From Nitrososphaeria archaeon (GTDB lineage Archaea > Thermoproteota > Nitrososphaeria > Nitrososphaerales > JAAOZN01), in NCBI GenBank assembly GCA_029775855.1, contig JARVJZ010000002.1:160001-224000 (forward strand): DNA of 64,000 bases, in the 5' to 3' direction. The position numbers and the translations under genes were made by a program. The stretch's first letter is position 1, and each line of letters opens with the position of its first letter. The notes under the pieces are model-generated. The model saw nothing but the letters and a program-made list of their open reading frames with translations. It was not told where the DNA came from and did no database searches. Shown one piece after another: positions 1-64,000 of this stretch.

Positions 1-735
1 AGAATTACACCACCATCCGGCTTAAAATTCATAGCTGAGCCAGTGGATATAAGCCTAGACAAACCAGCTAACTTCATAGCTAAAGTGAGGATATTCTACA
101 GCGAAGACAGCTTAAGAGCAACAGGATTAACACCACAAAACCTATCGCTCTATTACCTAGATGAAAATAGAAGGATATGGATACCCATCCAAAGCGCAGT
201 CAACACAGAAGAAGGCTATGTCGAAGCAGAAACCACACACCTAAGCATCTGGACAATAATGCAAAAACCGGTGAAGGTAGCGCTCTTCGATGCATTAATA
301 GGTTTAGGCGAAGTCTATACAAGCATCCAGAAGTGGACAATACTACCATACTCTGAGATCACCTCAGCCATCCACCTCTTGAACATGGGCGATGAGCCAA
401 GCATGGTTCAAGTTAAGACTTGGCTAGTAGACGAATATGGAAGAGTTGTTTGGAGCCGAGTGGTAGAAGGTAGTGTAGAGCAAGGTGAACTCAAGACGAT
501 ACCCTTAAGCATAGTGTTGAAGGAGGCGCACAGATACACCCTATATTCACAGATCGTGTCAGCGGGTGTAGAAAGCGAGCCCATCATGAGAACATACTAC
601 ATCACACTCTTCGACATATACGGCTCAACAATACTCACGGCAATATCGCTAGCTGCGATAGCGAGCGTAATCTATCTGCAGAGGCAGAGTAGAAGCATAC
701 CTAGCCAGAAAGCCAGATTCAACTACCCGATGTAG
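1..735 (+). CDS. C-terminal part of a secreted, membrane-anchored cell-surface (S-layer-like) protein, truncated by the window edge
   Basis: The frame is open from base 1. LYYLDENRRIWIP...VEAETTHLSIW resembles beta-sandwich domains of archaeal surface proteins. C-terminal TM helix (TILTAISLAAIASVIYL) followed by basic residues. Confidence 0.6.
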   Translation, partial: RITPPSGLKFIAEPVDISLDKPANFIAKVRIFYSEDSLRATGLTPQNLSLYYLDENRRIWIPIQSAVNTEEGYVEAETTHLSIWTIMQKPVKVALFDALIGLGEVYTSIQKWTILPYSEITSAIHLLNMGDEPSMVQVKTWLVDEYGRVVWSRVVEGSVEQGELKTIPLSIVLKEAHRYTLYSQIVSAGVESEPIMRTYYITLFDIYGSTILTAISLAAIASVIYLQRQSRSIPSQKARFNYPM

Positions 736-2377
736 ACCCAGCCTCAGATACTAGGCTGAGGATCTTCTCCTTAATCTCAACAGAAGTAGAGACCTTAGCA
801 ACATCGATACCATAGACAGAGGCTAGAAAACTAGTCTGCTGCGACACATCTGAAGAAGTCAGAAGAACCAGCTTAGCAGGCTTCACATCCAACAGCTTAG
901 CCAAAAGAGACAAAACCGTCTGGCTACTGGCTTCAGCGCACCACTCTAAAGCAAGCCTACACATAGGATCTGAGGGCCGCTGCAAAACCGCTGTGAATCG
1001 ATGAAAGATTCCACTTGCGCCTTTAATCTCCGGCTTCTCTAAAACAACCCAGCCTAACCGCTCTAATTCACCCTCCAAAGACAAAAGTATATCAAAGAGT
1101 TGCCTCGCAGACTTTATGTTCCGAAATACAACCAAAGCGTCTTCAGCCTCATCCCATAGCCTAGTAGCTATGTGATGCATCACCTTAGCGTAAGCGGAAA
1201 TATTAGACCATATGGGATAGTAGAGAAGATCGCCGTCAGAAGGCGATGGGGCGAGAAGAAGTTCCCTCTTATCAACAATCATCATCTGAAAGGGTAGGCT
1301 ATCAATATGCCTAACTTCAGCAACATTCAGCAGAGGACTCACCTCATCTAAGTTATCCAGGTTAAGTGTAGTCAAAAGCTTAAGATTCACACCCTTATCA
1401 GCCAACACAGGGTAAATCTGCCACACACCATCAGGCAGAATCAGCTGCTCAGGAATATTAAATAAAGAGAAGATCTCAGAAGAGGCGGAAGCAATCATCC
1501 TATTGACTATGATCTTAGCCTCATCAAACCTTCTAAGAACCTTCAGCTCCTCAGGTTGAATACCGCTAACCAAGCTTCTAATCTTCATCTGAGCATCAAG
1601 AGCCTCTTCCCACAACGCGTTAAAGAAGACTCGAAGCCCAGAAGCAAACGGCAGAGAATCTGTCCACAACCCAACATCACCTTCCTCATCAAGCCTCGAA
1701 GGAGGTAATGGGAAAGTTGAGACAATAACCTCACATCCATCAAGAATAAATAAGCGAAATAAACTAGGAACCCTCGCGCATCTAACCACAAGCCCTTCAG
1801 AATACTCCCTAACCACATCAATCAACCTATCATCAAAATCGGTAAGCAGCCTAACCTGAACACCCCGCTTAGAAGCTTCAATCAAAGCATCCTGCACACC
1901 CCCAAGCCTTAACCAAACCAGATCATCACCTTGAGTTAAAAGAAGAGCCTCCCTAACACCCTTACCCAACATATCAACAATCTGAGAGTAAATCTGAACT
2001 CTCCCTTGTATAATTCTAAACCTAGGCTGCTGCATCTGAGGCGTAAGGATAGGAAGCCTACTCCACTCACTCAATAACGCCTTCAAACCATCTTCAGCCA
2101 ACTTAACTCTATTCTTCATCTGCTGAACAAGATTATTCAAAACTTCTTGAGGCGGATGGGCTGAAAAGAGCATAGGCTTACTAAGCGAAACATCAACAAT
2201 CTTCTCTTCAACGAGCTTCTGAAGTATCCGATAAGTCTTCACCCTATCAAAGCCAACACTAGCAGCAAGCGTACTAGCCTTACTAGCGCCGATCTTCACC
2301 AAGGTAAAGTACACTTTAGCCTCCTCAAGACTCAAACCGTATTTCGTAAGTTCACTCACTATATGCTCCTCAGACAC
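719..2377 (-). CDS. TrmB-family transcriptional regulator with two effector (PLD-like) domains and a C-terminal restriction-endonuclease-like domain
   Basis: N-terminal TrmB wHTH (LTKYGLSLEEAKVYFTL...KTYRILQKLVEEKIV). Two repeats of the TrmB C-domain (ILDGCEVIV...WTDS; IVDKRELLL...WSN). The tail GASGIFHRF resembles the G.SG..H.FD motif of Mrr-like domains. Confidence 0.8.
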   Translation of the reverse strand: MSEEHIVSELTKYGLSLEEAKVYFTLVKIGASKASTLAASVGFDRVKTYRILQKLVEEKIVDVSLSKPMLFSAHPPQEVLNNLVQQMKNRVKLAEDGLKALLSEWSRLPILTPQMQQPRFRIIQGRVQIYSQIVDMLGKGVREALLLTQGDDLVWLRLGGVQDALIEASKRGVQVRLLTDFDDRLIDVVREYSEGLVVRCARVPSLFRLFILDGCEVIVSTFPLPPSRLDEEGDVGLWTDSLPFASGLRVFFNALWEEALDAQMKIRSLVSGIQPEELKVLRRFDEAKIIVNRMIASASSEIFSLFNIPEQLILPDGVWQIYPVLADKGVNLKLLTTLNLDNLDEVSPLLNVAEVRHIDSLPFQMMIVDKRELLLAPSPSDGDLLYYPIWSNISAYAKVMHHIATRLWDEAEDALVVFRNIKSARQLFDILLSLEGELERLGWVVLEKPEIKGASGIFHRFTAVLQRPSDPMCRLALEWCAEASSQTVLSLLAKLLDVKPAKLVLLTSSDVSQQTSFLASVYGIDVAKVSTSVEIKEKILSLVSEAGSTSGS

Positions 2378-2420
2378 ACCACATATGCTTACGCAAAGAG
2401 TTTTAAACCTTGTGTGTTCA

Positions 2421-2475
2421 AATGTAACAAACAGATGTAGCTCTTGTCCACAACACTACATCTAAAATCCTACAC
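2421..2475. promoter_or_regulatory. Candidate operator in the divergent promoter region: inverted repeat AGATGTAG-N15-CTACATCT with extra ATGTA/TACAC half-sites
   Basis: AGATGTAG at 2433-2440 and CTACATCT at 2456-2463. Additional half-sites at 2422-2426 and 2471-2475. Lies between the trmB-like gene and the secreted-protein gene. Confidence 0.4.
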
Positions 2476-2493
2476 CTAACATTAACATATACG

Positions 2494-2967
2494 ATGCTAA
2501 AAGTGGTGCGAGGGCTACTATACTTGGCTCTAGCGTTATTGGTTCTAGTAGCCTTCACACCTACTAGAGAACATAGCATAGCTTCACAAGTAAGTTTAGC
2601 TCCAAGACCCTCAGAGGAAGACGCAGGAATGAAATTAAGCATAGTAGCTGTTAAGCTCGATAAAGAGTTTCAAAAAGCACCATATCCCAGCGCTACAATT
2701 AGAGTTGATGTTAAAGTTTCAAACCAAGCATTCGCTGAGAAGAAGGATCTGTTACTAACACTAGCAGTCAAAGATTTAAAAGGCGATGTGGTAGCAGCAT
2801 CTAGCACACTAATATATATTCCCCTAAACAAAGAGGGGATATACACAAATTACTTGCTGCTTAGAAGCGGTGGCGCGATGGTAGTAGAAGCAACGATACA
2901 CATATCAGGTAGCCTACTCGCTATAGACCACTACTACATAGATGTACACTCATTTAAACTACTCTAA
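2494..2967 (+). CDS. Hypothetical secreted protein (signal peptide plus Ig-like beta-rich domain)
   Basis: Hydrophobic N-terminal signal sequence followed by alternating beta-strand patterns. Confidence 0.55.
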   Translation: MLKVVRGLLYLALALLVLVAFTPTREHSIASQVSLAPRPSEEDAGMKLSIVAVKLDKEFQKAPYPSATIRVDVKVSNQAFAEKKDLLLTLAVKDLKGDVVAASSTLIYIPLNKEGIYTNYLLLRSGGAMVVEATIHISGSLLAIDHYYIDVHSFKLL

Positions 2968-3020
2968 AACACCATTAGTCAAAACATAGAGCACACTCTT
3001 CAGATTGGAAACTCTTACAC

Positions 3021-3809
3021 TCAGCCTAATCCTTTACTTTTCATCTTCCCAACGGCTTCAGAGAGCATCTGGAGAGCTTGAGCCAATGCATTTCTCGTCT
3101 CGTTAAGTTCCTTCCCCAACGCTTCAAGCATCTCCCTCGTCTTCTTAGACTCCTCAATCAAAGTATTCAATATCGTGGTAAGCTTCTCAGAGATCTCACC
3201 ATACCTCTCTAGAACAAATCTAAAATTTTCATCTGTTCTTTTAGCGAAGTCTCTGAACTCCTCCCTATAATCCTTGAACTCCTGCCTAAACTCTCTAAAC
3301 TCTTGTCTATAGTCTTTAAACTCCTCTCTGAAATCTTTGAACTCACCTCTAAAATCTCTAAACTCCTCTCTGAAATCCTTGAATTCACCTCTAAAATCTT
3401 TAAACTCCTCTCTGAAATCTTTGAACTCACCTCTAAAATCTCTAAATTCTTGTCTAAACTCTCTGAACTCTCCCCAGTAGTCTACGAAGATTGTTTGCAT
3501 CGCGCCGAAGCCCTCGCTCATCTCCTCCCAAAGTTCACCAGGCTTTATCACAAAGTATTTTATAGATGAATCTAACTCTGCTTTTTGTTCGCTAAACTCT
3601 TTTACAAAGGCTGGTGGTGGAGGGTTCTGTGCCCTTTTCACGAATTGTGTAAGATTCTCTTCGCTTCCTTGTGCAAAAACCGTGACAGACCCGTCTTTCT
3701 CGTTTACTACAAAGCCTGCTATCTGAAGATCTTGGGCAAGGTCGAGGATGTATCTTCTAAAACCTACTCTTTGAACCCTACCTTTAAATCTCAGCGTCAG
3801 AGCTTGCAA
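3021..3809 (-). CDS. Acylphosphatase fused to a long Phe-rich coiled coil
   Basis: Acylphosphatase signature GRVQRVGFR...GFVVNEKDGSV, followed by 11 EFxxFRx-type heptads. Confidence 0.85.
   Translation of the reverse strand: MQALTLRFKGRVQRVGFRRYILDLAQDLQIAGFVVNEKDGSVTVFAQGSEENLTQFVKRAQNPPPPAFVKEFSEQKAELDSSIKYFVIKPGELWEEMSEGFGAMQTIFVDYWGEFREFRQEFRDFRGEFKDFREEFKDFRGEFKDFREEFRDFRGEFKDFREEFKDYRQEFREFRQEFKDYREEFRDFAKRTDENFRFVLERYGEISEKLTTILNTLIEESKKTREMLEALGKELNETRNALAQALQMLSEAVGKMKSKGLG
3240..3470. repeat. Intragenic tandem repeat: 11 imperfect 21-bp units with partial 42-bp higher-order periodicity
   Basis: Units such as aactcctctctgaaatctttg and aactcacctctaaaatctcta encode the heptads EFKDFRE and EFRDFRG on the minus strand. 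Confidence 0.9.
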
Positions 3810-3872
3810 CCCACCACTTTACGGCAAACTTGCTATTAAGCATATAGTATCATTTAACGATGAAGATTGCCC

Positions 3873-4691
3873 CTACCAAGCTTTTCTAGCAGCTAGCACC
3901 TTCTCCACCTCTGCAGTAATAGGAATGTTCTTAGCCTCCAAAGCTCTCACTAATGCAGCGTGCACCTCCTGGCGAATAATATAGCCAGCTTTATGCAGAA
4001 TAGTATCCCCAATTTCAGGGTCAACATCCATGCTTGCTGTGCACGGGTAGCCGTGGTGAGCATTAGAAGTGTTTTGATTAAGATCCTTAACGTGGGTGAA
4101 TCTGAGTTTCTGAGCAACATACCATGTGTCGCCACAAGGTGCGCTTCGCTTAACCACAATGTTCTTGATCAAGTATCCCTCTAGTTCCATTTCGAGTTTT
4201 GGTCTGCCGATTGAGTATCTGCGTATGAATTCATTTATAACTTCGCTTCCGCTTTCCTCAAGTTCGCAGAAGGGTTTAGGGAATGCGTGTTCAATACCTA
4301 ACTCGCTTAGTTCATCTTGCAGCCTAGATCTTAGTGCTGGCGGGCACCAGCTTCTGTTTTCGATTGGCACTATGACAGCCTTCGCTTCTGCCTTTGAGGC
4401 TACAGAGGGGATCTCCGCTAATATATCTGGGTGGATGCCTATTGGGATAACTATGTCAGATTTAGGTGGGGATTTTGGTAGATATTCGCTTGGGTTGTCG
4501 ATGAAAGGAGGCAGATTGGGTGGTATAGGGTGCAAGCCGACGATATCTCGAACATAAGAGCCGTAGGATATTCTACAGTAGCCGCAAGCAAGGTCACAAG
4601 ACTTACAGAAGGTGGGTAGGTTAACTAGGTTCCCTACAACCTTCTCCCCGAATTCGTGCCCTACTATAAAGTATAGCTTCAACGCTTCCAT
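3873..4691 (-). CDS. DUF166-family protein
   Basis: Motifs FIDNPSEYLP, GIHPD, PKPFCEL, RSAPCGDTWYVA, HHGYPCTASMDVD and ILHKAG are typical of archaeal DUF166. Confidence 0.8.
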   Translation of the reverse strand: MEALKLYFIVGHEFGEKVVGNLVNLPTFCKSCDLACGYCRISYGSYVRDIVGLHPIPPNLPPFIDNPSEYLPKSPPKSDIVIPIGIHPDILAEIPSVASKAEAKAVIVPIENRSWCPPALRSRLQDELSELGIEHAFPKPFCELEESGSEVINEFIRRYSIGRPKLEMELEGYLIKNIVVKRSAPCGDTWYVAQKLRFTHVKDLNQNTSNAHHGYPCTASMDVDPEIGDTILHKAGYIIRQEVHAALVRALEAKNIPITAEVEKVLAARKAW

Positions 4692-4735
4692 AAATAATGT
4701 GTTTTTGGTTGTATAAATAGAGAGTGCCTAAACAT

Positions 4736-4963
4736 TTAGTATTTCGGTTTGGTTAGCTTCGCCCAAGCTGCTACTGCTGAGACTGTGATAATCGAGCTCG
4801 CTAGCCCAGTTATGGTTGCGCCCACTAGTCTAGAGTCTATGCTCATTAGGAATGGTATAAGGGCTGCTAAAGCGTCTGCTAACGCTGGGTATGCTAAGTA
4901 TGCTATGAATCCGAGGGCATATCCTATTAACCATATTCCGAGGATTGCTTTTACTCTACCCAT
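4736..4963 (-). CDS. Small membrane protein
   Basis: 75 aa with two to three hydrophobic helices. Confidence 0.6.
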   Translation of the reverse strand: MGRVKAILGIWLIGYALGFIAYLAYPALADALAALIPFLMSIDSRLVGATITGLASSIITVSAVAAWAKLTKPKY

Positions 4964-5046
4964 GGTCGGTCAATCAAACTGTCTTTATGGAGCGATTTAT
5001 TAGAGTAAAACAATATTAGTTAACTTAGCAGTTAAGATTCTTATAA

Positions 5047-5286
5047 CTATAATCCGAGCTTGCGGAGACCCAGCTTTTCAGCCAAGCTTCTAGCTCTATT
5101 AATGATCTCCCAAGCCCGTATTCTTTCACCAACCAAGTCGACTCTCTGTAAAATCATTATATCGTTAGTGGCTATTACAATCATCTTGGTTCCAGTCTTT
5201 AACCCAAGCTTATCTCTTACATCTTTTGGTATAACGATCTGACCCTTCTCCGAAACCCTTGTCGTATCAATGGTTACATCAGACAA
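5047..5286 (-). CDS. AbrB/MazE/SpoVT-family DNA-binding protein
   Basis: TTRVSEKGQIVIPKDVRDKLGLKTG swapped-hairpin signature. Confidence 0.9.
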   Translation of the reverse strand: MSDVTIDTTRVSEKGQIVIPKDVRDKLGLKTGTKMIVIATNDIMILQRVDLVGERIRAWEIINRARSLAEKLGLRKLGL

Positions 5287-5312
5287 CCTTGTTCCACTTA
5301 ATATGTTACTAA

Positions 5313-6683
5313 ATGCTATATAAGACTAGTTCTCAATCAAGTAGGGAAACGATGAGCCAGATACTTAAGGCGATAAAATCCATATCAATAAGGGAACTTA
5401 TTTTGCTCTGGCTCGCCATTCATCTTCTCCTAATAACACAGCCTAATGCAGCGGTCTTTGACGAAGCCTACTATACTAAAGCGGCTAGAGATCTGATTCA
5501 AGGTGTAGCGAGCAATATCGAGCATCCGTTCTTAGGTAAAGCTTGGGGTGCAATTGGTATTCTGATCTTTGGGGACAACGCATTTGGCTGGAGAATAGTG
5601 ATAGTAGTCTTCGGCGCGCTACTACTCTACACCTTCTATCAGCTGGCTTGTAGGTATGTTTCTGAGCGTATGGCGCTGCTTGCAACAGCCTACCTTGGTT
5701 TTGACCATATGTTCTTTGCTCACTCAAGCCTATTTCTCCTCGAGATACCTGCGCTCTTCTTCGCAGTAGTTTCTTTCTCATACTACCTTAAGCGTAGAAT
5801 CGTTTTATCAGCAGTCTTCATGGGGATATCTATCCTAAGTAAAGAGACGAGCCTATTTCTACTCTTCACAATGATACTAATACACTTAGCGAATATGAAG
5901 ATGCCTTCGAAGCAGGATGTTCTTAAGGCTTTGAAGTTTACGCTCGTGCTTCTGGCTACTGTTGCAGTACCTATGCAGCTCTACATATCAGCCTATAGAC
6001 CTTCAGCCTCAGAGAAGATTGTGCAGGTAGTGAGCCCAGTGGTTGTAGTGGCGCCAGACGGTTCAGTGCTATCTACAACAACTACTACGACTTGGAGTAG
6101 TCAAAAAGAGTATATTAGTAATGTGTTTGAGCATTGGCGCTATATAGTGTCTTATGCGTCGAGTCTCACAACGAAGGGTTCAAACATCGGGCCTGAAAAC
6201 TTTCCTTGGAATTGGTTTATACCGACTCAGCAGAGGGAGATGATCTACTATAGGTCAGAGGTTGTTAAGAATATAACCTATTATAGTGATGGGGTGTATG
6301 TTGGCTCTAGGCTTGAGAAGTTGTATCCGATAAACTGGCGTGGCGTCTCTAATCTACCTTTGTGGTATTCTATTTGGGTTGTTGTGCCTCTCTCCATATA
6401 TCTTGCTGTAAAAAGAAGGTTAGACGAAGGGTTGGTACTATCGTTCCTATGGATAGTAGGCACATATGTTCCTCTTTTAGCAATGTCTCTAGCCTTAAAT
6501 CGAATTCAGTACCCGTTTTACTTCATAAACACGCTACCGGCTTTGGCGCTGGGTTTACCCATCGTATTCTCGAAGCTAAATGTAGATAAGGTGGTGAGGG
6601 ACTGTGTGCTCGCGATCTTCTTAGGCTGGACTATTGCTTCATTCCTAATATACTTCCCCCTTAACATCTGGGCTTTAAGTTAG
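5313..6683 (+). CDS. GT-C/GT39 (PMT-like) protein O-mannosyltransferase-family glycosyltransferase
   Basis: VFDEAYY, EHPFLGK and FGWR motifs; multiple TM helices; C-terminal YPFYF. Confidence 0.85.
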   Translation: MLYKTSSQSSRETMSQILKAIKSISIRELILLWLAIHLLLITQPNAAVFDEAYYTKAARDLIQGVASNIEHPFLGKAWGAIGILIFGDNAFGWRIVIVVFGALLLYTFYQLACRYVSERMALLATAYLGFDHMFFAHSSLFLLEIPALFFAVVSFSYYLKRRIVLSAVFMGISILSKETSLFLLFTMILIHLANMKMPSKQDVLKALKFTLVLLATVAVPMQLYISAYRPSASEKIVQVVSPVVVVAPDGSVLSTTTTTTWSSQKEYISNVFEHWRYIVSYASSLTTKGSNIGPENFPWNWFIPTQQREMIYYRSEVVKNITYYSDGVYVGSRLEKLYPINWRGVSNLPLWYSIWVVVPLSIYLAVKRRLDEGLVLSFLWIVGTYVPLLAMSLALNRIQYPFYFINTLPALALGLPIVFSKLNVDKVVRDCVLAIFLGWTIASFLIYFPLNIWALS

Positions 6684-6739
6684 CAGATATGGTGCTACAG
6701 CCTTACCGTTTTTAACAAGATTGAGGTGGTGAATATTAG

Positions 6740-7462
6740 GTGCTGATGGATATTAGGCTCGTGTTGTGTGGCGTTATGCTCTTTGTATCAGCATACTTTG
6801 ACCTAAAGAGCAGAGAAGTAGAGGATAGACTATGGTGGATTTTTGGCGCACTAGGTTTAGCGTTAACAGCAGCGGAGGCTCTTTTAGGCTTCAACCCCAA
6901 CCAGCTTTTGATGTATCTTGCATCGACAGCAGTCTCAGGCGCTGTGGCGTTTACACTATATTACTTAGGCTTCTATGGGGGCGCTGATGCTAAAGCGCTT
7001 TTGGTCTGCGCCTTAATCACACCAATATTTGATAGACACCTTACCATACATCCATTCACACCTCTGATAATCTTGGTAAACTCAACGATTCTAACCGCAT
7101 CACTAGCAATCTACTATGGTCTCAGCAACCTTATACGCATACTTAGCGGGGAGAAGATCTTTGAAGGGCTAGAGCATGAACCAATCTACAGAAAAGCCTT
7201 AGCCAGCATATTTGGCTTCAGGGTTAAGAGTAAAGTAGGCTCATTCTATTTTCTGATGGAGAAGGAGGAATGTGGTAAAAGAAGATTCAACTTTAACCTA
7301 CTCAGAGTGGACGAAGACTTCACATCCAAAGAAGATGTTTGGGTTACTCCAGGCATACCTCTACTAGCATTTATGGCAGCTGGTTTTGTAGTTGCGGTAT
7401 TCTTTGGTGATCTACTTGCATATATCTTAAAGGCGTTAGTGATGCTCGCTACACTATTGTAG
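6740..7462 (+). CDS. Prepilin/prearchaellin peptidase (A24, PibD/FlaK-like)
   Basis: Catalytic Asp motifs AYFDLKSREV and YGGADAK; C-terminal VWVTPGIPL. Confidence 0.85.
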   Translation: MLMDIRLVLCGVMLFVSAYFDLKSREVEDRLWWIFGALGLALTAAEALLGFNPNQLLMYLASTAVSGAVAFTLYYLGFYGGADAKALLVCALITPIFDRHLTIHPFTPLIILVNSTILTASLAIYYGLSNLIRILSGEKIFEGLEHEPIYRKALASIFGFRVKSKVGSFYFLMEKEECGKRRFNFNLLRVDEDFTSKEDVWVTPGIPLLAFMAAGFVVAVFFGDLLAYILKALVMLATLL

Positions 7463-8240
7463 CAGAGGGTGGAGGAAGCCTCTTATGCTCCGTTGCTCTG
7501 CACCTACTTAAGACGGAGTTAATTTTGTCAAGAGGTATGTTGAGGATGTTAGAAGCCTCCTCAGGCTTCATCTTTAAATCAAATATCGAATAGAGGATTT
7601 GGTCGATATCTTCGTAGGACATTCCTAACTCGTCTTCAGCCATCTGCCCAGCCCAAAGCCTGGGGCTACTTTTCTTAGCAACTATCCGCTTAGGCACATT
7701 AAGGTAGGAGGCGAGAAACCTAACCTGAGTCTTATATAGTTCGGCGAGAGGCAGAAGATCCACACCCCCATCACCATATTTCGTAAAGTATCCGATTAGC
7801 AGCTCACTTCTATCGCCCGTGCCTAGAACGAGTCTGTTTAATAGGTTTGCGTAGTAGTAGAGTATGCTCATTCTTATTCTAGCCCTAAGATTGCCTTCAG
7901 CGAGTCTGTGGGGCTGCAGATAATTCATATATGCTCTATGTATATTTGAGATGTCGATGGTTATGGTTTTGATCTGAAGCTCATCAGCCACAGCCTTAGC
8001 GTCTTCAACATCGTTTGATGGTGTAACTCTCGAATCTGGAAGCAGCAAACCCAGCACAGAATCTTTACCTAACGCTCTAACCGCCAGATAGGCTGCGGTT
8101 GAGGAATCTAAGCCTCCGCTCAGACCTAAAACCACGCCCGATGAGTTGGCTTCGAGAACCTTACTCTTTATGAAATCTTCGATGCCCTTACTAATCCGCT
8201 TAAAGTCTAGTTTAGTCATCTTCTCCAGCAGATCCAACAT
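7449..8240 (-). CDS. nadE: NH3-dependent NAD+ synthetase
   Basis: LGLSGGLDSS, NLRARIRM, GYFTKYGDG, LYKTQV, HKR. Confidence 0.95.
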   Translation of the reverse strand: MLDLLEKMTKLDFKRISKGIEDFIKSKVLEANSSGVVLGLSGGLDSSTAAYLAVRALGKDSVLGLLLPDSRVTPSNDVEDAKAVADELQIKTITIDISNIHRAYMNYLQPHRLAEGNLRARIRMSILYYYANLLNRLVLGTGDRSELLIGYFTKYGDGGVDLLPLAELYKTQVRFLASYLNVPKRIVAKKSSPRLWAGQMAEDELGMSYEDIDQILYSIFDLKMKPEEASNILNIPLDKINSVLSRCRATEHKRLPPPSATIV

Positions 8241-8308
8241 CTTCTACTCTCTAACCGCGCCTCTAAAAGCTTAACTTTTATCTTAGCTGCTTCAACACTT
8301 ATAAGGAT

Positions 8309-9541
8309 ATGGCTGCGCGGAGAGACCTAGCTGACAGAACATTCTGGCTGGCAAAAGAAGAAGAGATAAAGAACGCTGAGACAACAGACATATACTTCAT
8401 CAACGCAGTCAAAGCGCTTCAAGCAAAAGGTTTGAATCCAAAGGTTGTAATGGAGGTTTACTCCAGAAGCCTACCTTACACTGAGCAGTGGGCAGTGGTA
8501 GGTGGAATCTATGAAGCAGCAAAACTCCTCGAAGGACTACCTATAGATGTATACGCTATGGAAGAAGCCGAAATCTTTCTATCAGACCCTTCTACTACAC
8601 TCTACGAGCCAATTCTAAGAATAGAGGGTAGATACACCGACTTCGCACCATACGAAAACCCCCTTCTAGGCCTAATATGCACAAACACATCAATCTTAAC
8701 CAAAGCAGCTAGGATAAAGCAAGCAGCTGGAGAAAAGATGGTTCTAAGCTTCGGCACAAGAAGGACACACCCAGCCTTAGCACCAACAGTGGAAAGAGCA
8801 TCTTACATCGCTGGGCTAGATGGGTTATCAAATGTACTCGGCTCTAAACTTCTTGGGGTTAAACCAGCTGGAACTATGCCCCACGCCATGATACTCTGCT
8901 TTGGAAACCAAAAGGATGCTTGGCTAGCTTTCGACGAGACAGCTCCCAAAGATACGCCCAGAATAGCCTTGATAGATACTCTTTGGGATGAGAAAGCTGA
9001 AGCAATCTTAGCGCTTGAAACCCTAAAGGATAAGCTATGGGGTGTAAGATTAGATACACCAACATCAAGAAGAGGAAACATAAGAAAGATCGTCGAAGAA
9101 GTTAGGTGGGAACTCAACCTAAGAGGAGGCAAGAACATAAAGATCATAGTTTCAGGAGGTCTAGACGAAGATAACATTAGAACACTAAAAGATATTGTAG
9201 ACGGCTTTGGTGTCGGCACAGCAATAACCGCAGCGCCGATAATAGACTTTAACGCAAAAATTGTCGAGGTAGAAGAAGAAGGCATACTAAAACCAAGGGC
9301 AAAGCGTGGAGACCTATCTGGAGCAAAGGATGTCTACAGATTCGAAGGCACATTCAGAGACAGAGTAGTGCCTAGAGGGCAGACTATAACGGGTCCTTGG
9401 AGACCTATGTTAACGCCTCTAATAAAAAAAGGTGAAGTGGTGAGAGAATTTAAATCCCCAAGTGAGCTTAGAGCAGCGTTAAAGATGAAGATGAGTAGGC
9501 TTACTGAGGCGGAAGTTTCTCTCAGCACGCACCCTTTTTAA
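8309..9541 (+). CDS. pncB: Nicotinate phosphoribosyltransferase
   Basis: TTDIYF, SFGTRR, GTMPHA, LIDT, VRLDT, SGGLDE, FGVGT; divergent from nadE. Confidence 0.92.
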   Translation: MAARRDLADRTFWLAKEEEIKNAETTDIYFINAVKALQAKGLNPKVVMEVYSRSLPYTEQWAVVGGIYEAAKLLEGLPIDVYAMEEAEIFLSDPSTTLYEPILRIEGRYTDFAPYENPLLGLICTNTSILTKAARIKQAAGEKMVLSFGTRRTHPALAPTVERASYIAGLDGLSNVLGSKLLGVKPAGTMPHAMILCFGNQKDAWLAFDETAPKDTPRIALIDTLWDEKAEAILALETLKDKLWGVRLDTPTSRRGNIRKIVEEVRWELNLRGGKNIKIIVSGGLDEDNIRTLKDIVDGFGVGTAITAAPIIDFNAKIVEVEEEGILKPRAKRGDLSGAKDVYRFEGTFRDRVVPRGQTITGPWRPMLTPLIKKGEVVREFKSPSELRAALKMKMSRLTEAEVSLSTHPF

Positions 9542-9837
9542 CCCTTCCACAGACCTATGAGTAGACCGATTATAAACGAGATAGATGTGTATGGTATGAA
9601 GTTAATCAGCGGGCCAGCTTCGCTCTGTATCAAAGGTAAGTAAGCTAGGGCTGTCTTCATCAACTCCTCCATCGAAGGCATCTGCAGATAACCTATAGCA
9701 ACGAGAACCACGAAGAGCACAACAATAGCCAAGATGAGCTTAATCGCCCTCTTAATTATAACGCCAACAATCAACCCAATTATGAAGGGTAATACAGTTG
9801 GGATTACCCAAGCTATCTCCTCTGGCACCATGCTCAT
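9538..9837 (-). CDS. Small membrane protein (FUN14-like)
   Basis: PFIIGLIVGVIIKRAIK...FIIGLLIGLWKG pattern. Confidence 0.6.
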   Translation of the reverse strand: MSMVPEEIAWVIPTVLPFIIGLIVGVIIKRAIKLILAIVVLFVVLVAIGYLQMPSMEELMKTALAYLPLIQSEAGPLINFIPYTSISFIIGLLIGLWKG

Positions 9838-9914
9838 TTACGCATCTGGCTCTTTACCTTAACTCTCTTATAAAAAGGTTTACAAATATATGGCTGCAAA
9901 CATAGAGACTGCTA

Positions 9915-10355
9915 ATGCGCCTATCCTTCACAGAAGAAAAGATAATGTCAGCGAAGACAGCGTTAGAAGTCATCTTCCCAAACAAAAAGACTCAAGCAGC
10001 AGCACACCTATTCATCCAATTCATAAAAGAAAACAAGGGAAAGGTGAGCAAGAGCCAAGTCAGCAGATTCGCAGATAAACTACAAAAGGGCGAACTACTC
10101 TACGAAAACAAACCCCTTAAGTATAGCAGAAGAAACTTCTACCTAACGATACTGAGAAATTTAATAGGCATGGGATTCCTGCAGAGAAATGTGCCCACTT
10201 GGGACGCCAGCAGAAGAGCAACAAACTATGTCTATGCAGTAAACCTCTTCGACATCCCAAAGAAGCCTCCCTCAGTTGGCTTCTGGAGGCTAGCATACTA
10301 TGTATGTAAGAAGTGGAATATGCTCTTCGAAGAAAACTTGCCTTCAGAAGAATAG
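9915..10355 (+). CDS. Conserved hypothetical protein, probably wHTH-like (start may be 9945)
   Basis: Protein-like composition; YSRRNFYLTILRNLIGMGFL helix followed by a beta hairpin. Confidence 0.6.
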   Translation: MRLSFTEEKIMSAKTALEVIFPNKKTQAAAHLFIQFIKENKGKVSKSQVSRFADKLQKGELLYENKPLKYSRRNFYLTILRNLIGMGFLQRNVPTWDASRRATNYVYAVNLFDIPKKPPSVGFWRLAYYVCKKWNMLFEENLPSEE

Positions 10356-10359
10356 GCTA

Positions 10360-10602
10360 CTAAAGTGGGTCTCCTATACATTGAACTTCACCTTTAAATC
10401 GGCGTTGAAAGTTTTTGCAAGCGAAGCATTCTAGAAAGGGGACTCGCTTATTGAGAACTGGGCAGTCAACAGCCTCCTTCTTCATCTTAGCAAGCATCTT
10501 TCCGCTGGCAACACCCTTTAGACTCTCCTGTGCCTCTTTGGAGACCTTCATCGGTTTATCAAGCTCGATGACTTTAACTACATATCTATAATCTTCTGGC
10601 AT
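10360..10602 (-). CDS. Small Cys-rich hypothetical protein (possible metal binding)
   Basis: C-x11-CxxC-x12-C pattern (VDCPV...ECFAC...VQC); TATA-like sequence upstream. Confidence 0.65.
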   Translation of the reverse strand: MPEDYRYVVKVIELDKPMKVSKEAQESLKGVASGKMLAKMKKEAVDCPVLNKRVPFLECFACKNFQRRFKGEVQCIGDPL

Positions 10603-10679
10603 ACAAGATTAGATGCTTATGATGCTTAAAAGGTTGCGGGTAAACCCTTTATCCCACCTTCTTTCTACTTATCTTAGAT

Positions 10680-12032
10680 TTGAATAAAACCACAGCGTTA
10701 GCTCTTTCATTAGCTGCCATAAGTTCGGTTGTTGTAGTTGAGGGAATAGGGGGACTGTTAACCAACAGCCTAGCTCTGCTTTCCGATGCTCTACATGCAC
10801 TATTTGACACCTTAGCCACCCTTACACTACTCGCTGCAACATACATATCTTTAAAGCCTCCAGATGAAACCCACACATACGGACATGGGAAGATCGAATC
10901 CATAGGAGGATTTGTAGGCGGGCTACTACTCTTCGCCTTAGGAATAAACATAGTATTTTCAGCCTCCAACAGACTCATCGAAGGGACACACGCTGTGGAA
11001 GCAAGCTTAGTTGGCTTCTTAGCGATTTTATACACGCTATCTGTGGATGTATTCAGAATCTTTGTGCTTCACACTTCTTTGAAGGTTGGTGAAAGCGCTA
11101 CCGTTAGAGTAGACTTATTCCACGCCTTTTCAGACCTCTCCTCCACACTTATAGCTTTAGCCGGTCTGTTTAGCGCTTCAATAAATTTTGGTGTTGGCGA
11201 CACCATAGCCGCACTTGTATTATGTTCACTGATCTTCTATCTAAGTCTAAAGACAATCTACAGAACAGGTTTAGAGCTGAGCGACGCTATCCCCCCAAGC
11301 CTATTTAATAAGGTTAAAACGGTATTCCAAACACACCCAAAAGTGGAGAAGTTCAGTAACCTAAAGATGCGTAGGGTAGGTGATAAAGTCTTTGTTGAAG
11401 TCGAGGTAACAATACCTCAAGACCTAAGCATCAGAGATGCAGACATTCTGGTAGAAGACCTTCAAAAGAGGGTTCAGGATACAGTGGGTAAGAGTGAGCT
11501 CTCTGTTAAACTAAAGCCTTCGCTCAGCAGATTAACACCTATCCAGCGTATACATCTAGCATCCGGAAAGGTGGAGGGTGTGAAAGGGGTTCATAAAGTT
11601 GCCTTGACTAATGTTAGCGGCACACTCCACATAACTTTACACATAGAAGTTGACCCTAATTTATCAAGTGAAAAGGCGCATAAAATAGCTGAAGAATTCG
11701 AAAGAGTCTTCAGCGAGGAAATAGGCGAAGTAGGCTCTGTTACCTTACATATTGAACCCGCTAAAGAGCAAAACACCGCATTTGAAGTCAAAGATAGTAA
11801 ACTAATAGAGGGTATAAGAGATATTATAATAACAAATAGCTCGGTAAAAGAAGTGAAGATGATTAGAATATACAGCGACGAAAAAAACAGATACGCAACT
11901 ATCAGATGCACACTTAAAGATAACCCCACAGTAGAAGAGGCGCATAACCTAGCAACCGAGCTTGAAAAGAAAATTAGCGAAGCATACAGAAACCTAAATG
12001 TAACGCTGCAGATAGAAGCAGAAGAGCAGTGA
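10680..12032 (+). CDS. Cation diffusion facilitator transporter with three tandem C-terminal ZT-dimer domains
   Basis: SLALLSDALH, PPDETHTYGHGKIES, HAFSD; repeated C-terminal domains (AHKIAEEFE, AHNLATELE). Confidence 0.92.
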   Translation: MNKTTALALSLAAISSVVVVEGIGGLLTNSLALLSDALHALFDTLATLTLLAATYISLKPPDETHTYGHGKIESIGGFVGGLLLFALGINIVFSASNRLIEGTHAVEASLVGFLAILYTLSVDVFRIFVLHTSLKVGESATVRVDLFHAFSDLSSTLIALAGLFSASINFGVGDTIAALVLCSLIFYLSLKTIYRTGLELSDAIPPSLFNKVKTVFQTHPKVEKFSNLKMRRVGDKVFVEVEVTIPQDLSIRDADILVEDLQKRVQDTVGKSELSVKLKPSLSRLTPIQRIHLASGKVEGVKGVHKVALTNVSGTLHITLHIEVDPNLSSEKAHKIAEEFERVFSEEIGEVGSVTLHIEPAKEQNTAFEVKDSKLIEGIRDIIITNSSVKEVKMIRIYSDEKNRYATIRCTLKDNPTVEEAHNLATELEKKISEAYRNLNVTLQIEAEEQ

Positions 12033-12118
12033 ATAATTCTTAGAACGATGTGGTTTTAAATTGATTATCCACAAAATAATTTAAATACTTGTCATACCTT
12101 ATATTTGTGAAGCCAAAG

Positions 12119-12175
12119 ATGGCAAAGAAAAAGAAGAAAGCTAAAGAAAAAACAGCTGAACAAAAGAAGAAGTAA
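12119..12175 (+). CDS. Putative 18-aa Lys-rich micropeptide MAKKKKKAKEKTAEQKKK (not in the ORF track)
   Basis: ATG...TAA ORF with TATA-like TTTAAATA at 12080-12087 and a downstream GCCC/GGGC hairpin plus T-run. Confidence 0.45.
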   Translation: MAKKKKKAKEKTAEQKKK

Positions 12176-12209
12176 AACTATGCCCAAAGATAGGGCTTCC
12201 CCTCATTTT

Positions 12210-14330
12210 TTAATATAAACCGCACGCAGGCGTGGGGCATCCTCCAGCGTACTCTGAACTAGCACCAACATATTGCTCTATTGTCCTAACATCTGGTCTT
12301 TCAAGCGAGCCCAAGTAAAGCACCTGTTCGCTTTTGCTGCCATATCTGTAGACTGTTATCCCCTTGCAGCCAAGCTTATAGGCTAGCAGATAGATTTTAC
12401 GCACATCATCTGGGGTAGCCTCATTTGGAAGATTCACAGTCTTAGATACAGCGTTATCAGTATACCTTTGAAAAGCAGCCTGCATCTTCACGTGCCACTC
12501 AGGGGGCACGTCAAAAGCCGTTTGAAAGAGCTCCTTTATCTTTTCAGGTATTCCGTTTACGTTCTTTAAAGTTCCTGTCTTAGCTATTTGCAGCATAAGT
12601 TGTTCGCTGTAGAAGCCTTCTCTCTTGGCTGCTTCTTCGAAGAAGCGGTTGACTTCTAGCAGTCTAGTTCCTTCAAGCACGTTCCTCACATAGCTTACGG
12701 CAAAGATTGGTTCTATCCCGCTTGAGCAGCCCGCTATAATTGAGATGGTTCCGGTGGGTGCGATTGTAGTTACAGTAGCGTTTCTCATAGCGCTGTAGCC
12801 TTTCTTCTCCCACACGCTTCCTTTAAAGTTTGGGAAACTTCCTCTTTCTTCACCTAATTCTCGGGAACGCTCTCTACATACATCTGATATGAACTTCATG
12901 ATGTCGGAGGCGACTTGTAGGGCTTTGTCTGAAGCGTAGGGGATTCCGAGCTGTATCAACATTTCTGCGAAGCCCATTACCCCTACACCTATCTTCCTAT
13001 TTGACTTCGTTACCCGCTCAATCTTCTTCAAAGGGTATTTGTTGGCGTCTATAACATCGTCAAGAAATAGCACAGCGAGTCTAGCGACCTCCTTCAATCT
13101 ACTCCAATCTATTTTGCCATCCTTAACCATCTTCGCAAGGTTTATTGAGCCAAGGTTGCACGACTCATATGGTAAGAGCGGCTGCTCACCGCAAGGGTTT
13201 GTGCTTTCTATCCTTCCAATATGCGGAGTAGGGTTACTTTCATTTATCCTATCTATGAATATAAGACCGGGGTCTCCAGTAGCCCAAGCCATAGTTACTA
13301 TGTAGTCGAAGACGCTTCGAGCAGGCATCTTTTTGACTTCTTGGCCAGTTCTAGGGTTTATGAGGCTGTATTCTTCTCCAGCTTCTACTCTCTTCATGAA
13401 GTCGTCTGACACTGCTACCGATATGTTGAAGTTGGTTAATGTGTTTCCAGTGCTCTTACTTCCTATAAACTCCATTATATCTGGGTGTGTGACATCTAAC
13501 ACACCCATGTTAGCGCCTCTCCTTCTACCGCCTTGCTTTATTACATCAGCAGCAGCGTCAAACACACGCATGAAAGAGACAGGTCCAGAAGCTACCCCGT
13601 GTGTAGATCTTACTATATCGCCCTTCGGTCTTAGCTTTGAGAATGAGAAGCCCGTTCCTCCGCCTGACTGGTGTATGAGAGCCATATATTTTATGGCATC
13701 GAAGATACCGCGTATCGAATCTTCCACTGGTAATACGAAGCATGCTGATAGCTGCCCCATAGGAGTGCCGGCGTTCATTAGAGTAGGTGAATTGGGGAGA
13801 AATTCTAAAGAAGCCATAATGTTATAGAAGTCTTTCTCAGCCCTATTTGTGTCTCCACCGTATCTACTCTCAACCTTGGCTATACAGTGTGCTACTCGCT
13901 TGAACATCTCTGATGGTGTTTCTATAACTCTGCCCGTATCATCTCTTCTCAGATACCTTTTTTGGAGAACTATTGCTGCGTTAACTGAGAGTTTAAGGTC
14001 GTCCACTACGCCGAAGAAGCTCTTAGCAGCCCTTACTTCAGCCCTCTTCTTCCTATATAGGATGTATGCTTTAGCCGCTTCAGCTAAGCCTTCTTCTATT
14101 AAGGCTTTTTCAACTAAATCTTGCACCTCTTCTACCTTGGGTATCCTTCTGCCTAGGCTTTCCCTTAGCATAGAAATGACTTTATCAGCGATCTTTTCTG
14201 CAGTTTTACCGTCTCCTTGCTTTGTTGCTGTGAGGGCTTTTAAGACTGCGTTGACTATCTTTTCCCGTTTAAAGGCTTCTACTCTGCCATCTCGCTTTAC
14301 AATCTGCTTCGGCCAAGAGTTGCTGTCCAC
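12210..14330 (-). CDS. nrdJ: Class II (B12-dependent) ribonucleotide reductase with N-terminal ATP-cone
   Basis: IVKRDGR ATP-cone, PNSPTLMNAG, QLSACFV, TNPCGEQPL, CNLGSINL, TIAPTGTIS, C-terminal Cys pair (CPTPAC); no nrdB nearby. Confidence 0.93.
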   Translation of the reverse strand: MDSNSWPKQIVKRDGRVEAFKREKIVNAVLKALTATKQGDGKTAEKIADKVISMLRESLGRRIPKVEEVQDLVEKALIEEGLAEAAKAYILYRKKRAEVRAAKSFFGVVDDLKLSVNAAIVLQKRYLRRDDTGRVIETPSEMFKRVAHCIAKVESRYGGDTNRAEKDFYNIMASLEFLPNSPTLMNAGTPMGQLSACFVLPVEDSIRGIFDAIKYMALIHQSGGGTGFSFSKLRPKGDIVRSTHGVASGPVSFMRVFDAAADVIKQGGRRRGANMGVLDVTHPDIMEFIGSKSTGNTLTNFNISVAVSDDFMKRVEAGEEYSLINPRTGQEVKKMPARSVFDYIVTMAWATGDPGLIFIDRINESNPTPHIGRIESTNPCGEQPLLPYESCNLGSINLAKMVKDGKIDWSRLKEVARLAVLFLDDVIDANKYPLKKIERVTKSNRKIGVGVMGFAEMLIQLGIPYASDKALQVASDIMKFISDVCRERSRELGEERGSFPNFKGSVWEKKGYSAMRNATVTTIAPTGTISIIAGCSSGIEPIFAVSYVRNVLEGTRLLEVNRFFEEAAKREGFYSEQLMLQIAKTGTLKNVNGIPEKIKELFQTAFDVPPEWHVKMQAAFQRYTDNAVSKTVNLPNEATPDDVRKIYLLAYKLGCKGITVYRYGSKSEQVLYLGSLERPDVRTIEQYVGASSEYAGGCPTPACGLY

Positions 14331-14363
14331 ATTTAATTAGTTGTTATGCACTTGCTTATCAAC

Positions 14364-14744
14364 TTAAGGTGTGGCTGATAAGGTTATTACATCTCCAGCC
14401 GTTAAGGTGTTTAACAGTTCAAATCCTTTGGTGATTTGGCCTAAGTGGCTCATGCGTTGGCTTACTTGGCAGTCTTTTAGAAAGAAGCAGATGGCGCCGT
14501 TCATAGGCAAGAAGGCGATATCACCCTTCTTAAATGTTTGAGTGGGCTTCTCTAAGCCTGCTACTATATTTGTAGTGAAGTATATAAATTCGTCTCTGTA
14601 TCTTACTGCTCTTCCGCTGATGGGGAGGCTTCGCAGTATAATCCCGATGGTCATAGGTGCTTTATGCCTATGGAATTCACCTTCAGAAGCGCCTTTGCCT
14701 GCGACCTCTATTCTTATTAGTCTACGTGTGGCAGATGTCTGCAT
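14364..14744 (-). CDS. Cyclophilin-like fold protein
   Basis: APMT...LPISG...IYF...GDIAF...AICFF pattern of the archaeal cyclophilin-like family. Confidence 0.75.
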   Translation of the reverse strand: MQTSATRRLIRIEVAGKGASEGEFHRHKAPMTIGIILRSLPISGRAVRYRDEFIYFTTNIVAGLEKPTQTFKKGDIAFLPMNGAICFFLKDCQVSQRMSHLGQITKGFELLNTLTAGDVITLSATP

Positions 14745-14989
14745 ATATTATCGACTCATGCAAGTTTTTATTCGCAAGATTTATTTCTTACCACATCTTT
14801 GCTATTGTGTTTATCGATAAAGTCTCTCTTATCCTTGTAGGCTGAATGGGGTAAGCCGTTTTACAGTTATTGCTGATTAGTGGGGTGAGGGTTGAATAGG
14901 TTATCTTTCCGCTGCTTTCCTCGTATCGCCATCTGGCATCGGAGTCCTAACTTCTTATCTTGTGGCGTAGGTGTCTATTAGACTAACTT

Positions 14990-15116
14990 ACTTTAGGGTA
15001 GGTTTTCCGCTACCCCTTTATATAGTGTGGTGCAAGATGGGGGGTAGCACCACAACCAACAGCAGAAAGCCTTAAATCAAACCCAAAACCATATAATGGA
15101 GCGAGAAAAAGAGTCG
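14990..15116 (+). promoter_or_regulatory. CRISPR leader with BRE/TATA
   Basis: Non-coding region next to the first perfect repeat; GAAAGCCTTAAAT at 15065-15077. The degenerate repeats are at the opposite end. Confidence 0.7.
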
Positions 15117-18099
15117 GAATCTCACATAGAGAATTGAAAGTTGAACCGTATTTCAACCGTTGCGCCTATGTCGACTCTTGTGAATCTCACATAGAGAATT
15201 GAAAGTTCAGGTAGTATAGCTTGTAATTAAGCTTCGAATGTTTTGAATCTCACATAGAGAATTGAAAGCATACAAGGTCTCAACCAACGCCTTATCCCTA
15301 ATATTCGAATCTCACATAGAGAATTGAAAGACCGCTTTCTTCAGCGGTTCACCGTCGCCGTCAACATCGAATCTCACATAGAGAATTGAAAGTACCTAGT
15401 TCTGGGTCTACCAAGCCTCAAGTAAGCTTTGAATCTCACATAGAGAATTGAAAGTAACTGCTTACGGGTATGAGGAAGATGAAGCTGGGGTTGAATCTCA
15501 CATAGAGAATTGAAAGACAATCACAAGTATCAGGCTCCCAAATCACTCCCTCAACAGAATCTCACATAGAGAATTGAAAGACATAACCCTGTTTTAGCGG
15601 TTATTATGGCTTTAATGTTTGAATCTCACATAGAGAATTGAAAGTTAGGAGCGATTTCTATAGGTGTCGTGCCAACAGGAATCTCACATAGAGAATTGAA
15701 AGATCCCAAATCCTCGGAGCATCAAGCCCCTTAGATCTGGCAGAATCTCACATAGAGAATTGAAAGAAGAAACGTTAATTACTGGTTTGTTCAGCGATTT
15801 CATCAAGAATCTCACATAGAGAATTGAAAGTCCACCTAAATTGTCTTTAGGCGTAACCTTAATCTTGTTGAATCTCACATAGAGAATTGAAAGACTAGTT
15901 GAAGAACCGCTTTACACCAGCAGACTACCTGAGAATCTCACATAGAGAATTGAAAGCGAAGAAGTTGTGGTGAATGTTTATTTCCTCACAATAATCTAGA
16001 ATCTCACATAGAGAATTGAAAGCCACAGTCTAAGCATCTTTTGTATATTTTGCCGTTCTTCTCCTGAATCTCACATAGAGAATTGAAAGTCAGCAGTCAC
16101 AATAGGAGTGACGATGCGATGATGAGTGGGAATCTCACATAGAGAATTGAAAGTATACTGTAAAATCTGCTGTAGTATAAATCTCTAGCTAGAATCTCAC
16201 ATAGAGAATTGAAAGTTATTGTCCAAAGCCCCGTTGTTGATGAGGAATATAGAATCTCACATAGAGAATTGAAAGATGTTAACTCACTAAACCGATGATG
16301 CTCATATTCTTCAACGAATCTCACATAGAGAATTGAAAGTAGGTAGAAATATAATATGCAACAATAACCTACTTGGAAGAATCTCACATAGAGAATTGAA
16401 AGTCAGGAGCGCCATCCTGCTGTCCGATTGTCGGCATTTTGAATCTCACATAGAGAATTGAAAGACTAGTTGAAGAACCGCTTTACACCAGCAGACTACC
16501 TGAGAATCTCACATAGAGAATTGAAAGTGCTCTTTTTCGCGCTACTTTACCCGTCTTTAACAGATGAGAATCTCACATAGAGAATTGAAAGTCACAATAA
16601 TCTGTGTGTAAAGCGCGAGCTCGACCAAAGTGAATCTCACATAGAGAATTGAAAGTATTTGTCGTATAGATGGTTGAATTTAAGAGTAAGCAGAATCTCA
16701 CATAGAGAATTGAAAGAGATCTTCCTCTTCAAGCCACGGGTAGCTATACCGCTTATGAATCTCACATAGAGAATTGAAAGGTTATCTGTAGGGTCTGGTC
16801 TCACATCGACATATCCTAGCTCGAATCTCACATAGAGAATTGAAAGATAGTGCTGGAGATCACACCGGAGAGCTTATGCTTTCAAGAATCTCACATAGAG
16901 AATTGAAAGACGGCACCACTCACCACCTCATACCTAACCCCATCTACATGAATCTCACATAGAGAATTGAAAGTAAACCCACACTTGACCTCCTTCTGCA
17001 GTAGTCCCTCCAGAATCTCACATAGAGAATTGAAAGGAAGCTGACCAAAATCGTTAACAAAAAATATATCACTGAATCTCACATAGAGAATTGAAAGTAG
17101 AAATCACAGTAGTTTTGCTTGGGTTCAATATGCATCCAGAATCTCACATAGAGAATTGAAAGCAATATGGGTAAATGGTAAGAAGCAGTCAGCAAATCTT
17201 TTGAATCTCACATAGAGAATTGAAAGTGCTCATCAACCGAATTCTGATGCAAAGCACACTTCTTAGAATCTCACATAGAGAATTGAAAGTTTATTTCCTC
17301 CTTTGGTTTGAGTTTTGATAGTGTGAAGAATCTCACATAGAGAATTGAAAGCCTGTTCTAAATTTTTCTAGCATCTCTTCTCTTTCTCTTGAATCTCACA
17401 TAGAGAATTGAAAGACCCTAGACTATATCCTGCTCCTAAGGTGAAGTAGGAATCTCACATAGAGAATTGAAAGAAATACTCGTGCTACCTTAGTATCACT
17501 TATGAAGTGGCAGAATCTCACATAGAGAATTGAAAGATTCCTCTCCTTGAATAACTAAAGTCTCTATTAGGTAAGAATCTCACATAGAGAATTGAAAGAC
17601 AGTGTGGTGTTTTTGGCTCATGTCCCCATGCCCCTGCTGAATCTCACATAGAGAATTGAAAGCTTTGCTACTCCTTGCAGGAATAGTATAATCTGTCCGA
17701 ATCTCACATAGAGAATTGAAAGTCTGCTCTCCAGCTGCGAATGTGAGAGGCGGTATGGAATCTCACATAGAGAATTGAAAGATGAACACGACTGGCAGCA
17801 CCGTAAAACCACCGTAAGGGGAATCTCACATAGAGAATTGAAAGTAGCCGTGATAGAGAACGAGCAGTCTCCACCCCATCTCATGAATCTCACATAGAGA
17901 ATTGAAAGTTTCGACAAGCCGCAGCACAGCCTCTTTGTGAGACAGAATCTCACATAGAGAATTGAAAGCATTTGAGACGCATTAAATCGTCGAAGGAGAT
18001 GCCGACCAGAATCTCACATAGAGAATTGAAAGAAAAAATAAAGTCGAAAGCCACAATATCTGAGCCAGAAGGTATGAATCTCACATAGAGAGTTGGGTG
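15117..18099 (+). CRISPR. CRISPR array, repeat GAATCTCACATAGAGAATTGAAAG (24 bp): 47 perfect repeats, one degenerate terminal repeat, 47 spacers of ~34-43 bp
   Basis: Counted by eye from 15117 to 18009. Degenerate GAATCTCACATAGAGAGTTGGGTG at 18076 and a further remnant near 18134. No cas genes in the window. Confidence 0.99.
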
Positions 18100-18180
18100 A
18101 GGAAATGTTGACGGCTTAGCGTAAGCTTTCTTTGAATCTTAGATAAGGGAGGGGTTATTTCTCCACTTTTGTGGTTGAGG

Positions 18181-18927
18181 CTATTTGAAAAGATCTTCTT
18201 TCAGCGGTCTGATAAGAGCCTTAGCCTTACCGGCATCAACCTCATATTCATAGCCTCTCACAACAGCCGCTGGGCAGCTCCTTGTCTTACCCATCACGAG
18301 CTCGGCTGCTGAAGCGATTTCATCAGCAACAGCTATCTCAGTAACCTTCAACACCCTACCATATGTATCAAGCTTACCTCTATAGTCCAAAATCGGCTTA
18401 AGCCCATACACACCTATTGCAAACTGAACCTGACCCCTACGCCAAGGTCTACCGTAAGTGTCAGAGACTATGACAGCGGGCTTAACCCCACACACACCCT
18501 CTATCTGCTTAGCGATAACCTCAGCAGAACGGTCTGGATCCTTAGGCAATAGGGCAGCATAACCCTCAGGCAAATTGGACTGATCTACACCAGAGTTAGC
18601 GCAAACAATCCCATGCTTGGTCTGAGTGATGATTATACCCCTCTCCACCCTCAGAATCCTCTTACTCTCCTTTAAAATCAACTCAACAACCCTCGCATCT
18701 TTATTAAGAGCTTTAGCGAGCCTAACCGCCTTAGCAGAAGGGTTAACTTCACTAAGTTTCACAAGCCTACCCTCAGCCTTAGAGACAGCCTTAGATGTTA
18801 CTACAACAATATCTCCCTTCAACAGAGTTAAACCACCTTTAGACAAAGCGTCTACAATAACCTCTCCGAGCCTAACACCCTCCTCAACTTCACCTAACCC
18901 AGACACAGGGTAAATACAGATGACCAA
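18181..18927 (-). CDS. cofE: Coenzyme F420-0:L-glutamate ligase
   Basis: VVTSKAVSKAEGR, CANSGVDQSN, LPKDPDRSA, SDTYGRPWRRGQ, ADEIASAAELVMG. Confidence 0.92.
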   Translation of the reverse strand: MVICIYPVSGLGEVEEGVRLGEVIVDALSKGGLTLLKGDIVVVTSKAVSKAEGRLVKLSEVNPSAKAVRLAKALNKDARVVELILKESKRILRVERGIIITQTKHGIVCANSGVDQSNLPEGYAALLPKDPDRSAEVIAKQIEGVCGVKPAVIVSDTYGRPWRRGQVQFAIGVYGLKPILDYRGKLDTYGRVLKVTEIAVADEIASAAELVMGKTRSCPAAVVRGYEYEVDAGKAKALIRPLKEDLFK

Positions 18928-18929
18928 AC

Positions 18930-19925
18930 CTATCTAAATGACAGAGTCTGAAGATCCTTCATAGTTCTAAGTCCAGGTCTACACTTCATCAGCGGCCAAA
19001 TAGAGTTAACAACTACAGCAGCAGTCGCCCTATCTCCTTGAATGGCTGGCTTAATAGTCTGATGCACCTCAGGGTTACCCAAAATATGTATGCGGTCATA
19101 TTCATCCTCAGCCCCAACATACGCCTTAAAGACAAGAGTTATACGCTCCTTACCATCCACAAACCCCCTCGCAGTCTGCTGAAGCCCAGCCACCCTACCA
19201 GCTGATATAGTGTAGTAGGGGCTGCTCACCTCCTTAGATGCGATTATAGGCTCAGGCTGCTCAGCCTCTATACGCTCAACCACCCAACCCATCGCATCAC
19301 CTATCAAAGCTATAGACTCTTCCAACCCAACATGACCAGAAATCTCCTTAGCAGCCATCTTCCCCTTAAACTCAGCCTCAGTCAAAGCAGCACCAATCTT
19401 CCTCTGAAAAGCCTCTCGCCTATGCGAAGCATCGATTACACGCTCCACAACTATACTATAAACCTCTTGACAGACCGCCGTAAGAAGCAAAACTAATGTG
19501 TCCATCAGAAAACCTGGATTCACCCCTGTGCCTAATACACGCACTCTATACTCTTTAGCCAAATGATCCAAGTTTTTAGCTAAAGATGGATGCTTACGGT
19601 AGGGGTAGGAGAGCTCCTCACATGTTGAGATAACATTGGCTCCAGCTTTCACACAATCCACTATCTGCTCATAAACATCTTGTAGATATGAGGAGGTTGC
19701 GTGAAGAACTAGATCTGGTTTTACCTCCTTAAGCACCCTACGGTAGTCTGAAGAAACTTTAACACCAGTCTTCCCCACGCCCAAGACTTCCCCGAAATCT
19801 TCGCCAACATACTTAACCAAATCAGACGCACCGACTGTCCTTAAACCGCTCTTCTTTGACACAAGTTTAGCTACCTCTAAACCTATTGCACCGAGCCCTA
19901 TATGGAGAACCCTCAGCTCCTTCAA
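18930..19925 (-). CDS. 2,4-diaminopentanoate dehydrogenase / dihydrodipicolinate reductase-like oxidoreductase
   Basis: Rossmann GLGAIG, NVISTCEELSYP, GTGVNPGFLMD, GHVGLEES, GDRAT. Confidence 0.8.
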   Translation of the reverse strand: MKELRVLHIGLGAIGLEVAKLVSKKSGLRTVGASDLVKYVGEDFGEVLGVGKTGVKVSSDYRRVLKEVKPDLVLHATSSYLQDVYEQIVDCVKAGANVISTCEELSYPYRKHPSLAKNLDHLAKEYRVRVLGTGVNPGFLMDTLVLLLTAVCQEVYSIVVERVIDASHRREAFQRKIGAALTEAEFKGKMAAKEISGHVGLEESIALIGDAMGWVVERIEAEQPEPIIASKEVSSPYYTISAGRVAGLQQTARGFVDGKERITLVFKAYVGAEDEYDRIHILGNPEVHQTIKPAIQGDRATAAVVVNSIWPLMKCRPGLRTMKDLQTLSFR

Positions 19926-20025
19926 CCCAACCTTAGCCCTCTTCCACTCTCTATTTAGACCTATCCCCTTCTAACCCTCAAAGCATAGAGTTCATATAAA
20001 TAGACGGGTAACCAACTTTATATAG

Positions 20026-21411
20026 ATGCAGCTAAAATTAGGCGACATTCTACCTCGACTCATACCAACCTACAGAAGCATAGACCTTAGATGCGCCATA
20101 GGGTTCCACGAAAATGAGTGGGTTAACCTAAGTACAGTAATAAGGTTCACAAACCAAAGCATCTATGAAGTAGAAAATATCCACAGCAACCAAGCAAAAC
20201 TATTCCCAACGATTAAAACACCCAGAATTGCAATAGTCTGCAAAGCGCTACCAATAAGCACTTGGCGCACATTAAAAGAGCAGATATCCTTTGGGCACAT
20301 TACCTTAAACGGCTTAAGATTCAAGATATCAGCGCTCGACATCGACTCACTTCCATCCATAGTAGCGAAGAATCCTAGGCACATAGTGAGCGAAGGCTGG
20401 AATATCACTGAAGCATCTTCACCAAACTATACTTCAACACCCCTTGAGCGGTATGAAAGCGATCTTATGAAACTCGGCTACCCAACCACATATAATGCCT
20501 TGAATATTTGGCTTCAAACCAAAATAACCACACCTTTAGTTCCAGAACTCGTTGTAGCAGCACCCATATATGCAAAGATCTTAAGGAACGAACGCAGAAC
20601 CGAAAAAACGCTAAGGATTGTGGTTGAAAAGAGGAGAACCCTCAAGAACCTCAACATAGTAGTGGAGGTTCTAAGAGAAAGCGTCGAGCAAGCTGGTTTT
20701 CAAGAAACACTTCAACTACACAGCATACCTCTTGAAGCTCAAAAAGAGGTAGCAATAATAGATTTACGCTTACCAGCAGCGTTAAACGCTGACCAAATAA
20801 GAACTTCGCTTCTAAGTGTAAAACCAAACCCTATAACGCTCGATTGGAGTGAAGTAAGCCTGCAAAAGCAAAGCAAGCACCCCTTGATGCCTAAAAACCC
20901 TTTACTAACACTCTTCGCCAAACTTAGGGACATCAGTCACATACAAGATGACCTACAGAAGGATGAGTGGGTTCAGGTAGATACATTTTATAACGCGGTC
21001 ATCTGGATGCTTTCGCTCTGCGGCTTTAGCGTCATCTATCTTGGTGATAGAGCGAAAAAGAGAAGAGGATATATTAGGCACATCGAAGTAATAGGTGCAG
21101 ACCAACTATCAAACAGCATAATCTTAGGCTTAAAGCCAAGTAGCGAAAACCAAATCGAAAAATGCGTAGAGGTGCTGGAAAAGATCAGAGACGCTATGTC
21201 AGATGAAGTAGGCGCAGAAACCCAGATCATACCTATAATCTTCTATAGGAGGATAGCAGCAGAGGCAACTAAGAGGATGAGTGTAAGCAGAGGAATAATC
21301 CTCTTAGATAGCCTAGATCTCAATAGAATCATTGACCTACTGAAGAATGATAATATTAGAGAAGCTAGGCGTAGACTGGGCGCTCCTACACCATCACGCA
21401 GCCTTTCTTAA
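20026..21411 (+). CDS. Hypothetical protein; C-terminus resembles a degenerate restriction-endonuclease-like fold
   Basis: 461-aa ORF. C-terminal LSLCGF...HIEVIG...IIPIIF...GIILLDSLDL pattern, with no clear PD-(D/E)xK catalytic set. Confidence 0.5.
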   Translation: MQLKLGDILPRLIPTYRSIDLRCAIGFHENEWVNLSTVIRFTNQSIYEVENIHSNQAKLFPTIKTPRIAIVCKALPISTWRTLKEQISFGHITLNGLRFKISALDIDSLPSIVAKNPRHIVSEGWNITEASSPNYTSTPLERYESDLMKLGYPTTYNALNIWLQTKITTPLVPELVVAAPIYAKILRNERRTEKTLRIVVEKRRTLKNLNIVVEVLRESVEQAGFQETLQLHSIPLEAQKEVAIIDLRLPAALNADQIRTSLLSVKPNPITLDWSEVSLQKQSKHPLMPKNPLLTLFAKLRDISHIQDDLQKDEWVQVDTFYNAVIWMLSLCGFSVIYLGDRAKKRRGYIRHIEVIGADQLSNSIILGLKPSSENQIEKCVEVLEKIRDAMSDEVGAETQIIPIIFYRRIAAEATKRMSVSRGIILLDSLDLNRIIDLLKNDNIREARRRLGAPTPSRSLS

Positions 21412-21948
21412 CTTAAGTTCATTTGTCGTAAAGTCTCTACTACCTAAATGCATTATCAACTGAATCTTTTCTGGGTTAAAGACTCTTTTAAAGAGTCCTT
21501 CGTTAACTCTTGCGGCGAGCACCTCTCCTACAAACAGAGTATGGTCTCCTACATGGATACGCTGAACCACTTTACATTCAAGATGAGCAACGCACTCTAA
21601 GATAGATGGGGCTCTTACCTTTAACGAGGGGAGAGGAGTTAGGTTTGCTTCTTTAAATTTATCGACTTCACGCCCAGATCTTTCGCCACATAATATTGTC
21701 TGTTTAATTAGGTCTATTGTAGGTATGTTTACTACGAATTCCCCTGATTTATCTATCAATTCATGGCTGTAGCGTTCTAAACCAACAGATATTCCTAAGA
21801 GAGGGGGACAATGAGATAGTGGTGTGGACCAAGCTAAAGTTATGATGTTAGGCTTACCGTCCAAAGCGCAGGAGACAAGCACAGTAGGTCTTGGATACAT
21901 AAGGCGGAGAGCAAAGTTGAGAGAAACATTTTCCTTCAATTCAACCAT
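21394..21948 (-). CDS. Flavin reductase-like (flavoredoxin) FMN-binding protein
   Basis: YPRPTVLVS, NIITLAW, SGEFVVNIP, SGREVDKF, LECKV, GDHTLFVGEV. Confidence 0.9.
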   Translation of the reverse strand: MVELKENVSLNFALRLMYPRPTVLVSCALDGKPNIITLAWSTPLSHCPPLLGISVGLERYSHELIDKSGEFVVNIPTIDLIKQTILCGERSGREVDKFKEANLTPLPSLKVRAPSILECVAHLECKVVQRIHVGDHTLFVGEVLAARVNEGLFKRVFNPEKIQLIMHLGSRDFTTNELKLRKAA

Positions 21949-22012
21949 ACAGTAACCTAAACAGATTAGGAATAAAAGAATTAATCGAGGAAATACAAAT
22001 TAACATTGAAGG

Positions 22013-22534
22013 TTGACTAACAGAAAGATCTTAGAAGAGCTGCCGAAGTTCAAACCTAAGAATGCACCTTATTCAACTCTAGACAACTTCACCTTGAGAA
22101 TCAGTGGCGCTGTAGTTAAACCTCAAATATTGAGGATTGAGGATATACTTAGATTGCCCGAAGTTAAACTTACAGCAGACTTCGTATGTTTAGAGGGTTG
22201 GTGTGTAGAGAAGATTGCTTGGAGCGGTGTGAGCGTCAAGACCGTTCTCGAGTCGGCTCAGCCGAAACCATCAGCTAACTATGTATTATTTAAGGCTGGT
22301 GAATATACCATTTTACTTGAGATGGATAGAGCATTAAGAGAAGATACGATACTCGCATACAAGTATAAAGGTAAAATGCTTACATACGAACACGGAGCAC
22401 CTCTGAGGCTAATCTACCCTTCACAGCAGTGCTACGAAAGCGTGAAGTGGATCAGCGAAATAGAGGTTTTAGAGCAAGCCGCTGACTATACGGGCAAAAG
22501 AATAGCGCTTTCAAGGTTGCAGACAACAAGGTAG
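22013..22534 (+). CDS. Sulfite-oxidase-family molybdopterin-binding oxidoreductase (single domain)
   Basis: DFVCLEGW (Mo-ligating Cys), WSGV, HGAPLRL, SVKWISEIEV. Confidence 0.85.
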   Translation: MTNRKILEELPKFKPKNAPYSTLDNFTLRISGAVVKPQILRIEDILRLPEVKLTADFVCLEGWCVEKIAWSGVSVKTVLESAQPKPSANYVLFKAGEYTILLEMDRALREDTILAYKYKGKMLTYEHGAPLRLIYPSQQCYESVKWISEIEVLEQAADYTGKRIALSRLQTTR

Positions 22535-22602
22535 AGCAATAATGAGCCATATATTTAAATTCCTAGTAGGGATACTAGAGGTTTGAAGTTCGAGAAGGAA
22601 GG

Positions 22603-25600
22603 TTGGCTTTCATAAAGAGGCTTGAGATCAAAGGCTTCAAATCATTCGGCGAGAAGACTGTATCTTTAAAATTTGAGCCGGGGTTTACAGCGATAACTGG
22701 GCCTAATGGCGGTGGAAAGAGCAACATAATGGATGCCATACTTTTTGCATTAGGGGAAAATAATCCAAAGGCTCTTAGAGTCAATAAATTATCTTCGCTT
22801 ATCTATGAAAGCGGAGAAAGTCGGTTGCCTTCAACGAGAGTAAGCATCGTTTTCGACAACACGGATAAGACTATTCCAGTAGACTCTGAAACCGTTACAG
22901 TTACTCGAGAGATGGATGACAAAGGTGAAAGCACATATTATTTGAACGGTAAAAAGACTACTCGAAATGTAGTAGTAGAAATAATGAGCTTAGCGCTCAT
23001 TACGCGTGAGGGTTTCAATGTAGTTCCTCAAGGCATGGTTATGCACATCTCAGAGATGCATCCAGACGATAAGAGGAGGTTAATAGAGGATATAGCTGGG
23101 GTATCGCCTTTTGACGCTAAGAAGGCTGAGGCGCTTAAGCAGCTTCAAGAAGCTGACATGAGGCTTCAGGTAGCTATGGCTCGCATAGGTGAGATAGAGC
23201 AGAGAGTATATGCTCTTGAAGGAGAGAGGAATGACCAGCTTAGGCTAAGGCATCTGGAAGATGAAGTAAGGTGGGCTAAAGCACTCATAGCCTCCAGAAA
23301 CATAGCATTAGCCAGAAGACGGAGACAAGAAGAGGAAGTGAGAGCAAAAGAGAACTCAGCTAGGCTGCAGGAGTTGAACAATAGGCTAAACGATCTTAAA
23401 ACAGAGATCGCGAATGTTGAAGAAGAGAAAAAGAACTTTCTATCAAATGTGGTTGACAGCTCAGCTGGAAGACTGGTTGATCTACAGTCTAAGATAGGTA
23501 AACTTCTTTATGAAGATGAGAAGCTTAGAAGCGAGAAGTCAAATGCGTCGCTGAGACTCTTCGAGTTAAGAGAGGAGACACCGAAGTTAAAAGAGAGACT
23601 TCAGACATTATTGGTTGAAAGGAAGAATTTTGAGGAACAGCTCAAGGAAGATAACCAGAAACTTAAGGTGTTGGAGGATGAGAAGGCACGCTTAGAGAAA
23701 GATATATTCAATTTACAGAAGGAAAAAGCTAGGCTGCAAAAGATAATCCTCAACCTAAACAATAGGGTTGAGAGGCTAAAGATTGGACAAAGCAAACTTA
23801 CAGCCCGCTTAACTGAACTTAGATCAAAGGTAGAATTGGATAAGCAGAGGAAGAATATGCTTGAAGAGAGCCTTAACAATATAAAGGAGAGGTCAGCTAC
23901 TTTCCTAGAAACACTTAATACGCTTGAGCAGCACTTAAACCAGATACGCCAGTTTAAAGAATCTGAGCAAAACTCATTAAACAAGCTGAAGGAAGATGCG
24001 GATTCTTTAACAAAACGAATAGAGGCTGTCAATAAGGAGCTCACTTTATCACTAGGGGTGCTGGATAAAGCTAGCAGAAAACTACTACAGATAGATGCAC
24101 AACAGTCAACAATAGAAAGCGTTGCCCCCGAAGAAGTATCGGTTAATCTGCTGATTCAAGCTGCAAAAGATGGGGCGGTAGAGGGGGTAATTGGTAGATT
24201 TGGAGATTTGATTTCATTTAAGGATGAATATAAAGCAGCGGTCTTGGCGGCTGCAGATGAGTGGGCTGATGCGCTTGTAGTTGCTGATGTTAAGGCTATG
24301 CTTAGGGTTGCTGAGACTGCGAAGAGGCTTAAAGTAAAGAAGCTTAAAATTATACCGCTTTCTGAAGTTGCTGAAGTTGAGTTTGTGAGAAAACCTTTGC
24401 AAGCCGGTCTCTTAGGTTCCTTGGCTGATTATGTTGATTGTGGTTCGAATTTTAGAGGATTAGTAAATTTTATAATTGGAGATACGGTGTTAGCGGAGAC
24501 ACCTAGAGACGCCTACTTAGCATCACGACAAGGCTTGAGAGCCGTAACCTTGCAGGGATACCTTTTTGAGCCGGAGAGTAAAGGATTTAGGATGGGGTTT
24601 TCAGAGAAACTGAGAAACTTATCAAATATTTTAACTGAGAGCTCGGCTAAGGAGGATGTTGCTAAAGCCCTTAAAGCGCTTGAAGACATGATTAGAAAGC
24701 GTAAATCAGAGTTAGCTTCTCTAAACAAGGAGTTAACTCGGCTTAAAGACGAGCAGATAAAGAAGACGGTCAGCGTTGAGAAGATAGAAGCTGAAGCGGC
24801 AACCATATCAAAAGCTGTAGAGAGATACAGTAGGCTCGGAAATAAGGTGAAAAGGAGAATTGCGGCAGAAGCACAGAAGATTGAGGCGATAGAGAGAAGA
24901 ATAGATAGAACACTCACCAAAATAACCAATATAGAATCTATGTTAAAGACTATAGAGGAGCGGATAAAAGACCTCTCAGCAAAAATACCTATAGAAGAAG
25001 AGCAGAGAATCGCAGAAGAAATAGCCTCAAAGCAGAAGACCCTAGAAGAATTGGCTAATCAAATTAGAGAGCAGATCACAACAATCGCTAAGAGGAAAAG
25101 CGAGCTTGACTACCGACTTATACCAAATATTCAAGAAGTAGAAAAGGTGATAACTGAATATGACACAGAAGTAAAAGAGTTAGAGGCGTTCCTAAACTCT
25201 TCTGAAGAAAAAAGGAATACAATAGCCAAAGAACTCGAAACACTCAAGGAAGAAGAAAGTATACTCCTCAGTAAATCCAAGCAGAGCAGATCTCTAATAG
25301 AAGAATATGAAAGTAAACTCAAGCACCTTAGATCGCAAGAGGAGGCTCTAAGGCGCTCTATAAGCGTGGTTGAAAAAGAACTTCTACTTAACAACAAAAA
25401 CCTAGAGATGCTTGCTGATGCTGAACATAGGTATCTAAGTGAACTCTCAATCTACGGCTACACTGAACCTATAGAATATTTTGATGGTGTTGATGAATTA
25501 ATTAAGAAGCTGAGCGAAGAATACGACGAGCTCAGAAGACAAGTTAATCTACTCGCAGATGCACAATATAAAGAGACATACATAGGCTACAAGAACCTTT

Positions 25601-26148
25601 CGACAAGAAGAAATCAGCTCGAAGCAGAGAAAGAAAAGATCATTGAATTCATAGAAAAAATAGAGGCTGAAAAGAAGAAGGTCTTTATGGAGACATTTGA
25701 GAAGATAGATAAAGAGCTGCGCGTGGTTTTTTCAAAGATTACAGGCGGTTCAGCGTGGCTTGAAATTGAGAACCCAGATGATATATTTGGTAGCGGCGTA
25801 TTCTTAATGACTCAATTCCCTAACAAATTACCTAGGGAGTCGAGCTCAGTAAGCGGCGGCGAAAAGACGGTTGCAGCTGTGTCTTTTATACTTGCGATAC
25901 AAGCGGTTTACCCTTCACCCTTCTACCTATTTGATGAGGTTGATGCGCACCTTGATGCAGTCAATGTGGAGAGAGTCGCGGCTCTACTAAAAGAAAGGTC
26001 AGAGAAGGCTCAGATAATAGCTATATCGCTTAGGGATGCCTTCATAGCTAACGCTACTACGGTGTATGGCGTATACATGGTTAAAGGTGTGTCGAATATA
26101 GTGAGGTATAAACCTAGCATAGAGGTGGCTGCACGGAAAGTTGAATAA
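22603..26148 (+). CDS. smc: Chromosome segregation protein SMC
   Basis: GFKSF, Walker A GPNGGGKSN, coiled coils, hinge, signature SGGEK, Walker B YLFDEVDAHLD. Confidence 0.97.
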   Translation: MAFIKRLEIKGFKSFGEKTVSLKFEPGFTAITGPNGGGKSNIMDAILFALGENNPKALRVNKLSSLIYESGESRLPSTRVSIVFDNTDKTIPVDSETVTVTREMDDKGESTYYLNGKKTTRNVVVEIMSLALITREGFNVVPQGMVMHISEMHPDDKRRLIEDIAGVSPFDAKKAEALKQLQEADMRLQVAMARIGEIEQRVYALEGERNDQLRLRHLEDEVRWAKALIASRNIALARRRRQEEEVRAKENSARLQELNNRLNDLKTEIANVEEEKKNFLSNVVDSSAGRLVDLQSKIGKLLYEDEKLRSEKSNASLRLFELREETPKLKERLQTLLVERKNFEEQLKEDNQKLKVLEDEKARLEKDIFNLQKEKARLQKIILNLNNRVERLKIGQSKLTARLTELRSKVELDKQRKNMLEESLNNIKERSATFLETLNTLEQHLNQIRQFKESEQNSLNKLKEDADSLTKRIEAVNKELTLSLGVLDKASRKLLQIDAQQSTIESVAPEEVSVNLLIQAAKDGAVEGVIGRFGDLISFKDEYKAAVLAAADEWADALVVADVKAMLRVAETAKRLKVKKLKIIPLSEVAEVEFVRKPLQAGLLGSLADYVDCGSNFRGLVNFIIGDTVLAETPRDAYLASRQGLRAVTLQGYLFEPESKGFRMGFSEKLRNLSNILTESSAKEDVAKALKALEDMIRKRKSELASLNKELTRLKDEQIKKTVSVEKIEAEAATISKAVERYSRLGNKVKRRIAAEAQKIEAIERRIDRTLTKITNIESMLKTIEERIKDLSAKIPIEEEQRIAEEIASKQKTLEELANQIREQITTIAKRKSELDYRLIPNIQEVEKVITEYDTEVKELEAFLNSSEEKRNTIAKELETLKEEESILLSKSKQSRSLIEEYESKLKHLRSQEEALRRSISVVEKELLLNNKNLEMLADAEHRYLSELSIYGYTEPIEYFDGVDELIKKLSEEYDELRRQVNLLADAQYKETYIGYKNLSTRRNQLEAEKEKIIEFIEKIEAEKKKVFMETFEKIDKELRVVFSKITGGSAWLEIENPDDIFGSGVFLMTQFPNKLPRESSSVSGGEKTVAAVSFILAIQAVYPSPFYLFDEVDAHLDAVNVERVAALLKERSEKAQIIAISLRDAFIANATTVYGVYMVKGVSNIVRYKPSIEVAARKVE

Positions 26149-26782
26149 AGAAGCCATAGCCAAAGAGCCTCTTAACATACTTGTCAACCCAGACCTCATA
26201 AAAAAACAGAAGCCTTGGAAGATCGATATAGCTTACCTATTGAACCTATTTCTAAGCTTCATATCTAAGCTGGAGCGTTTAGATCTTCGGCTCTGTGGCT
26301 CAGCAGCCCTCTCCTCAGCCCTAATCTACCGCCTTAAAGTTGAATCTCTATTCTTAACCGAAAGATTAAGTGAAGAAAAGAGACCAGTCAATATAGAGGA
26401 TATACCTTTCATACTCCCCATGCCTATAAGATATGAACTTCATTCATCAACGGTTGAAGACTTGATAATAGCTTTACAGAAGATCATCGATGAAATCACC
26501 TCTAGGAGTGATGCTAAACGAACTCAGCCAAAAACTGTAGAGTATACAGTTGAAATCGATCAATTTATAAACAAACTTAAAGAAAACCTTGAACCATTTA
26601 AAGAAAACCTACTTATGATGCTAAAGAAAGGCCCCATCCTATTCTCTACGCTGACCAAAGGTAAAAATATAGTAGAGGCAGCAAGGGCATTCATCTTTCT
26701 ACTCTTCTTAGCAACCGACGGCATAGTCCTTTTAGAGCAGATCGACGAAGACTTGCTGATAACTGGTGCAGTTGAGCTTTGA
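26141..26782 (+). CDS. scpA: Kleisin ScpA
   Basis: PWKIDI N-terminal motif, C-terminal FIFLLFLA wHTH; directly after smc. Confidence 0.88.
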   Translation: MNKEAIAKEPLNILVNPDLIKKQKPWKIDIAYLLNLFLSFISKLERLDLRLCGSAALSSALIYRLKVESLFLTERLSEEKRPVNIEDIPFILPMPIRYELHSSTVEDLIIALQKIIDEITSRSDAKRTQPKTVEYTVEIDQFINKLKENLEPFKENLLMMLKKGPILFSTLTKGKNIVEAARAFIFLLFLATDGIVLLEQIDEDLLITGAVEL

Positions 26783-27300
26783 CCAATGATGTTGAATCTA
26801 AGGCTAAGATAGAAGCTGCGCTTTATGTTTCAGGCAGACCGCTGACCGCTGAGGAGCTCGCTAAAGCTGCTGAGCTGACCTCTAAAAGAAAGGCTGTTGC
26901 ATTAGCGCGTTCACTTATGCAATTCTATAATTCACCTGAGCGTGCAATACAGATAGTTGAATACTCTGGCAGTAGATTTGCGATGCAGCTTAAACCTCAA
27001 TACTCTAAGGTTGCAAAACGCTTTTCTATGAAGCCACTATTATCACAATCAACTTTAAAGACACTATCCTATATAGCCTTCTTTCAACCTATCACATCAC
27101 AAGATTTGGTGGAGAAAAGGGGGCCTCAAGCCTATCAGCATATAAGGCAGCTTGAGCAGATGGGGTTCATAGAAGGGGAACCATCAGGCAAAACAAAGGT
27201 GTATAGAACTACAACAACATTCTCAGAATACTTTGGTCTAAGCTCAGACCCTGAGCAGCTAAAAAAAGAACTCCAATCGAAGGGCGTGAAACTGCTTTAG
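26779..27300 (+). CDS. scpB: SMC-Scp complex subunit ScpB
   Basis: IEAALYVSGRPL, TLSYIAFFQPIT, TTTTFSEYFGL. Confidence 0.93.
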   Translation: MTNDVESKAKIEAALYVSGRPLTAEELAKAAELTSKRKAVALARSLMQFYNSPERAIQIVEYSGSRFAMQLKPQYSKVAKRFSMKPLLSQSTLKTLSYIAFFQPITSQDLVEKRGPQAYQHIRQLEQMGFIEGEPSGKTKVYRTTTTFSEYFGLSSDPEQLKKELQSKGVKLL

Positions 27301-27351
27301 CATACAACCTTTTATATCTTAAGTTAGAGTGCTATTCGGTTGTGACTAACG

Positions 27352-27735
27352 ATGACTAAAGCCGTAGAGAATCTGCGTAAGAGGAAGATCACAGGAGGAA
27401 GAAGAAAGGTAGCACGCTCCAGAAGGGCTTACGAAAGAGACCGATACCCTATAGAGACTATATTAGGCGAGGAAAGGTCAGTAGCGAAACGGGTTAGAGG
27501 AGGGAATATAAAAATTGCCGCAAAAGAGGTTCAGTACGCTAATGTTGTTGATGAGTCAAATAAAGTTAGGCGCGTAAAGATACTTGGCGTAGTAAAAAAC
27601 CCAGCAAACAAAGAATATGAACGCAGACAAGTAATAACCAAAGGAGCAATCCTCAAAACTGAATTAGGTTTAGTGAAAGTCACATCTAGACCCGGACAAC
27701 ACGGCGTAGTAAATGCAGTGCTTGTGAAAAGTTGA
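27352..27735 (+). CDS. rps8e: 30S ribosomal protein S8e
   Basis: RKITGGRR, RVRGGNIK, ITKGAILKT, VTSRPGQHGVVNA. Confidence 0.97.
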   Translation: MTKAVENLRKRKITGGRRKVARSRRAYERDRYPIETILGEERSVAKRVRGGNIKIAAKEVQYANVVDESNKVRRVKILGVVKNPANKEYERRQVITKGAILKTELGLVKVTSRPGQHGVVNAVLVKS

Positions 27736-28025
27736 AAGAATACGACCATCTAATTATTTGGCTGGACTATTTTAACTCAACCTTATCAAGGTCTGAAGGT
27801 AGAAGAATACCTTTGAATAGAGCTATTAGATCTCCTACGCTGGATGAACTTTGCCAAGCAGCTTCAATTTTAGGCTATAAGCCTCAACCATTTCAAGCAC
27901 GCTACCCAAAGAGGAGCCACATTCAATCTGGCTACATAGCTGTAGAAAAGAAGGGAAGTAAAACAAAGCTGCTTTATGAGTTAGCTGAAGCTCTTCGTAA
28001 AGTTAGGGGGAAGGTAACGACCTAA
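27732..28025 (+). CDS. srp19: Signal recognition particle subunit SRP19
   Basis: IIWLDYFNSTLSRSEGRRIP, P.LDEL, YPKR. Confidence 0.93.
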   Translation: MKEYDHLIIWLDYFNSTLSRSEGRRIPLNRAIRSPTLDELCQAASILGYKPQPFQARYPKRSHIQSGYIAVEKKGSKTKLLYELAEALRKVRGKVTT

Positions 28026-28055
28026 AGCTTGAAATAGGAAATTAAAGGCTGAGGC

Positions 28056-29216
28056 TTGGTGTTCAAAATAGATATAGTGGAAGTTAAAGAGGAGGATACA
28101 ATAATTTTAGCCCCTAAAAGCAGCGTTTTTGATAAGATACCACCTAAATCCCCAGCATTTTACAACCCCGCAGCTAAGCTAAATAGAGATGTCTCACTTA
28201 GAATCTATAGTGCGTATGCTCGTTTAACTTGTTCAAACATAACCTTTGGCGACGCTCTTGCTGGTGTAGGCGCTAGAGGACTTAGAGTAGCCAAGGAGTG
28301 CAAAGGTGTCGCCCAAGTCTACTTGAATGATTTAAACCCTAAAGCTATTGAACTTGCCAGATATGCAGCGGAGTTAAATGGTGTATCAGAAAAATGTGTG
28401 TTCACTACAAAAGATGCCATCCTATTTCTAGCTGAGCACTCACAACCAGCGAGACGATTTGACATATTGGATATAGATCCCTTTGGTTCACCCACGCCTT
28501 TCCTTGCTGCTGCGTTAAGAGCGGTTAAGCGAGGAGGTTTAATTTCTCTCACAGCTACCGATACAGCGGTGCTGTGCGGTGTATATCCAAAGGTTGCATT
28601 AAGGAGGTATGGTGGGTTATCTATAAGATGTGAGTATGGAAATGAGGTTGGTGTAAGACTACTATTTGGCGCTGCATCTAAGCTGGCTATGAGCATGGAT
28701 GCTGGCATAATTCCTGTATTTGCCCAAGCAAGCAGACATTATATTAGAGTCTATTTTACTTTGGAGAAGCGCGCCTCAAAAGCAGAGGAGAACCTTACAA
28801 ATATAGGCTACTTAAACCACTGTATAGAATGCGGCTACAGAGAAGTTGGAGCATCATTATTAAACACTTGCCCAAAATGTAAAGCGAAGATGTTGAACGC
28901 TGGTCCTCTCTGGATTGGGGAGATTAATTCAAAAAGTATTCTTGAAAACGCTGTTAAACTTAACTCTGATACTACCAGCGCTGTAGGTAAGATCGTTTCT
29001 TTAGCCCTTGGTGAATGTGGGCTTCCACCTACTTACTATATTGTAGATAAGATAGCTGACCGACTAGATGTGTTGACACCACGCACCGAGGAGGTTATAA
29101 CTCGCCTTAAGACGATGGGTTTTAGAGCCGCAAGAACTATATTTAACCCAAAAGGGATTAGGACAGACGCATCTAAGGAGGATGTTGAAGCGGCTGTTTT
29201 AGGTTTGAAGAAGTAA
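28056..29216 (+). CDS. trm1: tRNA (guanine-26-N2)-dimethyltransferase
   Basis: FYNP..KLNRD, GARGLR, DIDPFGSP, TATDTAVLCG, Zn-finger, GPLWIG. Confidence 0.95.
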   Translation: MVFKIDIVEVKEEDTIILAPKSSVFDKIPPKSPAFYNPAAKLNRDVSLRIYSAYARLTCSNITFGDALAGVGARGLRVAKECKGVAQVYLNDLNPKAIELARYAAELNGVSEKCVFTTKDAILFLAEHSQPARRFDILDIDPFGSPTPFLAAALRAVKRGGLISLTATDTAVLCGVYPKVALRRYGGLSIRCEYGNEVGVRLLFGAASKLAMSMDAGIIPVFAQASRHYIRVYFTLEKRASKAEENLTNIGYLNHCIECGYREVGASLLNTCPKCKAKMLNAGPLWIGEINSKSILENAVKLNSDTTSAVGKIVSLALGECGLPPTYYIVDKIADRLDVLTPRTEEVITRLKTMGFRAARTIFNPKGIRTDASKEDVEAAVLGLKK

Positions 29217-29819
29217 GTCCTGCTCCGGCTTGTAGTTTTTGCATACAAAGTATAATTCGCTACTTTGACCTCTACTAGCTAATGGTTTGGTTATATCTAC
29301 CTTCTCAAACATCTTCCTTAACTGTGATTTGATCACTGGAAGGTCTTCTCCATCAAAGACCTTCAACACAGCCGAACCAGATGGTTTAAGAAGATGTGGC
29401 ATAACTGAGAGCACCCTCCTCGTCAAATCTATCTGCCTACTGTGATCTAGCTCCCAAACGCCAGATACATTAGGCGAAAGATCTGAGAGGATGACATCAA
29501 CCTTTCCGTTTGTGGAAGATGCAACTGCTTCAACTAGATCGCTGCTAAACACATCCATCCTTATAGTTGAGACGTTTTTGGCAACATATTGAATCTCCTT
29601 TATGTCCACGCCTACAACAAGCCCTTCTGAACCCACTCTCTTAGATGCTACTTGGAGCCAACCTCCGGGTGCGGCGCCAAGATCTAAGACTTTATCCCCT
29701 TTTTTGAAGATGTTGTAGCGTTCATCTATCTGTATAAGTTTAAAGGCTGCTCGACTTCGGTATCCTTGTGCAGCGGCTAATCTTCGATAGAGGTCTCGTT
29801 TGGCTTCCCTTAGCCTCAA
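29199..29819 (-). CDS. rlmE: 23S rRNA Um2552 methyltransferase RlmE/FtsJ
   Basis: YRSRAAFKL, DLGAAPGGW, SDLSPNVSG, KP.ASR..SSELY. Confidence 0.95.
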   Translation of the reverse strand: MRLREAKRDLYRRLAAAQGYRSRAAFKLIQIDERYNIFKKGDKVLDLGAAPGGWLQVASKRVGSEGLVVGVDIKEIQYVAKNVSTIRMDVFSSDLVEAVASSTNGKVDVILSDLSPNVSGVWELDHSRQIDLTRRVLSVMPHLLKPSGSAVLKVFDGEDLPVIKSQLRKMFEKVDITKPLASRGQSSELYFVCKNYKPEQDLLLQT

Positions 29820-29834
29820 TACTTTTGGCTCACC

Positions 29835-30233
29835 TTAGGTGGCTGCGGTGTCGCCTTGATTATAGGATGCAAATTCTTGCTTAACCCATTCTACTATCTT
29901 ATTGCAGGTGTATGGCGTAACTACGCCGTTTGGTGCGCACTTACTTTCCACTTCACAGGTTATGCAGGGTGCTTGCTCTATTGATTTAATTTGAATGGGG
30001 AGGCGTAGTGGTGTGAGCTTGTATGTCCATCTGCCGTTGTCAAGGACGCGCTCTCTTTTAACTAGTCCTCTTTTCTCAAGGCGTATAGCTAGTCTTGAAC
30101 CATCTCTGCTTGTTAGGTTAAGTTTCTTCCAAAGTTCACTTTGAAGGACGCCTTCTTTTCCGTGCTCTACAACTAGCTTATAGACTCTGGATGTTAAATC
30201 GAGTACTCCGTTTTGTTTGCTGTTTTGCTGCAT
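29835..30233 (-). CDS. TFE-beta (archaeal RPC34/C34-like wHTH plus Fe-S domain)
   Basis: wHTH (GVLQSELWKKL...LEKRGLVKR) plus C-terminal PCITC-x5-C-x10-C...W; clustered with tfb, gar1 and trm1 as known for archaeal C34 homologs. Confidence 0.8.
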   Translation of the reverse strand: MQQNSKQNGVLDLTSRVYKLVVEHGKEGVLQSELWKKLNLTSRDGSRLAIRLEKRGLVKRERVLDNGRWTYKLTPLRLPIQIKSIEQAPCITCEVESKCAPNGVVTPYTCNKIVEWVKQEFASYNQGDTAAT

Positions 30234-30282
30234 AACGCTTCCCCCTTTTTTTACCGTTATTATTTTATATTAGGGGTAGGTT

Positions 30283-31332
30283 TTATATCAACTTTTTTGT
30301 AGCAATATCTTTTATTACCTCTAAGGTTTGAATTATATCTTCTTTATCTATGCCTCTGTGTGTAACCATACGAATTAAGTTTCCTTTTACTGTAAGAGCC
30401 TTTATACCATATTTTGACAAGGCGGATATGAAGGCGCTTCCAGATACACCCAGATTTGAGACATCAAACATAACTATGTTGGTCTGAACTCTTCTAACAT
30501 CTATCTTTATCCCATCTATCTTCGCCAAGCCCTCAGCTAAAAGCCGTGCATTGATGTGGTCTTCCTTAAGCCTATCAACCATTTTTTCGAGAGCAACTAA
30601 ACCAGCTGCAGCTATAATGCCAGCTTGTCTCATGCCTCCGCCAAGCATCTTTCTCATCCTACGCGCCCTTTCTATAAACGAACTCGAGCCGACTACGACT
30701 GAACCTATAGGTGCACTAAGGCCTTTTGAAAGGCAGAACATAACCGAATCCGCTGGCGAAACAAGATGCTTAACATCCACATCAAGCGCTACTGCAGCAT
30801 TAAATATGCGCGCACCATCTATATGCACGGCAAGCCCGTGCTTCGCTGCAACCTCGCTGACCTTACGCGTCTGCAACGGAGTCATACAGATGCCGCCTGC
30901 TAAATTATGGGTATTTTCTAGACAGAGTAGTGTGGTTCTTGGAAAATGTGGGTTAGGTGGTCGAATGGCTTCTTCGACCGCTTCGGGTGCTAAAATACCC
31001 ATTTTACCTTTTATTGGTCTTGGTAGAACACCGGCGATTGCTGAGAGTCCTCCGAGTTCGTAGTGGTAGATGTGTGCATCTGCCTCTAAAATGACCTCGT
31101 CGCCTCGTTTGGTGTGGGATAGAATTGACACGAGGTTTCCTTGTGTGCCGCTGGTAACGAGGAGGGCTGCTTCTTTACCCATCTTCTTCGCAGCTACATC
31201 TTCTAACGCGTTAACTGTTGGATCTTCTCCGAAGACATCGTCTCCAAGTTTTGCGTTTTTTATTGCCTCAAGCATTTCTTCTGTAGGTAGGGTTACTGTG
31301 TCGCTTCTTAGATCAATTATCTTATTTACCAA
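30283..31332 (-). CDS. ltaE: Low-specificity L-threonine aldolase
   Basis: IDLRSDTVT, GDDVFGEDPT, SGTQGN, LENTHN, HIDGARIFNA, CLSKGL, GGGMRQAG. Confidence 0.95.
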   Translation of the reverse strand: MVNKIIDLRSDTVTLPTEEMLEAIKNAKLGDDVFGEDPTVNALEDVAAKKMGKEAALLVTSGTQGNLVSILSHTKRGDEVILEADAHIYHYELGGLSAIAGVLPRPIKGKMGILAPEAVEEAIRPPNPHFPRTTLLCLENTHNLAGGICMTPLQTRKVSEVAAKHGLAVHIDGARIFNAAVALDVDVKHLVSPADSVMFCLSKGLSAPIGSVVVGSSSFIERARRMRKMLGGGMRQAGIIAAAGLVALEKMVDRLKEDHINARLLAEGLAKIDGIKIDVRRVQTNIVMFDVSNLGVSGSAFISALSKYGIKALTVKGNLIRMVTHRGIDKEDIIQTLEVIKDIATKKLI

Positions 31333-31334
31333 AT

Positions 31335-32276
31335 TTAGTTTGCATCTCGATTGTTAACCGATCTTTGCGGTTTAAGCTTTTGTCTTATAACATAATTATC
31401 TAAAATTTCTTTGTATCTATGTCTGACCGTTACCTCGGTGATATCGGCTGCAAGTGCTACTTCACGCTGAGGGAGGTTTTCGCTGTTTATGACAGAAGCA
31501 ATATAGATGCAGGCTGCTGCTAAGCCGTTTGGGGACTTACCGTCGTGTATGCTTATACTTTTTGTTGCTTTGAATATTTGTAGGGCGAGTCTCTCAGTCT
31601 TTGGGCTTAGCTTCATAATATTTGCTAACCTAGCTATATGTTTTTCTACTGTAGGGAGAGGAAGATGATCCACCGAAGCTTCAGAAGCGATCATGCGGTA
31701 GTATTTGTTAAGCGCTTTCACCTCTATTCCCGCTGCTTCAGAGACCTCTTTGGCGCTTCTTTCAACCTCGTGGATCTTGGCTGAGAGGTAGACTATTGCT
31801 GCTGTTACTTTAGAGACGGATCTGCTTTTCACAATCCCTTTCTTTTGAAGCTGCCGATATATGCGTGAAGCGGTTTCGGCTACTACTGAGGGCATCTTCA
31901 GGCTGCTACATAGGTTGTTTATCGTTGATAGAGCGTAGGCTAAACTCCTTTCAGCCGGTGAGGATGTTCTTAGACGCTTCTGCCATATCCTAAGCGCGTC
32001 GTATTTATTACCTACAGATTCGGTTGAGTCTTGTGTGTAATCTATTTCACTGCCTATACCATAGTCATGGAGTGTTGGTGTAATGGGTGAGCCCACCCTT
32101 ACTCTCTTCTCCTTATCTTCGATATCGAAAGCCTTCCACTCCGGGCCTGGGTCGATGATGTGTTCGTCTAAAATATATCCACAGGCTTCGCAGAAGGCTT
32201 CGCCGCGCTCTGGGTCGCCTATTAACCTTCCACCACAAATTTTGCATATTAAAGATTCATCTATATCTTTATCCAC
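31335..32276 (-). CDS. tfb: Transcription initiation factor IIB (TFB)
   Basis: Zn ribbon CKICGG...CEACG, GPEWKAF, RVGSP, two cyclin repeats, GKSPNGLAAA, TEVTVR. Confidence 0.93.
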   Translation of the reverse strand: MDKDIDESLICKICGGRLIGDPERGEAFCEACGYILDEHIIDPGPEWKAFDIEDKEKRVRVGSPITPTLHDYGIGSEIDYTQDSTESVGNKYDALRIWQKRLRTSSPAERSLAYALSTINNLCSSLKMPSVVAETASRIYRQLQKKGIVKSRSVSKVTAAIVYLSAKIHEVERSAKEVSEAAGIEVKALNKYYRMIASEASVDHLPLPTVEKHIARLANIMKLSPKTERLALQIFKATKSISIHDGKSPNGLAAACIYIASVINSENLPQREVALAADITEVTVRHRYKEILDNYVIRQKLKPQRSVNNRDAN

Positions 32277-32517
32277 TTTTATCGCCCTCAGTAGAGGTGT
32301 ATACTTCTTTCCCTTCGAGCTTCTTAACTCTATCGCTTAATGGAATACAAGATAGGTATGGTGCTTTAACTTGCCCAAAGACTTCAGCAACCTTAGCGAC
32401 CTTTCTTCCGTTAGCGTCGATAATTATAGCGCCTACCTTAATGTTTGAAGTGGTGGCTTTGACTATGAGTCTGCCGCTCTTTGCTAGGTGTAAAACTAGG
32501 CCTACTTTTTCAACCAA
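32269..32517 (-). CDS. gar1: H/ACA RNP component Gar1/Naf1
   Basis: VGLVLHLAKSGRLIV...EVFGQVKAPY; overlaps the tfb start. Confidence 0.88.
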   Translation of the reverse strand: MVEKVGLVLHLAKSGRLIVKATTSNIKVGAIIIDANGRKVAKVAEVFGQVKAPYLSCIPLSDRVKKLEGKEVYTSTEGDKSG

Positions 32518-32546
32518 AGTTCAAGCCTTGCCCGCAACATGTGATT

Positions 32547-33542
32547 CTACTTGTATTCGTAGAAGCCCCTCTTGGTCTTTCTACCGAGTCTACCGGCTGC
32601 AACCATCTTTCTAAGTATGTGGATGGGTTTGGGCATCGTGTTCCCACCTTGCATACTCTTGATGCTCTGATCCATATGGTAGAGCACATCTATGCCTATC
32701 AAATCTGCTAATTCAAATGGCCCCATAGGCATGCCAGCGCCGCTCTTCATAGCTAGGTCGATATCCTTCATATCTGCAACACCTTCTTCATAGAGAGCAA
32801 AGGCTTCATTGAGCATAGCCATAAGCACACGGTTCACTAGGAATCCTGGTATGTCTTTTACCACTATAGGTTGCATCGTTGCTCTATGGTTCTTAATGGA
32901 TTTGCAGAAGTTTATGACGGTGTCCACTGTAGTTTGACTTGTTTCTAACCCTGGAATTACTTCTATTAATGGCAGTAGAGTTGGCGGGTTAAAGAAGTGG
33001 ATACCTATTACTTTGTCCGGTCTTTTTGTTGCCGCTGCTATTTCACTTATCATTATAGTTGAGGTGTTGGATGCTAATATAGTGTGGCTTGGGGCAACTT
33101 CGTCGAGCTTCTTGAAGATCTCCTTCTTAACATCGATCTCTTCAACGACCGATTCTATGATTAAGTCTACATCGTTGAAGTCTTCTAGGTTGAGGGTGGG
33201 GTGTATGCGTTGATAGATCTGATTTATTGTTGACTCGTCGAGTTGCGGCTTTAGCTTATCTTTTATAATCGCTTTTTGTTCTTCTGTGAACTGGATTCCT
33301 AGTGTCTGCTCCGCTTTCTTGATCTCTCGCTCCGCTCTGGTTTTATTGTATTCAAGTAGATCGTTCAGCGTCTTCTTTATGTCTGATAAAGCCCTTTGTT
33401 TTGATTCTTCTGTTCTATGCCGAGTCTTAACCTCATAGCCGTTAAAAGCCATAACCTCTGCTATCTGAGCACCCATTACACCAGCGCCAACAACACCAAT
33501 CTTCTTAATATTTGAGGACAATCTACTCACCTTCTTAAGCAT
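32547..33542 (-). CDS. hbd: 3-hydroxyacyl(butyryl)-CoA dehydrogenase
   Basis: GAGVMGAQIA, IESVVE, ASNTST, GIHFFNP, PGFLVNR, PMGPFELAD, GRLGRKT; carries a helical insertion. Confidence 0.9.
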   Translation of the reverse strand: MLKKVSRLSSNIKKIGVVGAGVMGAQIAEVMAFNGYEVKTRHRTEESKQRALSDIKKTLNDLLEYNKTRAEREIKKAEQTLGIQFTEEQKAIIKDKLKPQLDESTINQIYQRIHPTLNLEDFNDVDLIIESVVEEIDVKKEIFKKLDEVAPSHTILASNTSTIMISEIAAATKRPDKVIGIHFFNPPTLLPLIEVIPGLETSQTTVDTVINFCKSIKNHRATMQPIVVKDIPGFLVNRVLMAMLNEAFALYEEGVADMKDIDLAMKSGAGMPMGPFELADLIGIDVLYHMDQSIKSMQGGNTMPKPIHILRKMVAAGRLGRKTKRGFYEYK

Positions 33543-33560
33543 CTAGCTAGTAAAAGATGT

Positions 33561-34862
33561 TTACGGTCTCTCTATTACCATAGCCATTCCTTGACCGCCA
33601 CCTATACACATAGTCACCAAACCTCGTCTAACACCTAGCTGCTTCATCTCATGAAGCAGTGTAACCACTTGCCTAGTTCCAGTAGCGCCGATCGGATGAC
33701 CCAAGGCTATGCCACTTCCACGTGGATTGGTCTTCTCAAGATCGAATCCAAGTTCTCTAATGCAAGCTATAGCTTGTGCGGCGAATGCTTCATTCAACTC
33801 CACTATATCAAGATCCTTAACTTCGAGTCCAGCTTTGGCTAAAGCCTTTCTCACAGCTGGTATCGGGCCTAAGCCCATGTATGCTGGATCTACTCCTCCT
33901 GAAGCGTAGGATTTGACGACGCCTAAGATCTTTTGGCCTAGCTCTTCAGCCTTCTCTCTGCTCATCAGCACAACGGCTGCTGCGGCGTCGTTTATTCCAG
34001 ATGAGTTGCCAGCTGTGACTGTGCCATCTTTCTTGAATACTGGGGGTAGTGCAGCCATCTTCTCTAAGCTTGTTTCCATGGGGCGTTCGTCTGTGTCGAA
34101 TATTATTGGTGGACCTTTTCTTTGAGGTATTTCTACTGGGACGATTTCTTCTTTAAACAACCCTTCTTTTATCGCTGCTCTAGCTCTTTGGTGGCTTAGA
34201 AAGCCGATCTTATCCTGCTCCTCTCTCGTTATGCCATATTTTGCAACTATATTTTCTGCCGTATACCCCATGTGGTATCCGTAGAAGATTTCCCATAAAC
34301 CGTCGTAGACCATAACATCTATGATCTGACCGTAAGCATTCACATCCATCCTATACCCCCATCTAGCCTTAGGGAGGGCGTAGGGTGCGTTGCTCATGCT
34401 TTCGAATCCCCCAGCTACCACTACTTCTGCTTCACCAGCTGCGATAGCTTGGGCTGCTAACGCGATGGACTTTAAGCCTGAACCGCAGACTTTATTCACG
34501 GTGAAAGCTGGTGTTTCTTTAGGTATTCCAGCGTAGATCATGGCTTGTCTAGCTGGATTCTGACCTTGGCACGCCTGTATTACATTCCCCATGATCACTT
34601 CATCTATTTGAATTGGTGTTGCGTCTTCGCTCCAGTTGTAATACTGTTTTTCAAGCTCTATTAACCCAACACCTTTAAAGACGCTTGGAGCTAAACCTTG
34701 AGTGCTTTCGCTTACTATAGGCTTAAGGTGAGCACGCTCTAAGGCGGTGTGTATAACTATAGCGCCGAGCTTGCTTAGGGGTACATCCTTTAAAGAACCG
34801 CCGAAGTTTCCTATAGCTGTCCTTGCAGCTCCGGTGATAACTACTTCAGTCAAACTATTCAC
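33561..34862 (-). CDS. Acetyl-CoA acetyltransferase (thiolase)
   Basis: NKVCGSG, TAGNSSGINDAA, NEAFAAQ, GHPIGATG, CIGGGQG. Confidence 0.95.
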   Translation of the reverse strand: MNSLTEVVITGAARTAIGNFGGSLKDVPLSKLGAIVIHTALERAHLKPIVSESTQGLAPSVFKGVGLIELEKQYYNWSEDATPIQIDEVIMGNVIQACQGQNPARQAMIYAGIPKETPAFTVNKVCGSGLKSIALAAQAIAAGEAEVVVAGGFESMSNAPYALPKARWGYRMDVNAYGQIIDVMVYDGLWEIFYGYHMGYTAENIVAKYGITREEQDKIGFLSHQRARAAIKEGLFKEEIVPVEIPQRKGPPIIFDTDERPMETSLEKMAALPPVFKKDGTVTAGNSSGINDAAAAVVLMSREKAEELGQKILGVVKSYASGGVDPAYMGLGPIPAVRKALAKAGLEVKDLDIVELNEAFAAQAIACIRELGFDLEKTNPRGSGIALGHPIGATGTRQVVTLLHEMKQLGVRRGLVTMCIGGGQGMAMVIERP

Positions 34863-34958
34863 CTAAGCTGGCTTTGATAGTTGTTGTATAAAAGCCAAAC
34901 GGATGAACCTCTAAGCTTGGGGCAATCCTTAAATCTTTTGAACCATTATCAGGCATAG

Positions 34959-36554
34959 TTGTTTGATATAATTATAAAGAATGGAATTATAGTGGATGGC
35001 TCTGGTAATCCTTGGTTTAAATCCGATTTAGCGTTAAAGGGCGGGCGGATAGCATCTATAAGCAGAGCCTTCACAGAAAAGGCGGATAAGGTAATAGATG
35101 CGGATGGGCTTATAGTGGCGCCAGGCTTCATAGATATTCATTCGCATTCAGATTCTTGCTTGATATTTGACGGAAGCGCTCAGAGCAAGGTTAGGCAAGG
35201 TGTCACTACAGAAGTTGTTGGGAATTGCGGTATGTCAGCAGCGCCGCTTTCAAAAGAGCAGAAAGATGAAATTAAAAGACAACCTTCTTTCCTCTTACCT
35301 CCTGGCTTGACCATTGATTTCTCTTGGAGCAGTATATCTGAATATTTGGAGACCTTGGAGAAGAAGGGTATAAGTGTGAATGTAGCAATACTCGCAGGAC
35401 ACAGCAACCTTAGAATCTGGTGCATGGGGTATAGTGATGATAAACCAACTAGAAGCCAGATGCAAGAAATGAAAGATCTGCTGGAGCAGTCGATAAAAGA
35501 AGGAGCCTTCGGCTTCTCAACAGGGTTAGTCTACCCTCCGAGCGGATACGCCTCTACAGATGAATTAGTTGAGTTGGCTAAGAGTGCCGCTAAATGTGGA
35601 GGCATACATACTTCACATATTAGAAACGAGGGTGCAGCTGTGCTAGATGCTGTAAAAGAGATCATAGAGATCTCTAGGGCAAGCGGGGTGGCTGCAGAGA
35701 TTTCACACATAAAGTCTCAGCCGCCAGAATTCTGGGGTCATGTTGCTGGTATACTTGGGTTAATAGAAGGAGCGAGAAGGTCTGGTCTTGATATAACTTG
35801 TGATGTATACCCGTATACAGCTGGAAGCACCTACCTCAGCGCAGTCGTTGTACCCCTTTGGGCTATGGAAGGTGGGGTTAAAATGTTGGTTGAGAGACTT
35901 AAAGACAGCACGCTTAAAGATAAGATAAAGGAGGACTCTCTTAGAAGACGCTACTACCGAAAAGAAGACTGTGACAGAATATACATATCAGCATCGACCG
36001 TGTTTAAAGAATATGAAGGCAGAAGCATAGGCGAATTGGCCAGAGTCGCTGGCGAAGACCCAATGGATTTTATGCTGAACCTCTTAGAAGAAGACCCTAC
36101 AATCCATGTTGTTTTAGACTTCATGGATGAAAACGAAGTTAAATACGCTATTAAGCATCCTTTAACGATGGTGGGCTCAGACGGCTACGCTCTAAACGCA
36201 GAAGGACCTTTAAGCGTCGGTAAGCCCCATCCAAGAAACTATGGCACATTCCCAAGGGTGCTGCGGAAATATGTTAGGGAGGAGGCGTTGATAAGGCTAG
36301 AAGAGGGCATAAGGAAGATGACCTCATACCCGGCGCAAAGGCTTGGGTTGCGGGATAGAGGTAAGATAGCGGTGGGCTTCTGGGCTGACTTGACAATATT
36401 CAACTTTGCGCGAGTCGAAGATAAAGCCACATACGCAAACCCGCATCAATACCCTAAAGGTATAGAGTATGTGTTGGTTAATGGTGTGCCTGTAATAGAA
36501 GAGGGTGAGCATACTGGCGCTAGAGCTGGAAAAGCGCTTAGACATAACCCCTAA
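34959..36554 (+). CDS. N-acyl-D-amino-acid deacylase (D-aminoacylase)
   Basis: APGFIDIHSHSD, GVTTEVVGNCG, STGLVYPP, SHIRNE, GSDG, PHPRNYGTFPRVL. Confidence 0.92.
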   Translation: MFDIIIKNGIIVDGSGNPWFKSDLALKGGRIASISRAFTEKADKVIDADGLIVAPGFIDIHSHSDSCLIFDGSAQSKVRQGVTTEVVGNCGMSAAPLSKEQKDEIKRQPSFLLPPGLTIDFSWSSISEYLETLEKKGISVNVAILAGHSNLRIWCMGYSDDKPTRSQMQEMKDLLEQSIKEGAFGFSTGLVYPPSGYASTDELVELAKSAAKCGGIHTSHIRNEGAAVLDAVKEIIEISRASGVAAEISHIKSQPPEFWGHVAGILGLIEGARRSGLDITCDVYPYTAGSTYLSAVVVPLWAMEGGVKMLVERLKDSTLKDKIKEDSLRRRYYRKEDCDRIYISASTVFKEYEGRSIGELARVAGEDPMDFMLNLLEEDPTIHVVLDFMDENEVKYAIKHPLTMVGSDGYALNAEGPLSVGKPHPRNYGTFPRVLRKYVREEALIRLEEGIRKMTSYPAQRLGLRDRGKIAVGFWADLTIFNFARVEDKATYANPHQYPKGIEYVLVNGVPVIEEGEHTGARAGKALRHNP

Positions 36555-36581
36555 AAAATAAAAGATGAAGGGCGAAAGCCC
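36553..36581 (-). terminator. Hairpin plus T-tract terminator at the 3' end of the capsid operon
   Basis: GGGCGAAAGCCC at 36570-36581. On the minus strand it reads GGGCTTTCGCCC followed by TTCATCTTTTATTTTTT. Confidence 0.6.
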
Positions 36582-36594
36582 GTAAATCTATCAT

Positions 36595-36792
36595 CTATCT
36601 AAGACCTTTCTCTCTGCTCCAAAGAACCCATTGCTTTAAGGCTTCGTTCACGATTTGGCTGAACGAGGGTATCCTCTCACCTTTCTCATTAGCTTCTTTA
36701 ACCCTGCTACGCCAAATTTCTTCAAGAATCTCCGCAACATCGCTGTCAACACTAAATGGACCGATTTTACTCTTAGTGGGGGGCGTGTCCAC
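36595..36792 (-). CDS. Small ribbon-helix-helix-like DNA-binding protein (last gene of the capsid operon)
   Basis: Beta strand IGPFSVD, helix SDVAEILEEIW, helix SFSQIVNEALKQW; SD-like GGGGTG upstream. Confidence 0.6.
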   Translation of the reverse strand: MDTPPTKSKIGPFSVDSDVAEILEEIWRSRVKEANEKGERIPSFSQIVNEALKQWVLWSREKGLR

Positions 36793-36804
36793 ACACCCCT
36801 TCGG

Positions 36805-37761
36805 TTAGGCTGAGGTTATCTTTCCGATGGCAAGTGGGTCTATGGTAGCGTAGTTCCATCTCGCAGTCGCCGGCACATGCACAAGATCATTTATAGGGTC
36901 ATCAACTTCTTCAATGGTGTAGTCCCTACGCACAAAGAGAGCTCCAGCAAACCTTGTGGAGACCATAAGCGCTGTTCCTTGGGGAACAAGAGACGAGACT
37001 ATGATCTTTAATCCTGGTAGGTAGGCTATTGGGTTGCCTGGTTTAAATTCTTGGGCTGAGAATGCGATAAGGTTCTGTATTGCTGTATCTTTTAGAAGAT
37101 CGCTGTATTCGGAAGGGTTGACTGCTAGTACATCTGGTTCTCTGTCGTTCGCAGCCATTGTGCTCCACATAGATGCTATATCGTTGAATTTGAGTTGTCC
37201 GCTTGTCTGAGCATTGGCTTGGTTTTCGGCATCTTCAATAAGTTTTGTTATTATGTATTTGCTTTCGAATTTTGCTAGGGCTCTACCTAGTTCAGCCAGT
37301 TGTCTGTCTACTACATCCCACTCTGCGTCTTCTACCATATCTCTGCTTATAACAGCTCGACCTCCACTCTTCCTAGCGGTTATGGTGACAAAGCTGTATT
37401 GCTCTTCGGTTATAGGCAGCTCACCAGATTCTGCGACCCAATCTACTGAAGCAGCTGCTGCTTTGGGTATCTTTATGCTAGGAGCATCTTTAGTCAAAAC
37501 TACGCATAGCTGCCTTCCTATTAAGTTTGGTATAGCTGCATCCCAGACTTGCGCAAGCACGCTTGCTACTATTGCTGTGTCGCTTGAAAGGACGGTTTCG
37601 CTAAGTTTTAGCACACCTATCCTCTCTTTTAGGTCTCTTAACATTTCGGTGCATAGCCTTCCTCCTCTTACTATCGGTTTGTCTGCGCCTAAGGTTTCAT
37701 TCAATCTATGTAAGGCTGGTGATTCTATGTCTTTACCCTTCAACCAAGAAACCTTCTCCAA
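36805..37761 (-). CDS. HK97-fold major capsid protein
   Basis: IKIPKAAAASVDWVAESGELP...VTITARKSGGRAVISRDMVED..WDVVDRQLAELGRALAKFES matches the HK97 E-loop/backbone helix pattern; A-domain PDVLAVNP, LPGLKIIVSSLVP; C-terminal DPLAIGKIT. Confidence 0.88.
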   Translation of the reverse strand: MEKVSWLKGKDIESPALHRLNETLGADKPIVRGGRLCTEMLRDLKERIGVLKLSETVLSSDTAIVASVLAQVWDAAIPNLIGRQLCVVLTKDAPSIKIPKAAAASVDWVAESGELPITEEQYSFVTITARKSGGRAVISRDMVEDAEWDVVDRQLAELGRALAKFESKYIITKLIEDAENQANAQTSGQLKFNDIASMWSTMAANDREPDVLAVNPSEYSDLLKDTAIQNLIAFSAQEFKPGNPIAYLPGLKIIVSSLVPQGTALMVSTRFAGALFVRRDYTIEEVDDPINDLVHVPATARWNYATIDPLAIGKITSA

Positions 37762-37767
37762 CCACCT

Positions 37768-38211
37768 TCACCTCAGCAAGATGAGTATCTTGTCGCCTTC
37801 TTCTGCTGATTGTAAGGCTATGCCAGCGCGCTTAGCGTAGTAGATAGTGTATGTTGCTGTGCCTCCTTCATTTACTGCTTGATCCCCTAACGCTACTGCT
37901 TTCCCGTTGTTGTCAGAGCAGACTGCTTGCCCAGCAACTATTGTGCCTCCAGCTTCAACCTTCACGATACCAGCTATAGCCACTGGCACCATGCTTCCTT
38001 CTTCTGCATCGCTAAGAGCGACACCTATCACACCGTAGTCTACTGCTGTGGCTTGTCTTACTAGCGGTGGAGGGCCGTCTGCTGCTAGTTTAACAAAGAG
38101 GTTCTTTGATATAGGTGCTGCTGCTTTGAATATTGACGCAACGGCAGAGCCGCCGAAGTCGTGAACGATTCCGCTGCTGCCAAGCCATTTGTCTACCAAC
38201 CATAAGTTCAC
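37768..38211 (-). CDS. Capsid decoration/cement protein (DUF2190-like)
   Basis: VIGVALSDAEEGSMVPVAIAGIVKVEAGGTIVAGQAVCSDNNGKAV...GIALQSAEEGDKILILL; position upstream of the MCP. Confidence 0.8.
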   Translation of the reverse strand: MNLWLVDKWLGSSGIVHDFGGSAVASIFKAAAPISKNLFVKLAADGPPPLVRQATAVDYGVIGVALSDAEEGSMVPVAIAGIVKVEAGGTIVAGQAVCSDNNGKAVALGDQAVNEGGTATYTIYYAKRAGIALQSAEEGDKILILLR

Positions 38212-38241
38212 CTCGCAAACCTTCCCTCCTTACATACTTCA

Positions 38242-39243
38242 TCAGTCTCCGAGGAGGGTGCGGAGACTTGGTATGCCGGAGATTTGTTTGCTCTGTGCCT
38301 CCCTGGGTGAGGCTACTATGCCTTTCCCTTGATGCGCATTTGACTCATTACCTTCACTTAGTTTGCGTTCAAGTTTCTCTACACGCTTTAGAATGTCTTT
38401 AAGCTGCTGCTCCCAGCTTTCAGCCTCTTTTGCTTCTTGCAATCCAGCTACTCCGGTTTTGCTGGATTGTTTATTTTTCGTCTTAATTTCTTCTTGCTTT
38501 ATCACCTCTTTGCTGCTTAACCCCCCAAGGTCTAGTCGGCCTTGGGTCTGGGTTGGCACACTTTCGTTTAGTCTTTCGAGTATTGCTACTGAAGTGTTTG
38601 GGTCTCCTGGTTGAGCGTCTTTTGTTAGTAGTAGTATTCCTTCGAAGATTAAGCCTCTTGGTTTTAGTAGGTTGTCTTGGTTTTCGGTATATAGGTAGCT
38701 TGCTTCTATGCTTGCGTGTTGGATTTCTCCTTTTTTGACTAGATTGTAGGTTTCTTCGTTTACTGAGGCTATGCATTCTACTCTTTCATCTTCGTATTCC
38801 GCCCATTCAACTGAGCCTACATGAATCTTGGATGCAGTGTCGTGCGATGAGCCATACCAAACGGGTTTACCTATCAGAGTTCTTGCAGCCTTGATAAGCT
38901 CCTCTTCCAAGTAGAAGTTTTTGTTGAGGGTTGTGCCGGCGTTTAGGGCGACTATCTTTATGTAGCTTTGATTGTCTATGTGCTCTAAGGATTGAAGCCA
39001 GCTGAATGATTCCTTGAGGAAACCTCTTAGGCTGCGTTTATGCCGCTCTTTGACCCATGCTTCCGCTTCACTGATGAGCCAGCCTTTACTTAAATCAAAT
39101 AAGTATGATGATAATTTTAGCTTGCCTGAGCTTCCATCTATATATGCTAGTGCTTTGACACCTAGTTTACTGTCTACATCAAGAATCTTGTTGGCTGCAG
39201 TAGATCTAGCATCGACATCAACCCTAAGATAACCTTCGCTCAT
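38242..39243 (-). CDS. Prohead maturation protease with C-terminal scaffold-like coiled region
   Basis: ALNAGTTLNKNFYLEEEL..AARTLIGKPV...HD...VGSV...HASIEA...FEGILLL...PGDPNT matches the assemblin-type prohead protease pattern (His in SSHD, Ser in ASIE); low-complexity/coiled C-terminus. Confidence 0.75.
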   Translation of the reverse strand: MSEGYLRVDVDARSTAANKILDVDSKLGVKALAYIDGSSGKLKLSSYLFDLSKGWLISEAEAWVKERHKRSLRGFLKESFSWLQSLEHIDNQSYIKIVALNAGTTLNKNFYLEEELIKAARTLIGKPVWYGSSHDTASKIHVGSVEWAEYEDERVECIASVNEETYNLVKKGEIQHASIEASYLYTENQDNLLKPRGLIFEGILLLTKDAQPGDPNTSVAILERLNESVPTQTQGRLDLGGLSSKEVIKQEEIKTKNKQSSKTGVAGLQEAKEAESWEQQLKDILKRVEKLERKLSEGNESNAHQGKGIVASPREAQSKQISGIPSLRTLLGD

Positions 39244-40433
39244 TTAGACTGTGCCTCCTCTGTAAGTTGAAAACCAATTTTTGCAAGTATGCGCCTGACT
39301 TCATCGACTCTGATGAAACCGAGTTCTCCAGCACGCAGCAGATGCTCAAACTCCACTTTAGGCGGCTCAACTTGACCCCAATTAAGGCGCACAGAAGCCG
39401 CAACTGGGTCGTAGCCTTCTTGCATTACTATTAGTGAGAAGATCTTACGCTCTACTACCCTCTTAATGTATCTCTGGAGTGAGCGGATAAGCCTCTCGAA
39501 CTGCTCCTGCACTACACGAGCGGATGCTTCAGTGTATCCTGGGGTTGTAAAGAGCTTTATTATAGGTGTCTGAAGAGCCTTGATGTATGCGTTTTCAAAG
39601 TATTGCAATATAAAGTCTAGCTTCCCTCTTAGATCTAGAGTTTCTTCTACGATCTTGACATCTTTGTTTACTGCTATGCGCTCACCAGCATCTAGCTTAC
39701 CGATAAGGTTGGCTTGAGTCTGTATCCAACTATCGCTTGCATCTATGAAGACCCAAGCTGATTTGGGTATATAGTGGTGAAGGAGTTTACGGAGGTCATC
39801 CCTTAACATAGCCTTTATCTTATAGAGTGAAGGAACTACTCTTGTTGTAGAGGAGCCGTCGCTAAATTTGAGGGTGTAGGTTAAGGTTTCAGAAAGAGAA
39901 TGAAGCAGCCCTCTACCGAATGCTTCGCCGTTAACAGGACTCCAACGCCAGTGTATAATCTCTTCTGGTCTGAATTCTACTTTATTTGGTGGTTTATGCT
40001 GCTCTATCTTTAAAACATTGCCATCTAAGCTACGGTAGATTTGCCAAGTGCATCCGATTGGGAGGATCTTCAGATCTTTTAGGTTAGAGGGTGATATTAA
40101 CTCGGTAAAGGAGTTTCCATACGCTACAATCTCTTTTGCGACTTCCAGCAGATAGATGTCTAAGCCTACAGATTCAGCAAATTGATCAACGGCTCTTTTT
40201 GCTTCTTCATAACCTTCTGCACAAGTTGTGTGGAACCCTTGTCCTACTATGGCTTGGGCGTAGAAGTCTACTGCTGCTTTTGCGTCTTCGTCTTTTTTGT
40301 ATATTTCGACTAGAGTTGTGAAGGCTGGCTCTGGTGTTTCTGGTGTGGTTGGTGTGGGTATAGTCTTGACTACCCCTTTTTCTTTCAGTAGGTTGTTGAT
40401 CTTATTTTTTATGACCGCTATTTGACTGCTCAT
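39240..40433 (-). CDS. Phage portal protein
   Basis: AKAAVDFYAQAIVGQGF, EIVAYGNSFTEL, FRPEEIIHWRW...FGRGLL, C-terminal GFIRVDEVRRIL. Its stop overlaps the protease start (ATGA). Confidence 0.85.
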   Translation of the reverse strand: MSSQIAVIKNKINNLLKEKGVVKTIPTPTTPETPEPAFTTLVEIYKKDEDAKAAVDFYAQAIVGQGFHTTCAEGYEEAKRAVDQFAESVGLDIYLLEVAKEIVAYGNSFTELISPSNLKDLKILPIGCTWQIYRSLDGNVLKIEQHKPPNKVEFRPEEIIHWRWSPVNGEAFGRGLLHSLSETLTYTLKFSDGSSTTRVVPSLYKIKAMLRDDLRKLLHHYIPKSAWVFIDASDSWIQTQANLIGKLDAGERIAVNKDVKIVEETLDLRGKLDFILQYFENAYIKALQTPIIKLFTTPGYTEASARVVQEQFERLIRSLQRYIKRVVERKIFSLIVMQEGYDPVAASVRLNWGQVEPPKVEFEHLLRAGELGFIRVDEVRRILAKIGFQLTEEAQSK

Positions 40434-40448
40434 CTACGGTCGCTTGAT

Positions 40449-40545
40449 GGTAGGTTTACCAGCTATTTAAGAGTTGCTCTTAAACCTCTTTCAACTGGTC
40501 AATAGACTGGTGTTAAACTAAAAAAGATAAGGTATATATTTAGTT
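40449..40545. promoter_or_regulatory. Divergent promoters (portal operon / RHH gene) with a perfect inverted repeat over the portal TATA box
   Basis: TTTAAGAG-TTG-CTCTTAAA at 40466-40484 overlaps the minus-strand TTAAATA (40464-40470). Plus-strand TATATATT near 40533. Confidence 0.55.
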
Positions 40546-40561
40546 AAACAAGCATCTACAT

Positions 40562-40777
40562 TTGGTCAATATGCCGGCAAAAGGTAGGAAGGGCATAACC
40601 ATCTACGAAGAAACATTTGAACTATTCAACAGATTCTACGAAGAGCATAGAGAAGAACTAAGGGCAAGAAACATAGCCTCAGTAAGCTCACTTATAATAG
40701 AATGTGCAATAAATGGCTTAGATAAGCTTAGGGATATGCTTGAAGGAGAGAAGAAGGCAAAAGCAGCTAAATCGTAG
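40562..40777 (+). CDS. Ribbon-helix-helix-like DNA-binding protein, divergent from the portal (start probably 40571)
   Basis: MPAKGRKGITIYEETFELF...SVSSLIIECA: strand-helix-helix pattern. Confidence 0.6.
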   Translation: MVNMPAKGRKGITIYEETFELFNRFYEEHREELRARNIASVSSLIIECAINGLDKLRDMLEGEKKAKAAKS

Positions 40778-40780
40778 CCC

Positions 40781-41044
40781 TCACTTATCTTGCACATCCT
40801 TTTTCTCTGGAATGCCGAGGCTTAGGCAGATTAGGCTCCTTACTTCGTCTTCGCTTAAACCCGTCTGTTGGCTTATCACTTTAACGATTATCTTGGCGGC
40901 AGCGTCTTCTAGCCTCTTGACTCGCGCATGTAGCATTTTAAGTTCTTCGTTCATCTCTCTTAATCTAATTTCTACTAAATCCCTGAGTGTTAGTAGTTCT
41001 CCGTTTATTCTCCTTAACTCTTCTTCTAACGCTTCTGGATACAT
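40781..41044 (-). CDS. Small coiled-coil hypothetical protein
   Basis: Heptad-rich N-terminus, then QTGLSEDEVRSLI. Confidence 0.55.
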   Translation of the reverse strand: MYPEALEEELRRINGELLTLRDLVEIRLREMNEELKMLHARVKRLEDAAAKIIVKVISQQTGLSEDEVRSLICLSLGIPEKKDVQDK

Positions 41045-41077
41045 AAGAGTAGTTATGTGATGAGGTTAAAGAAAAGA

Positions 41078-42118
41078 TTAGCGGTCTGTAAAGTATGGTT
41101 TTATTCTCTTACAGAGCGCCTCAGGCGCCTCAAAGACTTCGCTAGAGTTTAACATAAAGGGCAAGCTCCAAACATCATTCAGATAGAGGGGTTTAAGACC
41201 GGGTCTGGAAGCTATCTCCAAACCGCACCAAAAGTGGTTTGAATCTTCTTGGGCTGAATATAGGCAAGCGTTGAAGGCTCCTATACCTTCGCTGCTATAG
41301 AATTTTAGCGTATTTTCCAATCCTTTCGCTATATGTTGAGTGTCTTCTTCACTTAGATCGCTTATACTTGATTTCCAAGATACAGTTGCTCTAACTTCGT
41401 TCTGCCTGAGAGGTGCATAGGGTAGATACCATTCGACCGAGCCTAGTTTGGCGAGGTATCTTTCGCCAAGATTCTTCTCAATCTCTGTAAGTGTTTGCCA
41501 GAAGCATTTACCTTGCTCCTCAAAGTATCTTCTGCTGCTTGAGATCAGCAGTTTTAGGCGGTTGAAAGGTGTGGTTGAAGCTAAGAGCTGCGCATGCGGA
41601 TGGGCTACTGAGGAGCCAGCGGTCGGAAGGTAGTTAATTACGAAGGCGGAATATTTTACATCTGGATTAACCTTAGATATCTTTTGAAGCATTATCTTTG
41701 CAGCAGATATGGCTTGGCTTAGAATGGAGCTGTTAAACTCACCTAATTTAAGGTCGTGCTTCTTACCTAAAACAATCACAGCATTATACTCAGCGTGAGC
41801 AAATAGGCTTGGGAAAGCGGCTACATCACCTAACCTAAGCAAACCTTCTTCAACAACATCCGCCGGAAAGCGAGCAGCACGAGCTTCTAAATTTTCTTCA
41901 CAGAAGGGGCAGCCTACTTTACTTTCCTCAAAGAAGCGGTTTAATGTATTATCGTCACCGAGAAAGAACTTTTTCACATACTCTGCTCTACCAGGTGTGA
42001 TTAGGGTTGATTCTTCTGTTAGCGGGTCGAATCTGTATTCTATGTGCTGCTCTTCTAGTTCGAAGTTCTTCAAGGGGTTATGTAGCCTAGCTTTTTTAGT
42101 AAATGATTTGAAGCGCAT
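41078..42118 (-). CDS. Galactose-1-phosphate uridylyltransferase-like (GalT/HIT) protein
   Basis: EYRFDPLT, GCPFCE, AGSSVAHPHAQ. Confidence 0.85.
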   Translation of the reverse strand: MRFKSFTKKARLHNPLKNFELEEQHIEYRFDPLTEESTLITPGRAEYVKKFFLGDDNTLNRFFEESKVGCPFCEENLEARAARFPADVVEEGLLRLGDVAAFPSLFAHAEYNAVIVLGKKHDLKLGEFNSSILSQAISAAKIMLQKISKVNPDVKYSAFVINYLPTAGSSVAHPHAQLLASTTPFNRLKLLISSSRRYFEEQGKCFWQTLTEIEKNLGERYLAKLGSVEWYLPYAPLRQNEVRATVSWKSSISDLSEEDTQHIAKGLENTLKFYSSEGIGAFNACLYSAQEDSNHFWCGLEIASRPGLKPLYLNDVWSLPFMLNSSEVFEAPEALCKRIKPYFTDR

Positions 42119-42206
42119 CGTTTAAACTTCTTCTTACTTCTGCTTTAAGTATTCTGCTCAACAGTAAGTTTAATTCTCTTAGGGCATATGATGGGGTGAT
42201 AATAGG

Positions 42207-43094
42207 TTGGTTTTAGAGACCTTCCTTGGCTCCGCGCTCGCCCTTTTAACAGCCTTCGGCTGGGCGCTTACTTCTGTTCTTCTAAGGCGGGTTAGAGGTG
42301 TCGTTATGCCCTTTCAAAGCGCATTTATTTCATCAATTATAGGGGTTGTTGTCATTTTAACCTCATCTATGGTGTTAGGTGACGCGCAAAATCTGCTCAG
42401 TATTACACCTACAGCAGCCTCATACTGCGTTGCAGCGGGTCTAGCAAACTTCGCCTTAGGTAGGTTCCTCTGGTATAGCGGGATAAACATGATCGGAGCG
42501 TCGCGTTCAAACTCTATTGTCGCATTAGAGATCTTGTTCGCACCACTCTTGGCTGTTCTGCTTCTTAAAGAAGTAGCTGAAGTAGCTATCGCAGCAGCCA
42601 TATTAGTCATTTTGGTGGGTGTGCTTTTGATCTCTAAAAGCTACAGCTCTTCTGACACATTTGTGGGGCGCCGAGAATTTTACATCGGTATTTTGATTTC
42701 TTTAGGCGCTGCGGTAGTCTTCTCCTTTGGCGCTCTTTTAACTAAGTTAGCCGTAGTTTCTGTTGGTTCACCTCTTATAGCATTTGTTGTTGGCAGCTTG
42801 GCTTCGAGTGTCGTTTTAGCGCCTGCGGTAAAGGGGCTTGGTGCTGGCTATGGGCGGAGAGACTGGTTTATTCTTATCTCGGCTGGATTCTCGCACGCGG
42901 TTGCTGGTTTAGCGTATTGGAGTGCATTAAAGTTTGCGACAGTAGTTTTAGTTACGCCTTTGACTCAAGCATATCCACTTTTCACCCTACTCCTCTCATA
43001 CCTCTACATAAAAAGACTTGAGAATCTTAACCTACGGGTGGTCTTAGGCGCAACACTCGTAACAATAGGCGTAGTAGCAGCGACTTTAAGTTAA
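42207..43094 (+). CDS. EamA/DMT-family transporter
   Basis: Ten TM helices in two EamA repeats (IGASRS; LAVLLLKE; YPLFTLLLS). Confidence 0.9.
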   Translation: MVLETFLGSALALLTAFGWALTSVLLRRVRGVVMPFQSAFISSIIGVVVILTSSMVLGDAQNLLSITPTAASYCVAAGLANFALGRFLWYSGINMIGASRSNSIVALEILFAPLLAVLLLKEVAEVAIAAAILVILVGVLLISKSYSSSDTFVGRREFYIGILISLGAAVVFSFGALLTKLAVVSVGSPLIAFVVGSLASSVVLAPAVKGLGAGYGRRDWFILISAGFSHAVAGLAYWSALKFATVVLVTPLTQAYPLFTLLLSYLYIKRLENLNLRVVLGATLVTIGVVAATLS

Positions 43095-43125
43095 AAAGAG
43101 CAAGCAGACTAATAATATTTGTAAG

Positions 43126-44109
43126 ATGACTGGTAGAATAGAGCACACATATACTCTTAAAGCTCCAAATAAAGGAGTGTTCGAAGCGCACATAGACCCG
43201 CAGACTCTAGCCGAAGCGCTCTCACCCTACAACTTTAAGATGTTAAGAGCTTCTGAAATTGTATTTGGTGCCAAGCTGCATATCCAGACAACTTTACTTG
43301 GGCAGAAGTTTGAGTGGTTAATTGAAGTAGATGAAGCGCATGAGAATGTTCTCTCATACAAAGTTAACGCTACTGAAGGGTCTTGGCTTAAACTCCGCAT
43401 CACTGAAAGATTTCAACCTAAGATCGACGGAGTTGAAGTTAGATATTTAGTTGAATATGAGGCACCTCTAATGTTCACCCCTATCATAAAAAAGATGTTA
43501 ACACATATGCTCCAAGCAAAGGAAGACGCTGTTAAAAGGAGATTTAATCAGCTTACTGAAGTTAAGGAGAGGAAGCCTCTCACCTATCCACTCCACCTCT
43601 TTAACACGCTACAAATCATCGGTTTAATATTAGCAAGTGGGTTATTGATTACAGCCTCATCTTTAACCCCGCCACTAAGCTATATACTGGCATTGCTCTC
43701 TTGGATACTCTACTGGTTCACTCCACATGGCTTAGCCCACTACCTTGTGGGTAAAGTGTTAGGTATACGGTTTTCACATTATTTCATAGGGTTATCCAAC
43801 CTCTACAGACTAAAATTTATTCCTACACAGCTCAAGTTGATGCTCTTCACCTTAGGTATAAAGACGGAGAGCAAAAGCCTTTCAGCAGCTTCGCCTCGTG
43901 CAAAGGCTACTATGTATGCTGCTGGTGCTGTTGCGTCTATGGCTCTGCCCTTTACTACACCCATTTACTTACTCTATGTAGGCTTGTTTAACGAAGGAGT
44001 TCTTTTCCTCACCCTTTCTATTTTGAGTGCAGTCTTTTCAATCTACTTCAGCTTTAGAGCTGGAGACCTATGGAAGGCTACTCGCGCTCTAAGAAAAGGA
44101 GCGCTTTAA
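43126..44109 (+). CDS. SRPBCC(START)-like domain fused to a membrane domain with an HxxxH motif (M50-peptidase-like, no catalytic Glu)
   Basis: N-terminal polyketide-cyclase-like pattern; C-terminal TM segments with PHGLAHYLVG...AAG...GDL. Confidence 0.55.
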   Translation: MTGRIEHTYTLKAPNKGVFEAHIDPQTLAEALSPYNFKMLRASEIVFGAKLHIQTTLLGQKFEWLIEVDEAHENVLSYKVNATEGSWLKLRITERFQPKIDGVEVRYLVEYEAPLMFTPIIKKMLTHMLQAKEDAVKRRFNQLTEVKERKPLTYPLHLFNTLQIIGLILASGLLITASSLTPPLSYILALLSWILYWFTPHGLAHYLVGKVLGIRFSHYFIGLSNLYRLKFIPTQLKLMLFTLGIKTESKSLSAASPRAKATMYAAGAVASMALPFTTPIYLLYVGLFNEGVLFLTLSILSAVFSIYFSFRAGDLWKATRALRKGAL

Positions 44110-44276
44110 AGTGCTTTGAAGATCTCTAAGGCGAAGTCGTGTATTGAGAGAATCGCCCCACAGTGCTTGCATCTAAACTTTCCATCTTTTGAATTTAAGA
44201 TTTCCTTAGTAGGTTTTAATTCAAACCCTGAATATAGGCTTGCGCCACATACACTACATACTATTTCAATAACCAA
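44106..44276 (-). CDS. 56-aa zinc-ribbon protein (not in the ORF track)
   Basis: TTG start; MVIEIVCSVCGASLYSGFELKPTKEILNSKDGKFRCKHCGAILSIHDFALEIFKAL contains two CxxC pairs. Confidence 0.8.
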   Translation of the reverse strand: MVIEIVCSVCGASLYSGFELKPTKEILNSKDGKFRCKHCGAILSIHDFALEIFKAL

Positions 44277-44314
44277 GTATAATCAGAGAAGTTGTTTCAT
44301 AAGTTAAATATAAA

Positions 44315-45094
44315 CTATTGTTTCACAGCTGATAACCCCCTAATGAATATACACCTACTATCCTCAATTACAAGATCCTCAAGATCAACGGGCTTGTCGA
44401 TTATAGTCAAGCCACTGTTTCTAACGATAACAATGGGTATGCTCTCACTGGTTTCACCCATCACCAAGCTAGCACCAGCACTTATGTCATCAGCAAGAGC
44501 CCGCTTTGTAACCCTCATAATGTTCCCAAAGAGGTCTGGTTTGCCTCTCTCATCACTAACAGCCTCAAAGCCCGCAGCCGCCAAGGCTATTCCTATAGTG
44601 CCGATTCTTGTAGGCATAAGCCTACTATCAGTAACCACAACCCCAACTCTCTTACCTAAATCTGTCAGAATCTGAAGGCGAAGCCTCTCAGCACTAGCAG
44701 CAGGGTTCCTTGGATAAAGTATGGCTAAGCCGCGCTTTACATTTGACCTATCTATGCCAGCATTAGGCACAACTACACCATATTTAATGGTTAAGACGAA
44801 CCCTGGTAGAGCTGCGTAGATTTTATCAGCTTCCCTTAAGATTAGTTCGGCTAAGCTGCTCGGTATGTGGGCTACACTAGAGAGTCTGATAGCCTCTTGA
44901 CTCACTTTAACCGAGTCGAGTTTAACTATTCTGCCTTCTGATAAGGCTATAAATTTACTTGAGATAGCCAATATATCGTTATCTAAAATATCTTCGCGTT
45001 GATCTTCTACAGCTTTCTTTATGGTTTCGTAGAGGTTGAAAACACCATCCATAGCAGGGGCTTTTATCGGTATGTATTCTACGCGCCTCAACAC
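44315..45094 (-). CDS. cofE: CofE-family (F420:glutamate ligase-like) paralog
   Basis: ISSKFIALSEGR, PNAGIDRSN, TDSRLMPTRIGT, DERGKPDLFG, ADDISAGASLVMGE. Confidence 0.85.
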   Translation of the reverse strand: MLRRVEYIPIKAPAMDGVFNLYETIKKAVEDQREDILDNDILAISSKFIALSEGRIVKLDSVKVSQEAIRLSSVAHIPSSLAELILREADKIYAALPGFVLTIKYGVVVPNAGIDRSNVKRGLAILYPRNPAASAERLRLQILTDLGKRVGVVVTDSRLMPTRIGTIGIALAAAGFEAVSDERGKPDLFGNIMRVTKRALADDISAGASLVMGETSESIPIVIVRNSGLTIIDKPVDLEDLVIEDSRCIFIRGLSAVKQ

Positions 45095-45126
45095 CGCTAG
45101 GAAAGCGTATAAGGTTATTTAACCAA

Positions 45127-46260
45127 ATGTCTAACGGTTTGAAGAAGACGCAACTATTTTCTTATCACATTGAACACGGTAAGATGGTTGATTTCGCCGG
45201 CTTCAACCTACCTTTATACTACAGCAGCATAGTAGATGAACACAACTCTGTAAGAGAGAAGGCAGGCATCTTTGACATCTCACATATGGGTAGGATAAAA
45301 GTAGTCGGTAAGGATGCCACATCAGTCTTGGATCACTTAGTTCCAAGCGATATAGCCAACCTAAAAGAAGGCAAAGCAAAGTATACAGTCCTATGCAACG
45401 AATCTGGGGGAATAGTTGATGACATTATCATCTTAAAGGTCACGGCTGAAGAATTTATCGTAGTCGTCAACGCCGTAAATAGGGAAAAAGACCTCACATG
45501 GATGCAAAAGCAAAGCCTAGGATTCGACGCCAAGATAGAGGACATCTCAGATAACACGGCACTCATATCTGTCCAAGGACCTATGTCTGCGGAGGTTGTG
45601 AGGAAGATAAGTGATTTAAATCTGGATGGGTTACAACGCTTCAACCATACTAAAGCTAAACTCTTATCTTACGAAGCCTTAATTTCGCGGACTGGCTACA
45701 CTGGTGAAGACGGCTTTGAGATCTTTTTACCCGATTGTAGCGTCGACGCTCCTGAAAGAGCTCTTCAAGTTTGGGGTAGGCTTATAGAGGAGGGTGCTAA
45801 ACCCTGCGGCTTGGGTGCAAGGGATACTCTAAGGCTTGAGGCTGGAATGTGCCTCTATGCTCAAGACATTGATGAGAGCACTACACCTTTGGAGGCGGCT
45901 CTATCTTGGTTGATTAAAGTTGATAAAAGAGGCTACATAGGATACGAATCTTTAGCCACGCAGATGCAAAAAGGTATACGCAGACTCAGGGTCTGCTTCA
46001 TCTTACAGGAAGGCATCGCCAGAAGGGGCTACAACATCTTCTCTGAGAGTAAAGAAAAGGTTGGCGTGGTTACAAGTGGAACCTATTCGCCTACACTAAG
46101 GAAAGGGGTTGGTATGGGTTATGTGGAGGTAGAATATGCTAAACCTGAGACCAAGTTGCTTATAGATGTCAGAGGTAAGCTGTGTTGCGCTGTGGTTAAG
46201 AAACCGCCGCTTTACGATACTACAAAATATGGATGGAGTAGACAACACCAACCCGTTTAA
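45127..46260 (+). CDS. gcvT: Glycine cleavage system aminomethyltransferase T
   Basis: FAGFNLPLYY, IFDISHMG, SRTGYTGEDGFE, GLGARDTLRLEAG, TSGTYSP. Confidence 0.95.
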   Translation: MSNGLKKTQLFSYHIEHGKMVDFAGFNLPLYYSSIVDEHNSVREKAGIFDISHMGRIKVVGKDATSVLDHLVPSDIANLKEGKAKYTVLCNESGGIVDDIIILKVTAEEFIVVVNAVNREKDLTWMQKQSLGFDAKIEDISDNTALISVQGPMSAEVVRKISDLNLDGLQRFNHTKAKLLSYEALISRTGYTGEDGFEIFLPDCSVDAPERALQVWGRLIEEGAKPCGLGARDTLRLEAGMCLYAQDIDESTTPLEAALSWLIKVDKRGYIGYESLATQMQKGIRRLRVCFILQEGIARRGYNIFSESKEKVGVVTSGTYSPTLRKGVGMGYVEVEYAKPETKLLIDVRGKLCCAVVKKPPLYDTTKYGWSRQHQPV

Positions 46261-46276
46261 ATAGTATGTTGGTTTA

Positions 46277-47131
46277 TTGTGGTCAGATTTGGCGAGGGTT
46301 ATACTCTTCTCTTATACACCTGATTTAGAGAGGGTCTGCGCCGCTGCTATGCGCTCCTGCTACTCACCTCATCCAGCATACGCGATTTATACTAACACGC
46401 CAGACGCTGGCTCTATTTTAGAAGGTGAGAAAACTTTCTTTGACGATGAGAGGGTAAGATACTTCATAAGAAAAGCTAAGGAGATGGGGCATATGGATGT
46501 ATTAGAGCACGGCTCACTGACCTACGACCTTCAAGGTGTAAGCAGAACCTTAACACACCAATTAGTAAGACATAGGCTTGCATCTTTCTCTCAGCAGAGC
46601 CAAAGATATGTCAAGATCACAAGAAGTTTTGGCTATATCAAGCCTCCTAAGATAGGGGATGCAAAAGTAGAGGTGAATATACATAACATTAAGCTTAATC
46701 TAAGTTTTGAGGATATTGTTGATATAACGAGACAGGCTGAAGAAGGCTACCTTGCTCTGAAGCATAGCGCAGAAGATGCGAGATTCATAAGAATAGGCGG
46801 AGCATCAACTAACATAGTTATAACAGCCAACCCAAGAGAATATCTTCACATCTTCAGCCTAAGGTGCTCTAAGGATGCACAGTGGGAGATTCAAGATGCG
46901 TGCTACGCCATGTTAGCTTTGGCAAAGCTGCTAGCACCCACAATCTTCGAAACCTTACCTGAAAGCGGTCAAGACACATATATTAGAGAGAGGTTGGAGA
47001 AGATTGATAAGATCTTAGAGCCCATAAGAACTAAATTTAACGAAGCTAAGCGTGGCGAATTAATCGAAGTACCCTTAAACGAACTACCCTTACACCATCA
47101 AGTTGAAGCATATATTAGGAAGATCTGGTGA
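46277..47131 (+). CDS. thyX: Flavin-dependent thymidylate synthase
   Basis: GH.DVLEH, SRTLTHQLVRHRLASFSQQSQRY, EDARF, LRC...AQWEI. Confidence 0.95.
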   Translation: MWSDLARVILFSYTPDLERVCAAAMRSCYSPHPAYAIYTNTPDAGSILEGEKTFFDDERVRYFIRKAKEMGHMDVLEHGSLTYDLQGVSRTLTHQLVRHRLASFSQQSQRYVKITRSFGYIKPPKIGDAKVEVNIHNIKLNLSFEDIVDITRQAEEGYLALKHSAEDARFIRIGGASTNIVITANPREYLHIFSLRCSKDAQWEIQDACYAMLALAKLLAPTIFETLPESGQDTYIRERLEKIDKILEPIRTKFNEAKRGELIEVPLNELPLHHQVEAYIRKIW

Positions 47132-49287
47132 ATGACATGAGCGTAAAACAGCCTCAGATTAGAAAGATAAACACGCTCTGTGGCATCTGTCCATCAGGCT
47201 GCAATGTAACTGTAATAGTCAAAGAGGGGAGAATCGAGCGAATACTGCCCGCTTCCGACAACACAACACCTTCTTCTATATGCGTTAGAGGTGCTGCGTC
47301 TAAAGAGATTGTATATTCACCTCAGAGGCTGCTGAAGCCGCTTAGAAGAGTTGGAAGGAAAGGCGAAAAAGCATTCGAACCAGTAGGATGGGATGAAGCG
47401 TTAAGCTCGATAGCTAAAAGACTGCTTGAAATACGTGAGAGATATGGTGCAGCCGCTGTAGCAATCTATGCTGGGCGTGGGGGATACTTTGAAGACGGTG
47501 TAAAGGATGTTTTCGCTGTTGAATGTAGTGGCGAGGTTTCAAGCAACCTACTCTACCCCTTCGGCTCACCTAACACAGCGAGCTGCAGCTCAGTATGCTA
47601 CATTTCACACGGCTACATAGCGCCCATGACAACCCTAGGGCTACATTTAGAGCAGCTCAAACCAGACCTAAGCAACACAAGCCTCCTAGTTATCTGGGGC
47701 GCAAACCCCCTAGCTTCAACACCGCCATCTACCTACCAGAAGATCTTAGCAGCCAAAAAGAAGGGCGTCAAAATAGTAGCTATAGACCCTAGGAGAAGCG
47801 GCGCAGCATCAATAGCAGACTACTGGATTCCTCTGAGACCTGGAACAGATGGAGCCTTGGCGTTAAGCATACTCAACACCCTTATATCAGAAGATTTGAT
47901 TGACGCTGAGTTTGCAGAGAACTGGTGCCGAGGCTACAGCGAGTTAAAAGAATATGCTAAAGGTTTCGAGCCCGAAGTTGTTGAAAAGATCACTTGGGTT
48001 CCAGCGTCAAAAATCGAGGAACTTGCTAAGCTTATAGGGAGGGAGAAGCCTTCAACACTCATACTCTCTACAGGCATTGAATACTCTAACTGTGGGGTTC
48101 AAACCGCAAGAGCCATCTACACAATAACCGCATTAACAGGAAACTTCGACGTAAAAGGTGGGTTAGTAGCTAAGATGCCTCCTCGACTAAAAAGAAACAG
48201 AATAATCTTGAAGCCACCTAGCCAAGTTAAACCTGTTGGTGCTGAAAGGTACCCTGTCTTCTACAAGTATAGTAGGTGTATGCAGGCTATGGAGCTACCT
48301 AAGGCGGTGCTGAAGGGTGAGCCCTACCCTGTCAAAGCGCTGATAGTGCACGGCGCATCCATGCTCACAAGTCTACCTGGCACCGAGCTTTGGAGAAGAG
48401 TGTTTGAAGAGCTTGAGTTTATGGTTGTGATAGATAGGTTTCTAACATCTGACTGCCTCTACGCAGACTACATACTCCCAGCTTCAACCTACTATGAGAT
48501 AGAGTCTTACAAAAGGGGCGAAAACAGAATTCAACTCAGAAGAAGGGTGATAGAGCCTTTAGGTGAAAGTAGAAGCGACTACAGCATATGCTATTCCTTA
48601 GCTGAAAGGCTTGGATACAACCACCTCTATCCACGTGAAGAAGAGTTGATCGACTTCGCCCTAAAAGATACTGGCGTAGATAAGGCCTCGCTTGAATCTG
48701 AACCTTTTGGTGTAGTGGTAGAGGGCATACCTATGAAGTATAAGAAGTATGAACTTGGGCTCTTAAGAAGAGATGGTAAGCAGGGGTTCGAAACTCCAAG
48801 CGGAAGATTTGAAATCGCTTCAACTGTCCTTGAAGAGAACGGCTACGACCCTCTACCAGTCTACATAGAGCCTAAAGAGGGGCCAATCTCAACACCGCAT
48901 ATATACAGAGATTACCCGCTTGTCTTCACCTGCGGCGCGAGGCTCCCTCATCTGTTCAGAAGCCAGCACCTCAACATACCATCACTACTTAGGCTTCAGC
49001 CTAAACCGCAGGTCATAATGCACGTTGAAGACGCTTCATCTAGAGGTATTGAGGATGGTGATGAGGTCTATGTAGCGACACCGAGAGGCAGAATAAAACT
49101 TTGGGCTAAGGTTACTGACGGCATACTTAAAGGGGTTGTAGAGGTGAATTCAGGTGGAGGAGGCTTAGACCAACCTGAGGCTTGGCGTAAAGCGAACGTA
49201 AATCTACTTACAGACCCAGACAACAGAGACCCCATCTCAGGCTTCCCCGTCTATAAAGCGCTGCTCTGCCAAGTGGAGAAGGCTTAG
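47128..49287 (+). CDS. Cytoplasmic DMSO-reductase-family molybdo/tungstopterin oxidoreductase of unknown substrate
   Basis: N-terminal CGICPSGC...C [4Fe-4S] motif, WGANP, RPGTDGALAL, ADYILPA, C-terminal molybdopterin-binding domain; no TAT signal. Confidence 0.88.
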   Translation: MNDMSVKQPQIRKINTLCGICPSGCNVTVIVKEGRIERILPASDNTTPSSICVRGAASKEIVYSPQRLLKPLRRVGRKGEKAFEPVGWDEALSSIAKRLLEIRERYGAAAVAIYAGRGGYFEDGVKDVFAVECSGEVSSNLLYPFGSPNTASCSSVCYISHGYIAPMTTLGLHLEQLKPDLSNTSLLVIWGANPLASTPPSTYQKILAAKKKGVKIVAIDPRRSGAASIADYWIPLRPGTDGALALSILNTLISEDLIDAEFAENWCRGYSELKEYAKGFEPEVVEKITWVPASKIEELAKLIGREKPSTLILSTGIEYSNCGVQTARAIYTITALTGNFDVKGGLVAKMPPRLKRNRIILKPPSQVKPVGAERYPVFYKYSRCMQAMELPKAVLKGEPYPVKALIVHGASMLTSLPGTELWRRVFEELEFMVVIDRFLTSDCLYADYILPASTYYEIESYKRGENRIQLRRRVIEPLGESRSDYSICYSLAERLGYNHLYPREEELIDFALKDTGVDKASLESEPFGVVVEGIPMKYKKYELGLLRRDGKQGFETPSGRFEIASTVLEENGYDPLPVYIEPKEGPISTPHIYRDYPLVFTCGARLPHLFRSQHLNIPSLLRLQPKPQVIMHVEDASSRGIEDGDEVYVATPRGRIKLWAKVTDGILKGVVEVNSGGGGLDQPEAWRKANVNLLTDPDNRDPISGFPVYKALLCQVEKA

Positions 49288-49375
49288 AGCGCCATAAAAG
49301 AGGCTGAACTAAAGTATCACCGTAATGCAAACAGCATACAATAAGAGAAATTTTTAGTAAACACTAATTTATATA

Positions 49376-49762
49376 GTGGTAGTTACATCAAAAATTTACC
49401 GACAAACTATGGGGCATATAATAGTTAAGATAAAGATAGGCGACCCTGATAGGTCTAAGGTTTTAGAGGTTGAGGGCTTAGTTGATACCGGTGCAACCCT
49501 AACCGTAGTGCCTTACATAGTGGCGGAAGAGCTTGGGCTTAAGCCTACGGGGAGTAGTATCGTTGATAGTGGTGCTGGGAGACTTGAGTTAAAGCGCACG
49601 AGGATCTGGGTGGAAATAGAGGGTAAGAGTGAGGTAGTCCCTGCGCTAATCTCAGATGTGATAGGTAGAGTGCTGATAGGGGTCACTACACTAGAGGTTC
49701 TGGGACTTCAAGCAGACCCGCTGGCAGGAAGACTTAGAGAGTGGACTTTACTTCTCTACTAA
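49376..49762 (+). CDS. Retropepsin-like (clan AA) aspartic protease
   Basis: GLVDTGAT and LIGVTTLEVLGL motifs. Confidence 0.88.
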   Translation: MVVTSKIYRQTMGHIIVKIKIGDPDRSKVLEVEGLVDTGATLTVVPYIVAEELGLKPTGSSIVDSGAGRLELKRTRIWVEIEGKSEVVPALISDVIGRVLIGVTTLEVLGLQADPLAGRLREWTLLLY

Positions 49763-49840
49763 CGTATATCACTCTTCAAATAGGCTGCCTTTAGATTCGT
49801 TTAAATCGTTGCTTGTTTGCCGCATTTGAGTTGCTAATTT

Positions 49841-51709
49841 TTAACCCCAGATTTCCTTTGCTACATCTGTGAGACCTAGCTTTATCAGAGTCTCCTTTGT
49901 GGGTTTGCTCGTGTTTTTATCCCAACCTCTTGCTTCATAGTATTCATCAAGTGTCTTAGATAAGTCTACTACTTTTCCAGTCCTGCCCTTCTCCTCCAGA
50001 AGCCTCTTAGGCAGCTTATCATCCGCTCTCGTGGCGCCGTGCTTAACGTTGAAAGCCTTTCTAATGTTGATTATCCTTTCGCCAGCGAGCAGGGCGTCCT
50101 TTAGGGTTAGGTTTAAGCCTGTGACCGCGTTAAAGGTTTTAACGAAGTTTTCTTCAACCATGTATGCTGCGTTAATGTCCGCGAACCAGCACCAACCAGC
50201 AGATGAGATAAATGCTGTCCAATCTTCTATAACCTTCGCAGCAACCCCCTTACCCTCTGGTGAGTCAGTAGGCTTGGGTAAGCCTAAGCTATCTCTAGGC
50301 CTACCTAAGATCTCCCAGTCTATAGTAATCCCTTCAGTATGCCTACCACCTGTTATTGCGCAGGCATAGTGCGGCCCTCCTCCTTGGAATACTCTTGGGT
50401 CGTGGGCTGCCAGTTCTACGCCCTTCACTTGTATTGCGTATTCTTCGGCGCCTTTGCCTATGATCTTGGCTGCTCTTCTAGAGCCTTCTGCAAGTATATC
50501 TCCAAATCCATCTCTGAAGGCGATCTTCTCTATCATCTTGATCATCGCTTCTGCGTTGCCGAATCTTAGGTCAACCCCGTCTGTGTCTTCTTTTGTCAGC
50601 AACCCTTTTTCGAAGCACTCCATAGCGAACGCTATGGTTCCACCTGTAGATATTGTGTCTAAGCCGAAGAGGTTGCATAGGTCGTTCGCTTTGGCTACGG
50701 CTTTAGCATCTGTTACACCGCAATTTGAGCCGAGCATGCTTACTGTCTCATATTCAGGTCCTTCAACGTTAGGTTCGAATGAATATGCTCCTTCTTTCAC
50801 GGTTGATATTCTTCTGCAGCCTATTGGGCATAGGTAGCAGCTTCTGGTTCCAGATAGTATTGCGTCGTATCCTCCTGGCCAAGATAGTCCTTCTGGGTTG
50901 AGTTGTTTTGCTGTGTAGTTGAAGCCTGGTGTGTCTCCTAGCTGCCAGAGTGGCCCGAAGTATAGTGGTGTGCCTCCTTTGGAGAACATTTGAACATTTT
51001 TGTCTTCTTTTACAAATTTTATGACTTCTCCGCTAATTTTCCTCAGTTCTTCTGGGTGTGCTATTGGAACTTTACCCTCTCCTCTTACCGCCACAGCTTT
51101 AAGCTTCATAAACCCCATAACTGCACCTAAGCCACACCTACCAGCTATCCTATTCGCCTCATCTGTCAATATACCAGCGAACCTAACAAGATTTTCACCA
51201 GCCTGCCCTATATTCGAAACCTGAATCTTAGCATCACCAAGATCCCTTTTTAGGCTTCGATCTGACGCTCTAGCATCCATACCCCAGTAGGGTGAAGCAT
51301 CACCAAACCTAACCTCTCCATCCCTAATGAATACATATGTGGGTTTAGGCGCTCTACCAGTTATGACCACAAGATCATAACCAGCAGCCTTAAGCTCAGC
51401 ACCCCAGAACCCACCAGCATTCGCATCCCCAAAAAAACCTGTTAGAGGAGACTTCGAGACAACGCTATGTCTACCCGCTACAGGGGTTGGTGTGCCGTTT
51501 ACTGGCCCTGTAGCAAAGATGAGGAGGTTTTGCGGGTCGAAGGCTCCAACCCATGGTGGAACTTCGTCGTAGAGTATTCTACCCCCAACACCGTAACCTC
51601 CTATGTAGTTGTATGCTAGTTCTGGTGGTAAGGGTTGAGTTAAATGCTTCTTTCTGGTTAGGTCTATCCGTAGAATTTTACCTAAGTATCCTCCTCTAAA
51701 TCCGCTCAT
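49841..51709 (-). CDS. aor: Tungsten aldehyde:ferredoxin oxidoreductase
   Basis: KILRIDLT, SKSPLTG, GQAGENLV, GRCGLGAVMG, CYLCPIGC, EGPEYET, DTISTG, HDPR, YYEARGWD. Confidence 0.93.
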   Translation of the reverse strand: MSGFRGGYLGKILRIDLTRKKHLTQPLPPELAYNYIGGYGVGGRILYDEVPPWVGAFDPQNLLIFATGPVNGTPTPVAGRHSVVSKSPLTGFFGDANAGGFWGAELKAAGYDLVVITGRAPKPTYVFIRDGEVRFGDASPYWGMDARASDRSLKRDLGDAKIQVSNIGQAGENLVRFAGILTDEANRIAGRCGLGAVMGFMKLKAVAVRGEGKVPIAHPEELRKISGEVIKFVKEDKNVQMFSKGGTPLYFGPLWQLGDTPGFNYTAKQLNPEGLSWPGGYDAILSGTRSCYLCPIGCRRISTVKEGAYSFEPNVEGPEYETVSMLGSNCGVTDAKAVAKANDLCNLFGLDTISTGGTIAFAMECFEKGLLTKEDTDGVDLRFGNAEAMIKMIEKIAFRDGFGDILAEGSRRAAKIIGKGAEEYAIQVKGVELAAHDPRVFQGGGPHYACAITGGRHTEGITIDWEILGRPRDSLGLPKPTDSPEGKGVAAKVIEDWTAFISSAGWCWFADINAAYMVEENFVKTFNAVTGLNLTLKDALLAGERIINIRKAFNVKHGATRADDKLPKRLLEEKGRTGKVVDLSKTLDEYYEARGWDKNTSKPTKETLIKLGLTDVAKEIWG

Positions 51710-51942
51710 AGAGCAAGTTATGTTTAAGCGAATATTTTAATATTGTCTATTAAGTTGGAGTCAATTTCTACGCTGAAGTTAAAAGATGCTAAAACATCTA
51801 AGTTTCAGATAATATTTGTCAGAGGTTTATGACATTAATTTTCGAGTTAGGTTGATTCTTAATCTAATTTTGACATTTGGTTTAGTGATTGAATCATATA
51901 TTAAAATGTGATAGTGCTGCAGTTATGTTTATTTAAGCCTGC

Positions 51943-51958
51943 GTTCACCACGGTGAAC
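51943..51958. promoter_or_regulatory. parS-like 16-bp palindrome GTTCACC-AC-GGTGAAC (candidate ParB operator)
   Basis: Perfect 7-bp arms, located between TTTATTTAAG (51928-51937) and the start of the parB-like gene (51966). Confidence 0.6.
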
Positions 51959-51965
51959 AGTAATC

Positions 51966-53066
51966 TTGAGTGTGTGGAATGAATTTAAGCTGATTCCGCT
52001 CGATAAGATTGAATCAAATCCTTACGCTGCTAGGTTAGATCAAAATGTCGGGGTTGATAAGCTTGCTGAGTCTATGAGTAGGCATGGGCAACTCGCTGAT
52101 GTGCTTGTTAGGGTTCATCCCGCATCTAAAGATAGGTTTCAGCTGATTTATGGGCATAGGAGAGTTGCTGCGGCTAGGCTTCTCGGTTGGCAGAATGTTA
52201 AGGCTAAGGTTGTTGAAGCTTCAGAAGAAGAGATGCTTATAATGGCGCTCATAGAGAACATCGAGAGAAAAGATTTTACAGCATATGAGAAAGCAAGAAT
52301 CTTCCTAAGGCTAAATAAAGAATTCAAACGGAGTTATGAGGAGATTGCTAGGCTCATAGGGCGGAGTAAAGCGTATGTAGCGCAGCACATCGCTATGCTT
52401 GAACTATTCACAGAGGAGCAGATGAAGGATCCTGAAGTTATAAATCTGCTTCAATCGTTAACCGAAAGGCAAGCAAGAATACTTCTTAGGATAAAAGATC
52501 CGAATGAAAGGCTGGCTACCGCTAAAATAGTAGTGAATGAGAATCTCTGTGTAAAAGAAGTTGAGAAGCTCGTCGGTAGGCCCAGAGAGAACGCAAACAT
52601 CACAAAAGACAGACATAAAAAGAAAACTATGGAGACTATTTCAGATGTAGAAAAGATCAAAAGGAAGGTTCTTGAACTTTTCGAGTGGGTAGAGCACAAG
52701 AACCTTCAACCGTTGATAACCTTAAGGCTTGAAAGAGAGTTTACAGCGTTTGATGACTTTCCACCTTATACTAGACTTGGATATAGAGATGCTCTTGTCC
52801 AAAACTTCCATCTTATTGAGTCTTGGAAGGGTGAGTTCAAGCTTCGCTGTGAGGGGTTGAAGGTTAGGGTCTTCGGGGAAACAGGTTTGGCTACATTTTA
52901 CATACACTATGATGTGCTCTACAACGGGAGACCGTTCAGATCTACTTCAAGAGTAACCTTCGTCTTTCTAAAGCGTGGAGATAACTGGTATATCATACAC
53001 GAGCATTGGTCTCCACTAAAAGTGTCAGAGTTAGTAGAGATTGGCGGTAAAGATGATAAGGGTTAA
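51966..53066 (+). CDS. ParB/Spo0J-like CTPase-HTH protein fused to a C-terminal SnoaL/NTF2-like domain
   Basis: NPYAAR, LIYGHRRVAAA, ALIENIERKD, HTH SYEEIARLIGRSKAYVAQHI; C-terminal RVTFVFLKRGDNWYIIHEHWS typical of SnoaL-like domains. Confidence 0.85.
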   Translation: MSVWNEFKLIPLDKIESNPYAARLDQNVGVDKLAESMSRHGQLADVLVRVHPASKDRFQLIYGHRRVAAARLLGWQNVKAKVVEASEEEMLIMALIENIERKDFTAYEKARIFLRLNKEFKRSYEEIARLIGRSKAYVAQHIAMLELFTEEQMKDPEVINLLQSLTERQARILLRIKDPNERLATAKIVVNENLCVKEVEKLVGRPRENANITKDRHKKKTMETISDVEKIKRKVLELFEWVEHKNLQPLITLRLEREFTAFDDFPPYTRLGYRDALVQNFHLIESWKGEFKLRCEGLKVRVFGETGLATFYIHYDVLYNGRPFRSTSRVTFVFLKRGDNWYIIHEHWSPLKVSELVEIGGKDDKG

Positions 53067-54475
53067 CTGCCGCATTCGGCGTCGAGTGCTGTAAGAGCAT
53101 AGTCGATAGCATCTATTGCTCTATCGATCTCTTCTTCTGTAACTGTTAAAGCTGGTCCTATTCTTAGGCAGTTTGGTGTGAAGCCTCCTACTAGAACGCC
53201 TTTTTCAAGCGCTTTAGCTTGAACTATGTTTACAGCCCACTTGCTTACATCCCCAGTGCCTTTTGTGAATCTATCCTCTGGGAAGAATGGTTCTTTCTTC
53301 TTTTTGTTTCTAACCAGCTCTATTCCCCAGAATAGTCCTAATCCTGAGACTTGCCCTACGCATTCATGTTTTGACTCTAATTCGTTAAGTCTTCTTCCAA
53401 GATATTCTCCCATCTTAGCAGCTCTAGCTGGCAGATTCTCCTCCATCATCAGCTTAATGTTTTCGCATACCGCAGCCATAACTACTGGATGAGATGAGAA
53501 GGTAGCGGCATGCCACCACCTATAATCGTCGAGAAACTTAGCTATCTCCTTACTCACAACGACACCAGCTGCTGGTAGCTGTGAGCTTACAATACCCTTA
53601 GCCATAGTCATAATGTCCGGCGTCACATCATAATGCTGATAGCAGAACCAGCTCCCAGTTCTACCGAAACCCGTCATAACCTCATCATCTATCCAAAGGA
53701 TACCATATTTTCTAGTCAAATCTCGGAGACCCTTAATCCACTCAGGAGGCGAAATCACAAGCCCGCCACCACTTATAATCTCAGTTATGACTGCAGCAAC
53801 ATTTTGAGGACCAAGGTTCTGAATCATATACTCCATATCCTTTAAGCACGCAACATAGCCTCCTGACTGGCATTCACGAGGTGAATCATACCCATAGGGG
53901 CACCTGTAGCAGAAAGGTGCTCTTGCTACATAGAAGCCTTGGGCTGGGAAGCCTTGAACCTCTTTGTATTCGCCTCGAGCATTTGCTATGGTGTTGCGCC
54001 ACCATCTGAATGTTGAGCACGAGCCTGCTCCAAGTGTCCAGCCGTGGTAAGAGAATTCCCTACTTATGATGAATGGTCTTCCTGTGTAGAGTTTGGCTAA
54101 TATGAGGGCTTCTTCGTTCGCTTCGCTTCCGGAGCTGACAAACCTTACTTTGCCAGCCCAGCCGTCTTTACCAAGTATGTCTTCTACGATTAGTTTTGCT
54201 GCTAGCGATTTGTAGGGTGTCTGCATAATCTCCCATACATATCCATATCTGTCAAGAGACTGCTTTATCGCTTCTATAACCTTAGGCTGCCTCTGCCCAG
54301 CATTTACCGAAATTAACCCAGAGAGGAAGTCAAGGATCTTTGAGCCATCAGGTGTGATTATGTAGCTTCCCTCGACTCGCTCTACAGGGATAGGCATCCA
54401 TTCTTCTGCAGACTGCTTTATCCTCAGATAATACTTTTTATCCCATTCTATTACTTTATCCCAATCCACATTCAA
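53063..54475 (-). CDS. Class III (omega) PLP aminotransferase
   Basis: SGSEANE, SYHGWT, DDEVMTGFGRTG, PDIMTMAKG, GLGLFWGIEL. Confidence 0.92.
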   Translation of the reverse strand: MNVDWDKVIEWDKKYYLRIKQSAEEWMPIPVERVEGSYIITPDGSKILDFLSGLISVNAGQRQPKVIEAIKQSLDRYGYVWEIMQTPYKSLAAKLIVEDILGKDGWAGKVRFVSSGSEANEEALILAKLYTGRPFIISREFSYHGWTLGAGSCSTFRWWRNTIANARGEYKEVQGFPAQGFYVARAPFCYRCPYGYDSPRECQSGGYVACLKDMEYMIQNLGPQNVAAVITEIISGGGLVISPPEWIKGLRDLTRKYGILWIDDEVMTGFGRTGSWFCYQHYDVTPDIMTMAKGIVSSQLPAAGVVVSKEIAKFLDDYRWWHAATFSSHPVVMAAVCENIKLMMEENLPARAAKMGEYLGRRLNELESKHECVGQVSGLGLFWGIELVRNKKKKEPFFPEDRFTKGTGDVSKWAVNIVQAKALEKGVLVGGFTPNCLRIGPALTVTEEEIDRAIDAIDYALTALDAECGS

Positions 54476-54540
54476 AACCTACACCGCAAGATTCTTCTAT
54501 AACTGCGGTGCGATTTAAAGATTAAAAGTCAAAAGAATGG

Positions 54541-55845
54541 TCATCTATTTATAACATTAAGGTCCCAAGGATATTTAGTTAGAACTTCGCATCCATCTTC
54601 AGTAACTAACACCACATTTTCAAGACGAGCTGCACCTAGACCCACTTGCATTATAAGCGGCTCAACCGCCATAACCATGCCAGCTTCAAGAGGCTTTTTA
54701 TTACCTTGCTGTATGAAAGCTGCTTCAGTAGTTTCGTGGCATACTAAACCTATAGAGTGCCCTACATAGCAGGTATTCTCCTGAACCTGTGGTTCCATAA
54801 AGAGCTTTTGGGATGAGTCTATTCTACTCCAGCCAGACTTTAGGAAGACACGCTCAGATATTTTATAGAGTTCATCGCCAGTAACCCCAGGTTTTATCGC
54901 TTCGATTACCTTCTTATTCATCTCGTATGTAATTTTAAAGATCTTAGTTAACCAGCGAGGCGGCTCTCCTATTACAGCGGTTCTTGTTATATCTGATATA
55001 TATCCTCGGTAGTTTGCTCCTAGATCTAGGCATATCGGTTCACCTCTTCTGATTCTGTAGTCAGTGACCTTCTCTTCAGCGTATGTTATCTGCTGCCCAG
55101 CCTTTATTAGTAGTGGATGACCCCAGTGGTCCCAAGCGCCAGCCTTCAGCATAGCCCTATATATTTCTCCAGCGACTTCAGCCTCTGTTACACCTGGAGC
55201 AAGCGCCTTCATACCGGCGTCCATACCTATGTCTGCTATCTCGCAAGATCTTCTGAGTAGTCGAATTTCTAGTGGTGTTTTGATGGCTCTGATGCGCCAA
55301 AGGAGCCTTGAAGCATAAACGAATTTGGCTTTTGGTAGCAGCTTCTTGAATTTGTTGTAGGCTGCGAGGTTAAGGTCGTCCTCTTCAACGCCTATAGTCT
55401 TATCTCCTAAGCCTAACTCATCTACAGCTTCTTTAATTATGACCTCAGCTGGTTTACCATTATGTGGTCTTATACTTTCTAAGCGGAAGTAGGGGAGCAT
55501 AGAGATAGCACCAAGATAGTTATATGAAACCATCGTTATCACTGGGTCTCTTTCTTCTCTTGTTATGAGTGCATATTGTTCGCTTCCCGGTCTATCATAC
55601 CACCCTGGATAGTAACCCGTGAGGTAAAATATGCTATGGTAATTCGAGAGTATTGCCGCATCTATTCCAGCAGCCTCTAACGCCTTCCTATATTTTCTAA
55701 GACGCTCCCTTACTTCCACTTCCTGCTCCTTAACATTAAAGCCTATAGTAAGATTTGGGTAGCCTTCGCTGCTTGCCATAACCTTTCTTACATCTTGCAT
55801 TATAAGATCTGGGTTTTTAATCCCCCATTTCTGCCACTCTTTCAA
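54541..55845 (-). CDS. M24 Xaa-Pro peptidase/creatinase-family hydrolase
   Basis: RAIKTPLEI, DLGANYRGYISDITRT, GHSIGL..HE, AVEP, RLENVVLVT. Confidence 0.9.
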   Translation of the reverse strand: MKEWQKWGIKNPDLIMQDVRKVMASSEGYPNLTIGFNVKEQEVEVRERLRKYRKALEAAGIDAAILSNYHSIFYLTGYYPGWYDRPGSEQYALITREERDPVITMVSYNYLGAISMLPYFRLESIRPHNGKPAEVIIKEAVDELGLGDKTIGVEEDDLNLAAYNKFKKLLPKAKFVYASRLLWRIRAIKTPLEIRLLRRSCEIADIGMDAGMKALAPGVTEAEVAGEIYRAMLKAGAWDHWGHPLLIKAGQQITYAEEKVTDYRIRRGEPICLDLGANYRGYISDITRTAVIGEPPRWLTKIFKITYEMNKKVIEAIKPGVTGDELYKISERVFLKSGWSRIDSSQKLFMEPQVQENTCYVGHSIGLVCHETTEAAFIQQGNKKPLEAGMVMAVEPLIMQVGLGAARLENVVLVTEDGCEVLTKYPWDLNVINR

Positions 55846-55926
55846 GCCGATTCGAGTTGGCAGAAGATAGATTAAAAAGTTACCCCTAATCTTAATATAT
55901 TCTGTGCATCGGGCGCAGGGGATAAG

Positions 55927-56880
55927 ATGGGTGAGTTAAGGATCTTCTTTACAACTGATCTGCACGGCTCGGATAAGTGCTTTAAAAAGTTCATCTCTGC
56001 ATCACAGTTCTACAAGGCTTCTGTCATAATAGTCGGTGGAGACATAACGGGTAAGATGATAGTTCCAATAATAGAAAAGAATGGAGCGTATATATCCAAA
56101 TATCAAGGTGTTGAAAGAGTCATGAAAAGCGAAAAAGAGGTTGTGGAGTTTGAGAGCATTGTAGGAGACAGCGGCGGCTACCCCTACCGAACCAATGAAG
56201 AAGAGATGCAGAAAATCGCAGCTGATGATGCGTATAAAGATCAACTCTTTAAGAAGCTAATTTTACAAAGAGTTGAAGAGTGGCTTACATTAGCTGAAGA
56301 GCGCCTCAAGGGTAAAGGCGTAGAGTGCTTTATTATGCCTGGAAATGATGACATCTTTGATATAGATCAAGCTTTTGCTAAGGCTGGCGTTGTAGAGAAC
56401 CCTGAAGGTAAGGTTATAGAACTGCCGATGGGTTATCAGCTACTTTCATCTGGTTTCAGCAACCTGACGCCTTGGCGCTGCCCACGCGATTTACCAGAAG
56501 AAGAACTTCAGGCTAGACTGAATGATATAACATCTGGGGTGAGGGACTTTAAGAAGTGCATATTCAACCTACACTGCCCGCCTTATGATACTGTTTTAGA
56601 CGAAGCTCCTAAGCTTGACAAAGATCTAAAGCCAGTTTTAGGTCTAGGTGGAACTCCTATAATGGTTCACGTTGGTAGTGTATCGGTTCGTTCACTTATA
56701 GAGAAGAAAGCACCACTACTCAGCCTACACGGGCATATACATGAGTCGAGAGGAGCAATAAGATTAGGTAAAACATTATCCATAAACCCCGGAAGCGAAT
56801 ATAGTGAAGGAGTGCTCAGAGGAGCTATCATAAACCTAAAGGATGACTCTGTAAAGGGTTATCTGCTTACTTCAGGCTAG
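55927..56880 (+). CDS. Calcineurin-like metallophosphoesterase (Icc-like)
   Basis: TDLHGS, GGDITGK, PGNDD, HCPP, HGHIHE, NPGSEY. Confidence 0.88.
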   Translation: MGELRIFFTTDLHGSDKCFKKFISASQFYKASVIIVGGDITGKMIVPIIEKNGAYISKYQGVERVMKSEKEVVEFESIVGDSGGYPYRTNEEEMQKIAADDAYKDQLFKKLILQRVEEWLTLAEERLKGKGVECFIMPGNDDIFDIDQAFAKAGVVENPEGKVIELPMGYQLLSSGFSNLTPWRCPRDLPEEELQARLNDITSGVRDFKKCIFNLHCPPYDTVLDEAPKLDKDLKPVLGLGGTPIMVHVGSVSVRSLIEKKAPLLSLHGHIHESRGAIRLGKTLSINPGSEYSEGVLRGAIINLKDDSVKGYLLTSG

Positions 56881-57635
56881 CGGATAAGGTCCTCTACCTC
56901 ATTATACCATTTCACACTAGGTCCGATTTTAGCTCTAAGCTTCCATTTAGCTGATTTGGGCTTTGACTCTATGGCTGCTAAAATGGTGTCTATGCGTTCT
57001 TTAACGAGCTTAATCTCATCCTCTTTTAATCTATCTGAATATTTTTGCAGAAAATCCTTCACTTTGTTTAGGTTGATGGTTGTGGTGTAGTAGAAACCCC
57101 AGTCCCAAGACATTCTATCAGCAATATACTTTACATTTATACCACGCTCATCTCCGGTTAAATCAACACATCTTAAAAGGACGATAATATCTTTGATATC
57201 TTTTTCAGAGATCTTTACTATCTGAATCTTTTCGAGAAACAAGTCGGTCGGTGTTATAGTCTTAGGATGCAGCTCAAGCCTACCACTAAAGTCTATTTCG
57301 TGACACATCTTCAACTTGTCAAAGAAGACATCAAGTTTGATACCTAAATCTTTGTGCGTGTAGAAGTTTCTTTGAACTTCGTGGAAGGCTACTATTCTCC
57401 GGTCTTGAAAATAGCCTAAACCATTCAACAGAGATTCAAGCTGCCCACTAACCTTCCAATACGCCATCAAGTCTATATCTGAAAGAGGGCGCTCAAGCCT
57501 AGCATACATCTCTGCAGCGCTGCTACACATTAGCCTAATTGCAACAGCGCCCATAACTCTAGCTGGAAGACTGGCTTGATTCACAGCCTCGATTATCCTC
57601 GTGGACTCTCCTAGTATCTGCTCATCTGCAAGCAT
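56877..57635 (-). CDS. Pol-beta-superfamily nucleotidyltransferase-like protein
   Basis: VMGAVA...RPLSDIDL, LDVF, DLFLEK.Q...EKDIKD. Confidence 0.7.
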   Translation of the reverse strand: MLADEQILGESTRIIEAVNQASLPARVMGAVAIRLMCSSAAEMYARLERPLSDIDLMAYWKVSGQLESLLNGLGYFQDRRIVAFHEVQRNFYTHKDLGIKLDVFFDKLKMCHEIDFSGRLELHPKTITPTDLFLEKIQIVKISEKDIKDIIVLLRCVDLTGDERGINVKYIADRMSWDWGFYYTTTINLNKVKDFLQKYSDRLKEDEIKLVKERIDTILAAIESKPKSAKWKLRAKIGPSVKWYNEVEDLIR

Positions 57636-57765
57636 AGCTTAAACCTCCTGAGACAGTAATTTTTATTCTTTTTCTAAGCTCTAAATATTAGCTTCGACTT
57701 ATAGATATTAAAAAGATAAGATAGACTTAAATTTAAGCGGTCTACTAACATTTTTTCGAAATACC

Positions 57766-59364
57766 TTGAGTAAAGAACCATCCACTATCTTTATCCGAAC
57801 ATCCTCAGGCATGGTTCGTGAAATCTCTCCGCTTGTCGCTTTAGCCATATGCATAAGCGGTGTAGCAATAGGTATACCAGCCAACTTTGCAGTGACGTGG
57901 ACAGCGGGCATATATCCTGGCGCAGACTTTATAGGTTCTATAACAATAGCCCTAATTCCTTCAATCTTCTTTGGTTTGCTCTATGTACTCTTCACAATAT
58001 CTATGCCGAGGTCTGGAGGAGACTACGTCTACGCAAGCAGAACACTACATCCAGTAGCAGGCTTTACTATGAACTTCATGTTTACTGTGTGGACGATGTT
58101 CTTTATGGCGTTGAACGCCTCGGTCTTCGTAGATCAGATGCTTGCCCCTGTATTAGCGAGCTATGGCTTAGCAGCTGGAAACACTGCTCTTATAGATTTA
58201 GCAACCGTCTTAGCAACTGATTTGAACATAAGATTCTTGGTTGCGCTGATAAGCATAATCATAGTGTTCGTCGTTATACTCTTCGGCGCAAAGTATACGG
58301 GCAGATGGCTTCTGGTGCTCTTCTTCATAGGGTTAGCTGGCATAATAGCTAATATAATCATATACTTAGCTCCAAGCAGACCTTTCCCTGATGCTTACCT
58401 TGCTGCATTCGGCGAAAGTATGGAGGATACGCTAGCTCGAGCTGAAGCTGCAGGCTGGTCATATGTTCCAAGTACAATTGAGCTTACATTAACAGCTTTA
58501 CCGTTCGCATTCGTCTGGTACATGGGCTTCCAATATTCAGCATATGTGGCTGGAGAAGTAAAGGAGGTAAAGAAGAGCATGTGGATCTCCATCTTAGGTG
58601 CACTATTCTTCGGATGGATAATGTACTCAATAATAGGTGCACTCTTTCTCAGAGCATCGCCTGAAAAATTCACTCAAGCGATCTCATTCCTCTTCTTCGC
58701 CGCACCAGAGCAATATACCTTACCAACTATACCCGGCGCATACTTGTTCGCTGGTGTGATATCACCACATCCGATTCTTAACTTTATAATTCTGATAGCG
58801 CAGATCTGCTGGAGCTTTGCTTTCATGACAGTGTTGTTAATGGTCATTGTTAGAAATATATTCGCTTGGGCCTTTGATAGAATCGTCCCAACCAAGTTAG
58901 CTGACATTAATAGGAGGTTCAGCAGCCCTATCAAAGCATCGATAGTAGCATTTATAGTTGTAGTAATCTTCCTCTACCTCTACATCTATACTGAAGTTTT
59001 CATGCTGACTGTAAACTATGTTATGGCTATGGCGCTGGCACTAATAGTGCCTAGTGTAGCTGGTATACTCTTCCCGTATAGGAGAAAAGAAGTCTACCAA
59101 AAGTCTCCAGCCTCAGCATATAAAGTCGGCGGCGTGCCCTTAATTTCTATAGCCGGCGTGGTCTCACTAATCTTCTTCATATACCTAGTATACGCGGCTT
59201 ACACTACACCAGGAGTATTTGGGCCAGTAGGTCTACCAGCGCTTTCACTCATACTATTCACGATAATCTTCCCCATAGTGGTTTACTATGTGTCTAAAGC
59301 ATACCACCAAAAGAAAGAGGGCATAGATATTAGCCTCGCCTTTACCGAGATACCTCCAGGCTAA
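57766..59364 (+). CDS. APC-family amino acid/amine permease
   Basis: FIRTSSGMVREIS, MPRSGGDYVYASR, AGEVK, FAWAFDRIVP; about 14 TM helices. Confidence 0.9.
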   Translation: MSKEPSTIFIRTSSGMVREISPLVALAICISGVAIGIPANFAVTWTAGIYPGADFIGSITIALIPSIFFGLLYVLFTISMPRSGGDYVYASRTLHPVAGFTMNFMFTVWTMFFMALNASVFVDQMLAPVLASYGLAAGNTALIDLATVLATDLNIRFLVALISIIIVFVVILFGAKYTGRWLLVLFFIGLAGIIANIIIYLAPSRPFPDAYLAAFGESMEDTLARAEAAGWSYVPSTIELTLTALPFAFVWYMGFQYSAYVAGEVKEVKKSMWISILGALFFGWIMYSIIGALFLRASPEKFTQAISFLFFAAPEQYTLPTIPGAYLFAGVISPHPILNFIILIAQICWSFAFMTVLLMVIVRNIFAWAFDRIVPTKLADINRRFSSPIKASIVAFIVVVIFLYLYIYTEVFMLTVNYVMAMALALIVPSVAGILFPYRRKEVYQKSPASAYKVGGVPLISIAGVVSLIFFIYLVYAAYTTPGVFGPVGLPALSLILFTIIFPIVVYYVSKAYHQKKEGIDISLAFTEIPPG

Positions 59365-59585
59365 AAGGGGCGTGTCCAAAAACATTCACGCCTCCTTCCT
59401 AATATTTTTAACTTAAAAGGCGTAGTGTTGAAAAATGGTTTCTATAATTTAGTTAACTACTATCTTTACTGCCTAGAGAAGAAGGTTCTACTCTGTTTTT
59501 ATTATTTAAACACCATTAAGTCAATCCCCTCAGCCACCCTACTTGGGTGAAAAGAAGGGTAGCGCTAGACGAAATCTTAATAGCT

Positions 59586-59849
59586 CTATTCGCTGGTTGA
59601 AAGGAGCTCTGCTTCTTTAAGCTGTAAAACGATCTGTTCGATCGGTTCTCTTACTTCACTTGGATCACGCCCGATTACCGCAGCGACTTCTTGCACAACC
59701 TCTTCTGTTGTGTTGCCTACAAAGGAACTCCATATAGCAATTACCGGGTCGCTTACTAAGTAAGCAGTACCTTTATCATTGATCAGCAGTTTTTCACCTT
59801 GAGGGGTTTCACCCACTTGCCCCCTTTTAAATAGCTTTTCTGCAGCCAT
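59586..59849 (-). CDS. Stand-alone PqqD-like (RiPP recognition element fold) protein
   Basis: LLINDKGTAYLVSDPVIAIWSSFVGNTTEEVVQEVA...EVREPIEQIVLQLKEAELL matches the three-strand/three-helix PqqD pattern. Confidence 0.6.
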   Translation of the reverse strand: MAAEKLFKRGQVGETPQGEKLLINDKGTAYLVSDPVIAIWSSFVGNTTEEVVQEVAAVIGRDPSEVREPIEQIVLQLKEAELLSTSE

Positions 59850-59955
59850 GGTTTAAGTGGCTTTTTCGTGTTATATATTACTTACGCTTTGTTTAGAATG
59901 CATGATCTAGAATGTATAGACTATAAGAATATTAGACAATGCTAATAATCTAATA

Positions 59956-60381
59956 ATGATGGATATGAGCGAAAAAATGAGTATAATAGTATTCTCAGGC
60001 ACAGTGGATAAACTGTATCCAGTCGGCATACTAGCTTCAGGCGCAGTAGCCATGGGTATGGATGTAGATATTTTCATAACATTCTGGGGACTCAATGCGT
60101 TTCGAAAAGATCAGATCACACAAAACACAAAGATCAGCAGAGATTTCGAAGAGATGGGCGCAGCAATGATGCAAATGATGCAATCTAAGAAAGTCCCATC
60201 GTGGTATGAGATATTAAAACGTGCGAAAGAAGTAGGTAATGTTAAGATACACGCTTGCTCTATGACTATGGATCTTATGGGAATGACGAAAGATCATCTT
60301 GCCGACATTGTAGATGATGTAGTTGGTGTAGGCAGCTTCATAGACCTCGCAAAAGACTCCAAGATAACCCTCTTCATCTAA
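59956..60381 (+). CDS. DsrE/DsrF/DrsH-like sulfur-trafficking protein (DsrE2/3-type)
   Basis: IIVFSGTVDK, FITFWGL, IHACSMTMDLMG, VVGVGSF. Confidence 0.88.
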   Translation: MMDMSEKMSIIVFSGTVDKLYPVGILASGAVAMGMDVDIFITFWGLNAFRKDQITQNTKISRDFEEMGAAMMQMMQSKKVPSWYEILKRAKEVGNVKIHACSMTMDLMGMTKDHLADIVDDVVGVGSFIDLAKDSKITLFI

Positions 60382-60394
60382 GAAGGTGCATTAA

Positions 60395-60634
60395 ATGTCA
60401 GAGATAAAAATAAGCAGAACCATAGATGCAAGAGGAAGCTTCTGTCCAGGCCCGTTGATGGAGCTAATTAGAGCAGTAAAAGAAGCGCAAGTTGGTGAGG
60501 TAATTGAAGTCCTATCATCTGATCAGGGATCCAAGCATGACATTCCTCTTTGGGTATCTAAAGCTGGGCATACATTGTTAAGCATCAACGACAAAGAAGG
60601 ATACACCTCATTTATAGTGAAGAAAGCTAGGTAG
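60395..60634 (+). CDS. tusA: TusA-family sulfur carrier
   Basis: IDARGSFCPGPLMEL, DIPLW. Confidence 0.92.
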   Translation: MSEIKISRTIDARGSFCPGPLMELIRAVKEAQVGEVIEVLSSDQGSKHDIPLWVSKAGHTLLSINDKEGYTSFIVKKAR

Positions 60635-60658
60635 CTCCAACACTAAAGTGGCTAAACA

Positions 60659-61792
60659 TTGAAGAATGTTGTAATCTTAGGCGGCGGCGTCGGCGGCACC
60701 ATAGTAGCCAACATAACCTCACGCAAATTAAAGAAGGATGCTAATGTTACGCTCATAGATAAATCTGGAAAGCACATCTACCAACCAGGATTTGTATATG
60801 TTGCTTTCGGCGACGAACAAATACGCAATATCGTGAGAGATGAACACAGCCTTTTAAACAATAATGTTAATTTGATTACCAAAGAGGCGACTAAGATAGA
60901 CCCTAAAAATCGTAAAGTGCTTCTAGATGACGGGGAAAGTTTGGACTACGACTACTTGGTTATTGCTACTGGTTCACGGATAGTTCCCGAGGAGGTTAAG
61001 GGTTTAAAAGAGGGCGCATATCACTTTTACGAAGCAGAAGCTGCAGAGAAGCTGCGTCAAGCGCTCAAATCCTTCACAGGGGGCAAGATCGTTGTTGGCG
61101 TAGGAGGGTTACCCTACAAATGCCCACCAGCGCCTGCTGAAGCAGCGTGTCAACTGGACTACTATTTTGAGAAGCGTGGGATAAGAGATAAGGTGCAGAT
61201 AGAGTTTCTTTCCCCCTTACCTAGGGTCTTCCCTTTGGAAGCGGTTAACCCATTCGTAACTAAGATATTTGAAGAGAAGAAGATAGCTTACCACACATTC
61301 TTCAATGTCGATTATGTAGATCCAGAGGTTAAGAAGGTCTACTCTTTGGAAGGTGAGGCTATGGATTATGACCTATTGATTTTGGTGCCTCCACATAGAG
61401 GTGCAAAGGTAATTGAAGAATCTGGTTTAGGAGATAGAGGAGGGTGGGTTCCAACTGATAAGTATACTCTGAAAGCCAAAGGTTTTGACGATATTTACGT
61501 TGTTGGAGACGCAACTGATATTCCTATCTCAAAGGCTGGTGCAACAGCGCACTATGAGGCTAAGATAGTGGCTGACAATATTATAAACCAGATAACTGGT
61601 ATTGGAGACTTAAAACATTATGACGGTAAAGTTAGATGCTTCTGTGATGCCGGGTTTAATAGAGGAATATCCTTATCTTTCGACTATACACACCCTCCTA
61701 AGCCTCCCTCGAAGTTAACCTTCAGCGCATATTTAGGGAAGGTAATCCTTAACAAAATGTATTGGTGGACCATACCTTCGGGTAGATTCTAA
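60659..61792 (+). CDS. sqr: Sulfide:quinone oxidoreductase-like FAD-dependent oxidoreductase
   Basis: GGGVGG, YQPG, YKCPPAP, VPPHRG, VGDATD, SKAGATAH, VRCFCD; context dsrE-tusA. Confidence 0.8.
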   Translation: MKNVVILGGGVGGTIVANITSRKLKKDANVTLIDKSGKHIYQPGFVYVAFGDEQIRNIVRDEHSLLNNNVNLITKEATKIDPKNRKVLLDDGESLDYDYLVIATGSRIVPEEVKGLKEGAYHFYEAEAAEKLRQALKSFTGGKIVVGVGGLPYKCPPAPAEAACQLDYYFEKRGIRDKVQIEFLSPLPRVFPLEAVNPFVTKIFEEKKIAYHTFFNVDYVDPEVKKVYSLEGEAMDYDLLILVPPHRGAKVIEESGLGDRGGWVPTDKYTLKAKGFDDIYVVGDATDIPISKAGATAHYEAKIVADNIINQITGIGDLKHYDGKVRCFCDAGFNRGISLSFDYTHPPKPPSKLTFSAYLGKVILNKMYWWTIPSGRF

Positions 61793-61793
61793 G

Positions 61794-62120
61794 ATGAGCA
61801 GCATAGACAAACGCATCTACCAAATGCAAGCAGAGATATGCAAGTCCCTAGCAAACCCTCTCCGAATCGAAATCATCAACACACTCAAGGAAGGGGCGAA
61901 GACTGTCACAGAGTTAATGGAAATCATTGGGGTCAATCAAGCTAATTTATCTCAGCACTTAGCTATCCTTAGAAGCAAAAAGATTGTTGAAGCGAGACGA
62001 AAAGGCAACAGCGTCTACTACTCTCTAGCCAACCCAAAAATAATCGAGGCATGCAACCTACTTCGGCAAATCCTACGCGAACAACTCGAAGCAGAACAAA
62101 AACTAGTCGCAACAAAATAG
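61794..62120 (+). CDS. ArsR/SmtB-family transcriptional regulator
   Basis: KSLANPLRIEII, NLSQHLAILR, RRKGNSVYYSL; two Cys residues. Confidence 0.92.
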   Translation: MSSIDKRIYQMQAEICKSLANPLRIEIINTLKEGAKTVTELMEIIGVNQANLSQHLAILRSKKIVEARRKGNSVYYSLANPKIIEACNLLRQILREQLEAEQKLVATK

Positions 62121-62161
62121 CAGCATAAAAGAAAACAAATCCACTAATATTCAATTAAAAG

Positions 62162-62267
62162 TGCCGAGGGCAGGATTTGAACCTGCGACAGCCCGGTCTT
62201 CAGCCGGGTGCTAGAGGACCTTTAGCCACTCTCCTTAGCCCGCCTTGTCAGGCTGAGCTACCTCGGC
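62162..62267 (-). tRNA. trnF: tRNA-Phe(GAA) with two non-canonical introns (62235-62248 at position 18/19; 62211-62228 at position 24/25)
   Basis: Acceptor stem GCCGAGG/CCTCGGC, anticodon arm CCCGG-CTGAAGA-CCGGG, T-arm GCAGG-TTCAAAT-CCTGC. Removing 14 nt and 18 nt restores the D-arm GCTC-AGCCTGGGA-GAGC. CCA is not encoded. Confidence 0.92.
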
Positions 62268-62368
62268 TCAACCTAAGGTTCTTATCTTAATATCTATAAG
62301 ACTTTCTGAAAGCTCTAAGTAATAAGGTTTATAGACTTAGTTTAAGGGTTTAAGAGTGGTGGAGAGTA

Positions 62369-62692
62369 GTGGGTGGAGCGAAGAAGAAGCCACTTGCAAG
62401 TATGGAGAAGGAGCAGCAAAAAGAGAGCTTAGAGCAGCAGCCAAAACGTAAAGAAGTTAAAAGAGAGCAGCAAAGCAAACAAGCAACTACGATATATTTG
62501 AAGATGAGCGACGAACAGATCTTGAACACCTTGGCGCCCTTAAAGGCTATAACCGTTTACGCAGCTGCTAGAGTGCTTGGTGTTAAGGCGTCTGTAGCTT
62601 TAGCTACGCTGAGAAGTTTGCATCAGAAAGGTTTCTTAAAGAAGGAAGGAGGCTTCAGCGGACACCCTATTTACACAATCAACACAAAGTAA
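62369..62692 (+). CDS. rps25e: 30S ribosomal protein S25e
   Basis: MGGAKKKPL N-terminus; KAITVYAAARVLGVKASVA...LRSL wHTH. Confidence 0.85.
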   Translation: MGGAKKKPLASMEKEQQKESLEQQPKRKEVKREQQSKQATTIYLKMSDEQILNTLAPLKAITVYAAARVLGVKASVALATLRSLHQKGFLKKEGGFSGHPIYTINTK

Positions 62693-63064
62693 TTAAATTA
62701 GCTGTGAGGAGTCAGTAAGTTTACTGCCAAGCAGAAGTCGAGATAAAGTATCTAACTGAACATAACATTTTAGATACTCTATTGCCATCTGATTTATGAC
62801 ATTTTCACCTTTTTTAGTAAGTGTGTAAAGCTTCTTTCTTGAGTCTGCAAAGCTAGAAACTAGACCTTGCTCTTCTAAGGTGTTTAGTGTTGGGTAGACT
62901 GTGCCGGGGCTTAGTAGTATCTGGAATCTGTCGTAGATGTAAGTTATTACATCATAGCCTGAGATAGGTTTTTTCCTTATGAGCCCTAGTATTATGAAGT
63001 CTAAGAAGCTCCTTACACATTTGTATCTTATTTCTCTACTTACATTGATTATTAGGTTTTGCAT
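62693..63064 (-). CDS. PadR-family transcriptional regulator
   Basis: PISGYDVI, SPGTVYPTLNTLEEQGLV, RKKLYTLTKKG. Confidence 0.92.
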   Translation of the reverse strand: MQNLIINVSREIRYKCVRSFLDFIILGLIRKKPISGYDVITYIYDRFQILLSPGTVYPTLNTLEEQGLVSSFADSRKKLYTLTKKGENVINQMAIEYLKCYVQLDTLSRLLLGSKLTDSSQLI

Positions 63065-63128
63065 AAGCTTTTTTCACCACCCTCTACTATCTGTTTTTTA
63101 CTGTTTTTTACCATCTCTTTCGGCTTAG

Positions 63129-63147
63129 TATACTGTTTAACAGTATA
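63129..63147. promoter_or_regulatory. Palindrome TATACTGTT-T-AACAGTATA, candidate PadR operator
   Basis: Perfect 9-bp arms in the divergent intergenic region; CTGTTTTTTA direct repeat at 63091-63110. Confidence 0.5.
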
Positions 63148-63220
63148 TTAACTTTGCTAAAATATCTGAATATCGGTATTTCGGTAGCGTTATAAGCGGC
63201 TTAAAGGTAAGTATAGTGGT

Positions 63221-63862
63221 GTGCTGAGGACTGGGTTCAACATATTAGATGTTCATTCTGCTGGACCTTTATATGGTAGATTAAACCTTTTGTTAGCTGA
63301 TACGCCGTTTAATAAAACATATTTTATTGCTAATGTTGTGAAGGTTATGCTTGAGAGCGGGTGGCTTATTCAATATTTAGATCTGGATACCTTTTTTACA
63401 GCTTATACACGTGTAAACTTGCTCAGTCTACCTTGCTCTGAAAACCTGCGTGTTTACAACCCTGATTTTGACACCTTGAATCAACATATATCTTTAGTTT
63501 GTTCAACTTTTTCTAAGGAGTCTCAACTTATAGTCTTGGATTCCATATCTACTGTCTATCATATCTTTGCGGGTAGAAGTAAGCCTTCTGAAGTAAACTG
63601 GCGAGTTGGTTTGTATGTAGCAGTCTTGTTGCAGCATATAAGAGAAAATGGAGGAGCTATTTTAGCATCTAGCCTACTTAGATCAAGGAAGATTAAGGAA
63701 GGGATGTGGGTATCCTCTTACCCCGGAGGTATGCTTATGAATCTTAGGAGCGCAACGATATATGAATTGAAGAATGTTGGTGAAAAAATTGAGGTCAAGG
63801 TCGTTAAACATGAAAGGAAGAGTATTGAAGGGAGAGCGTGGTCTTTACCTATTGTTTTTTGA
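63221..63862 (+). CDS. Degenerate RecA/RadB-like P-loop fold protein
   Basis: LRTGFNILD N-terminus, eroded Walker A (ADTPFNKT), YLDLD, LIVLDSIS. Confidence 0.6.
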   Translation: MLRTGFNILDVHSAGPLYGRLNLLLADTPFNKTYFIANVVKVMLESGWLIQYLDLDTFFTAYTRVNLLSLPCSENLRVYNPDFDTLNQHISLVCSTFSKESQLIVLDSISTVYHIFAGRSKPSEVNWRVGLYVAVLLQHIRENGGAILASSLLRSRKIKEGMWVSSYPGGMLMNLRSATIYELKNVGEKIEVKVVKHERKSIEGRAWSLPIVF

Positions 63863-64000
63863 GCTGTTTTGCTAATTTAGCAGCTGCTTCGGCTACTCTA
63901 TCAGCAGCTTCTACTGTGCTCTCAGTTAACCCAAGAGTGAATCTGAAGTAGCCTTCAGCGTGGTAGGAGTTTCCTGGAGCTACTGCAACTTTCCCTTCTT
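63849..64000 (-). CDS. C-terminus of a class I/II PLP aminotransferase (runs off the window edge)
   Basis: Minus-strand frame reads EGKVAVAPGNSYHAEGYFRFTLG...KKQ*, matching the V.PG..F/Y...G.R motif. Confidence 0.75.
   Translation of the reverse strand, partial: EGKVAVAPGNSYHAEGYFRFTLGLTESTVEAADRVAEAAAKLAKQLKKQ

Follow-up and report, generated by a model that had tools for sequence, protein, structure and literature searches.

An archaeal gene in the window, by which we mean the whole 64,000-nucleotide stretch of DNA analysed here, encodes a ParB-type protein that carries an NTF2-like domain at its C-terminus and has an inverted repeat in its promoter. On balance, we consider it probable that this ParB-NTF2 protein, which comes from a hot-spring archaeon, is a dimeric, site-specific regulator of the ParB/Noc/KorB kind with an NTF2 dimer tail, autoregulated via the promoter palindrome. 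The 16-bp palindrome is most likely its binding site, and the protein would accordingly serve in gene regulation instead of chromosome partition. The promoter and gene features are as follows.

51928-51937, + strand: TATA-like element TTTATTTAAG in the ParB-NTF2 promoter, a sequence reading with presumed function
51943-51958, no strand: 7-2-7 inverted repeat GTTCACC-AC-GGTGAAC (GTTCACCACGGTGAAC), presumed binding or loading site
51966-53066, + strand: ParB-NTF2 gene of 366 aa, from the TTG start through the stop codon
51981-52262, + strand: ParB_N (ParB-CTPase fold), aa 6-99, Pfam PF02195
52272-52580, + strand: HTH_ParB DNA-binding domain, aa 103-205, Pfam PF17762
52581-52649, + strand: variable charged linker, about aa 206-228, with weak column conservation in the family alignment
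52650-53021, + strand: NTF2-like domain (SnoaL_3/DUF4440/CaMKII-association-type), about aa 229-352, Pfam SnoaL_3 and profile match

Domain make-up of the ParB-NTF2 protein

The ParB N-domain, HTH and NTF2-like C-terminus named in the preliminary description all scored above their Pfam cut-offs: ParB_N (PF02195) with E 3.9e-14 and 52.9 bits (cut-off 26.3), HTH_ParB (PF17762) with E 5.7e-15 and 55.8 bits (cut-off 22.6), and SnoaL_3 at aa 272-350 with E 8.2e-9 and 36.3 bits (cut-off 22). The NCBIfam model TIGR00180 parB_part matched at 120.4 bits (cut-off 58.45), and the N-terminal half matched solved ParB, Noc and KorB structures (4umk 7.1e-22, 7ng0 3.3e-20, 8qa8 3.6e-7). By its sequence, the protein is thus a member of the ParB/Spo0J/Noc superfamily, with the ParB-CTPase fold and the ParB HTH. 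The HTH segments GRSKAYVAQHIAML and TERQAR align with the DNA-contacting segments of Noc (PMC7383237, in excerpt). The linker reads RPRENANITKDRHKKKTMETIS, and the ParB C-terminal dimerisation domain PF23552 gave no match in the protein at E up to 1. The motif WYIIHEHWS, which had been taken as the end of the protein, lies at aa 341-349 and is followed by 17 further residues after HEHWS.

About 90 of 150 listed representatives match the protein at nearly full length, and at least 107 representatives score E < 1e-30; the ParB+NTF2 architecture was not found in the literature searched. The fusion is sporadic, with a full-length match in 3 of 401 genomes of the class and in none of 224 genomes in family f13 or 78 in family f15. 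Two paralogues can lie on one contig (locus L036 with L074; L038 with L047), and the window genome encodes a second, more widespread ParB of 294 aa. Sister proteins share the ParB N+HTH core and end in other C-termini, namely Cyclase PF04199 (P0023) and a BcrAD_BadFG ATPase (P0154).

The nucleotide pocket of the N-domain comprises GHRR (aa 63-66) and ENIER (aa 97-101). G63, R65, R66, E97 and N98 are present in 80/80 family sequences, R101 in 78, R49 in 77 and R23 in 70; this 80-sequence set was picked by a pattern requiring G.RR and H.HW[STA], so conservation at those positions is by construction. The CTP-binding motifs had been described as intact, and the nucleotide-binding residues of GxRR and ENxxR are kept, but the hydrolysis glutamate is not: the GERR glutamate position is H64 in the window protein and, across the family, H (57), N (16), A (2), S (2), G (1) or R (1), with E in 0/80. 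In Caulobacter ParB, E102A abolishes CTP hydrolysis, whereas CTP binding and clamp closure remain (PMC8367383, in excerpt), and from the numbering of R104 we infer that E102 is the GERR glutamate. Its complete replacement in the 80 sequences makes CTP hydrolysis doubtful; hydrolysis by the ParB-NTF2 protein is probably slow or absent. The pocket residues suggest that the protein probably binds an NTP, presumed to be CTP. The ParB-CTPase fold's nucleotide specificity cannot be predicted from sequence, and 17 of 28 purified ParB-fold proteins in one survey showed no NTP binding in vitro (PMC12704722, in excerpt).

Those non-binding proteins, together with the loss of the hydrolysis glutamate in 80/80 sequences, would also suit a plain static HTH repressor, whose N-domain would be structural or protein-binding only, with neither nucleotide switch nor clamp gate; with a site that overlaps the core promoter, steric hindrance by itself would be enough to repress. 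However, E97, N98, R101, R23 and R49 are conserved outside the selection pattern, which argues for selection on the nucleotide pocket, and the position of the site varies in the family (promoter-proximal here, 3' or distal elsewhere), which fits loading and sliding better than steric repression. We regard a purely static repressor as rather unlikely.

As for the C-terminal domain, the family profile matched the NTF2-like structures 3f7s (1.8e-10, profile positions 5-128) and 3bb9 (2.3e-8), and also CaMKII hub domains (1hkx, 6.7e-6). In a protein atlas, the nearest clusters were SnoaL_3/DUF4440/YybH at 0.85-0.86, which is under the 0.9 mark and makes them leads only. Complex prediction, which covered the NTF2 homodimer only, gave a score of 0.76 against 0.01 for the best control, although this score may partly mirror resemblance to solved NTF2 dimers. 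Contact agreement between runs was at least 74% and partner pLDDT at least 80; among proteins of solved structure, 20 of 30 same-chain pairs and 1 of 23 single chains attained the homodimer mark. The predicted interface comprises aa 258-270, 299-310, 329-335 and 344-353, including R329, T331, H345, H347, W348 and S349, and the most conserved NTF2 residues, HEHWS among them, map to it. Because homodimerisation is predicted through these residues, the NTF2-like domain is most simply a replacement for the missing ParB C-terminal dimerisation domain.

The preliminary description had instead read the domain as a metabolite-sensing pocket. Against this, the strongest conservation falls on residues predicted to form the dimer contact and is a general trait of the NTF2 subfamily, with 3bb9 ending HVHWS and 3f7s ending HEHWS. 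The NTF2 pocket might sense a ligand. In such a ligand-responsive regulator, the NTF2 cone would bind a pathway metabolite (for example an omega-amine, an aldehyde or a peptide-derived compound), altering DNA binding or clamp opening, and the protein would control catabolic and transport genes in addition to its own. The conserved polar residues off the predicted interface, D/N246 (74/80), Y315 (50/80) and E346 (70/80), could line a pocket, the enzyme-like C-termini of P0023 and P0154 point the same way, and fused SnoaL-type domains modulate ECF41 and sigma-J factors (PMC5766207, PMC3426412, both in excerpt). We hold this ligand-responsive version, which is compatible with the autoregulator favoured here, as a tentative possibility; the evidence from the gene neighbourhood is weighed below.

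The promoter palindrome and related sites

As first reported, the palindrome lies downstream of the TATA-like box and ahead of the TTG start of the ParB-NTF2 gene. The first position of the box, 51928, is the start coordinate given in the preliminary description. It consists of two 7-nt arms around a central AC that is not self-complementary, so GTTCACC-AC-GGTGAAC is not the perfect 16-bp palindrome it had been called. With the TATA-to-start spacing that we take to be usual in archaea, it would lie at about -16 to -1. The window contains 1 palindrome match, where 100 shuffles averaged 0.05 (5 shuffles with a match), and the window match is the sole perfect copy in the 1,507,471-base genome. 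The genome scan for GTTCACC-N2-GGTGAAC that had been suggested gave a single perfect site, that at the gene's own promoter; with 2 mismatches allowed there are 3 more places, equal to the 3 found with the reversed control pattern. These 2-mismatch places are unrelated to the LivF-like gene of genome G002 described below. A search with the GTTCACC half-site returned 98 forward and 84 reverse hits (control 55 and 64) and was set aside as too common to inform. Near the genome's second ParB gene (L005), there is no palindrome with at least 7/8 pairs. One of the 14 sequencing runs listed is on record as RNA; over 51500-53400 it yielded one 271-nt contig (52042-52311, 5 differences), which demonstrates neither transcription nor a start site, and nothing at the promoter.

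The preliminary description had made much depend on conservation of the palindrome upstream of homologues, and this is borne out in the close clade, whose proteins are 76-85% identical to that of the window. All 14 arm bases are invariant in 8/8 distinct upstream sequences, whereas the centre varies (AC, GT, CT, TT, CG), as do nearly all intergenic columns on either side. In 7 of the 8 aligned promoters, the palindrome is preceded, at a distance of 4-6 nt, by a TTTA-TTTA(A/G)G-like element, and TTG or ATG, then AG, is kept at the start position in all 8. The palindrome stays with the regulator promoter at close loci where the upstream gene differs. Genome G001 likewise contains only one perfect copy. 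G002, a genome of the genus, has a second, roughly 0.8 kb past the 3' end of an aminotransferase homologue, the only close one there (74% identity); this copy lies inside a LivF-like coding sequence (V-H-Q-G-E) without a close orthologue in G000, G001 or G003 (best match 52% identity), in an assembly rated 8% contaminated. One-mismatch sites in G003 (C102) and G009 (C147) fall inside ORFs unlinked to the gene and were dismissed as chance.

Related palindromes accompany distant family members (29-46% identity). Exactly one 16-bp palindrome with a CCCGGG centre and at least 6/7 arm pairs lies within 400 nt of the gene at 12 of 20 distinct distant loci, against 0 elsewhere in those loci (82.9 kb) and a mean of 0.12 (maximum 2) in 200 shuffles. 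In the other 8 loci no palindrome of this kind was found; the contig of one stops 17 nt past the gene's open frame. Background from 54 ParB-only or other loci (228 kb) comprised 20 CC..GG palindromes with at least 6/7 arm pairs, of which 3 were CCCGGG-centred and 0 of those 3 perfect; this background is imperfect because its loci also encode ParB relatives. The two site designs are linked by GTTCACCCGGGTGAAC, a close-clade site, and TTTCACCCGGGTGAAA, a distant one, and the family sites are similar to the Noc site TATTTCCC-GGGAAATA (PMC7383237, in excerpt). The position aligned to Noc R201, which has been assigned to the C6:G-6 contact (same excerpt), is R in 34/80, H in 30/80 and K in 7/80 family sequences; how HTH residues covary with the type of site is confounded by phylogeny, with L034 and L039 as exceptions.

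The distant sites differ in position. At 10 of the 12 loci they lie at or past the gene's 3' end, mostly directly beyond the stop codon and not in the promoter, so that simple autorepression is not the family-wide mode; no palindrome between TATA and start was seen in L011, L012 or the distant loci scanned. A distant site separates the regulator gene from a co-directional gene for SBP_bac_5, an amino-acid permease or a creatininase and, on visual inspection, stands some 110-150 nt upstream of a TATA-like element. The 3' location of the distant sites and the capacity of GC-rich inverted repeats to fold would suit a palindrome that acts as RNA, either as a 5' hairpin or, for the distant members, as a terminator-like 3' hairpin. 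This is very unlikely, however: the arms are invariant in 8/8 close-clade promoters without any compensatory or G-U substitution, the distant palindromes are not followed by a T-run, and the CCCGGG core common to diverged arms points to sequence readout. Lying between the TATA-like box and the start, the window-clade palindrome is moreover probably mostly untranscribed.

Taken together, the 8/8 invariant promoters and the palindromes beside distant members make autoregulation, which had been proposed at the outset, the best reading. In the mechanism that we propose, the NTF2-like domain would serve as a permanent dimer contact in place of the canonical C-terminal dimerisation domain, and the two ParB-type HTH domains would read the two GTTCACC arms. 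Since the palindrome lies between the TATA-like box and the gene's own start, its occupancy should block recruitment of TFB and RNA polymerase, and the gene would thereby be repressed. The N-domain would bind an NTP, presumably CTP, and may close as a clamp at the site as in KorB, Noc and ParB.

Gene neighbourhood and alternative roles

The coordinates and strands of the neighbouring genes agree with the arrangement previously given, in which aor is divergent and an aminotransferase/peptidase pair convergent.

49841-51709, - strand: AOR, divergent from the ParB-NTF2 gene
53063-54475, - strand: class-III aminotransferase, convergent, with a 4-bp overlap with the ParB-NTF2 gene
54541-55845, - strand: M24/creatinase-like peptidase
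24181-24513, in a 1189-aa frame: SMC hinge match, about 27 kb from the ParB-NTF2 gene (earlier given as ~26 kb)

The regulator had also been assigned to the surrounding catabolic island, and this part of the proposal is supported only indirectly. The aminotransferase neighbour is retained in 8 of 9 close loci, G002 being the exception, and family neighbours are genes of amino-acid and peptide transport and catabolism. Together with the second perfect palindrome of G002 near its aminotransferase homologue and the distant sites that precede SBP_bac_5, permease or creatininase genes, this speaks for a ligand-responsive regulator of such genes. Against it, the only site in the window genome is 235 nt away from the start codon of AOR and 1.1 kb from the aminotransferase 3' end, and the G002 site is weakened by its LivF-like coding context and the contamination of that assembly. 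An aminotransferase at L074 was considered as a parallel context; it is HemL/GntE-like and 26% identical to that of the window, and the parallel is loose.

Across the 19 ORFs (110 aa or longer) scanned between 39240 and 63862, no ParA-type Pfam family was matched (7 of these ORFs had no Pfam match at all), in line with the absence of parA noted before. The ParA-binding motif (L/F/I)G(K/R)G(L/F/I) is likewise absent from the window protein and occurs in 1/80 family sequences. A palindrome resembling parS or NBS, present once per genome beside a parB-like gene, and an SMC gene in the same window could indicate a centromere-type ParB whose site is marked for segregation or SMC loading. One site next to a parB-like gene is indeed common for parS. 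In addition to the lack of ParA features, however, the fusion is sporadic (3/401 class genomes), several paralogues are possible per genome or contig, the palindrome lies within a core promoter, and the genome has the other, more widespread 294-aa ParB. Archaeal HTH-ParBs have also been judged unlikely to act in segregation (PMC12704722, in excerpt). A partition or SMC-loading role is unlikely, as the ranking of the SMC loader below the regulator had anticipated, and a palindrome serving as a centromere seems to us extremely improbable.

Relation to known systems and meaning

Transcription-regulating ParB-CTPase clamps are represented by a few bacterial plasmid and virulence systems, such as KorB and VirB. 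KorB (RK2) and VirB (Shigella) share with the ParB-NTF2 protein the ParB-CTPase fold joined to an HTH, palindromes at or near promoters and sites at which ParA is not involved. The likeness to KorB extends to structure 8qa8, matched by the N-terminal half (E 3.6e-7), and to site position: the site is promoter-proximal in the window gene and distal in other family members, and KorB operators also range from promoter-proximal to distal. In contrast to both, the C-terminal dimer is NTF2-like and not a KorB/ParB C-domain, the host is an archaeon with TATA/TFB promoters, and the GERR glutamate is missing. The KorB domain PF08535 had no match in the window protein (E up to 1) and weak sub-threshold matches in 3 relatives (P0089, P0154, P0177), and no KorA-like partner of the ParB-NTF2 protein is known. 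By analogy, the protein possibly behaves as a KorB-like clamp.

Noc of Firmicutes is similar in sequence (TIGR04285, 119.9 bits, far under its cut-off of 315) and structure (7ng0 and 7nfu at ~1e-20), and an Arg of the ParB-NTF2 protein aligns with Noc R201. Noc has many NBS sites per genome, whereas the ParB-NTF2 genome has one; the C-terminus differs, and the organism is an archaeon. The family's 16-bp palindromes share with NBS a CC/GG core (PMC7383237, in excerpt). Canonical ParB/Spo0J is matched in ParB_N, HTH_ParB, GxRR, ENxxR, a TIGR00180 score above cut-off and a 16-bp inverted-repeat site adjoining the gene, but differs in that ParB-NTF2 is without ParA, the LG(R/K)GL motif and PF23552, and has H for E in GERR. 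Compared with parS, the half-sites are 4 bp wider apart if aligned on TTCAC; if placed in register, they are NBS-like.

For the C-terminal domain, the ECF41/ECF56 sigma factors (M. tuberculosis sigma-J) are also regulators with a C-terminally fused NTF2/SnoaL-type domain (PMC5766207, PMC3426412, in excerpt). They differ in a sigma-factor scaffold with SnoaL_2, against ParB-HTH with SnoaL_3/DUF4440/CaMKII-AD, and their SnoaL_2 contacts sigma domains of the same chain, whereas the ParB-NTF2 domain is predicted to dimerise. Stand-alone SnoaL_3/DUF4440/YybH/CaMKII-association proteins (3f7s, 3bb9, 1hkx) give a near-whole-domain profile match and share the W-x-I-x-H-x-H-W-S C-terminal strand, and stand-alone NTF2-like homologues of 135-170 aa were found across the same order; in ParB-NTF2, by contrast, the NTF2-like domain follows a DNA-binding ParB core in one fused chain.

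To our knowledge, neither a function nor a DNA site has been assigned to the orphan HTH-ParBs of archaea. If the protein were a static repressor only, it would be a modest addition to archaeal transcription factors. If it does load and slide, CTP-clamp regulation would extend to archaeal TATA/TFB promoters, and a natural 'hydrolysis-dead' clamp would become available for study. Should the NTF2-like domain bind a ligand, this would be the first metabolite-gated ParB clamp, coupling a sliding clamp to amino-compound catabolism (aminotransferase, AOR, transporters). In such a metabolite-gated clamp, since the hydrolysis glutamate is missing, a metabolite in the NTF2 cone and not CTP hydrolysis would time release from DNA. 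The broadest version, an archaeal class of nucleotide-gated ParB clamps that regulate transcription locally, with a private NBS-like site for each paralogue, an NTF2 C-gate and metabolite-timed release, strikes us as quite unlikely. With the presumed site identified here, the archaeal family gains a testable protein-site pair, in which a conserved site design is combined with a C-terminus swapped for another dimerising fold and a hydrolysis residue that is naturally missing.

Domain architecture and nucleotide site

The candidate regulator lies on the forward (+) strand of the window.

Features of the ParB-NTF2 gene and its promoter
51928-51937, +: TATA-like TTTATTTAAG, read from the sequence
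51943-51958: GTTCACC-AC-GGTGAAC, 5 nt past the TATA-like TTTATTTAAG and 7 nt ahead of the TTG start
51966-53066, +: ParB-NTF2 gene, 366-aa open frame starting at TTG
aa 6-99, +: ParB_N domain (Pfam, above curated cut-off)
aa 103-205, +: HTH_ParB domain (Pfam, above curated cut-off)
aa 272-350, +: SnoaL_3 domain (Pfam, above curated cut-off), with a weaker DUF4440 match too

On its first 180 residues, the window protein scored 120.4 bits with the NCBIfam model TIGR00180 (ParB/RepB/Spo0J; cut-off 58.45); the Noc model gave 119.9 bits, far under its cut-off of 315. Solved ParB, Spo0J, Noc and KorB structures aligned to the N-terminal 220 residues (4umk, 7.1e-22; 7ng0, 3.3e-20; 6sdk; 6t1f/7bm8; 8qa8, 3.6e-7). 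The motifs GHRR (aa 63-66) and ENIER (aa 97-101), reported in the preliminary description, were indeed found; that the CTPase is intact is doubtful. The nucleotide-contact residues are conserved among 80 family sequences (E97 and N98 in 80, R101 in 78, R49 in 77 and R23 in 70; G63, R65 and R66 in 80/80 by construction of the set, and in 20/20 of the family alignment A1), whereas the position of the GERR glutamate is H in the window protein and never E in the 80 (H 57, N 16, A 2, S 2, G 1, R 1). In Caulobacter ParB, the E102A variant is described as 'clamp-locked', keeping CTP binding, closure and DNA entrapment and losing CTP hydrolysis (PMC8367383); judging from the numbering of R104, E102 would be the GERR glutamate. 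The nucleotide preference of the ParB-CTPase fold is stated not to be predictable from sequence or AlphaFold3 (PMC12704722). Because the pocket residues are conserved, the GERR glutamate is missing and the preference is unpredictable, it is likely that the window protein binds an NTP, of whichever kind, and unlikely that it hydrolyses it fast.

A variable charged linker connects the HTH to the NTF2 domain. As had been proposed, the protein has no Pfam match to the ParB C-terminal dimerisation domain, and its C-terminus is SnoaL/NTF2-like: in addition to the SnoaL_3 match, a profile built from 21 family C-domains (A2) matched the uncharacterised NTF2-like structure 3f7s (E 1.8e-10, profile positions 5-128), 3bb9 (E 2.3e-8) and the CaMKII association (hub) domains (1hkx, E 6.7e-6). 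The string WYIIHEHWS is present at aa 341-349, but 17 further residues follow it, so that it does not end the protein. The HEHWS strand is generic to the NTF2 subfamily, reading IHEHWS in 3f7s and THVHWS in 3bb9. Homologues that consist of the C-domain alone (135-170 aa) are found throughout the order.

A homodimer predicted from two copies of aa 222-366 scored 0.76, whereas none of 3 controls exceeded 0.01; likeness to solved NTF2 dimers may contribute to the homodimer score. The runs agreed in at least 74% of contacts, with a partner pLDDT of at least 80. In calibration, the mark was reached by 20/30 same-chain-pair structures and 1/23 single-chain structures. The predicted interface (aa 258-270, 299-310, 329-335 and 344-353) includes R329, T331, H345, H347, W348 and S349, which are among the most conserved residues in the 80 sequences; H345, H347 and W348 are part of the pattern by which that set was selected, and are also invariant in A1, which was chosen without it. 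The simplest reading is that the NTF2 domain would supply a permanent dimer contact in place of the ParB C-domain. Control by a ligand through the NTF2 domain, as proposed in the preliminary description, is possible but, in our judgement, less likely than not; conserved residues off the predicted interface, including D/N246, Y315 and E346, leave room for a pocket function.

The promoter palindrome and its counterparts in the family

The 16-bp palindrome does lie between the TATA-like box and the start codon, as first described, but it is a 7-2-7 inverted repeat whose centre is not self-complementary. The usual distance from an archaeal TATA centre to the transcription start is about 26 nt; given this spacing, the palindrome would extend from roughly -16 to -1 in the promoter of its gene. 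It occurs once in the window (100 shuffles: mean 0.05, with a match in 5) and, in perfect form, only at this promoter in a scan of the whole genome (1,507,471 bases). A cluster of perfect sites, for which a genome scan had been suggested, is not present. Allowing two mismatches added 3 places, no more than the 3 of the reversed control.

Three further genomes from this genus (G001-G003) and 5 distinct metagenome loci encode proteins 76-85% identical to that of the window, and GTTCACC-NN-GGTGAAC is found at the same place in all of them. Conservation upstream of homologues, which had been proposed as a check, therefore holds throughout this close clade: in the 8 distinct upstream sequences aligned, 14/14 arm positions are invariant (8/8), the centre varies (AC, GT, CT, TT or CG), and the other intergenic columns are nearly all variable save the TATA-like box and TGAG at the start codon. 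In the window, L008, L029/L033 and L031 the gene upstream is AOR; the remaining close loci have other genes there, and the site stays with the regulator promoter despite this change. The palindrome might work as an RNA structure instead of protein-read DNA; however, because its arms are strictly invariant without compensatory change, readout by a protein is favoured.

The window's palindrome is absent from the promoters of distant members (29-46% identical). Instead of it, 12/20 distinct distant loci carry, no further than 400 nt from the gene, exactly one 16-bp palindrome that has a CCCGGG centre and pairs at 6 or more of its 7 arm positions (for example GTCTGCCCGGGCAGAC, GTTTGCCCGGGCAAAC, CTTTTCCCGGGAAAAG and TTTCACCCGGGTGAAA); none was found beyond 400 nt in the same loci (82.9 kb), and in 200 shuffles the count averaged 0.12 and never exceeded 2. 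One close-clade member has the site GTTCACCCGGGTGAAC, and therefore the GTTCACC and CCCGGG designs form one family. In 10 of the 12 loci the site coincides with or follows the gene's 3' end, standing just past the regulator stop codon in L036, L037, L038, L039, L042, L043, L044 and L054; in 2 (L012 and L041) it is upstream. Where a co-directional next gene is present, the site precedes it: SBP_bac_5 (L037, L038, L044), an amino-acid permease (L036) or creatininase (L039). Judged by eye, it stands about 110-150 nt upstream of the next gene's TATA-like box with seemingly regular spacing. The CCCGGG site was not found in 8/20 distant loci; in one of them the contig stops 17 nt past the gene's open frame, and two others (L074 and L112) have an HTH like that of the other ParB type in the window's genome.

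The consensus sites of Jalal et al. are TGTTTCAC-GTGAAACA for parS and TATTTCCC-GGGAAATA for NBS (PMC7383237). Aligned in register, the sites of the family have the CCC|GGG core of NBS and often its T-run, and CTTTTCCC|GGGAAAAG matches NBS at 6/8 half-site positions. Noc R201 is the residue to which the NBS C6:G-6 contact is assigned there. When the two proteins are aligned with HMMER, TERQAR of the window protein pairs with TERHAR of Noc, placing an Arg at the R201 position, where the 80 family sequences have R (34), H (30), K (7) or G (5). An HTH with ...YVAQH... goes with TCACC arms, and one with ...H(V/I)xN(Y/I/L)... with TGCC and TTCC arms. This tracking of site type by HTH residues, with L034 and L039 as exceptions, is confounded by phylogeny and is suggestive only.

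Family distribution and an unlikely partition role

Among 1.84 billion cluster representatives searched, 107 proteins matched at E < 1e-30; of the 150 matches listed, about 90 were near full length. The sequencing runs that contain the window DNA carry the label hot springs metagenome. Pfam placed SnoaL_3 in 10 of 18 family representatives, and other C-termini in the rest. A full-length fusion match was obtained in 6/41 sampled relatives (G000-G003, G009 and G025, with G003 read through one TAG and G025 counted from two adjoining matches within a single 398-aa frame). The class-wide sample had the fusion in 3/401 genomes, with 0/224 in family f13 and 0/78 in f15. The fusion is sporadic in its occurrence.

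The G003 copy (L010, G003:C104, ~1392-2366) has one TAG near its 3' end and a separate short match after it, and may be a broken gene or a MAG assembly error. Other C-termini are found on sister proteins that share the ParB N+HTH core, namely Cyclase PF04199 (P0023), a BadF/BadG/BcrA/BcrD-type ATPase (P0154) or, among P0024, P0078, P0086, P0089, P0094, P0109, P0142 and P0152, tails of 120-170 aa without a Pfam match; the canonical ParB C-domain was found in none of these ten. The SnoaL-fused ParBs at L074 (3953-5320) and L112, which are metagenome and genome loci, have a GKSKEYVSHRIRLLSLPE-like HTH resembling that of the genome's 294-aa ParB type and not that of the window protein. In them the two folds may have been joined independently, and no CCCGGG palindrome was found beside either.

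A partition system was considered and judged unlikely: ParA features were not found, the fusion is sporadic, and paralogues share contigs (L036 with L074; L038 with L047). As described initially, parA is absent nearby, with no ParA-type Pfam family among the 19 ORFs (110 aa or longer) at 39240-63862; the ParA-binding motif is absent from the window protein and present in 1/80 family sequences. In this the window protein agrees with the archaeal HTH-ParBs treated in PMC12704722, which seldom adjoin ParA and for which a segregation role is considered unlikely. Another ParB_N+HTH gene, of a commoner kind (294 aa, G000:C6:140484-141368; L005 1456-2340), is present in the genome, ParBs of ~280-310 aa being found in most sampled genomes of the order. 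Its 3.2-kb locus contains no palindrome pairing at 7 or more of 8 positions; the gene comes after a 297-aa ORF with an HTH-like N-terminus. The SMC gene named in the preliminary description is present (hinge match 24181-24513 in a 1189-aa frame, ~27 kb upstream), and no link between it and the ParB-NTF2 gene was found.

Proposed mechanism and candidate targets

In the mechanism we propose, the dimer would be held by the NTF2 domain, as the structure prediction suggests, and the HTH pair would read the 7-2-7 site, as its conservation, uniqueness and family-wide co-occurrence indicate. From its position, the site would overlap the core promoter in this genus, and occupancy would repress the regulator's own gene. 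The N-domain would bind NTP and may close over DNA and slide to neighbouring genes like KorB, a step suggested by motif conservation and by the variable site position across the family; given the missing glutamate, release would probably not be driven by fast hydrolysis. We consider it reasonably probable that the window protein is a site-specific regulator acting at the palindrome; clamp-and-slide behaviour is a more tentative proposal, which we hold to be somewhat doubtful.

The terms SnoaL, NTF2 and DUF4440 are absent from the main text of a 2025 survey of ParB-CTPase fusions (PMC12704722), and a full-text literature search, judged by titles and the start of abstracts, found no ParB-SnoaL architecture. 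ParB-type regulators are already known; what would be new here is one from archaea in which the dimerisation or sensor domain has been swapped and for which a cognate site can be identified.

The gene setting is as first reported, AOR being divergent and an aminotransferase convergent; the latter is of class III and overlaps the ParB-NTF2 gene by 4 bp. An M24/creatinase-like peptidase gene comes next, and an amino-acid permease gene lies further on. Between AOR and a molybdopterin oxidoreductase gene, a 128-aa ORF (49376-49762, +) has a retropepsin-like aspartyl protease domain (Asp_protease_2, E 3e-8). The aminotransferase is retained beside the regulator in 8/9 close loci, AOR in only about half. 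The exception is G002, whose sole close aminotransferase homologue is on another contig, together with a second perfect palindrome.

Features of locus L114 (G002:C16)
2128-3534: aminotransferase homologue, 74% identical to the window's
4339-4354: second perfect palindrome in G002, GTTCACCAAGGTGAAC

This site falls inside a LivF-like ABC ATPase gene, ~0.8 kb past the 3' end of the aminotransferase homologue, and by a rough calculation a perfect site at that place by chance is very unlikely. However, the site is coding (V-H-Q-G-E) and the genome is rated 8% contaminated. No close orthologue of the LivF-like gene was found in G000, G001 or G003.

Genes for peptide/amino-acid transporters, amidohydrolases, racemases, aldehyde dehydrogenases and the like adjoin the distant family members. 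Because the neighbour genes, the retention of the aminotransferase, the second site in G002 and the C-termini of the sister proteins together fit such a role, we propose that members of the ParB-NTF2 family may be local regulators of catabolic and transport loci, for which ligand sensing would be possible.
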